Source: a virus (lineage: Duplodnaviria; Caudoviricetes). From it: a stretch of 36,126 nucleotides of DNA. Shown piece after piece: positions 1 to 36,126 of the stretch; within the stretch, counting starts at the first letter, position 1, and every line of letters begins with the position of its first letter. Under the pieces are notes generated by a model, which ran no database searches, was not told the DNA's origin, and was given only the letters and a program-made list of their open reading frames with translations. The DNA lies in IMG/VR virus record IMGVR_UViG_3300033067_001276, positions 1 to 36,126 of that record. One strand, given 5' to 3'. The position numbers and the translations under genes are program-made.

Positions 1-8
1 TTAATGCA
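1..8. repeat. Terminal overlap TTAATGCA, also at 36119..36126
   Basis: Identical 8-mer at both ends; collapsing it restores the tape-measure reading frame. Confidence 0.85.
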
Positions 9-470
9 CTTGAAGCTTTGGGGCAAAAGATTCGTAACTGGGTTGAGCCTATTAGAGAAATCTTCGCTTCACTATGGGAAGGCGTAAAAAATGTTGCTTT
101 AAGCGTGTTCGATTCTGTCAAAGCGGTTATTGCCGACACGCTGAACTGGATTATCGCCAAAATTAACAAGGTACTAGGGTTCGTCAATATGGTTGTACAG
201 GCTGGTTCAAAAATCACTGGTATTAGCACACCTGAAATCCCGCAAATCCCTATGCTTGCGGATGGTGGTATTGTGAACAAGCCAACCCTTGCCATGATTG
301 GAGAAGCAGGACCTGAAGCCGTTGTGCCTCTTTCCCGTGGACGAAACTACGGTGTGGGAGGACAAAACCTTACTATCATTGTAAACGGTGATGTTACTGG
401 CGAAGACCTTATCGAACGCATTGGACGTGAACTTACTCGCACCGTCAAAATGTCTACTGCAACTGTATGA
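1..470 (+). CDS. Tape measure protein, C-terminal part (continues from 34315..36126 across the circular junction)
   Basis: After removing the 8-nt terminal overlap, ...ATA TTT AAT GCA|CTT GAA GCT TTG GGG joins the 18..470 frame. Contains the PMLADGGIV..PTLAMIGEAGPEAVVPL motif typical of tape-measure C-termini. Confidence 0.9.
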   Translation, partial: NALEALGQKIRNWVEPIREIFASLWEGVKNVALSVFDSVKAVIADTLNWIIAKINKVLGFVNMVVQAGSKITGISTPEIPQIPMLADGGIVNKPTLAMIGEAGPEAVVPLSRGRNYGVGGQNLTIIVNGDVTGEDLIERIGRELTRTVKMSTATV

Positions 471-2875
471 TGCTTTACGAGATTAACGGAACGGATAGAA
501 CGGCTGATGTTCAAGCAAACACTCTCAAAATCACAAACCAAATACAACAACGCACAGATAACGCCTCTTTCCGTGTTTTTCAGGGTACAAAACCTGTTGA
601 AAACCAAGATTTGCGTATTTTTGCTTATGCTCTTATTGCTTCTGCTACGGGAGCTACAATCGTTCTTAAAGACTCGTACCAAGTTGATGTTGAACGTTTC
701 CGTATAGGGCAAAGGCTCTTTATTCGCATTGGTGATGCAGATGAGGAGGTGTGCCATGTTTTGAGCTACACAGAAAGCACCCGTACAATCGTCCTTACAG
801 CATCACCTAGCGGAAGCGTTGCAGAAGATGACAAGATTGGCGTGCTTCTTTTTGGCGGTGTTATCTCTGGCGTAGAAGATGAAAACGTCGGGCAAATTAG
901 CGTTATTGAATACAACGTAACGGCGATTGACTATACAAAAATCTTTGACAAAAAGCTTGTATCTGATACTTGGGAAGACGTAGACGCAAGGTATATTATT
1001 AACGACTTTGTAAATACAACAGTAAATTACAATTCTACTGTTGATACTCTTTCGTATGCCGATAATACGGCTATTCAAGCGGAGTATACAGAATCGGGAG
1101 ACGGCTCGAATCCAACGGTAGATGCAGCCGACTATATGGAAGCTACGTCTTCCGCCGTGTTTTCTTGGGTATTTTCTGGCGGTACAGCCACGTTTAGCGG
1201 TACGCCAACGGCAAGAGACGTTTCCGTTCTTACGGGTGCATCTACGGGGCAACCATTGGAAGGCGAGTTGATGCTTTGGTTAAAGACTACTGATTTTGCT
1301 GACATAACGTCTTTGACCGTTCGTATTGGTTCAGATGCTTCAAACTATCTTGCGTTGCCTATTACGCTAGAAAACACAACCGACTGGCAATATTGCAAGG
1401 TCAAGCTACCGAGTGGAACGGCTACGGGAACACCTGATTGGACGGCATTAGATTATTGCGCCTTTGTTATTGCTGAAACAGCAAACGGAACTATCCGTGT
1501 AAATGGCTTGCGTGTAAATCAAACTGGAAGCTTCACCCTTTTTAACGTTGAATCAACAAACATTTTTAGTGAGTTTCGTGCGCCTTCCTTAAAACCGTCG
1601 GCTATTGTTAATACGCTTGCTAAGTCTTTTGCGTATTCTTGGTATGTTGATTATGAGCGAGACATTCATTTTTTCGTCCAAGCAAACGAGCCTGCACCGT
1701 TTGAAATAACCTCTAGCGGTGAAAACTTTGACGATTTAAGTATTGACGTTGATGCTTCACAGCTTGGCAACCGTATTTTAGTAAGAGGCGGAGAAAAAAC
1801 TTCTTCTGCAAGATATTCACAGGTTATCCAAGGCAATAATGCTTCTCGTGAATGGGTGCTGAAATCGAAGTTTAACGGTCTATCTTTAAGCGTAGACGAT
1901 GGAGGCACTACGTCGTCGGCAGAAGTTGGCACAACAACCACAAACATTCGCATAACTGGACACCCTCTTGCTACGGGAGACCATATTATTAACCGCACAC
2001 GTTCAAACACAGTACGCCAAGTAACATATGTTGACGCAAACAACGTAAGCGTAGAAGCTATCCCATCACAAACAAATGGCGATACTATTAGCTTCTTTGC
2101 TTCCGTGGCAACAGTAGGCGTTGAAGGTCTTACAGACGAAACAACGGTAAACTATGTCGCCAATTCTAACGAAAAATCAGTAAGAGCCACAGAAACAACT
2201 GCAACACTTACCACGTCGCAATTTATCCGTTTTGAGTATAATGAGCGTTTACCGATTCAAGTACGCTATACGGATACATCGAGCTCTAACGCTTTAGCGG
2301 CTCTTGGCTTTGGGGACGGTATATTTGACCTTGACCCTATAACAGATAGAAATATAACTGATACAAATACCGCCATTGCCTTCGCGCAAGCAAAGGTACG
2401 AGATTACGCGAACCCAATTATCTCTGGTGGCTTTATCACGGATAAAGGCGGTCTAAAAGCTGGGCAACTTATCCGTATCAACGAAACAAACCGTGGGCTC
2501 GATGCTTATTACGTTATTCAAACAATAAGCATTACACAAAGAGGCGGAAACTTTAAAGATTATTTTATCTACAATGTAAAGTTTGGCACAACGCTTTTTG
2601 GATGGGTTGAGTTTATGCAAAAGCTTCTTGCACAAAAAGGAGGCATTGAAGTCAACCCTGACGAAGTAGTAGAGACATTCGTAACGGCAAACGAGGATAT
2701 AGAAACAAGCGAATCTTCTTCCGTAGCGAAAGGAGGATTCAAAAAAGCGACAAATACAGAAACGGCGGAAACGGCGGACGTTAACAATGTCGTTACAACG
2801 ACACCGCCTTGGCAATGGGAAGCTTCAACGGGTCAATCTCTTGCAACCCGTTGGAATCTCTTTGAGTTTGGCTAA
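467..2875 (+). CDS. Tail tip / baseplate hub-like minor tail protein (802 aa)
   Basis: Directly after tape measure with ATGA overlap. Hub-like motifs (LFGGVI, YSWYVDYERDIHFF, NRILVRGG, GLKAGQLI). Confidence 0.7.
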   Translation: MMLYEINGTDRTADVQANTLKITNQIQQRTDNASFRVFQGTKPVENQDLRIFAYALIASATGATIVLKDSYQVDVERFRIGQRLFIRIGDADEEVCHVLSYTESTRTIVLTASPSGSVAEDDKIGVLLFGGVISGVEDENVGQISVIEYNVTAIDYTKIFDKKLVSDTWEDVDARYIINDFVNTTVNYNSTVDTLSYADNTAIQAEYTESGDGSNPTVDAADYMEATSSAVFSWVFSGGTATFSGTPTARDVSVLTGASTGQPLEGELMLWLKTTDFADITSLTVRIGSDASNYLALPITLENTTDWQYCKVKLPSGTATGTPDWTALDYCAFVIAETANGTIRVNGLRVNQTGSFTLFNVESTNIFSEFRAPSLKPSAIVNTLAKSFAYSWYVDYERDIHFFVQANEPAPFEITSSGENFDDLSIDVDASQLGNRILVRGGEKTSSARYSQVIQGNNASREWVLKSKFNGLSLSVDDGGTTSSAEVGTTTTNIRITGHPLATGDHIINRTRSNTVRQVTYVDANNVSVEAIPSQTNGDTISFFASVATVGVEGLTDETTVNYVANSNEKSVRATETTATLTTSQFIRFEYNERLPIQVRYTDTSSSNALAALGFGDGIFDLDPITDRNITDTNTAIAFAQAKVRDYANPIISGGFITDKGGLKAGQLIRINETNRGLDAYYVIQTISITQRGGNFKDYFIYNVKFGTTLFGWVEFMQKLLAQKGGIEVNPDEVVETFVTANEDIETSESSSVAKGGFKKATNTETAETADVNNVVTTTPPWQWEASTGQSLATRWNLFEFG

Positions 2876-3369
2876 TTATAACGGTGAGCCTTTCCATGGC
2901 ACGCTTGACATAGCCAAATAACTGATGTTGGCTTTAGATAGTCATAATGATGACCGTGTATCTGATGTTTAGGGAATTGCTTGTTGCATTCACTGCAAAA
3001 ATCTGGTTTAAGTATATTTCCAAGTGCTATTGCGTTACGTAATGTTATCCGAGCTTTTTGCTTTTTTGGCTCTTTAAGCTTGTACATTTTTTCGTATTCT
3101 TTTCGCTCAGTTGTTTTTGTTTTTTTCAGTAAACGTTTTTTATTTTCTGAATACCATTTTCTTTGATAGGCACGAATATGTGCTCTATTGTTTGAAGACC
3201 ATGCACGCATCGATTCTTTTACGTGTTCTCTGTTGGTGATTTTCCAGATTCTTACTCGGTTATTAAGGCAAGTCTTACATTCTGGTCGTGTATATTTGCT
3301 ACCACGTCTCGTTTCAATGTAGAATGATAATATCGGTAGTAATTTGAGGCATCTTGTGCATGTTTTCAT
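2872..3369 (-). CDS. HNH endonuclease (homing type) with N-terminal CxxC motifs
   Basis: CTRC and CKTC motifs, basic helical linker, C-terminal CSEC..HGHHYDY..WLCQACH. Antisense within the tail operon. Confidence 0.8.
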   Translation of the reverse strand: MKTCTRCLKLLPILSFYIETRRGSKYTRPECKTCLNNRVRIWKITNREHVKESMRAWSSNNRAHIRAYQRKWYSENKKRLLKKTKTTERKEYEKMYKLKEPKKQKARITLRNAIALGNILKPDFCSECNKQFPKHQIHGHHYDYLKPTSVIWLCQACHGKAHRYN

Positions 3370-3375
3370 GGTTAA

Positions 3376-3384
3376 ATAATATCA
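3376..3384 (-). promoter_or_regulatory. Extended -10 promoter (TGATATTAT) for a leaderless HNH transcript
   Basis: TGnTAnnnT lies 6 nt upstream of the ATG at 3369. Confidence 0.5.
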
Positions 3385-3397
3385 AATAGTTTCCATT

Positions 3398-4081
3398 ATG
3401 GAAATAAACTTAACACAAGCATCAAAAACAAAGGTTAAGGGAGTGCATATTCTCAATCTTTGTCGTGTAGAAACTGAAAAAGCCCATAAAATGCAGGCTT
3501 TTCTTGGAAAATCAGCAGAAAATCGTACGAGCATTTTGCGCTTTGTTGAGAAAAAAGCTCTTGAAATCTTAAATCAAGGCGGAACGCTTCTTGACGTTGC
3601 TTCTTGGAGAAAAGAAGGTGAGGCTCTTCTTCTTGCTCATCATGCACAATATCAAGAGGTTTTGCGTGAGTTTAATAAGCTCTTCTTGCGTAAGCAAACG
3701 TGTGTTGAAAACGTAACATGTACGGTTGGGCGTAGCGTGCTTATGCAACGTTTGGCTGGCATCACAACATATTCTGGTACGGTAAGCCACGGATTATTGG
3801 GAACAAGTGCCACAGCACCAACGATTGGCGATACGCAACTGGGCGCGGAAACATACCGAAAAGCGTTATCTGACGGTACGTTTGCGTCTAACGTTGCATA
3901 CCTCGAAAACTTCTACACAACTACGGAAGTAAACGGAACTTTTGAAGAATACGGATTTGTGATTGATGGAACGGGTACGGCAAACACGGGTCAATTGTTC
4001 AACCGCTTTACTACAACAACCGTAAAATCAGCATTAGAGAGTCTAAACGTACAAAGTACGATTACTTGTAACGACGCTTAA
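3398..4081 (+). CDS. Putative minor tail protein
   Basis: Tail-module position; GTSATAPTIGDTQLGAE and FEEYGF motifs resemble tail-collar/fibre N-terminal domains. Confidence 0.55.
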   Translation: MEINLTQASKTKVKGVHILNLCRVETEKAHKMQAFLGKSAENRTSILRFVEKKALEILNQGGTLLDVASWRKEGEALLLAHHAQYQEVLREFNKLFLRKQTCVENVTCTVGRSVLMQRLAGITTYSGTVSHGLLGTSATAPTIGDTQLGAETYRKALSDGTFASNVAYLENFYTTTEVNGTFEEYGFVIDGTGTANTGQLFNRFTTTTVKSALESLNVQSTITCNDA

Positions 4082-4082
4082 T

Positions 4083-5366
4083 ATGCAATCTGCTACAACT
4101 TCTGCTGGCGCAACAGCTCTTGCGACGCAATACAACAACTTGCGTTTAGATGTGCTTCTTGGAGGTGATTATGCCACTTCTGGTGGTTCTGCTGACGTAC
4201 AAACGCTTTCATTAGATGCGCAAATCACGTCGTATGTTAACGGAATGCTTGTGCATTTTCGCTCTGGTTTTACCACAACGACACGAACACCAACGCTAAA
4301 CATCAACAGTATCGGAGCAAAAACAATGAAGAAGTTTGACCGTTCTGCTTTGTTTGTTGGTGAAATTATTGCAAATGCAAGCGTTATTGCAGTTTATGAT
4401 TCAACTGACGATTCATTTTTAATTTTATCGAATACCGATAAAGACACGCCTCCTTACGGTGATGAATCCGACGGCTCATTAAGTATTACAAGCGGTACAA
4501 CAACGCTAAATGAATCAACGAGGAACGTTTATCAATATAAAGACGTTTCAATTACAGGAACTGGTGCGCTAGCTATTGGTTCAAACCATCAAAATAAGCG
4601 TGTATTTATTCTTGTAAACGGTGATTTAACCGTTACTTCTTCAACAAACCCCGCCGTTGATGGTCGTGGTCGTGGTGGCTCTGGTGCCACGGGTGCGATA
4701 TCTCATTCAGCAGTAAATGGTACGGCTGGTAAAGGAATACAAAAAGTATCTTCTAGCGGTGGTATTGGTGGGTCAACTTCTACTGGCCCTGCAACGTTTA
4801 ATGCTCCTGGTGGTGGCGGTGGTGCATCTTGTGTAACGGCTGGTTCTACTGGCGAAAACGGTTCAGGTGGTACAGGCATGGTCGCTGGCGTTGGTGGCGG
4901 AACTGGCTTGCTTGTCGGTGCAACGTCTTCTTCGCCAATTAATCTTTCGCATTGGCTAGATATTCTTGGTTGTGGTGATGGTGGTGGTGCTGGTTGTGGC
5001 TCTACGGGCGGTTCTCGTGCTGGCGGTGATGGTGGTGCTGGCGGTGGTTGTATTATTTTTCTCGTCCGTGGAAACATTAATATAACGTCAACATTTAATG
5101 TTAGCGGGTCAAATGGCTCTGATGGAACAAATAATGGTTCAAACTATTATACTGGTGGCGGTGGTGGCGGTGGTGGTGGTTCGTTAGGAATCTTTTATAA
5201 AGGTTCTGTAACAGCTAACACTGCAACGCTAACAGTTTCTGGCGGTTCTGGTGGATTAAACGCTCTTGGAAGTCCAGGAACTGGTGATGGTGGTGCTGGT
5301 GGTGCTGGCATTGCATTGGTTAAACAAATTGAAGTGCTATCGTTCCACTTTCTTGTAAACGGTTAA
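4083..5366 (+). CDS. Glycine-rich tail fibre / receptor-binding protein
   Basis: N-terminal TLNINSIGAKT fibre motif, long GGGGGxG runs, last gene of the tail module. Confidence 0.7.
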   Translation: MQSATTSAGATALATQYNNLRLDVLLGGDYATSGGSADVQTLSLDAQITSYVNGMLVHFRSGFTTTTRTPTLNINSIGAKTMKKFDRSALFVGEIIANASVIAVYDSTDDSFLILSNTDKDTPPYGDESDGSLSITSGTTTLNESTRNVYQYKDVSITGTGALAIGSNHQNKRVFILVNGDLTVTSSTNPAVDGRGRGGSGATGAISHSAVNGTAGKGIQKVSSSGGIGGSTSTGPATFNAPGGGGGASCVTAGSTGENGSGGTGMVAGVGGGTGLLVGATSSSPINLSHWLDILGCGDGGGAGCGSTGGSRAGGDGGAGGGCIIFLVRGNINITSTFNVSGSNGSDGTNNGSNYYTGGGGGGGGGSLGIFYKGSVTANTATLTVSGGSGGLNALGSPGTGDGGAGGAGIALVKQIEVLSFHFLVNG

Positions 5367-5369
5367 TCT

Positions 5370-5392
5370 AAAAAGCCCAAAGGGGCTTTTTT
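5370..5392. terminator. Bidirectional intrinsic terminator
   Basis: AAAAAGCCC-AAAG-GGGCTTTTTT between the convergent tail and accessory blocks. Confidence 0.8.
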
Positions 5393-5640
5393 GGTAGCCA
5401 AAATCCCCGTAAGGGGATTTGCGATGTATCGATACATCAACCCGCTCGTTCGTGTTCCGAGAGAGTAGGCTACGCATGGCTGAAACGACGAGCGAGCAAA
5501 GGCAAGAAGAATCACCTCGCATATCTTTTCAAAACTAGTATAACACAAAACACGCTAGACGTATCCAGCGTGTTCGTGTTTCTCATAAGGTTTAGGGCTT
5601 TCGCCCATGATGTGCGAGAACACACCCCCGATAAGGCTTC
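5393..5640 (-). ncRNA. Putative small structured RNA(s)
   Basis: Non-coding gap with several hairpins, downstream of a minus-strand sigma70 promoter. Confidence 0.4.
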
Positions 5641-5643
5641 GCT

Positions 5644-5672
5644 ATCTTACATGATAGTCGTGTGGTTGTCAA
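5644..5672 (-). promoter_or_regulatory. Sigma70-type promoter TTGACA-17-TAAGAT
   Basis: Reverse complement reads TTGACA accacacgactatcatg TAAGAT. Confidence 0.65.
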
Positions 5673-5797
5673 GTGTAAAAGTCTATCTCATCTTTGCCAA
5701 CGGCACGGGCGTAGGCATTGCGTAGACTGACATACGAACAAAAGCCCGCCATGAAGCTAATCGAAACAATGATAGCAAGAAGTAAAAGTGGGTGCAT
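5669..5797 (-). CDS. Small membrane protein (42 aa, MHPLLLLAIIVSISFMAGF...)
   Basis: Translated by hand; starts 2 nt after the upstream stop; one hydrophobic segment. Confidence 0.55.
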   Translation of the reverse strand: MHPLLLLAIIVSISFMAGFCSYVSLRNAYARAVGKDEIDFYT

Positions 5798-5799
5798 AT

Positions 5800-6006
5800 T
5801 TATCGCCAAGCTCTATCAAGGTCTAGCTCGCTTTCCGCAAGCAATACGCTTGTTCTATGGAAGGCTATAAAAGAGGGTTTAAGCTCTTCCCATGTTATGC
5901 GCTTTTCGCTAAAGGCTTTTTGCATCTCGTCGTGTATTTTTTCGAGGCGGTTCTTTTCTTCACGAAGGGTCTTCACACGTTCTTGAAGCTCTTGTTTGGT
6001 TTGCAT
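5800..6006 (-). CDS. Hypothetical coiled-coil protein
   Basis: ATG ORF tiling the leftward operon. Confidence 0.65.
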   Translation of the reverse strand: MQTKQELQERVKTLREEKNRLEKIHDEMQKAFSEKRITWEELKPSFIAFHRTSVLLAESELDLDRAWR

Positions 6007-6024
6007 AAGTGTAAATAAGAAAAT

Positions 6025-6231
6025 CTATGTTTTCAGTTTCAGCTCTTTTAGACGCTCCTCCGCTTTGAGCAGCCTCCCTGCGTAGTAGTCCGCTCGTGTG
6101 AGGTATTTATCTCGTGGAAACCCTGTTCTCCACGCCTTATGGTACTCGTCTAGCGACTGGTCGATTATTTCCTTACAACGGTCAACGTAGGCTTCTAGCT
6201 TAGAGGGTGTAGAACAAAGAGGAAAGTGCAT
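6025..6231 (-). CDS. Hypothetical protein
   Basis: ORF track gives 6025..6288 with a TTG start; the ATG at 6231 is preferred but the start is uncertain. Confidence 0.55.
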   Translation of the reverse strand: MHFPLCSTPSKLEAYVDRCKEIIDQSLDEYHKAWRTGFPRDKYLTRADYYAGRLLKAEERLKELKLKT

Positions 6232-6321
6232 AAGGGACGGATATAAACCAACTGGCTTGTTTTGTTGGTATTGGGAAAAAGATGCCAACGGATCTTTACT
6301 AAGGCGTTTTATAGTTAAGGT

Positions 6322-6717
6322 TTATGAAGCGCGTTTTTTTAGCGCGATACAATAGACCAAGCCAATACCTTCGATTTCCGTTTTTGTAACGGGGTATTTT
6401 TTTTCGAGGGATTCTGGTTCTATCTTATAGATTCTCATAAACGCCATAGCATTGATTACCGTATATATCCTATCGCCTTGCTTTTGCTTCACTAATCTTA
6501 CACTTTCCGTTGCATGGTCGCCACTTAAGAAGTGAAATGCGATAACCTTTTGGTTGTCGTCAAAGTATAAATCTGCATGGCTGAACTGCTCTAGATTTTC
6601 TTCTTTGTAAAAGAGAGGCGGTATGCCAAATGAGCGGTTTGGGCGTATGGAAATGTCTCTCGTCCCACGCCCTTTTACTTCAGTAAACTTTTTCAGGCTA
6701 AGTTTTTGGATATTCAT
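6322..6717 (-). CDS. Hypothetical protein (131 aa, beta-rich, possibly nucleic-acid binding)
   Basis: ATG ORF after an AT-rich leader; no confident family. Confidence 0.7.
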   Translation of the reverse strand: MNIQKLSLKKFTEVKGRGTRDISIRPNRSFGIPPLFYKEENLEQFSHADLYFDDNQKVIAFHFLSGDHATESVRLVKQKQGDRIYTVINAMAFMRIYKIEPESLEKKYPVTKTEIEGIGLVYCIALKKRAS

Positions 6718-6739
6718 AAAAGGTTCAATCTAGTTAGAA

Positions 6740-6763
6740 GCACGCCCTTATAGGTGGGCGTGC
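6740..6763 (-). terminator. GC-rich hairpin closing the SD-led cassette
   Basis: GCACGCCC-8nt-GGGCGTGC with a weak U-tract on the minus strand. Confidence 0.5.
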
Positions 6764-6820
6764 AGGCACCTCGTATCTTTCTTGCCGTTAGGCATGGCGT
6801 ATTCCGCCAGTGGTTGAGGT

Positions 6821-7072
6821 TTACGGGACGTGAGACCCGTTTGCGTCATAGCCGCCGAGAGCGGCGAGCTGTGCCTTGTCCACGTCAAGCGCATGGCCAA
6901 AGCAAGAAAGGAAGTTGATGCGTGAGAGCTTGATGCGCAACCAGCCGTCGCCCGTCCACGCATTGATTGTGAGGTTAGGGCAGAGGTAGGCGAGAGCTTG
7001 AAGCTGGGGAATGCCCTTGTGCGTGAGGTCGGGGAAGTCGAGCGTCCCGTATCCTTCGACGTGGAGCTTCAT
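6821..7072 (-). CDS. Hypothetical protein (83 aa, MKLHVEGYG...)
   Basis: TGATG coupling with the upstream stop at 7072..7074; the longer 7339 start is likely spurious. Confidence 0.65.
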   Translation of the reverse strand: MKLHVEGYGTLDFPDLTHKGIPQLQALAYLCPNLTINAWTGDGWLRIKLSRINFLSCFGHALDVDKAQLAALGGYDANGSHVP

Positions 7073-7242
7073 CAGTTTTCCAGCCTGCGGTTGTGGACAA
7101 TCTTCATGTGGACGAAGTCGCACTCGGTGTCGGCGAGCACCACCTTCGCACCGTCCATGGTAACGACCCAAATCTTGATGTACGTCGTTTCGTTCTTGTC
7201 GTAGAACTCGACGTGCATTTCCTTCATCTCGTCCTTGTTCAT
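7072..7242 (-). CDS. Hypothetical protein (56 aa, MNKDEMKEMHVEF...)
   Basis: GGAAGGAG SD 7 nt upstream; ATGA overlap with the preceding gene. Confidence 0.65.
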   Translation of the reverse strand: MNKDEMKEMHVEFYDKNETTYIKIWVVTMDGAKVVLADTECDFVHMKIVHNRRLEN

Positions 7243-7487
7243 TTGCATGCTCCTTCCAGATAGCGGATGAGTGCCGTATAGGCGGGGTCTTCCGTGAGAT
7301 AGCGAGAGTCGGTAGGACCGAACTCTTGCAAGAGGGCAAGAGCCATCTCGCACAGGGTCATATTCCCCCACAGGGCGTGGATGAGAACGTGCCGCTTGCG
7401 CAAGGTAACCTTGCGGTTCCACGCCTTCCACTTGTAGAGCGGGAAGCGTGAGGTAGGCAGCCAATGATGCGTGTCGGTGGTCTTCAC
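7239..7487 (-). CDS. Small His-rich HNH-like protein (82 aa)
   Basis: GTGA overlap start; pattern THHWLPTSR..N...L..RH..IHALWGN. Confidence 0.55.
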   Translation of the reverse strand: MKTTDTHHWLPTSRFPLYKWKAWNRKVTLRKRHVLIHALWGNMTLCEMALALLQEFGPTDSRYLTEDPAYTALIRYLEGACK

Positions 7488-7558
7488 GGATGGTTTCCGT
7501 ACTTCATCCACACAACACAGAACCCGATGAGAAAGAAGATGAATGCCGTCGTGTACAT
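7484..7558 (-). CDS. 24-aa hydrophobic peptide MYTTAFIFFLIGFCVVWMKYGNHP
   Basis: AGGAGG 5 nt upstream; stop overlaps the next start; one TM-like segment. Confidence 0.6.
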   Translation of the reverse strand: MYTTAFIFFLIGFCVVWMKYGNHP

Positions 7559-7850
7559 GGTGTCCTCCTTTGTGGGCGTATCCCACTGGAGGCGAGCGAT
7601 GATGTGGGTACACGGTGATACCTCTTACGAGATAAAACTTCCACACCATCACACGCCTTCAGCGAGAGCCAAGGGACTTGCACCCTTGAGCGACCTTGTA
7701 GCGTATACGTCCCTAGTAGAGGGGCGGGAGTACCGACTCGTTTTGTCTACTTCGCTTGCGGTTTCCCGCATTCGCTAGGTAACACGATATCTAGCAAATG
7801 CGAGGGGGGAGAGATTCCCCCTGCGTGTCTTTCACCACTTCCGTGGCTTA
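7559..7850 (-). ncRNA. Long structured 5' leader / RNA element
   Basis: Several hairpins, including a T-loop-like arm CAAGGG-TGCAAGT-CCCTTG (7670..7688) and an SD-sequestering stem (7564..7592). Confidence 0.5.
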
Positions 7851-7855
7851 GACGT

Positions 7856-7864
7856 AGTATAGCA
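7856..7864 (-). promoter_or_regulatory. Extended -10 promoter TGCTATACT
   Basis: Located just after the upstream stop codon, ahead of the structured leader. Confidence 0.55.
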
Positions 7865-7874
7865 CATGGGCTAC

Positions 7875-8015
7875 TCAAGCCACGAGAATAGCTAGGAGTA
7901 TAGCGAGCAAGAGAGTGAGTATCGCGTGTATGATAGAGAAGATTACTAGCTGTATAACTGCCCTTTCTAGGCGATCGACGCGCTCATCGCGCTGTTCTTG
8001 TTCATTGGTTGTCAT
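7875..8015 (-). CDS. Small membrane protein (46 aa, MTTNEQEQRDERVDRLER...)
   Basis: ATGA overlap with 8012..8248; charged N-terminus and hydrophobic C-terminal helix. Confidence 0.6.
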   Translation of the reverse strand: MTTNEQEQRDERVDRLERAVIQLVIFSIIHAILTLLLAILLAILVA

Positions 8016-8248
8016 AGGGTTGTGAGACGATTAGCGTCTTTGTAGACGTTAGCGAGAATCTCGTTTTGCTCTTCCTTCGTGCGGTCGCTTAACTCGTATA
8101 AATCGTTGTAGTGCTTTTCGTACATTACTGTGAGAATGTCCTGATTTTCCTGCGTTTCTGCTAGACCCAGACGGTCTATAATCGTGCTTAGACTACGACA
8201 ATCTACGAGGTAGGAGATGAGATTTTGCATTTGTGTTTCTGTGAGCAT
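8012..8248 (-). CDS. Hypothetical protein
   Basis: ATG ORF tiling the operon. Confidence 0.65.
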   Translation of the reverse strand: MLTETQMQNLISYLVDCRSLSTIIDRLGLAETQENQDILTVMYEKHYNDLYELSDRTKEEQNEILANVYKDANRLTTL

Positions 8249-8251
8249 ACA

Positions 8252-8788
8252 CTACTCAATCGTTACATCCTCCCCCAGCTTCTCGCTGAGCATCTTCTCC
8301 GCTTCTGCCTTTGTGAGAGTGCGAGGAGGGCGAGAGATGAGGGTGAGGTCGCTTGTTTCTTTGGGGCCGAACCACACTTCAGTGTCGTCGCTAAAGCCGA
8401 CTGCGCAACCTCCATTCCCACACACGCCCGTAATGACACCATCTTTTCGTACCTTATCTCCCAAACGAGGCTCATATGGTTTATTTAACCCGCTGATAGC
8501 CCAGCCGTTGCCACCTTTGGACTGGCCGTCGATCCATCGCTTCTCGTTCTCATCCTCCTCTTCGAGATAGGCGAGGTTATCAAGCGGCATCCAATTACTC
8601 ATTCCGTCATGAATGCGACGAACTATGGGCATTGCATCATATTCATCACATGCTATTGTTATTACGTCTTCTTCCACAAAAGGGCCAAAACTTTTCACCA
8701 CCACGAACTTCCTGCTCGTATCTATCCCAAGTTCCGTTATCGTCTTCCCTGCTGGAAAGGTTTTGCCGATGTATTTAGAGAGGTTCAT
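8252..8788 (-). CDS. Hypothetical protein with C-terminal LTKAEAEKML...VTIE motif
   Basis: ATG ORF; C-terminus resembles that of 8961..9398. Confidence 0.7.
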   Translation of the reverse strand: MNLSKYIGKTFPAGKTITELGIDTSRKFVVVKSFGPFVEEDVITIACDEYDAMPIVRRIHDGMSNWMPLDNLAYLEEEDENEKRWIDGQSKGGNGWAISGLNKPYEPRLGDKVRKDGVITGVCGNGGCAVGFSDDTEVWFGPKETSDLTLISRPPRTLTKAEAEKMLSEKLGEDVTIE

Positions 8789-8964
8789 ACCTTCTCATGC
8801 AAGATAGCGAATAATTCCGTCAGCTCGGCGTGGATAGCGCGGGCTGTCTCAAGGGAGCAGAATATCGAATCACCGTCGTTTATTTCCATGAGCCTGTCCT
8901 CGTCTTCTTCACTATCGTAGTTGATGTATTCTCCTTTGATGTTCACATACTTCGTGAGGCTCAT
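8785..8964 (-). CDS. Hypothetical acidic protein (59 aa, MSLTKYVNIKGEY...)
   Basis: Translated by hand; ATGA overlaps at both ends fill the gap exactly. Confidence 0.65.
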   Translation of the reverse strand: MSLTKYVNIKGEYINYDSEEDEDRLMEINDGDSIFCSLETARAIHAELTELFAILHEKV

Positions 8965-9398
8965 ACAATCTTCACCTGCTTACCGTCCTTACTTAGCTCT
9001 CTCTCGGCTTCCTCGCGCGTCATGATGACGGGTTGAGGGGCTTGCTTGACGGTGTAGCCGTTTACTTTTAGGTATTTGCGTGTAGCTGGGAAGGTGTATT
9101 GACTTTGGCTGCTAGACACGAATAGGACAACCCCATTCTGCGCCTTGTCTTCAATAGTGTATTCAACACCGTGCTTCCCCACTATCTCCAACACATCACC
9201 CACGTCTACCGTGTCGAGGGTCTTCTCTTCGAGGAGTTCAAGGGAGCCTTCCGAATCGTCAAAGTATCCGAAAGTATCATCACCAGTCCAAAACGTTTCA
9301 TCATCTACGCTTGTAACCTTCTTCAAATCTCCGTCCTCTCTCACCGTGTCGCCGACTTTGATTTTCCCCTTGAGCTGGGGGTATGTGTAGATGGGCAT
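8961..9398 (-). CDS. Hypothetical protein with C-terminal MTREEAERELS...VKIV motif
   Basis: ATG at 9398 lies 1 nt after the upstream stop. Confidence 0.7.
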   Translation of the reverse strand: MPIYTYPQLKGKIKVGDTVREDGDLKKVTSVDDETFWTGDDTFGYFDDSEGSLELLEEKTLDTVDVGDVLEIVGKHGVEYTIEDKAQNGVVLFVSSSQSQYTFPATRKYLKVNGYTVKQAPQPVIMTREEAERELSKDGKQVKIV

Positions 9399-9399
9399 A

Positions 9400-9780
9400 T
9401 TAGGAAAACTCAATGGGTAGAATAATATTGTCAGGCTTATCGTAATCCACGAAGCACGAGCGCATCTCTTCTGCGGTGAATCCCGCGATACCACACCCTA
9501 CCTTGGTTACGAGGAACGTCTTATCTGGATGAGCAAGCGCGCACTCGTAGAGATTCATCACGCTATCGCGGATCTGTGGCAACGTACGAGGCGAGAAGTC
9601 TTTATTCAGCGTAGGGAAGGCGTAAGACTGGCCAGATAGCCCTTCTCCTACGCCCATTGCTAGGCCGAAGCGTTCAAACGCGTGGCGTGCTGCACCGCCT
9701 AGGTGAGCGCCAGCCATGTTTGTACCAACCACAATGATCTCGTTTTGCCCTAGGCTTTCGATTTTTTCTTGGGTGTACAT
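9400..9780 (-). CDS. Macro-domain-like phage protein (A1S_2505-like family)
   Basis: VVGTNMAGAHLGGAA..A...FG...G.GEG..GQSYAFPT and FLVTKVGCGIAG motifs. Confidence 0.7.
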   Translation of the reverse strand: MYTQEKIESLGQNEIIVVGTNMAGAHLGGAARHAFERFGLAMGVGEGLSGQSYAFPTLNKDFSPRTLPQIRDSVMNLYECALAHPDKTFLVTKVGCGIAGFTAEEMRSCFVDYDKPDNIILPIEFS

Positions 9781-10370
9781 ACTTCAGTGAGTTCTGGGAT
9801 ACGAGACTGGAGATAAGCTTCTATTTTATCGAGGGCGGCGGCATCGGCGGCACGGGCGGCGGCATAGGCGGCGGCATCGGCGGCACGGGCGGCGGCACGG
9901 GCGGCGGCACGGGCGGCGGCATCGGCGGCATCGGCGGCGGCACGGGCGGCGGCACGGGCGGCGGCTTTATTTGCTTCCGACGGGTCGTTGAGCCATGTTT
10001 TTGCCGCGTTTATCGCCTCTCGTGGTCGTGAGTCTTGTGGGTATTGCTTTTCGTAGATTCCAATCACCGTTTCTGCGGAGAAAATAGCAAGCTTCACAGA
10101 TTCCTCGTTTGTCCACTCATAGGCTTTGATAATACGCATCTCCGTCCATGCCTGCTTGTCATCCTGCGCGTCACATTCTCCGCGTACTTCTACCACCGCG
10201 AGTATCTCACCTTTAACATAGGCTAGCGCGTCTAGAATCTTCTCGCTTGCGTGGAATCCAGTGCTACATGCCTCGGCCCTATCTTCTTTTTTCCATTTTC
10301 CAACTGTCCATTTGCATTTACCGTATTCTGACTTGAGCCCTGTCCGTAAGAACTTGTAAAGGGTTGGCAT
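9750..10370 (-). CDS. Phage protein with CSTGFHAS domain, Imm5-like segment and Ala-rich repeat
   Basis: YKFL..CSTGFHAS N-terminus; AE.VI..YE..YP.D.RPR.AI.AA..W segment; AARA/AADA repeats. Confidence 0.7.
   Translation of the reverse strand: MPTLYKFLRTGLKSEYGKCKWTVGKWKKEDRAEACSTGFHASEKILDALAYVKGEILAVVEVRGECDAQDDKQAWTEMRIIKAYEWTNEESVKLAIFSAETVIGIYEKQYPQDSRPREAINAAKTWLNDPSEANKAAARAAARAAADAADAAARAAARAAARAADAAAYAAARAADAAALDKIEAYLQSRIPELTEVCTPKKKSKA
9833..9965 (-). repeat. In-frame 9-12 bp GC-rich tandem repeat (GCC GCC GCC CGT/GAT/TAT)
   Basis: Seen directly; encodes AARAAARAAADAADAAARA... Confidence 0.9.
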
Positions 10371-10384
10371 ATGAGTGTATAGAA

Positions 10385-10407
10385 ACAGGGGAGGGGTACT
10401 CCCCTGT
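10385..10407 (-). terminator. Hairpin, possible terminator or processing site
   Basis: ACAGGGGA-7nt-TCCCCTGT followed by TTCT on the minus strand. Confidence 0.5.
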
Positions 10408-10412
10408 GTGGG

Positions 10413-10577
10413 TTACTTCAGTTTTCTTAGCGTTGTGAGGACGCTTCGTACAAAATGGATAGCTTGCTTTGCGTTCGTGAGCTGCTCTTCTGCCGTGGTC
10501 TTCTTGAGACGGGAGATGCGGTCAATTCGTGCGCCTGCTTCGATGAGTGAGAGGACCGTAGCTTTTTTGATTTGCAT
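10413..10577 (-). CDS. Hypothetical basic protein (54 aa, MQIKKATVLSLIEAG...)
   Basis: Translated by hand; ATG after an AT-rich leader. Confidence 0.55.
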   Translation of the reverse strand: MQIKKATVLSLIEAGARIDRISRLKKTTAEEQLTNAKQAIHFVRSVLTTLRKLK

Positions 10578-10734
10578 AAAGTTATGTAAGGAACAGATGA
10601 ATAGATGAGCCTAATGTGTACACCGCGAAACCGTCGTCGTGGTCGCATGGCATGAGGTACTGCCCAATGAGATGCGCCACCCATAGACGAGAAACGAAGT
10701 GTGGAGGGTTAGTAGGTAAGATTTACATCTATTG

Positions 10735-10863
10735 CTAGTTGCTTTCTCCCTCGGCGGGAATGCAATGCTCACCGCATTTCATGCAAATATCTATGAGGTA
10801 GATACCAGCGTCGCAACAGTTAGATGTGCCAATTGCTGGCATGAGACCGTAAGGGAAGGTCAT
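10735..10863 (-). CDS. Small Cys-rich Zn-binding protein (42 aa)
   Basis: Hand translation MTFPYGLMPAIGTSNCCDAGIYLIDICMKCGEHCIPAEGESN; ATGA overlap. Confidence 0.65.
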   Translation of the reverse strand: MTFPYGLMPAIGTSNCCDAGIYLIDICMKCGEHCIPAEGESN

Positions 10864-11012
10864 AGAACCAATCCAACCAAGAATCCGAGTGATAAACCGA
10901 CGATAATGCACACTATTGTAACGGCAAAGAGGTGTTTATCTGTTCTGTATATGTCTATTAAGACATAAAGAAAAATAAGAATAAGCACCAAAGCCCATAC
11001 GGCATAAAACAT
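10860..11012 (-). CDS. Small two-TM membrane protein (50 aa, MFYAVWALVLIL...)
   Basis: Translated by hand; two hydrophobic stretches; tiles between neighbours. Confidence 0.6.
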   Translation of the reverse strand: MFYAVWALVLILIFLYVLIDIYRTDKHLFAVTIVCIIVGLSLGFLVGLVL

Positions 11013-11014
11013 AC

Positions 11015-11329
11015 TTAGAGGTTCTTAAAATCGGTTAGGCATAGACTCCAAGCTTCGTCTAAGATAGACTTGGCTTTCGCTTCAAAGTTATCGTCGTATA
11101 CAACCGCTCGTAGTTTGCGCTTGGCATTGCTTAGCCATTCGCTTTTCAATCCGTCAACACGAAGGTTCACCGCCGTTTCGATTTGGGACCATCTTTTTTC
11201 TGCGAGAGTTTTGCGTTCAGCAACGTATTCAGTTTGAACTTTAACTGCAACTTTGTCGGTTATGTCTCGTTCTGCGATTGCTTCGTCTTCGCCAAACTTA
11301 GAAGGAAGCACATCTTTAAAGTCTCGCAT
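11015..11329 (-). CDS. Hypothetical protein
   Basis: ATG ORF tiling the operon. Confidence 0.7.
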   Translation of the reverse strand: MRDFKDVLPSKFGEDEAIAERDITDKVAVKVQTEYVAERKTLAEKRWSQIETAVNLRVDGLKSEWLSNAKRKLRAVVYDDNFEAKAKSILDEAWSLCLTDFKNL

Positions 11330-11330
11330 A

Positions 11331-11510
11331 TTAGATTGTGTTGCGAACTTGATTTAATTGCTCGGTTACCAACGCAATCTGTTTGCGAATGTGCCCGCAT
11401 TGGTTTGCGTCTAAAGACTTACAAATGGCGATACCCCATTCGATGTATTCGTCAATTTGTTGCATTTGGCTTGTGATTGATTCTAGTGTTTGAATTGCGT
11501 TGGTATTCAT
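11331..11510 (-). CDS. Hypothetical protein (59 aa, MNTNAIQ...)
   Basis: ATG at 11510 lies downstream of promoter 11550..11578. Confidence 0.6.
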   Translation of the reverse strand: MNTNAIQTLESITSQMQQIDEYIEWGIAICKSLDANQCGHIRKQIALVTEQLNQVRNTI

Positions 11511-11549
11511 ATTGTGTAGATTATGAGAGGTTCTTTCCTCTCTTGGTAT

Positions 11550-11578
11550 ATTGTGCCACACTTGACGCCAAGTGTCAA
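11550..11578 (-). promoter_or_regulatory. Promoter TTGACA-17-CACAAT with embedded palindrome ACACTTG-GCGT-CAAGTGT
   Basis: 26 bp identical (inverted) to 12797..12822. Confidence 0.8.
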
Positions 11579-11778
11579 GTGCCTAGCTTGGCAAGCTTTC
11601 TTGCACGTTTCGTTGCGGTTCCACGGCGTTGCATCTCACGGAAGGCATCAGCCCCACGTTTAGCGGCTACCGCCTTCATTTTTGCGCTCCGTTCTTCTGG
11701 AGTTGTGTTGGCCAGACGAGCAAGCGTAGCTCGTCGTTGCATCTCACGGGCAGTTAATTCTTGTTTTGGTTCGTTCAT
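11575..11778 (-). CDS. Small basic protein with duplicated REMQRR motif
   Basis: 67 aa, Arg/Lys/Ala-rich; stop codon lies inside the downstream promoter. Confidence 0.65.
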   Translation of the reverse strand: MNEPKQELTAREMQRRATLARLANTTPEERSAKMKAVAAKRGADAFREMQRRGTATKRARKLAKLGT

Positions 11779-11781
11779 AGG

Positions 11782-12000
11782 TTAGAAGATTGATTCCGCC
11801 TCTTGCCATGCTTGCCGTAGTACAGCGTTGATGCGTTCCGCTTCACGCTCTGTGATTGGTTCGCCGTCTTTCGCCGTGGTAAAGTTACTCATCCAATCTT
11901 GCCAGCCTAGCTCACCTTCGAAGCAAGAATAAGATTCACGGCGTGTTTGGTACGATTCAGCGAGTTGAACAAGTTGGCGGTAAGGAATAAGAGGATTCAT
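11782..12000 (-). CDS. Hypothetical protein (72 aa, MNPLIPYRQ...)
   Basis: ATG at 12000, downstream of promoter 12112..12140 and its leader. Confidence 0.65.
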   Translation of the reverse strand: MNPLIPYRQLVQLAESYQTRRESYSCFEGELGWQDWMSNFTTAKDGEPITEREAERINAVLRQAWQEAESIF

Positions 12001-12111
12001 ATCGTGTGTAAGTAATATTGAGTAGGCATTGCGGAGGGGTCGAGGTATCAGCCGTAGCCAATGTGTCGTACCCCTCGGGGGGTGGAAGCGGTCTTGCCGT
12101 TCCATATTCCT

Positions 12112-12140
12112 ATTGTGCCACACCTTGCGCTAAGTGTCAA
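12112..12140 (-). promoter_or_regulatory. Promoter TTGACA-17-CACAAT, variant copy with imperfect palindrome
   Basis: Reverse complement reads TTGACA cttagcgcaaggtgtgg CACAAT. Confidence 0.75.
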
Positions 12141-12147
12141 GTGATAC

Positions 12148-12156
12148 TGTGGATAA
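12148..12156 (-). promoter_or_regulatory. Consensus DnaA box (TTATCCACA)
   Basis: TGTGGATAA on the + strand, in the non-coding divergence region. Confidence 0.55.
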
Positions 12157-12231
12157 CTTTTTGCGCCACGTGTGGTTGTCTCAAGCATTGCATTAGATTT
12201 TGGTACAATAAGGCTATAATTTGGCTATGTT

Positions 12232-12260
12232 TTGCTTTTTTTGCAAAAATAGTGTATACT
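12232..12260 (+). promoter_or_regulatory. Promoter TTGCTT-17-TATACT
   Basis: Exact 17-nt spacing; further -10-like boxes (TGGTACAAT, TATAAT) just upstream. Confidence 0.6.
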
Positions 12261-12266
12261 TGGGGC

Positions 12267-12690
12267 ATGAACATCTTTCAAAGGTGGACATCAGCAGATT
12301 CTCGTGTCATACTGGCTAAAGGAGCAATCCTCTTGCCAGTTATTGGCATGACAATTTGTTGGACCACCTTTGACCAAAGAGCCTGACGCAAGTCAGGTCT
12401 TTTTGGTTGTTCTCCCTAGGGGTCGAGCAATACAGTGCTTGGGCGAGGAGGGAAGAATCTCGCAATCAAATCTGTATCCAACCTTCCTGTCCCATTAGGC
12501 AAGAAGCCGTAGAAAGCTAAGTGGCACGACCATAGATGATGAATCTATGCCTGATGTATCTTCCTCGTGTCTATATGACCAGCAAGACATCATGACTTTG
12601 GTTGCCAGCCTTCTCCCATACAAGGGATAAAGAGGGTGCTTCAGTCCTTTAACCACCATCCATCTATCTGGGGGGGGGTAGGGGGGGGTT
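12267..12690 (+). ncRNA. Structured RNA ending in G9-TA-G8; candidate replication primer RNA
   Basis: Nested hairpin 12278..12373 and hairpin 12373..12407, both capped by GCAA tetraloops; further stems; G-tract at 12670..12688. Confidence 0.55.
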
Positions 12691-12797
12691 TACCCAATCC
12701 TAACCTGAACCCTTAAGCATATACCGCTTACAGGCCGTTTTACCCCCTTGCTTGTGTGGTGAGCAAGCTCCCCGTTATCTACTTCAATCACCACCTC

Positions 12798-12826
12798 TTG
12801 ACACTTGGCGTCAAGTGTGGCATAAT
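12798..12826 (+). promoter_or_regulatory. Rightward early promoter TTGACA-17-CATAAT with palindrome
   Basis: TTGACA cttggcgtcaagtgtgg CATAAT. Confidence 0.8.
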
Positions 12827-12932
12827 ATGAGTAAGGAAGGCAAAAAGACCTTCCACCCACTCCGACGGTACGCAAAGCGGTTACGACTGCTTCACGGCTG
12901 ACGGCGCAATCATTACTACTTCACTACATGAT

Positions 12933-13055
12933 ATGACCGTTCAATCTTTGCCAAATGGATATACAAGGTTTATTTTCAAGGGCGTAACACTCAATTTGCC
13001 AGTAACTGACCAAGAATCGATTGATGAGATTGTTACACGCCTTTCTGGTGTTTAA
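12933..13055 (+). CDS. Small hypothetical protein (40 aa, MTVQSLPNGYTRF...)
   Basis: Translated by hand; ends 1 nt before the next ATG. Confidence 0.55.
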   Translation: MTVQSLPNGYTRFIFKGVTLNLPVTDQESIDEIVTRLSGV

Positions 13056-13056
13056 T

Positions 13057-13773
13057 ATGAACAGCTACGAGGCACGCTTGCAGGCACGAAAAGAACGCTT
13101 GCAAAAACTAGCAGAAAAGACGGCAAAAAAAGCTGATGAATCTTACACTAGAGGTCGTGAAATCCTTGACTTAATCCCCCTTGGTCAGCCAATTCTTGTT
13201 GACCATTACAGCGCAAGAGCTTTCAGGGCTAAAAAAGAAAAAGCGATTAAATCCGTAGAAAAAGGCTTTGCTCTGCAAAAGCAAGCAAAAGCCTACAAAG
13301 AGCGAGCAGAAGGCGTAGGAACTGGCGGTGTTTCACAAGATGACCCTGACGCAATCGTCAAGCTAAAAGAAAAACTTGTTAAGCTCGAAGAAGAGCGGGA
13401 AGCCATGAAAAGCCTTAACAAAAAAGCCCGAGCAAATAGTGAAGAAAAGTTGCCGTCTTTCTATCTTGGCAATATTGGGGCAAATATCCGTTCTACGCAA
13501 AAACGTATCGCCTTATTGGAAAAGATGGCACAGCGTACAGAACAACCTGATATTCACGGTAACGGGTACACTTTCCGTGAATCCGTAGAAGATAACCGCT
13601 TGCAGTTTATTTTTACAGGCAAGCCAAGCGAAGAAACCCGAGCGACGCTTAAAAAATATGGATACAGGTGGTCGCCCACAAACGGGGCTTGGCAAGCATA
13701 CCGCTCACCTAATGGGCGTTACGGGGCAAGGCACATAATCGCCTATCTTGACACAATCGGCGCAAAGTGTTAA
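13057..13773 (+). CDS. DUF3560 domain protein
   Basis: YEAR..AR.ER, IPLGQPILVDHYS, SQDDPDAIVKL, NRLQFIF.GKP and KKYGYRWSP..GAWQ motifs. Confidence 0.85.
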   Translation: MNSYEARLQARKERLQKLAEKTAKKADESYTRGREILDLIPLGQPILVDHYSARAFRAKKEKAIKSVEKGFALQKQAKAYKERAEGVGTGGVSQDDPDAIVKLKEKLVKLEEEREAMKSLNKKARANSEEKLPSFYLGNIGANIRSTQKRIALLEKMAQRTEQPDIHGNGYTFRESVEDNRLQFIFTGKPSEETRATLKKYGYRWSPTNGAWQAYRSPNGRYGARHIIAYLDTIGAKC

Positions 13774-13776
13774 AAT
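13748..13776 (+). promoter_or_regulatory. Promoter TTGACA-17-TAAAAT upstream of bet
   Basis: TTGACA caatcggcgcaaagtgt TAAAAT; retains the ACAC...GTGT ends. Confidence 0.7.
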
Positions 13777-13808
13777 ATACACGGGAATTAACCCACGCAT
13801 TACACAAT

Positions 13809-14588
13809 ATGAACGAGCAAACACCGTTTACACCCGAGCAAATCACGATACTTCGCAATACTGTTGCCAAAACGGCAACAGATGCCGAACTAGAGTTTTT
13901 TCTTCAAGTGTGCGGACGAACAGGGCTAGACCCTTTCACAAATCAAATCTATTTTTCTAAGCGTAAATCATGGAATAAAACGAAAAATGGATACGACGAA
14001 AACATGGTTATTCAGACGGGTATTGATGGATACCGTACTATCGCTTCCCGAACAGGCGAACACGCAGGAACTGATGACATTGTTTTTTTAACAAAAACAG
14101 GGGAGCAGAACGAAACAGAACCGCACCCCTACAAAGCAACAGCAACTGTATACCGCATGATTCAAGGGCAACGTTGCGTCTTCTCGGCTTCCGCACGTTG
14201 GGACGAATACGCCCAAAAGGGCAAAGACGGCGGTTATTCCAACCTATGGGCTAAGATGCCATATCTCATGCTTGGCAAGTGTGCAGAATCCCTTGCTTTA
14301 CGCAAAGCCTTTCCGTTTGAACTTTCTGGTGTGTATACCAAGGAAGAAATGATGCAGGCAGAAGAGCCAGCTGAAGAAGTCAAAACTCAGCCAGTAACGC
14401 CAGCGACAACGTCGAAAAAAAGCCAAATTGTTAAACTCATGTCTCAATGTGGCTTGCAACCAACAACACCAACAGCAGAAGCATGGAACAATGCCGTTCA
14501 ATCAGCGTTCAACATCGAACTAGTGGAAGAGAACTTCGATACAATTATTGCCATGCTCGAAAAACAACTAACCCCACCAACTACATAA
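13809..14588 (+). CDS. bet: Phage recombination protein Bet (RecT/Red-beta single-strand annealing protein)
   Basis: [34 protein letters not shown] and W.KMP..ML.KCAE..ALRKAFP motifs. Confidence 0.92.
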
Positions 14589-14589
14589 T

Positions 14590-14811
14590 ATGCACACACC
14601 AATCTCAACAAAAAGTCGCACAACAACGTTTATTCTGGTTTTCCTTGTCGGCGTATTTGGCATTCACCGCTTCTACGTAGGCAAGATTGGCACGGGTCTC
14701 ATTTGGCTCTTTACCTTTGGATGCTTTGGGCTGGGAGCCGTGATTGACTTCTGGCTTATTCTTCTAGGCGGATTTAAAGACAAGGATGGCAATATAATCT
14801 CCCGTTGGTAA
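14590..14811 (+). CDS. TM2-domain membrane protein
   Basis: KSR...[30 protein letters not shown]. Confidence 0.85.
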
Positions 14812-15146
14812 TGCACACCACACCTAAGCGTATTTACGAGCTAATAGCCCGTACTAGACCGCCATGCGAACGGCAAGCAGTATTCCATGACCATATATGC
14901 GACGGACGGTCTACTATGGAACACGCTTGGACGTACCAAGGCAGGCAAATAACGGATGCTTGGGCAATTATCCGATTATGCGTGTGGTCTCATCTGGGCA
15001 AAGGGCTAAATAAACGGTTAAATCGCCTCTTAGCCCTACGCCATGCAACAAGTGAGGACTTAGCACCTTACCCCCGCATAAACTGGAACCAAGAGCGTTT
15101 AAAGCTTGAATCCTATGCAAAAAGTCTTTACGGCGAGAATCTTTAA
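14811..15146 (+). CDS. Hypothetical Cys/His protein, possibly a degenerate HNH
   Basis: TAATG coupling; C...C...EH...LC..SH pattern. Confidence 0.55.
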   Translation: MHTTPKRIYELIARTRPPCERQAVFHDHICDGRSTMEHAWTYQGRQITDAWAIIRLCVWSHLGKGLNKRLNRLLALRHATSEDLAPYPRINWNQERLKLESYAKSLYGENL

Positions 15147-15501
15147 TGGGAAGTTGCAATACGAAAACCCAAGTCTTGTTGCGCAACACCTAAAAACGTT
15201 TACACCGCAAGACGTTCTCACGGTAAGGATAGAGAAAAGAAAACGGGATAGAACTTTAGAACAAAACAGCTTATATTGGGCAATCCTAAGCGTTATTGCA
15301 GAAGAAACGGGACACACAGAAAACGAACTTCACGAAATATTCAAAGCTAAGTACCTTCCCCCAAAGTTTGTTGCTTATAACGGGCAAGAGTATATGTTGG
15401 CTCCAAGTACCACAGGATTATCAACCAAAGAGATGACAACGTATATTGACCGCATTATTCTCGAAGCAAACGAATTGAACATTATTATCCCTACTCTATG
15501 A
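15115..15501 (+). CDS. NinB/Orf-like recombination accessory protein
   Basis: RTLEQNSLYW, ELHEIFK and STTGLSTKEM..YID motifs. Confidence 0.7.
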   Translation: MQKVFTARIFNGKLQYENPSLVAQHLKTFTPQDVLTVRIEKRKRDRTLEQNSLYWAILSVIAEETGHTENELHEIFKAKYLPPKFVAYNGQEYMLAPSTTGLSTKEMTTYIDRIILEANELNIIIPTL

Positions 15502-15884
15502 GGAGAGTTTTTACTTGTAGGGTATGCTCAATTCCTATATCTCCGTATAGGACGCATTGCACAAAACATTCTTTTACGCCAGAAAGAATTGAGGCTATCC
15601 GTCGCGGCAGAAGAAAAGTTGTAAAAGAAAAACATCCCATGTGGAAAGGGAATAAAGTTGGTTATAGGGGATTACATCGTTGGGTTACTCAGAATTACGG
15701 GAAGCCTAGCACTTGTGAGAATTGTCTAAAGACCGATTTATTTGGACATTTAATTCACTGGGCAAATGTTAGTGGGAATTATTTACGCGATAGGGAAGAT
15801 TGGGTGCGTTTATGCGCCTCTTGCCACAGTCTTCTTTACAAGAAAACAGGAGCATCCAACAAAATAAGAAAAATACAAAAATAA
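15498..15884 (+). CDS. HNH endonuclease (homing type)
   Basis: HPMWKG..VGY..LH.WV....GKP..CENC...HWAN.SG.Y.RD..DW..LCASCH. Confidence 0.8.
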   Translation: MRRVFTCRVCSIPISPYRTHCTKHSFTPERIEAIRRGRRKVVKEKHPMWKGNKVGYRGLHRWVTQNYGKPSTCENCLKTDLFGHLIHWANVSGNYLRDREDWVRLCASCHSLLYKKTGASNKIRKIQK

Positions 15885-15886
15885 TT

Positions 15887-16312
15887 ATGTCGTCAAATAT
15901 TAATCGTGCAACCATACTCGGCAATATTACCCGAGACATAGAAGCAAGAACCACCCCAAACGGTAAGCTTGTCGCCTCTTTCTCCGTAGCTACGAATGAG
16001 CAATGGACAAGTGCCGACGGACAAAAACAAACGAAAACCGAATACCACAATATTGTTGCTTGGTCTAAGTTGGCAGAAATCTGTTCGCAATATCTCCGCA
16101 AGGGGAGCAAAGTCTATGTTGAGGGGTCTATCTCAACCCGTGAATACACCACGCAAGACGGGCAAAAGCGTACACGAACGGAAATCACGGCAGAAAACCT
16201 TATTATGCTAGACCCTAAAAACACACAAAGACCAGTAACCCAAACAGATGTTGCCAACCTTGCACAGCCGCCACAAATCGAAGAAATCCGATTAGAGGAC
16301 ATTCCTTTTTAA
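15887..16312 (+). CDS. ssb: Single-stranded DNA-binding protein
   Basis: INRATILGNITRD, TEYHNIVAW, YLRKGSKVYVEG and acidic tip EDIPF. Confidence 0.95.
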   Translation: MSSNINRATILGNITRDIEARTTPNGKLVASFSVATNEQWTSADGQKQTKTEYHNIVAWSKLAEICSQYLRKGSKVYVEGSISTREYTTQDGQKRTRTEITAENLIMLDPKNTQRPVTQTDVANLAQPPQIEEIRLEDIPF

Positions 16313-16342
16313 TCTAAATCTACATAATAACTATACAATCAT

Positions 16343-16648
16343 ATGACAAATAACTGGTCTATCTCACACCCTGTTGGACTGGCAATCGCTTATACTGCAC
16401 CTTTTGCGTATGTTGCGCTGACAGCACTTAGCATCACGGAAGGGGAAATAAACTTTATCGGCTTTATTTTCTACACCGCAATAACGTATTTTGCTATCTT
16501 GCAATCATTCAACGTGCGAGATACACGAGAAATTAGCGGCGGGTGGAATAAAGCCCTGTATGTGTTCTCGTGCTTGGTTGTGAGCTTTTTTGCCCTGTCT
16601 ATCATTTTGGGTGTAAGCGCAGGCATTTTGGTAGCCATGTTTGCTTAG
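16343..16648 (+). CDS. Membrane protein (about 3 TM)
   Basis: Three hydrophobic segments. Confidence 0.7.
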   Translation: MTNNWSISHPVGLAIAYTAPFAYVALTALSITEGEINFIGFIFYTAITYFAILQSFNVRDTREISGGWNKALYVFSCLVVSFFALSIILGVSAGILVAMFA

Positions 16649-16649
16649 T

Positions 16650-16886
16650 ATGCTCAAAATCACCGTTGAAAGTCAGGAAACACACGAGGTATCAACTATT
16701 GATGAGATTGAAGCTTGCGTAATCTTGACCCGACACAAAAACGGAACAGGAATGCGTGCTGAAGGGAATCTTGAGTTGCTCCATATAGCAAATGACTGGA
16801 GAGAATTAGGAGATAGCCTAAAAAAGCAAATCTTACAAAAGCTAGAAAACAGCCTCGAAGACTTTGTAAAAAACAAAGAGAAATAA
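16650..16886 (+). CDS. Hypothetical protein
   Basis: ATG 1 nt after the upstream stop. Confidence 0.65.
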   Translation: MLKITVESQETHEVSTIDEIEACVILTRHKNGTGMRAEGNLELLHIANDWRELGDSLKKQILQKLENSLEDFVKNKEK

Positions 16887-16900
16887 AAGTGATATGATTA

Positions 16901-16925
16901 GACCGCTTATTCCTAGCGGTTTTTT
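16901..16925 (+). terminator. Intrinsic terminator-like hairpin just before the rusA-like gene
   Basis: ACCGCT-7nt-AGCGGT followed by a T-run. Confidence 0.6.
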
Positions 16926-16926
16926 C

Positions 16927-17295
16927 ATGCCACAAATTGAACTATATTTTACAACGCCCATAACCCCTAAAAAGAATAGCTTTAGAGCAGGGCGAACACG
17001 GGACGGGCGTTTGTTCCAGTATAAAAGCCAAAAAGCCAAGTCTTCTCAAGAAGGATTGCATTATGAAGCTTGGATACAGGCTAAAAAGGCAAAGCACGCC
17101 ATTATCGAAACGCCTGTAAAAGCCGAGTTTTACTTTCGTAAGACAAGAGCCGACTTAATAGGCGTTGCGGAAACGTTACAAGATGCCTTAGAAGATGCCG
17201 TATACAAAAATGATAAACAGATTATCGAACAGAAAATGAAGTGGACGGAAAACCTAGAGCATGGTTATACTGCTTTTGTCAGGATTTTATGGTAA
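16927..17295 (+). CDS. rusA: RusA-like Holliday junction resolvase
   Basis: PKKNS N-terminal motif; RADL....TLQDALE..VYKNDKQI acidic motif. Confidence 0.75.
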   Translation: MPQIELYFTTPITPKKNSFRAGRTRDGRLFQYKSQKAKSSQEGLHYEAWIQAKKAKHAIIETPVKAEFYFRKTRADLIGVAETLQDALEDAVYKNDKQIIEQKMKWTENLEHGYTAFVRILW

Positions 17296-17298
17296 AAT
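17290..17298 (+). promoter_or_regulatory. Extended -10 TGGTAAAAT; leaderless start of the parB-mom-terminase operon
   Basis: 6 nt upstream of ATG 17305. Confidence 0.6.
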
Positions 17299-17304
17299 GA
17301 TTTT

Positions 17305-17817
17305 ATGAACAACACAAAATATTCTAGTAAGATGTGGCAGATTGAAGACTTACGTCAAGCAGAATATAACCCCCGTTCAATCTCAAAAGAGCGTTTAGAA
17401 GAACTAAAAAAGTCTATACAATCTGACCCTGATTTTCTTCATGCACGCCCAATAATGGTAAATGTTTTGCCTGAACGTTTTGGCGTTATTATTGGGGGCA
17501 ATATGAGGTTTTTGGCTTCAAAAGAATTAGGGATGGATAAAGTGCCATGCATTGAAGTATCTTTACCCATTGAAAAAGAAAAGGTTTGGAATGTTCGTGA
17601 TAATTCACATCATGGGCAATGGGATATGGCTGCTTTGGAGGAACTTTTTTCTGTTGATGCCGCATCATTTGAAAATGCCGTACCTTCTGATTTTTTACGA
17701 GAGGTTCTTTCCGTACAGTTGCCTTCTTTTGGTGAAGGATTAGAAGAAGAGCAAGGAAAACTAGATAAAAAAAAGGAAGTAAAATGCCCTGATTGTGGCA
17801 ATATTTTTTCGCCATGA
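17305..17817 (+). CDS. ParB N-terminal (ParB/Srx) domain protein with C-terminal CPDCG knuckle
   Basis: YNPRSI....L.KSI, RPIMV, IIGGNMR..A..LG and DN...GQWD motifs. Confidence 0.85.
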   Translation: MNNTKYSSKMWQIEDLRQAEYNPRSISKERLEELKKSIQSDPDFLHARPIMVNVLPERFGVIIGGNMRFLASKELGMDKVPCIEVSLPIEKEKVWNVRDNSHHGQWDMAALEELFSVDAASFENAVPSDFLREVLSVQLPSFGEGLEEEQGKLDKKKEVKCPDCGNIFSP

Positions 17818-18440
17818 GCAAACTACTAGTCGGTTGGGCAACGCATCAAGCCACCGTTTTAGCTTGCACACGATACCATTACTCTAAATCTGTACCCGCT
17901 GGTAAATTAGTAAAGATTGGCGTTTGGGAAGACAATGTTTTTAAAGGTGTAGTAATTTTTTCTTACGGTGCAAATAATAATATAGGCAAGCCTTATGGCT
18001 TGGTTCAGCAAGAAGTTTGTGAATTAACACGGATTGCTTTAAAGAACCATGATGCGCCAGTAAGTAAGATTGTATCTATTGCTTTGCGGTTTTTAAAAAA
18101 GTATTGCCCTGGAGTTCGTCTTGTAGTTTCTTATGCTGATAAAGACCAAGGACATAGCGGCGGAGTCTACAAAGCGGGTAATTGGGTATATGAAGGGTTG
18201 TTTAATGAGGGTACAAAGTGTGCATATATTATATTTAATAAGCGTGTTCATCCAAAAACAGTCCACTCAAGATACGGTAAAGGTTCACAAAACCTTCGTT
18301 GGCTTCAAGCAAATGTAGACCCAAATGCAAAAGAAATAAAAACCCTTGGCAAGCATAAATATCTAATGCCCTTGGACGAAAATGTAAAAAGTAAGGTAGA
18401 ATTATTACGCAAGCCTTATCCCCATGCGTCAAAAGTGTAG
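17814..18440 (+). CDS. mom: Mom-like adenine-modification enzyme (GNAT fold)
   Basis: HYSKSVP, GVVIFS, ELTRIAL, VVSYAD..QGH.G.VYKAGNW.Y.G, KHKY and KPYP motifs; ATGA overlap with the parB-like gene. Confidence 0.82.
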   Translation: MSKLLVGWATHQATVLACTRYHYSKSVPAGKLVKIGVWEDNVFKGVVIFSYGANNNIGKPYGLVQQEVCELTRIALKNHDAPVSKIVSIALRFLKKYCPGVRLVVSYADKDQGHSGGVYKAGNWVYEGLFNEGTKCAYIIFNKRVHPKTVHSRYGKGSQNLRWLQANVDPNAKEIKTLGKHKYLMPLDENVKSKVELLRKPYPHASKV

Positions 18441-18501
18441 ATAGCGACACGGTATCTTTCCAAGATACAAAGGGCGGTGCAAATCCGACCTTGACGCTCC
18501 A
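18426..18501 (+). tRNA. Non-canonical tRNA-Gly(TCC)-like gene
   Basis: Cloverleaf: GCGTCAA/TTGACGC, GTGT/ACAC, GTATC-TTTCCAA-GATAC, GGGCGG-TGCAAAT-CCGACC, discriminator T and encoded CCA; 76 nt. Confidence 0.8.
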
Positions 18502-18511
18502 TGCATATTTT

Positions 18512-18913
18512 ATGCCAAAACCCTACAAAAAGCCCTTAGCAAAAGACGGCACACATCGAGGCTCTAACAGCATTTACCCCGAAAAAAGAGATATTGTTTT
18601 AGAGCATCTTCGTGTTGGACATACTGACATAGACGCTTGCATTATGTCGGGCATCTCACACCATGCTTTTTATGATTGGATTAAAAAACATGATGATTTT
18701 GCCGAGGACGTAAAGAAAGCACGCCTTACAGCCAAAGACCAATGCGTCAAAATTGTGCGTAAAGCGGCTCTTAAAACGTGGCAAGCTGCTGCATGGTACT
18801 TAGAGCGTCGTTTCCGTAACGAGTACGCCATGAAACAGTTTGTTGAACATAACGGCAAGGTGGTTTCCCTTACCGAAAAAGCAGAAAAGACCGCCAAGAA
18901 ATACGAAGAATAG
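18512..18913 (+). CDS. terS: Terminase small subunit
   Basis: HTH-like AC..SGIS...FY.W and WQAAAWYLERR motif; directly upstream of terL. Confidence 0.8.
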   Translation: MPKPYKKPLAKDGTHRGSNSIYPEKRDIVLEHLRVGHTDIDACIMSGISHHAFYDWIKKHDDFAEDVKKARLTAKDQCVKIVRKAALKTWQAAAWYLERRFRNEYAMKQFVEHNGKVVSLTEKAEKTAKKYEE

Positions 18914-18914
18914 C

Positions 18915-20465
18915 ATGACTGTTTCCTTCGCTGATTGGGTGCATGACCTTAAATCCGTCCCCGAAGAAGAACAAACAGCATGGATTTTTAGGACATTGCG
19001 AAGTAAGAAGATGCTTCACGTTTTTGCGTTGTACTTCTTTCCGCATATGTTCCCTAACCCGAAGATACCCGATTGCCACCTTGACTTGGTGCGTGAAATA
19101 TCGGCACAGAAAGATAGTGCAATTATCTTTCCTCGTGGCTTTGGCAAATCAACATGGGTTAAGATTGATACCATACACGATATTGTCTACGCCTTAGAAC
19201 CCGTTATTTTGTATATTGGAGCCACTCTTGGCGACGCTTCCGTACACTTTGAAGCTATTAAAGCACAGTTAGAGTCTAACGAACTGCTTATAGCCGTATA
19301 TGGGGAACTTGTACCCCCTGAAAGCCTTTTGGGGCGCAAATGGACGAATACCCATTTTGAGACCACCAACGGCGTAAACGTGGTTGCTCGTGGACGTGTG
19401 AAAGGGCGTGGTGTGAACATTAAAGACCACCGTCCTACAAAAGCTATTATTGACGACGCAGAAGACGACGAAATGGTACGCTCGCCAGTACGCCGTGCGC
19501 AGTTTCACGAGTGGCTTTACTCGGTTATCTTCCCTTCCTTAGATAAAGAGCGTTCAAAGATAAAGATGATTGGTACGGTTCTACACGAGTTTGCCGAAGT
19601 GCTACAATTCTACGAAAAGCACGGCGGTATCTTTCGTAAGGCAATCGAGAACGGCAAATCTATCTGGGAAGAGCGATACCCGTTGCACGAGCTTGATGCT
19701 ATCCGCCAAAAGCTAGGCACGCGCATTTTTAACCGTGAATATCTAAATGACGCAAAAAACATGAGCGAATCTACATTGAACCCTTCTTTTATACAAAAGG
19801 GTATTTACACCGTGCCACCGCCTGATAAATACCATGCCTTTGTCTACATAGACCCGCAAGCAGGCGAATCAAGCATGGCAGATGAATATTGTATTACGGT
19901 ACTTTATGCATCTAAGACCACGCCACACCGTTTTGTTATTGAGTACCAAAATGGAAGAGAATCACAGCTAGAACAAGCAAAAAACGTTGTGCGCGCATGG
20001 CTACGGCATAAAGAGCTGGCGTTGCGTGTAGGCGTTGAAAAGGTGATGACGCAAACAAGCGTGTATCAAACTATCGCCGACTGGAAATCCCACAAGCTAG
20101 ACTTCAATACGCCAAACATGAGCGAGCATGATGCGGAATGGATAGACGAGCGAGATAGGAACATCCCCCTTGTTGCTTGTTCGCCAAAGGGGAAAGACAA
20201 GGTCGCACGTCTTCAAGTGTTTGAACCTGATTTTGAACGTGGCGAAGTACACTTGCGCCAAGATATGACAGTTATGATTGAACAATTAACGTTTCTTGGT
20301 GGGAATATTCTTGACCATGACGACGTGGCGGACTCGCTTATCGGTGCGCTTGAGCTATGCGGAAACCGTAAGTCCATAGGTGGCAACAGTGATAAAAATG
20401 CGCTAATGCCGAAAACAAGATACAATAATACTGTAATGGGAAATATACGCACCAAAATATTCTAG
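18915..20465 (+). CDS. terL: Terminase large subunit
   Basis: Walker A PRGFGKS, IIDDAED, IGT, FNREYLN, YIDP and HDDVADS motifs. Confidence 0.93.
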   Translation: MTVSFADWVHDLKSVPEEEQTAWIFRTLRSKKMLHVFALYFFPHMFPNPKIPDCHLDLVREISAQKDSAIIFPRGFGKSTWVKIDTIHDIVYALEPVILYIGATLGDASVHFEAIKAQLESNELLIAVYGELVPPESLLGRKWTNTHFETTNGVNVVARGRVKGRGVNIKDHRPTKAIIDDAEDDEMVRSPVRRAQFHEWLYSVIFPSLDKERSKIKMIGTVLHEFAEVLQFYEKHGGIFRKAIENGKSIWEERYPLHELDAIRQKLGTRIFNREYLNDAKNMSESTLNPSFIQKGIYTVPPPDKYHAFVYIDPQAGESSMADEYCITVLYASKTTPHRFVIEYQNGRESQLEQAKNVVRAWLRHKELALRVGVEKVMTQTSVYQTIADWKSHKLDFNTPNMSEHDAEWIDERDRNIPLVACSPKGKDKVARLQVFEPDFERGEVHLRQDMTVMIEQLTFLGGNILDHDDVADSLIGALELCGNRKSIGGNSDKNALMPKTRYNNTVMGNIRTKIF

Positions 20466-20471
20466 CTCTCT

Positions 20472-21815
20472 ATGCCTTCTGTAAATCCGCTCACGCCAAA
20501 CAACGAAAACAAAGTAACAAAAGCAACCTTGCAAAATCTTACGCAGGTTCTTGGTGATAGCGGTACACATCGCTATTCTGGAATGTTTTATGAGGAATAC
20601 TCAAATGAGTTTCGTGGCACAAAGCGTATCGATACCATCGAGAAGATGCGACGTGGCGACGGGGCTATTCGTGGGCTTCTGACGGCTATCAAGTCGCCTA
20701 TTCTTCGTTCTGAATGGTCTGTCGAGTCAGAAGACACAACACCAAAAGGCGAGGAAATCCGCGCTTTTGTAGAGAAGTGTCTTTTTGGGATGCATAGAAC
20801 ATGGAAGGACTTTTTGCGTGAGGCTCTTGCTTATCTTGATTTTGGTTTTTACACGTTTGAGCTTATTTGGGAGAAAAGAGACGGGCGTATCGTTCTTATA
20901 GACCTTGCGCCACGCATTCCGTCTTCCATTGAACGTTGGAAGTTAAAAGATGGGCGTTTTGGCATTGTGCAACGTCTTCTTACGGATGAAGTAAAGCAAT
21001 ACGAGGTTGAAATACCAGCAGAAAAGTTGCTTATTTTGACCAACGAAAAAGAAGGCGACGACGTAACAGGACAAAGCATTTTGCGTGCAGCGCATAAGCA
21101 TTGGTACTACAAAAACGGGCTTTATTCTATCGCTTCAATTGCGGCTGAACGCTACGGCGTGGGCGTGCCTATTGTTACGCTCCCTGAGAATTCTGGGGAT
21201 TCAGAACGTGCGCAAGCCGAAGAGATGGTGCAGAATATTAGCTCTAATGAACGGTCTTTTGCCGTTTTGCCACATGGCTTTACGTTTGAAATAAAAACGC
21301 CAAGCGGTAACCCACAAGGGCAAGCTATCGAACAGCAAATACAACATCACAACGTGCAGATTCTTATGTCTGTACTAGCCACCTTCCTTTCTCTTGGAAG
21401 CGGTGATGGTGGCTCGTTTGCTCTATCAAGAGACCAGTCTTCCTTTTTTCTGAATGTTTGTACGGATATTATCAAATATACAGAAGAGCAGATTGAAAAA
21501 CAGGTGATTCGCCGTATTGTCGACCTGAACTTTGGCGTTCAAAAAGTATACCCTGAATTGCACCACACACCACTTGGCGAAGTAGACTACCAAGAGTTTT
21601 CATCTACCCTTTCTAGCCTTGTAGGTGCAAATCTTCTTGACGTTACACCTGATATTAAACAGCATATCCATTCAATTTTTAACCTTCCTGCTATTCCGCA
21701 AGACCGCATGGAATCCTTGGCAGAAAGCGAAATTGAAAGCGAGCTTGCACGCTTAGGCGTTGATGAAGAAGAGGAAATTGAAGCAGATGAAGAAGAGCCA
21801 CTAGAGCAAGAATAA
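20472..21815 (+). CDS. Portal protein (DUF935 / Mu gp29-like)
   Basis: Follows terL; FGFYTFELIW, G.SILR, ERYGVGVP and GGSFALS motifs. Confidence 0.88.
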   Translation: MPSVNPLTPNNENKVTKATLQNLTQVLGDSGTHRYSGMFYEEYSNEFRGTKRIDTIEKMRRGDGAIRGLLTAIKSPILRSEWSVESEDTTPKGEEIRAFVEKCLFGMHRTWKDFLREALAYLDFGFYTFELIWEKRDGRIVLIDLAPRIPSSIERWKLKDGRFGIVQRLLTDEVKQYEVEIPAEKLLILTNEKEGDDVTGQSILRAAHKHWYYKNGLYSIASIAAERYGVGVPIVTLPENSGDSERAQAEEMVQNISSNERSFAVLPHGFTFEIKTPSGNPQGQAIEQQIQHHNVQILMSVLATFLSLGSGDGGSFALSRDQSSFFLNVCTDIIKYTEEQIEKQVIRRIVDLNFGVQKVYPELHHTPLGEVDYQEFSSTLSSLVGANLLDVTPDIKQHIHSIFNLPAIPQDRMESLAESEIESELARLGVDEEEEIEADEEEPLEQE

Positions 21816-21818
21816 TGT

Positions 21819-22970
21819 ATGGCACAAATAAAAAAAGTTAACAAAGTTGCCATTGCGACGGCAAAAATACAGCAGTATGACGTGCTTATTGCTAAAATGG
21901 GCGCATTATTAGGGACAACAGCCAATACAGAAAGAAAAGCACGCTTACAGGCACGCATAGAAAAAACAAAGGAATTGAAAAGAAGGCAGGAAATGCTTGT
22001 GAGCCAAGCAAAAGCACCTAAATATACAAAAATCCGTAAATCAAAAGTAGCTCTTCAAGAACTATCCGAGTTTCGCTTGCCTCGAAAGCTTACCTTCCAA
22101 GAAGAGCGCACGGACTTCTTGCGACTTAACGAGCAACTGAACCAACAATCACAGCAGTTTGAAGAAGAGATGGTTGAAATAACACGGGATGAAATTGCCC
22201 GTGTAACAAAAAGCCTAGAAAAAAACAATACGGTGTTAGACGTTGCGACAATTCTTGCGCTTATCTTGTTAATCCGTGGAAGTACCAAGTCTACCATACG
22301 CAAAGCCGTTGGCACGTTTTACGGCATAGGGGCTGGTCTTGCTCTCCGTGAAGCACGTCTAGCTGGATACGATACGGGAACAGGAAGACCGCCTATTCCT
22401 ACGCTAGACAAGCAAATCATGAGTACAGATAGCGAAATCATCGCTGAAACGTATGTTTCAAGCCTTGAATCTTCCGCTCGCTCTATTATCCAAGCTGGCA
22501 TTGTTGCAGGGGCTACGGCGCAAGGCGTGCTATCTGTATTACGGGATGAGATGAAAGCAGAAGCAAGCAAAGCTATTGCAAACGTCTCTGGCACGATTAC
22601 AGGCGAATATCTAAACCGTGGGCGTACGTCTATCTTGAACAAGTTTCGTGCAGATATTGTTGCCTTTCAGCGTTCTGAAGTATTAGACAGCCGAACGTGT
22701 GCCATGTGTTTATCTCTTGATAAGCGGGTGGTAAAGCCTGACGACCCTATGGCACAATTAGAACTTGTACATACGCATTGCCGTGGATTTTGGACGGCTA
22801 TATTCGAAAAAGACGAAGAAAAGCCTGAAATTACAGGCATACCAAAGAATATTACAAGTCGGTTTAAGACCATCGAAGGCGTGCCAGTCATCAATTCCTT
22901 CAAGCAAGTGAAGAAGCCAATTAATGACGTATCGAAAGATGCGCAAGAAAAAATAAACGAAAGATTTTAA
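21819..22970 (+). CDS. Minor head protein (Mu gpF / SPP1 gp7 family)
   Basis: LDSRTCAMCLSLD...HTHCR motif after the portal gene. Confidence 0.8.
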   Translation: MAQIKKVNKVAIATAKIQQYDVLIAKMGALLGTTANTERKARLQARIEKTKELKRRQEMLVSQAKAPKYTKIRKSKVALQELSEFRLPRKLTFQEERTDFLRLNEQLNQQSQQFEEEMVEITRDEIARVTKSLEKNNTVLDVATILALILLIRGSTKSTIRKAVGTFYGIGAGLALREARLAGYDTGTGRPPIPTLDKQIMSTDSEIIAETYVSSLESSARSIIQAGIVAGATAQGVLSVLRDEMKAEASKAIANVSGTITGEYLNRGRTSILNKFRADIVAFQRSEVLDSRTCAMCLSLDKRVVKPDDPMAQLELVHTHCRGFWTAIFEKDEEKPEITGIPKNITSRFKTIEGVPVINSFKQVKKPINDVSKDAQEKINERF

Positions 22971-22973
22971 ATC

Positions 22974-22982
22974 TGCTATAAT
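22974..22982 (+). promoter_or_regulatory. Extended -10 TGCTATAAT
   Basis: 9 nt before ATG 22992. Confidence 0.6.
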
Positions 22983-22991
22983 AAAAGTGCT

Positions 22992-23222
22992 ATGCCACGA
23001 ACACCAAGAAACGCCGTCGAAACTGACGTGCAAGAAGAAGTAGTTGAAGAAACGCAAGTAGTTGAAGAGGAAGTAACCCAAGTTGAAGAAGAACCAAAAG
23101 TCGTTATGCACACAATGCTTTTAAACGTGTTGCATGACGGCACTTCTTATAAGAAGGGTGAATCCGTTGCGCTGAACAAAGGATTAGTCCGCCTTTTCCG
23201 TCAAAAAGGCTTTATCGCTTAA
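22992..23222 (+). CDS. Small acidic head-module protein
   Basis: Acidic N-terminus and VLHDG..YKKGE.V.L motif. Confidence 0.7.
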   Translation: MPRTPRNAVETDVQEEVVEETQVVEEEVTQVEEEPKVVMHTMLLNVLHDGTSYKKGESVALNKGLVRLFRQKGFIA

Positions 23223-23223
23223 T

Positions 23224-24342
23224 ATGCCGCAAGCCCTTATCGAAAAGACGGCGGAAACATTGCGCTTCACTTCCACTGTTAACCTCGAAGAAAACGGGGC
23301 TATTAGCGATATTGAAGTGCTACGTGCTGGCGTTATCCAAGATAGAATGCTCGAAATCACAAGCTCCATGCTCGAAGATTACGTTCGCAACTTTGAAGCG
23401 GACGTATACGGCACGGAAATCCAAGTGAACTTAGAGCATAATCGTGGGAGTAAAGCGGCTGGATGGATTAAGAATCTTTATATTAAAGGTTCTAGCCTGA
23501 TGGCGAACGTCGCTTGGACAGAACTTGGCGTAGAGATGATTCAAAAACAGCTCTACAAATTCGTATCAAGTGAGCTTGCACCCCAATACCCACATTGTGA
23601 AACGGGCATTCTCGTTTCCAATGTCTTTATCGGGGCGGCTCTTACGAACACGCCAGCACTCAAAAAACAACAACCTATCTCGTTGTCCGAAGAGGGCAGG
23701 CAGTTATTCTTAAACAATATTATGTTTCAAAAATACCTCACGGATTTGAAGCAACGAGAAAAGCTTACGGCACAAGACGTAGCATTTGCCCGTTCTCTTC
23801 TTTCCGAAGTGCCAGCAGAAGAGGTTGAAGCCTCTACGCAAGAGGTAGAAGACCTCGAAAAAAAGCAGGCAGAACAGGCGGAAGCTGAGGCGAAAGCCGA
23901 AGCCGAAGCAAAGGCACAAGCTGAAACGCAGGCTCTTGCTGAAAAGCAAAATGTCGTTTCTCTTGCCGAGTTTAACGCCATTAAAGAACAGCTAGAGGTG
24001 AAGACCTTAGCCGAAGACGTGAAGACAAGCCTTGTTCTTTCCGATAAGGGAGGACTTGCTACGGGTTTTCTCGACACGGACGTTGATGCAGTTGTTTCTT
24101 TCATGAAGACATTGAGTGAAGAACAGCGCAAAACGTTTAAAGAGCTTGCTTTGAAGGTTAAAACAGTAGACTTTGCTACTCGTGGGGCTGACGCTTCGCA
24201 AACGGCAAACGTTGCTTTGACCGAAGAAGAAAAAGCAGAAAAGGTGCTTGCCTTGGCTGATGAGCTTATGGCAAAAGACAAGGAATTAAACATCGTACAA
24301 GCTATGCAAAAAGCTCGTACGCAACTTGAAAATAACCAATAA
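23224..24342 (+). CDS. Prohead protease with C-terminal scaffold (Mu gpI-like)
   Basis: EH....AAGWI, WTELG...I....YKFVSSE and GAALTNTPA motifs; helical acidic C-terminal half. Confidence 0.88.
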   Translation: MPQALIEKTAETLRFTSTVNLEENGAISDIEVLRAGVIQDRMLEITSSMLEDYVRNFEADVYGTEIQVNLEHNRGSKAAGWIKNLYIKGSSLMANVAWTELGVEMIQKQLYKFVSSELAPQYPHCETGILVSNVFIGAALTNTPALKKQQPISLSEEGRQLFLNNIMFQKYLTDLKQREKLTAQDVAFARSLLSEVPAEEVEASTQEVEDLEKKQAEQAEAEAKAEAEAKAQAETQALAEKQNVVSLAEFNAIKEQLEVKTLAEDVKTSLVLSDKGGLATGFLDTDVDAVVSFMKTLSEEQRKTFKELALKVKTVDFATRGADASQTANVALTEEEKAEKVLALADELMAKDKELNIVQAMQKARTQLENNQ

Positions 24343-24345
24343 TAT

Positions 24346-24753
24346 ATGGCAAAAACTGACAGCTTTGTAACCAATGCTGGGGCGATTGATATCTCCTTTC
24401 CAACGGACGCTGACCTTTCTTCATTGCAATACCGCTTCGTAAAGCGTGATGCTACTGATGGCAAGGTTGTAGCTTGTGGAGCAAACGAAAAACCTCTGGG
24501 AATCTTGCAGAATGCACCTAACGGTTCTTCTGCTGACGCAGTTGCAACCGTTCGCATCTCTGGTGTGTCTAAGCTCAAAATCGCAGAAACGGTTACCTTT
24601 GGTAAGTTTCTTACGTCTACGTCTTCATCTACTGGTGAAGTATGTGATGCGGCTGGTGAAGAGTACGGCGCAAAAGCTTTGTGTGATGGCTCGGCTGATG
24701 ACCTTATCACGGTTCTTGTTTGCCACGGTGAAGTTGAGGCAACTGATGCGTAA
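24346..24753 (+). CDS. Capsid decoration/cement protein (DUF2190-like)
   Basis: QYRFVK, GILQNAP and V...GVSK motifs; lies between protease and capsid genes. Confidence 0.75.
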   Translation: MAKTDSFVTNAGAIDISFPTDADLSSLQYRFVKRDATDGKVVACGANEKPLGILQNAPNGSSADAVATVRISGVSKLKIAETVTFGKFLTSTSSSTGEVCDAAGEEYGAKALCDGSADDLITVLVCHGEVEATDA

Positions 24754-24769
24754 TATCTGATATAATCAT

Positions 24770-25708
24770 ATGAACCCTCGAATCAACCAATTGCGCACTG
24801 ATAAACTATTGTCTGGCGTTGCGCAACGCTACCGCAATGACAATTATATTGCGGAAAAAATCTTGCCTTTCGTGCAAGTAAAAGAGAAAACAGGAAAGTT
24901 TGCTAAGTTTGGCAAGGAAAACTTCCGTGCATACTCTGGTCAGCTTTTCCGTGCTCCTGGAACGCAAGCACACTCGGTCGACTACTCTGTTTCCATGGGC
25001 AGTTACTCGTGTGATGAGCGTTCTGCTGAAAAGATTGTGCCATTTGAGTTTTATGAGAACTTTGATGCGCCTTACAATCCCGAAGAAGATGCAGTTAGCG
25101 TGTTGATGGATAACATCTGGGTTAACCAAGAACTTGCTCTTGCAACGACGCTTGCAAACACGGCTATTATCACGCAAAACACAACCCTTTCTGGAACGTC
25201 GCAATGGTCTGACACGACGAACAGCGACCCAATCGCTAACATTCGTACGGCTATTAACACGGTTAAGGCTTCGTCTGGTCTTCGCCCTAACGTTCTCGTG
25301 TTCTGTGAAGATGCGTTCGATAAGCTTAAAGACCACCCACTTGTTCGTGAACAGTTGAAGTACACGGGAATCATGGGCAACCCATCTGACGACGCTTTGA
25401 CCATGTGGCTTAAGAGCTTCTTCAAGATTGAAGACGTGATTGTTGGCTCTTCTTCCTACATGGCTTCTGATGAAGGTCAAACGAATGACCTTGATGCAGT
25501 TTGGACTGGTAACGTCTGGGCATTGCACCGTCCGTCTACGCCTTCCGTGCTTCGTGCATCGTTTGGCTACACGTTCTCTGATAGTCCTCGCTCAGTTGAT
25601 GTTCGTGTTGAAGAAGCTATTAAAGCTAATGTTGTGCGTGTTTCGTACAGCTTCGACCAAAACATCATGGATGCGTCGCTTGCTTACCTTATTAAAGCTG
25701 CCGTCTAA
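24770..25708 (+). CDS. Major capsid protein (HK97 fold)
   Basis: D..LS.VA..Y.N..YIA..I.P.V.V, WSD..NSDPI..I and SFGYTF motifs; size and position fit. Confidence 0.88.
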   Translation: MNPRINQLRTDKLLSGVAQRYRNDNYIAEKILPFVQVKEKTGKFAKFGKENFRAYSGQLFRAPGTQAHSVDYSVSMGSYSCDERSAEKIVPFEFYENFDAPYNPEEDAVSVLMDNIWVNQELALATTLANTAIITQNTTLSGTSQWSDTTNSDPIANIRTAINTVKASSGLRPNVLVFCEDAFDKLKDHPLVREQLKYTGIMGNPSDDALTMWLKSFFKIEDVIVGSSSYMASDEGQTNDLDAVWTGNVWALHRPSTPSVLRASFGYTFSDSPRSVDVRVEEAIKANVVRVSYSFDQNIMDASLAYLIKAAV

Positions 25709-25723
25709 TACTAAAACCCAAAT

Positions 25724-26107
25724 ATGGCAACTCCATCTTTCTACAAGCGTGGTCTAGCAGTATTTGGGGCGTTGACGGTTCTTGCTACGGCTACGGTTGC
25801 AGGGTTGAAAATTGGCTCTACTGGAACGACGATTGCATCGCATTATCGTTCTACATTGTCGGTTAACCCTGACTCAATCGCAGCTAATGGTGCTACAACA
25901 ACGGTTGTTACCGTAACAGGCGCAGTAGCTGGTTCCCATTGTGGCGTAAATGCTACGGCTGGGGATTTGCTCTCTACTACGTCCACGGTTCACCTCGCTT
26001 GTCGTGCTGGAACGGATAGTGCAACGGTTTTTTACCGCAACACTTCTTCAACAGCCGCCTTTGATGCAGGAACGTCCACGCTCTCAGTACAGGTTTGGGG
26101 CTACTAA
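25724..26107 (+). CDS. Putative virion (head decoration) protein
   Basis: Thr/Ala/Ser-rich beta protein right after the capsid gene. Confidence 0.6.
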   Translation: MATPSFYKRGLAVFGALTVLATATVAGLKIGSTGTTIASHYRSTLSVNPDSIAANGATTTVVTVTGAVAGSHCGVNATAGDLLSTTSTVHLACRAGTDSATVFYRNTSSTAAFDAGTSTLSVQVWGY

Positions 26108-26111
26108 TAAC

Positions 26112-26160
26112 TAGTGCCTTCACTCGTTGCCTCTTATGGGGCGACGGGATGAAGGCATTA
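26112..26160 (+). other. Long intergenic RNA hairpin
   Basis: About 22-bp interrupted stem with G-U pairs valid on the + strand; no U-tract. Confidence 0.65.
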
Positions 26161-26173
26161 CTAAATATCTTCT

Positions 26174-26863
26174 ATGCAACCAAACAAAACTATTCCCGCT
26201 CAAAATCAATCTTACACTCGCAACGCTTCCGCCATTAAAAAGACAGCAACACTTACAATCACAATTCCTTCTGGTGCGGCTGGTTCCGTCGTGGATTTTG
26301 ATATTCCTGTACGTCCAATCGCATCAAACACGGGTGCTGATATTGGTGGTGTCGGCAATACTTCTGTTGTTCTGGGTAGCTCTGCTACGTTTGACACGCT
26401 TGTAAACCCAAAAGAAGACGCTCTTTTGGCGAATGGGGAATATTACATCAACCATTTGACGGGCGAAGGACGCGGAAAAAAGAAAGATGCTGGCACGTCT
26501 GTTAGTGCAACAATTGGGTACTTTGCTTCGCTTATTGCTATCCCTGAACGTTTACGGGGTGAAGATGACAACCGAGACGTATTGCACGTTGTTGATGGAG
26601 GGGGTTCCACCCGTATCACTACTGCTACGACGACCGTCTGTCGTAACACAAGCGGACGCCTGAATGGGGTCTACGTCGAAGTAGCTCTTACTGGTACCGC
26701 AACGTTCTACGACAACGCTTCTGCCGCCTCTGGCACAACACCGTGGATTCTCCCTATTGGTACGGTTGCAGGATGGCATGAGTTTAGAGGCGCTACTATG
26801 GCAAACGGTGTCGTGTGTGTTACTTCTGCTGCTGACCGTCTCGTTGTTAACACAAGCCGTTAA
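26174..26863 (+). CDS. Putative virion protein
   Basis: Thr/Ala/Gly-rich; C-terminal T.YDNASAASGT beta-sandwich motif. Confidence 0.65.
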   Translation: MQPNKTIPAQNQSYTRNASAIKKTATLTITIPSGAAGSVVDFDIPVRPIASNTGADIGGVGNTSVVLGSSATFDTLVNPKEDALLANGEYYINHLTGEGRGKKKDAGTSVSATIGYFASLIAIPERLRGEDDNRDVLHVVDGGGSTRITTATTTVCRNTSGRLNGVYVEVALTGTATFYDNASAASGTTPWILPIGTVAGWHEFRGATMANGVVCVTSAADRLVVNTSR

Positions 26864-26872
26864 TCTTCCCCT

Positions 26873-27115
26873 ATGATTACTATCACCGCACTTGACCTTG
26901 CGAACCGTACCGTAACCTTCACCGCTAACGGCCAAACGAAAACAATCGAAGGACTAGGCGATTTCCCTTCGCAAAAAGCGTTCGTAGAGTACCTCGAAAG
27001 CGTTGCTCGTACGGATATGGCTCCTACGCCTGAACCGCTTGCTATCGACCCAACTGGACTTGTAGGCTCGCCTATCGCCTCCGCTGACCTCCCTGACGTT
27101 GAGCCTGTTATCTAG
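26873..27115 (+). CDS. Hypothetical protein
   Basis: ATG ORF tiling the operon. Confidence 0.65.
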   Translation: MITITALDLANRTVTFTANGQTKTIEGLGDFPSQKAFVEYLESVARTDMAPTPEPLAIDPTGLVGSPIASADLPDVEPVI

Positions 27116-27118
27116 CCT

Positions 27119-28492
27119 ATGCCTCGCTTCACTCTTCGGGACATACCGTATTCCATCCGAATCAGTGGAGCGGATGGAGCGGTTCCTATTACCGTTGCTA
27201 ACGCAGCGAACCTTAACCCGACAGATAGCGTCTGTTGTTCTGCTTGGTTGTATCCAGTAGGCGTGCCAAAAGAGTTTGTTGTGTGGGACAAAAGCCAAAA
27301 CGGGGCGACAAACTCCTACTTTGTCTCTGTTGGCGCAGATGGCTCGCCTAAGTGGTTCTCCATTATTGGAGGCGTCGTTCGTAACCTTGCGACATCAGCC
27401 AAATCACGCCGTGTTATCTGGAACCAGTGGAACCTGTTAGAAGCTGGATATGACGGCTCGGCTATCAAGCTATTCCTCAACGGCGAAGAGCTAACCGAAA
27501 CTATCACGGGTATCTCTGGAACCATGGGCGTAACTACGCAAGACCTTCGTATCGGAGGCTACTTCACGGGGGCAACGGGATTAACCTTCAATGGCTACAT
27601 CTACCGCCCTATTCTGAACACGACGCTCCCAACGCTCGCCGAACACCAAAACCGCTACTACAACGGCATCATGTCTGATGCGTTCATCGCTGGCACGCTT
27701 TTGGACTTGCGCATGACAGAAGGCAGCGGAAGCACGCTTGCTGATGGCTCGCAGTATGCCACCAACGGCACGCTTGGCAGTCTTGGAACAATCACGACAT
27801 GGAATAGCTCTTATGCACCAACGAAAGCTCGTCCTCTTGTAAGTCTTGACCGCTCTCTTAGTACGGTTTTGCGTCAAGATGTTGGCTCTGTAACTATCGC
27901 AAACGCAAGCTTTATTTACACGCCAACATTTGTTGACCCACAAACGGCAACAAACTGGATTGATGGAAGTGCAACAGGAAGCGCAACAGATAAGCGTTCA
28001 GGGTTTGCGGTTTTTGGTTTAGATAACAGCGTTGAAGCATTCTTTGACGAGCAAGAAAGTTATGACGGCTCGCCTTCGCTTTATTACGCAACCGTTGGTG
28101 TAAACAGCAGAATCACCCTACAAACAGCCTTAACCACATCTGGGGCTGGATTAGCGCAATGTTCGCAAATTAAGCCTTCTACGGCATACGTTGGAACCTT
28201 CCGTCTTAAAACACAGTATGTTTCAGGCGATTCTAGCGGTGTAATCGCTTCTTTCGTAGAAAGAACTGGAACGGGAACGCAAGCCGTTGTAAATAGCATT
28301 AGTGCAATAAAAACAACGACAGATTGGACGGATTATACGGTATCTTTTACCAGTGGTTCTACAAGCCGTCTTCTTACGTTCCGCTCTGTTTTGACTGGCA
28401 ACACAGGAAGCGCAGATTTGTTGCTAGAATGTTGGTTGGCAAAAAATATTCGTCTTACTGCTCCTTCGTTGGTGCGTGATATGGTTTCGTAG
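27119..28492 (+). CDS. LamG/ConA-like jelly-roll protein with probable carbohydrate-binding C-domain
   Basis: WN....GYDGSAIKLFLNG, LRIGG, FNGYI, EGSGSTLADGS; IKPSTAY and TTDWTDYTVSFTS motifs. Confidence 0.75.
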   Translation: MPRFTLRDIPYSIRISGADGAVPITVANAANLNPTDSVCCSAWLYPVGVPKEFVVWDKSQNGATNSYFVSVGADGSPKWFSIIGGVVRNLATSAKSRRVIWNQWNLLEAGYDGSAIKLFLNGEELTETITGISGTMGVTTQDLRIGGYFTGATGLTFNGYIYRPILNTTLPTLAEHQNRYYNGIMSDAFIAGTLLDLRMTEGSGSTLADGSQYATNGTLGSLGTITTWNSSYAPTKARPLVSLDRSLSTVLRQDVGSVTIANASFIYTPTFVDPQTATNWIDGSATGSATDKRSGFAVFGLDNSVEAFFDEQESYDGSPSLYYATVGVNSRITLQTALTTSGAGLAQCSQIKPSTAYVGTFRLKTQYVSGDSSGVIASFVERTGTGTQAVVNSISAIKTTTDWTDYTVSFTSGSTSRLLTFRSVLTGNTGSADLLLECWLAKNIRLTAPSLVRDMVS

Positions 28493-28495
28493 CCT

Positions 28496-28771
28496 ATGGA
28501 GTCAACGATTCTTCGAGATATTGCAAACCTCGGTCCCGCTCTTGGCGCAGTCGTAGCAGTTGGGATTGTGTGTTACTTCCTCGTGCAACTACTAAAAAAA
28601 GTGCTTGATATGTTCGATAAACACGGGGAAGCCCTGTCTATTGTCTCGAAGAATATGCAAGCTCACACCGACGTTCTAAAGGAAGTTGAAAGGAATGTGC
28701 AGCAAAACACGGAAGTAACGCAACACATGACAAAGCTACTTAAAACACACCTTAATCAAACAAACTTATGA
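28496..28771 (+). CDS. Single-TM + coiled-coil protein (holin-like)
   Basis: N-terminal TM then coiled coil; near the amidase. Confidence 0.55.
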   Translation: MESTILRDIANLGPALGAVVAVGIVCYFLVQLLKKVLDMFDKHGEALSIVSKNMQAHTDVLKEVERNVQQNTEVTQHMTKLLKTHLNQTNL

Positions 28772-28980
28772 CTAAACATTGGTTGGATTCTAAAACGGTG
28801 CGTGGCTCGCTTCTTGCTCTCGTGCCTAGTCTTCTCGTGGTCTTTGGTCTTCTTGGTATCAATATTGGTGGGCAAGAACTTGAAGCTATCATAGAACTTA
28901 TCTCCGCTATTATTGGGGCGGTTGGTGTAGGTCTTGCTATTTACGGGCGGTTAAACGCAAAAGGGGACATTACCTTTTAA
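28768..28980 (+). CDS. Putative holin (2 TM)
   Basis: KHWLDSKTV...AIYGR..A motif with two hydrophobic helices. Confidence 0.65.
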   Translation: MTKHWLDSKTVRGSLLALVPSLLVVFGLLGINIGGQELEAIIELISAIIGAVGVGLAIYGRLNAKGDITF

Positions 28981-28983
28981 GCG

Positions 28984-28992
28984 TGGTACAAT
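28984..28992 (+). promoter_or_regulatory. Extended -10 TGGTACAAT
   Basis: Just after the holin stop, upstream of 29034. Confidence 0.5.
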
Positions 28993-29033
28993 AAAAACGG
29001 TTAGGGTTTACTATTTACACTAAACTATCAACT

Positions 29034-29348
29034 ATGGAAAACCTTTCTTTCGTTCAATGGAACTGGGCTGACCTTAACGCCCACGGCGTAGGAACCGAGC
29101 TTCAAGAATACCTGAACGCAAACGGTGTAACTAAGGACGAGCTTGTTCTCGAATTGGAAAAGCACCCAACGTCTACGGTAGAGGCATCTATTGCCGCTGT
29201 GCTTGACCGTAAGGCAAAGGAAGCGCAAGCTCCTGTCGCTGAAGAGGTAGCACCTGAAGTCGTAGAGGAAGCTCCAGCCGTCGAAGAGGCGAATCCTGTA
29301 TCCGAGGAAGATTCAAAATTGCCTTCAGAGGATTCTGCCGCCGAGTAG
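29034..29348 (+). CDS. Acidic hypothetical protein
   Basis: ATG ORF with Glu/Ala/Pro-rich tail. Confidence 0.7.
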   Translation: MENLSFVQWNWADLNAHGVGTELQEYLNANGVTKDELVLELEKHPTSTVEASIAAVLDRKAKEAQAPVAEEVAPEVVEEAPAVEEANPVSEEDSKLPSEDSAAE

Positions 29349-29420
29349 TCCCACCCCTGCCATCCCTTCCGAAGTACATACAATCTAGGATGTTTCTTCT
29401 CCTATAAGGGATAGCCACCG

Positions 29421-29450
29421 AGCGAGGTTATGCGAGCCTCGCTTTTGTGT
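29421..29450 (+). terminator. Intrinsic terminator
   Basis: AGCGAGG-9nt-CCTCGCT followed by TTTGTGTTTT. Confidence 0.65.
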
Positions 29451-29550
29451 TTTGGTCTTTCTTTGCATTAAAAGCACACATCTCACACATCCCATTCTTT
29501 AATGGAGATATTCTTTTTACTTGGCAAATGATACAAATGAAAATGAACAT
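29428..29550 (-). CDS. 40-aa Zn-ribbon-like microprotein (CIIC...CEMC)
   Basis: Hand translation MFIFICIICQVKRISPLKNGMCEMCAFNAKKDQNTKARLA. Confidence 0.5.
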   Translation of the reverse strand: MFIFICIICQVKRISPLKNGMCEMCAFNAKKDQNTKARLA

Positions 29551-29569
29551 AATGAACAGTTGGTTAATT

Positions 29570-30032
29570 GTTTAGCTTCGACGATAATCCCCTAGCCCGT
29601 ACGATACAGGTTTGCTCCAAGGGTATATCGATAGCTCGACCCTTGTTTTCTTGCTCTCCTCGCCACGCCTTAGCGTGGATTGGGTACGTCTTGAACACCA
29701 AGATTTGCGCATAATGTTCAAGCACGGGGTTCTATTGTGTAAGCAGTAGTACTAGCTTACGACGGGGGCAATTAACGTGCCTATGCCCCAAGGCGAACCC
29801 TTCCCGTGATTTAACTGGGCTTCCCTTTTTAGGGGATTGCAAGGGTGGCTCACAGGATGCGCCCGACCATTCCAAGCAAAGGTTTGCTTATAAATACGCA
29901 AAAACGCCTCCTAAGAGACGTTCGTGCGTGAAAAAGCCGTCCTGTGTTCCCAAAAATTGTGTAACGCTTGTAGGCGTCCACACAATAATAGCACGGTTTC
30001 CCATACTTGGGAAGGGGGCTTTTTCATAAGCT
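29570..30032 (-). ncRNA. Large structured non-coding RNA or leader
   Basis: About 11 hairpins; G-U pairs favour the minus strand; dedicated promoter upstream. Confidence 0.55.
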
Positions 30033-30038
30033 AGCTAT

Positions 30039-30067
30039 ATTATACTCCTTTTTTGTGGTAAAATCAA
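30039..30067 (-). promoter_or_regulatory. Promoter TTGATT-17-TATAAT
   Basis: Exact spacing; overlaps the divergent amidase promoter. Confidence 0.65.
30056..30064 (+). promoter_or_regulatory. Extended -10 TGGTAAAAT for a leaderless amidase transcript
   Basis: 6 nt before ATG 30071. Confidence 0.6.
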
Positions 30068-30070
30068 GGT

Positions 30071-30742
30071 ATGAAAATCACTCAAAAACCCCTTAAAATC
30101 AACTTTACCAAGGGAAGAACACATAAGCCTATTGCTATTGTGATTCATCTCATGGACGGGAGCTTATCAGGCACAGAAGCGTGGTTTAATAACCCCAAAA
30201 GCCAAGCCTCGACGCATTATGGGGTAGGTAAAAAGGGTGAAATTGTGCAATGGGTAGCCGAGGAAGATACGGCTTGGGCTAACGGGCGAATTGACAAGCC
30301 TACATGGAAGCTTATTAATGCCCGTGTAAGCCCTAACAACTACACCATATCTATTGAGCATGAAGGGCGTTCTGGACACATATGGACGGATGCGCAATAT
30401 GAAGCTGATGCGTTTCTTGTGCAGAAGATTTGCGAAAAATGGGGCATACCAGTAGATGCCGACCACATTATTTTGCACAGCGAGATTTTTGCCAAAAAGC
30501 CAAATTGTGCTGGCAAGGGCTTTTCAAAAGAGCGTCTTCTTTCCATGCTTGCGCCACAAGTGAAAAAGAACACTCTTGTAAAAGGCGATAAAAGCCCAAG
30601 TGTATATTGGGTAGATAACAACAGCGTGCGCCACGCCATAAAAACATGGGAATACTACTTAGAGTATTTTGGCGGTGGCATTACCACATACGCACAAAAA
30701 CAGGTTGATGCGTTAAAAGAGGGCAAACCATTTAAGACATGA
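30071..30742 (+). CDS. Endolysin, N-acetylmuramoyl-L-alanine amidase (Amidase_2)
   Basis: IVIH, ASTHY.V...G.I.Q.V.E.DTAWANG, N..TISIEHEG and HIILH......K..C.G motifs. Confidence 0.92.
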   Translation: MKITQKPLKINFTKGRTHKPIAIVIHLMDGSLSGTEAWFNNPKSQASTHYGVGKKGEIVQWVAEEDTAWANGRIDKPTWKLINARVSPNNYTISIEHEGRSGHIWTDAQYEADAFLVQKICEKWGIPVDADHIILHSEIFAKKPNCAGKGFSKERLLSMLAPQVKKNTLVKGDKSPSVYWVDNNSVRHAIKTWEYYLEYFGGGITTYAQKQVDALKEGKPFKT

Positions 30743-30756
30743 TACACTAGCATTAT

Positions 30757-31218
30757 ATGCCGTATACTTCTGTTTCTAATGTTCGTACTAATTCTGGTTT
30801 TACTTCTTCTTCGCTTGTTGCTGATGCCGTGATTGAAGCAAAAATCACTTATGCAGATGCTTTAATCAACGCCAAAATTGCGCAACGGTATACAATCCCA
30901 CTTGCGGTTGCTGGCGTTGCTTCTACGCCAAAACTGATTGAGATGCTATCGCTTGAAATGTCTACGGTATTAATGCTGATGGCACAGTATAGCGAGCAAG
31001 CCCAAGATACCGATAAGGGATGGGAACGCCGTTTAAAAGTGGTGCAAGATACCCTAGATGAGATTGCAAGCGGGAAAGTAAAGCTTGTAAATGATTCTGG
31101 GGCTGAATATGGGCGTTCTTCTACGCAAATACCTACTTTTTACCCAACAACCGCATCACGAGAAGCCGACGCCGACCCACACGCACCACGGCTTTTTACC
31201 ATGAACGACGTCTACTAA
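30757..31218 (+). CDS. Head-tail adaptor (Mu gp36 / DUF1320-like)
   Basis: M.YT...VR, ADA.IN..I..RY.IPL and LDEIASGK..L motifs. Confidence 0.75.
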   Translation: MPYTSVSNVRTNSGFTSSSLVADAVIEAKITYADALINAKIAQRYTIPLAVAGVASTPKLIEMLSLEMSTVLMLMAQYSEQAQDTDKGWERRLKVVQDTLDEIASGKVKLVNDSGAEYGRSSTQIPTFYPTTASREADADPHAPRLFTMNDVY

Positions 31219-31689
31219 ATGCAAATCAACATATCTTTTGAATCAACAAGCGTTCAAAAAACGCTTTCGAACTTAACGAAAGAGATTCGTGATTTTCGTC
31301 GTCCGCTAGATACGCTTGGCGTAGACCTTTTGCAGTTTTACGGTGGCGAAGTATTTACCACGCAAGGGGGAGCAATAAACCAAAGTTGGAAAAGGCTTGC
31401 CGATTCAACGCTTCTTGCCCGTGCTCGCCGTTCTGGTTATTACAGGCAAGCACCAGCGTCTAATGCACAAACGCTTGTTTGGACTGGCAGAATGCAAAAA
31501 GGCTTTAAAAAAGAGGTATCTACAACTAAATTGCGCATATTTAACCCCGTGCCGTACTTTAAATACCACCAAAAAGGCGGTAAAGCTCCAAAACGTGCTA
31601 TGCTTGCAATAACGCCTCAAGTGGTAAATAAGGCGGCTTCCACCATTGAAGAGTTTATTGAAAAGTCTATAAATAAATCTGCCGTATGA
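31219..31689 (+). CDS. Virion morphogenesis / tail completion protein (Mu gpG / P2 gpS-like)
   Basis: W..L..ST, L..TGRM and Y.KYHQ.GG..PKR.ML motifs. Confidence 0.8.
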   Translation: MQINISFESTSVQKTLSNLTKEIRDFRRPLDTLGVDLLQFYGGEVFTTQGGAINQSWKRLADSTLLARARRSGYYRQAPASNAQTLVWTGRMQKGFKKEVSTTKLRIFNPVPYFKYHQKGGKAPKRAMLAITPQVVNKAASTIEEFIEKSINKSAV

Positions 31690-32174
31690 TTAACGACGTT
31701 GTAGTAGAGATTCGCAACTTGCTTTCAACTGCCATGACAACAAGGTGCGCTGCTTATTATGCGGGCAATATTGGATTGCCAGCTAATGCGCAAATGCCTG
31801 TGTGTATCGTCAAGCGTAAAGCTGAATCGCTTGATAACCGAAGAAGCACCACAACCGATTATTACAAGTACACAATATCCGTTTTGGTGATTACAAACAT
31901 TGTAAAAAGCTTGAGTACAGCAGGGCTTACTAGCGGTCTTGTAGCTTCTGAAAACACCCTTAGCAATATTATTGGCGAACGGGATACAGATGGCGCACCA
32001 AAACTTGATACTGTTCTCGGTGTTTTATCCCGCCAGCAAAACTTACGAGGTACAAGCTATATCTATATTAATAATATCGCCGTTAATTATGAGCCTGAAC
32101 TAAACGGGGTTGATTTATTTGTAGCCGCAGAAGTAACGTTTGATGCTTATGATACGTTTACTCGTAAAGCATAA
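31686..32174 (+). CDS. Putative tail terminator
   Basis: Size and position between neck and tail tube genes. Confidence 0.55.
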   Translation: MINDVVVEIRNLLSTAMTTRCAAYYAGNIGLPANAQMPVCIVKRKAESLDNRRSTTTDYYKYTISVLVITNIVKSLSTAGLTSGLVASENTLSNIIGERDTDGAPKLDTVLGVLSRQQNLRGTSYIYINNIAVNYEPELNGVDLFVAAEVTFDAYDTFTRKA

Positions 32175-32195
32175 ATCATGCTATAATAACAGCGT

Positions 32196-32372
32196 ATGAA
32201 AATTACCATGCTTGCTGATTGCCTTGTTCCATCAATGCCGATGTTTCTAAAAGGGGAAACTTATTGCTTGCCTGACCAACTAGCACACACGCTTGTTGAG
32301 CGATTGCAAGCGGTAGAATATAAAGAGGAAGTTAAAGAAGAACCTAAAACTATTAAATCAACCAAAAAATAA
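32196..32372 (+). CDS. Small hypothetical protein (58 aa, MKITMLADC...)
   Basis: Translated by hand; TGCTATAAT (32179..32187) lies 8 nt upstream. Confidence 0.6.
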   Translation: MKITMLADCLVPSMPMFLKGETYCLPDQLAHTLVERLQAVEYKEEVKEEPKTIKSTKK

Positions 32373-32375
32373 CGT

Positions 32376-33791
32376 ATGTACTCTCGTCAAATGTATGCGG
32401 CTATCGGTAGTGAAGTAACTGTTGGAACTGCCGTTTTGCCAGCCGTGTTTTTCCCTTTTACAAGTCTTGATATTGTAACGCAGTACAAAACGAATCCTTC
32501 AACGTCTATTATTGGCAACCGTACGTTGAATATTAACCCCGTAAAAGACCTTATCGAAGCACCAAGCGGGACTATTGGTATTCAGATGGAGCCAAAAACA
32601 CTTGGGTACTTCTTGAAGGGTGTATACGGCGCAGTTTCTACGGGTGTGTATCTCCCTATCTCTAGTGCTACTGGAACTTTTACCGTGGGTGAAACGCTTA
32701 CTGGTGGGACGTCCTCAGATACGGCTACGGTGATTGCGGTATCTGCTGAGCTTGATTATGTTCTTGTTACGCTTGGCTCGCCTATCCCAACGCTTGTCGC
32801 TGGTGAAACGCTTACTGGTGGGACGTCTGGATTTACCGCAACACTTGGAACATACGCAAGCACAGTATTTGGACATGAGTTTAAAGCACCACAGAATAGC
32901 TTGCCTACGTTTACGGTAGAGATTGGCTATGATGACCGTGCATACCGCTACGGTGGATTGCGCTTTAATGCTCTCAATTCTATTACGCACGAAGACAACA
33001 TCATGACTGCCGAGCTTGGCGTGATGGCTTTGTGGGAGTTTAAGCACGCAACGGTAACGGCTATTACAACGTCTGGTGCTGGTGCAAAAACCATTACCGT
33101 AGACCAAACGACGGGTCTTATTGCCGCAGATACGATTAAAGTGTTTCGTCCTTCCACGGGTGCGTTCCTTGATTTTTCCGCCGCATCTGTTAAGACGCAT
33201 ACTTTGGGCACTGTTGCATCTGAAACGACGTTTACGGTTACTAACCTCGAAACATCTCTTGCCGTTGGCGATTTGATTGTTCTTGCACCACAAACGGCAA
33301 CGTACACCATCGGCAAAGAGTTTTCTTGGATTGGCGGCTCGGTTGCTCGTCTTGCTAACACGGCTACTTTGGCTCTTACCGCTTCTGCCGCTTCCGTTGA
33401 AGAGTTTGAGCTTGGCTTGGAAAATGAAATGGAAAACCGCCATGCAGCTAACGGCTTAAACTTAGTAAATCGCTTCCCTGTTAAGAACCACCTGAAAAAG
33501 CTTTCTGGTACTGGCTCCATTAAGCTTGCTTACGAAAATAACAGCCTTATCGAGCGTTCTCGTAGTGCAACGCCAACCGCATTGCATATCAAGCACACGG
33601 GCGAACTTATCACGTCCACGCTTTACAATTCTATCGAATGGCGTGTGCCGAATGTACAATTCCAACCGTTTAACCCTTCCGTAGAAGAGGACGCATTGCT
33701 TGACCAAGAAATCAGCTTCGATATTTACCGTTCTGCTACGTCTGGATACTCGCACAAGGCATTGTTAATTAACGACGTTTTGAGCTACTAG
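32376..33791 (+). CDS. Major tail (tube) protein with inserted domains
   Basis: Precedes chaperone and tape measure; E.T.GTAV.P, H.F.....LP.FTVE and L.ND..SY motifs. Confidence 0.75.
   Translation: MYSRQMYAAIGSEVTVGTAVLPAVFFPFTSLDIVTQYKTNPSTSIIGNRTLNINPVKDLIEAPSGTIGIQMEPKTLGYFLKGVYGAVSTGVYLPISSATGTFTVGETLTGGTSSDTATVIAVSAELDYVLVTLGSPIPTLVAGETLTGGTSGFTATLGTYASTVFGHEFKAPQNSLPTFTVEIGYDDRAYRYGGLRFNALNSITHEDNIMTAELGVMALWEFKHATVTAITTSGAGAKTITVDQTTGLIAADTIKVFRPSTGAFLDFSAASVKTHTLGTVASETTFTVTNLETSLAVGDLIVLAPQTATYTIGKEFSWIGGSVARLANTATLALTASAASVEEFELGLENEMENRHAANGLNLVNRFPVKNHLKKLSGTGSIKLAYENNSLIERSRSATPTALHIKHTGELITSTLYNSIEWRVPNVQFQPFNPSVEEDALLDQEISFDIYRSATSGYSHKALLINDVLSY
32688..32827 (+). repeat. 26-bp exact direct repeat GGTGAAACGCTTACTGGTGGGACGTC
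   Basis: Copies at 32688..32713 and 32802..32827; encode GETLTGGT twice. Confidence 0.9.
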
Positions 33792-33792
33792 T

Positions 33793-34122
33793 ATGTCTCG
33801 CATTGCTTCTAAGAAAACCCGCCGAGTTGAGCTTGGCGGGGGGGAATGGGTGGATATTCGTGTAGCCCTTTCCTTTTCTGAGTTTCAATCCGTGATTGGG
33901 AACGTAGAAAATGAAAGCAAGCAACAACAGCTTGAAACAGCCATGAACATTTTGCGTAAAGCAATCACCGATTGGCACATTCTTGATGATGAAGGCAACC
34001 CCGTTGCGTATAAGCCTGAACTTGTTGGCGACCTTGACGTAGCAACCATTATGACGTTGCAGGGTGAAGTTATGTCGCAATACGGGTTAGACAAAAAAAA
34101 AGAGCTTGCATCAGGCGTATAA
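33793..34122 (+). CDS. Tail assembly chaperone (gpG-like)
   Basis: Between tail tube and tape measure; I.DW.I.D.EG motif; A9 run near the 3' end. Confidence 0.8.
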   Translation: MSRIASKKTRRVELGGGEWVDIRVALSFSEFQSVIGNVENESKQQQLETAMNILRKAITDWHILDDEGNPVAYKPELVGDLDVATIMTLQGEVMSQYGLDKKKELASGV

Positions 34123-34310
34123 TTGTAACTAACAGCACAAAAGAAATTACGGGCTATAACGAAGTCCGTGATTTTTATATGTCAGAAAAGTTTGGTTTAG
34201 ACTGGAAAAAATACGATTCTGTTCGTATGGAAGCATTTTTCTATATTATGCAATGCCAAGCCGAGCGAGATGAGCGAGAAAGTAAAAAAGCTGGTAAGAT
34301 GAAGAAGTAA
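34093..34310 (+). CDS. -1 frameshift extension of the chaperone (gpT-like)
   Basis: A9 at 34093..34101; the -1 frame is open to TAA at 34308..34310. Confidence 0.75.
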
Positions 34311-34314
34311 TCTT

Positions 34315-36126
34315 ATGGCAAACACAAATCTTGATGTCGTACTAGAATTAGTAGATAAAATCTCTAAACCACTTGAGGAAACAAGTAAAAAGTTTAAAGA
34401 CGTAAATACGGAGTTTTTGGATGCGAGCAAAAAAGTAGGCGCAGCCATGACAGCAATGGGCATTGCTGGTGTAGCGGCTATTGGCAAGTCCGTCAGCGTC
34501 TTCATGGATTTTGAAAAAGAGATGAGCAATGTTAAAGCTATTACAAACATTGCTGGAAAAGAAATGGAAGACATGACAAAGCTTGCAATGGAGCTTGGCG
34601 CAACAACCAAGTTTACTGCTAAAGAAGCAGCCGAAGGCATGACGTTCCTTGGTATGGCTGGCTTTAATGCGAAAGAAATCATGCAAGCAATGCCAGCAAC
34701 AATGAACTTGGCTGCTGCTTCAAATACAGACTTGGCTAGTGCTGCTGATATTGCTTCAAACGTGTTAACTGGTTTCCGTTTAACTGCTGATGAGACAATC
34801 CGTGTCGTTGATGTACTTGCTGCAACAGTAACATCTTCTAACGTGAACATGAGCCAGTTATCAGAATCGATGAAGTATTTTGCGCCTACGGCTGCCGCTT
34901 TTGGCGTGTCTTTGGAAGAAGCGTCTGCCGCTGTTGGACTTTTAGGAAATGCGGGTATTCAAGGGTCTATCGCTACCCGTGCTCTTGGTACTGCATTAAC
35001 AAGGTTAACAAAACCAACAGATGGCATGATAGCCGTGATGGATTTGTTGAATCTATCGTTTTTTAACGCAAAAGGGGAGTTTATTGGGTTGGCAGAAATG
35101 ATTAGACGGCTCGAAACAAGCTTTCAGGGCTTGACGCAAGAACAAAAAATGTCTTACACGGCAACGTTGTTTGGCATGGAAGCAATCCAAGAAATCAACG
35201 TATTACTTGCGGCTGGTTCAAATGAGTTATCAAACTACACAAAAGAATTGCAAGGGGCTGGAGGAACGGCGGATAGAATGGCTAAAACACAAATGGATAA
35301 CTTAGCTGGGTCTATTGAGCTTTTGAGCGGGGCATTCGATGGCTTGATGCTATCTATTGGTATGCAGTTTGAGCCAGTTATCCGTGGCGTGGCGGATATT
35401 CTAACTTGGCTGGTTGATATATTTAATAACCTATCAGAAGGGCCAAAAACAGCGATTACCGTTATTTTTAGCCTTGTTACAGCATTTACGCTATTAGGTG
35501 GTGGAATCATATTAATTATTGGGTTTATACAGTCATTAACAGCAGCATTTATTACCGCTAAAATCTATGCTGCATTAATGTGGGCATCTATTACTGGACC
35601 TGTTCTTTTAGTCGTTGCTGCTATTGGCGCAGTTATCGCCGCAGGCTATCTTATCGTGAAAAATTGGGATTGGATTAAAGCAAAAGCAATAGAAGTGTGG
35701 ACGGCTATATCAACTTGGGTTTCTGAAAAAGTATCAGAAATTGTTGCTTGGGTTACTGCTTCTTGGGAGTCAATTAAAGCAGCAGTAAGTGGAAGAATGG
35801 AAGAAATAAGCAATGCCATATCTGAAAAATGGCAAAGTATAAAAGAAGTTTTTGAACTTGTCGGGAACTTTATTTGGAACTTTATTGTTGGTATTTTTGG
35901 ATTAATGGGCATTGATATTCTTGCCAATATGGAAATAATAAAAACTATATTATCCGAGGGTTGGAATGCGATTAAAACGGCTATCGTGGAAGCTTGGACG
36001 GCAACAGTTAATTGGGTTATGGAAAAGCTAAATACGCTATCAAGCTGGATGAAAAAGGTTTGGGCGGATATGAAAGTAGCCGCTTCGATAGCTTGGAATG
36101 CTACAAAAGACGCAATATTTAATGCA
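34315..36126 (+). CDS. Tape measure protein, N-terminal part (TP901-family domain); about 757 aa when joined to 9..470
   Basis: ATG 34315, apparently open to the window end; FEKEMSNVKAI, TKFTAKEAAEGM.FLGMAG and LGNAGIQGS motifs; Trp-spaced repeats. Confidence 0.92.
   Translation, partial: MANTNLDVVLELVDKISKPLEETSKKFKDVNTEFLDASKKVGAAMTAMGIAGVAAIGKSVSVFMDFEKEMSNVKAITNIAGKEMEDMTKLAMELGATTKFTAKEAAEGMTFLGMAGFNAKEIMQAMPATMNLAAASNTDLASAADIASNVLTGFRLTADETIRVVDVLAATVTSSNVNMSQLSESMKYFAPTAAAFGVSLEEASAAVGLLGNAGIQGSIATRALGTALTRLTKPTDGMIAVMDLLNLSFFNAKGEFIGLAEMIRRLETSFQGLTQEQKMSYTATLFGMEAIQEINVLLAAGSNELSNYTKELQGAGGTADRMAKTQMDNLAGSIELLSGAFDGLMLSIGMQFEPVIRGVADILTWLVDIFNNLSEGPKTAITVIFSLVTAFTLLGGGIILIIGFIQSLTAAFITAKIYAALMWASITGPVLLVVAAIGAVIAAGYLIVKNWDWIKAKAIEVWTAISTWVSEKVSEIVAWVTASWESIKAAVSGRMEEISNAISEKWQSIKEVFELVGNFIWNFIVGIFGLMGIDILANMEIIKTILSEGWNAIKTAIVEAWTATVNWVMEKLNTLSSWMKKVWADMKVAASIAWNATKDAIFNA

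Follow-up and report, generated by a model that had tools for sequence, protein, structure and literature searches.

The window, i.e., the entire 36,126-nucleotide stretch analyzed here, is a near-complete 36-kb phage record (IMG/VR IMGVR_UViG_3300033067_001276). Its late genes are arranged in the order rusA-like, parB-N, mom, RNA, terS, terL, portal and capsid, with the following features on the plus strand: (i) a ParB N-terminal-domain protein (17305..17817; Pfam ParB_N, E 2.1e-08), the stop codon of which overlaps the start of mom, (ii) a Mom-family GNAT protein of 208 amino acids (17814..18440), likely a DNA adenine glycyl-transferase, (iii) a mom-linked, tRNA-Gly-derived RNA of 76 nt belonging to the D-arm-containing class (18426..18501; fold, RNAalifold, covariation and covariance model R1), (iv) the terminase small subunit TerS (18512..18913; phrog_4102, E 5e-20), and (v) the terminase large subunit TerL (18915..20465; phrog_38, E 3.7e-64). 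A neighbouring parB-N is also found in the cultured phages Sicarius2, Appa, Y8A and phiEf11. Since both a public sequencing run (possibly the source sample), matching 17210-19300 with zero differences, and the contig of a relative, covering 18124-19232 with 33 differences, span the region, the mom-RNA-terS arrangement is not an assembly error. At position 18511, contigs from two runs fuse the start of terS to different upstream sequence, and close relatives appear to hold another module replacing mom and the RNA. One contig from an RNA library spans 18439-18969; this library may contain DNA and matches numerous further regions of the phage. Contigs from RNA libraries cover part of the RNA as well as terS, leave 17836-17969 and 18104-18438 of mom uncovered, and cannot show transcription. 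A promoter/terminator scan yielded 10 promoter-like sites (6.9 ± 2.4 expected) and no plus-strand terminator downstream of the RNA. Elsewhere in the window, an ORF on the minus strand (9750-10370) has DUF7666 and Imm5-like matches and contains a short repeat region attracting unrelated contigs.

Affiliation of ORF 17814-18440 with the Mom family, as proposed by the initial annotation, was borne out by concordant matches to Pfam Mom PF25680 (E 1.6e-46; 159 bits at a curated cut-off of 27.1) and phrog_1384 (Mom-like; E 1.5e-55), and by pairwise alignment with the crystallized Mu Mom chain 8bv8 (E 2.3e-08). In the latter alignment, six of seven active-site residues of Mu Mom are identical (H58, Y59, R111, S124, D149 and Y159), while R151 is replaced by Asp. 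Among 170 representative Mom homologues, H58, R111 and Y159 are invariant, and the R151 column varies with or without the RNA. An active-site residue tracking the presence of the RNA was ruled out, since none of the seven columns does so. According to excerpts of the Mu Mom study (PMC13219725), R151 is essential in Mu Mom, and the enzyme moves glycine from Gly-tRNA-Gly onto adenine N6, yielding the N6-carbamoylmethyl product 6-NcmdA. All three tRNA-Gly isoacceptors of E. coli serve as donors, while Gly-tRNA-Ala is rejected; the enzyme depends on glycine carried by a tRNA-Gly body, with recognition probably directed mainly at the acceptor end (PMC13219725, same excerpts). Work on Gly-tRNA as Mom donor, which the initial annotation had mentioned, does exist. 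Mom of the window is predicted to share this donor chemistry (Gly-tRNA to 6-NcmdA).

The 76-nt cloverleaf (18426-18501) described by the initial annotation could be confirmed from the sequence. It starts in the last codons of mom, the final four of which plus the stop codon TAG (18438-18440; RNA positions 13-15) lie within the RNA, and its CCA ends 10 nt short of the terS ATG at 18512. The acceptor stem is fully paired (7/7), including G1-C72, C2-G71 and G3-C70, and is followed by the discriminator U73 (18498) and an encoded CCA (18499-18501; together 18498..18501). The anticodon TCC (18459..18461) provides the GlyRS identity elements C35 and C36, so that the complete set of glycine identity elements attributed to this RNA is present. 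The anticodon arm is canonical (U33, A37), and several elongator features are missing, as had been claimed: A8 replaces U8, the D-loop lacks GG, and the T-loop reads UGCAAAU instead of carrying UUC. The T-stem, previously interpreted as containing a G-A mismatch and an extra base, is better read as five pairs, with one A (18488) bulging out between pairs 50:64 and 51:63, based on RNAalifold of the family and covariation; this bulge is the hallmark of the family and a predicted block to EF-Tu. Folding of the single strand yields the cloverleaf with a modest z-score of -2.6 (equalled by 4 of 200 shuffles), and the strong evidence for this structure is comparative. The RNA scores 85.3 bits with model R1, the training set of which (53 sequences) included the window copy. 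As anticipated for a tRNA finder, ARAGORN remained silent on this copy and made no call anywhere in the window; likewise, Rfam 15 gave no covariance-model match at E<=1 within 17500-19000.

Related RNAs were retrieved with an RNA-only pattern that combined UCCA and the 3' strand of the acceptor stem with the bulged T-arm and required neither the 5' strand nor the anticodon. An estimated ~1,800 stretches in IMG/VR match the narrow form of this pattern, of which 120 were fetched. The acceptor stem is fully paired in 109 of 114 distinct sequences, with 51 different 4-mers at positions 4-7, and each of the 112 distinct cloverleaf-forming copies carries an NCC anticodon (TCC 56, ACC 49, CCC 7), compared to 22 % expected after shuffling; GCC is nearly absent from the family. 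RNAalifold returned the cloverleaf unprompted from 53 long copies, including the T-stem of five pairs and a bulged A. In these copies, 97.4 % of the cells are paired (0 of 500 shuffles reach this value; slid controls 37-45 %) and 16 of 22 pairs display compensatory change on both sides; sequence kinship inflates such covariation counts and is retained in the slid control. Pairs 50:64 and 52:62 covary between G-C and A-U with no mixed case in all 112 distinct copies. In 56 of these, the D-arm is absent; these 56 RNAs measure 68-72 nt (67-72 nt for the short class overall) and have an anticodon helix longer by 2-3 pairs. Two different D-armless copies follow a single mom in tandem at L119, L182, L362, L707, L723 and L634.

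The 126 distinct copies obtained from the protein side, counted with model R1, which favours sequences resembling its training set, contain the bulged A in 124, U73 in 117 and the encoded CCA in 113 cases, as compared to U8 in 52, T-loop UUC in 36 and U33 in 65; positions 32-38 are pairable in 95, and the anticodon is ACC in 34. Among the 124 bulged copies, G49-C65 (119), G50-C64 (102) and C51-G63 (109) predominate. Thus, the loss of translation-related features noticed initially holds for the window copy, but D- and T-loop losses vary by clade; what is conserved against translation is the bulge in the T-stem. The nine distinct copies with A73 instead of U73 all belong to clade A4 (L506, L521, L523, L525, L526, L539, L540, L552 and L554); neighbouring ORFs gave nothing decisive on an archaeal-virus origin of these copies. 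ARAGORN called 15 family loci among 54 loci, leaving the tRNA type undetermined in 10 cases; in a set of 44 loci, it called no copy located at the end of mom.

The RNAs are tightly linked to mom. A mom homologue is present in the fetched flank of 109 of the 120 pattern-first viral RNAs, and eight of the 11 viral loci without adjoining mom have <=300 nt upstream. At L116, mom is located 1.3 kb off, behind an inserted glycosyltransferase gene. At L096, a GNAT protein (35-556) scoring above the Pfam Acetyltransf_1 cut-off and without Pfam Mom match is encoded convergently with a bulged RNA, and possibly represents a further tRNA-dependent DNA modifier. The record of L149, which has no mom, contains a damaged RNA copy before terS. 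Among fully paired copies from metagenome contigs, mom lies nearby in 49 of 52 cases, as opposed to one of 70 other (chance) matches. The pattern scan of GTDB genomes, which mostly retrieved chance matches (109/123) and served as negative control, placed 11 of 14 cloverleaves near mom versus 0 of 109 other matches (seven of the latter being 6/7-paired without anticodon arm). Pooled chance matches are near mom in one of 179 cases, and all 24 RNA neighbours tested passed the Pfam Mom cut-off. As a control, the T-stem was searched without its bulge, which gave 96 viral loci. Their 44 fully paired cloverleaves mostly represent ordinary tRNA-Gly, and mom is near none of them; it is near three more loci of one sequence type, which instead contain a G7-A66 mismatch, also seen in the tRNA of phage Appa. 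A conserved, covarying cloverleaf beside homologous mom genes, for which the initial annotation had suggested to search, was thereby found in four Mom clades. At L808, L811, L761 and L809, degenerate tRNA-like RNAs were observed that have no bulge and end in GCG/CGC-UCCA, with mom being absent from the surrounding 1.2 kb; L811 precedes an uncharacterised ORF and L809 a ParB-like gene.

None of 13 tRNA-Gly entries called by ARAGORN in five host genomes is bulged. One Terriglobia genome contains a bulged tRNA-Gly (L268; G001:C7:486925-487002) in addition to its own normal tRNA-Gly(TCC), with no mom detected, and 60 family relatives of this genome provided no match with a tRNA-like T-loop (judged by eye). 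The bulge as a host-lineage trait was rejected on the basis of the normal host tRNA-Gly and the negative Terriglobia relatives.

Viewed from the protein side, 19 of the 80 closest viral mom loci carry the RNA directly after a conserved K-P-Y-P end and 61 do not. Across clades, model R1 detected the RNA in 19/80 (window clade), 79/80 (A3), 54/80 (A4) and 5/80 (A5) loci, the window-clade set being swollen by redundant prophages and the shares of A3 and A4 being biased upward, since the queries behind them were taken from loci with the RNA and contained residues encoded by it. The sole A3 locus without RNA match ends at the gene. In a tree of the 170 representatives, the prophage groups without RNA branch from within RNA-bearing groups, at nodes that are weakly supported. 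A relaxed search for other tRNA-Gly forms at 168 loci without model match, the sensitivity check of which failed, returned one ordinary tRNA-Gly (L417). In A4 mom genes without RNA (L501, L522, L542, L557-L559), an N-terminal peptide resembles the RNA-encoded one with no cloverleaf being formed, apparently reflecting decay of the tRNA gene into coding sequence. Prophage mom genes without RNA (L026, L034, L036, L039-L041, L044, L045, L050) have a different conserved hairpin pair after the stop codon. The mom loci L042 and L030 are near-identical, except that L042 is devoid of the mom C-terminus and the whole RNA, due to either deletion or assembly collapse.

The RNA is located at the 3' end of mom in the window clade and A3, and at the 5' end in A4 and A5. 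It travels with mom rather than with terS, as evident from its position at either mom end depending on the clade and its distance from terS in Arthrobacter phages. Of 80 downstream copies, the mom frame reads through 71, stops inside four and stops before five, and all 47 upstream copies are spanned by an open frame. All three reading frames are used across the downstream copies, so that conservation of the RNA is not accounted for by constraint on the protein. An RNA that adjoins terS in many phages, overlaps coding sequence and has a modest z-score on its own could also be imagined as a tRNA in decay, as the relic of an integration site, as a packaging signal or as a side effect of protein coding. 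Covariation largely refutes this group of explanations, which the compensatory changes, the use of all frames, the dissimilarity of the whole 68-76 nt unit to host tRNA-Gly and its presence where terS is absent render virtually untenable.

The overlap with the mom frame in nearly all copies, where excision would damage the mRNA, would also suit a cis-acting tRNA mimic in the mom mRNA, i.e., a processing site or GlyRS-bound switch tuning translation or decay without donation of glycine. Such a function is unlikely, although it is the strongest competitor among the alternatives considered: the RNA resides at either gene end, forms tandem pairs (L119, L182, L362, phage Y8A), is convergent on the other strand (L096, L673) or separated from mom by 1.3 kb and an inserted gene (L116), and its encoded CCA and U73 matter to a free 3' end, not to a cis element.

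Several cultured phages possess the mom-RNA pair. Psychrobacter phage vB_PmaS_Y8A shares the gene order of the window and contains two unannotated D-armless copies between mom and terS; it was reached via one of the weak, partial matches that BLASTN of the RNA against cultured phages exclusively returned. The bulged copy of Salinibacter phage B2_17 is annotated plainly as tRNA-Gly. At the mom stop, Arthrobacter phages BarretLemon and Sicarius2 have tRNA-Gly(TCC)-like genes that are missing from the annotation, are not bulged and carry A8, that of BarretLemon having a weak A51-U63 pair, and Microbacterium phage Appa encodes a near-normal tRNA-Gly(CCC) by mom on the opposite strand. A match in Melnitz proved to be a different tRNA. 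No such RNA was found in the fetched flanks of mom from Mu, JD024, FSL SP-031, Phynn, Stickynote, RaK2, pAEv1818, TCUEAP3 and phiEf11. In Mu, the com gene occupies the corresponding place by mom.

The latter arrangement bears on the idea that the free RNA is an inhibitor or antitoxin of Mom, restraining a host-toxic enzyme in the prophage state or until infection is at a late stage: in Mu, mom is controlled differently, with com in the same place, a substrate mimic would be encoded beside its enzyme, and loss of translation features would fit equally well. This idea is nevertheless improbable. C35 and C36 are kept in all copies though Mom is thought to read the acceptor end, pointing to selection by GlyRS, and many mom genes of temperate prophages, which would need an antitoxin most, are without the RNA.

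A working translational tRNA-Gly, refilling a pool that Mom or host tRNA nucleases deplete, would agree with the canonical anticodon loop of the window copy, the nearly normal A4/A5 copies and the Appa tRNA, but is still more doubtful. The D-arm and U33 are each gone from half of the family, and ACC is common while GCC is nearly absent; glycine codons of the phage are mostly GGC/GGT (279/418 in 15 ORFs). The fibre gene (ORF 4083-5366), stated initially to prefer these codons, indeed contains GGT 59, GGC 19, GGA 12 and GGG 2 times.

Finally, the RNA might act as a decoy for host defence toxins hitting the acceptor end of tRNA-Gly, such as TacT-type acetylases, reported to read U73 and G71 (PMC9976931, in part), or FaRel2-type enzymes, reported to select tRNA-Gly (PMC11559606, in part). 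A decoy would leave unexplained both the invariant bulge and the tight tie to mom instead of defence genes, and is accordingly very improbable.

The most economical reading of the kept GlyRS identity, the lost elongator features, the bulge and the published chemistry of Mom is that of a dedicated glycyl donor. The cloverleaf structure, the glycine identity elements, the bulge and the link to mom are observed features of these RNAs, and we consider it probable that they represent a conserved tRNA-Gly-derived partner and dedicated glycyl donor of phage Mom. The more general proposition, namely that tRNA-Gly bodies, as small as D-armless 68-mers, nested in a DNA-modifier gene, charged by the host and barred from EF-Tu by the bulge constitute widespread phage RNA cofactors donating glycyl groups for hypermodification, is favoured by a narrower margin over its negation.

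The RNA would likely be cut from the late transcript by RNase P and 3' trimming, and likely be charged with glycine by host GlyRS. The family retains exactly the bacterial identity set for this enzyme (G1-C72, C2-G71, U73, C35 and C36; PMC9976931, in excerpt), while acceptor positions 4-7 vary freely; charging of the D-armless forms by bacterial GlyRS is putative. Affinity to EF-Tu is set by the T-stem pairs 49:65, 50:64 and 51:63 (excerpts of PMC3239215 and PMC7826273), and the bulged A among these pairs is predicted to block EF-Tu and thereby to let the charged RNA escape; the term "bulge" does not occur in PMC3239215. U73 is described to shield free Gly-tRNA from the deacylase DTD better than EF-Tu does (PMC6097841, in part), which suits a carrier that is not EF-Tu-bound. 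Mom would then take over the glycine from the charged RNA and place it on adenine of the phage DNA, with the presumed benefit of a glycyl pool closed to the ribosome while DNA is packaged. Given the overlap with the mom frame, a transcript would serve as intact mom mRNA or as the source of donor RNA, not both.

Some observations run against a donor function. A4/A5 copies keep U8, U33 and often UUC, and might decode. A73 in 9 of 126 copies implies weaker bacterial GlyRS identity and invites editing by DTD (PMC6097841, in part). R151 of Mu Mom is not conserved here, and the bulged copy of the Terriglobia genome has no detectable mom. Moreover, mom comes without the RNA at 61 of the 80 closest viral loci, for the most part prophages with much redundancy, and at 75 of the 80 A5 loci, and Mu Mom works with ordinary host tRNA-Gly (PMC13219725, in excerpt). 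Because Mu and many prophages lack the RNA and Mu Mom uses host tRNA-Gly, the RNA is dispensable for Mom chemistry. The dedicated donor suggested initially is supported in that the identity of Mom and the conserved cloverleaf by mom withstood the refuting conditions set out for them, with the qualification that the RNA is an accessory, not a requirement.

If the donor function is true, phages go beyond scavenging charged tRNA for DNA hypermodification and build their own ribosome-proof glycine carrier, the use of which would shield their DNA chemically. It would also explain how a tRNA-dependent enzyme competes with EF-Tu late in infection, a question left open by the Mu study. The RNA would then be an orthogonal carrier of aminoacyl groups provided by nature and the first tRNA dedicated to the chemistry of DNA, and synthetic biology would gain a useful building block in a chargeable tRNA that a single nucleotide keeps from EF-Tu. 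Irrespective of function, the family is abundant, mostly missed by standard annotation, and adds D-armless tRNA-like RNAs outside mitochondria. Cultured phages with the mom-RNA pair make every step testable now.

A literature search, with subscription journals largely outside its coverage, retrieved the Mom mechanism and no mom-linked or phage-encoded donor tRNA. Keyword searches of the main text of PMC13219725, its preprint and two of three supplementary files yielded no mention of a phage-encoded tRNA, and excerpts of PMC7824862 and PMC5389517 contain no description of a mom-linked RNA. The Mom enzyme is thus already known, as is the principle that a GNAT-fold transferase can have its own tRNA, whereas the literature covered contains no tRNA for DNA modification that is encoded by a phage, nested in a gene, bulged and often D-armless.

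Among known systems (compared on the basis of excerpts from the studies cited), the closest on the enzyme side is Mu Mom (PDB 8BV8; PMC13219725), belonging to the same protein family with the identical active-site residues given above (6/7 aligned). In contrast to the window, where mom lies between parB-N and terS, mom of Mu follows com, has no such RNA beside it and relies on host tRNA-Gly. On the RNA side, the non-proteinogenic tRNA-Gly of S. aureus (NP1-3) acting with FemXAB likewise represent dedicated tRNA-Gly for a GNAT-fold transferase, with GlyRS identity kept and the EF-Tu contact region altered (PMC7826273). They are chromosomal and have an unbulged T-stem with weak pairs (A49-U65, U50-A64 and A51-U63; PMC7826273), which are not typical of the phage family (A51-U63 in a few copies and BarretLemon). 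The phage RNA differs in being bulged, often D-armless, phage-borne and overlapping with the gene of its enzyme, and in having DNA as acceptor. The EF-Tu antideterminant of tRNA-Sec (C7-G66, G49.U65, C50-G64) acts from the corresponding part of the acceptor/T helix to exclude EF-Tu, but employs base-pair identity rather than a bulge, and tRNA-Sec has its own elongation factor and decodes (PMC9976931). Like the D-armless mitochondrial tRNA-Ser(GCU) (PMC9976931), the short phage class has a loop in place of the D-arm; unlike the former, it occurs in phages of bacteria, has glycine identity and is predicted to be non-translating. Allo-tRNAs and irregular tRNA polycistrons are similarly non-canonical and missed by scanners, and some are chargeable and not used in translation (PMC5389517). 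Their acceptor branch is 8/4 or 9/3, and they are found near toxin-antitoxin genes (PMC5389517), whereas the phage family combines a 7/5 branch with a bulge on the 3' side of the T-stem and is tied to mom.
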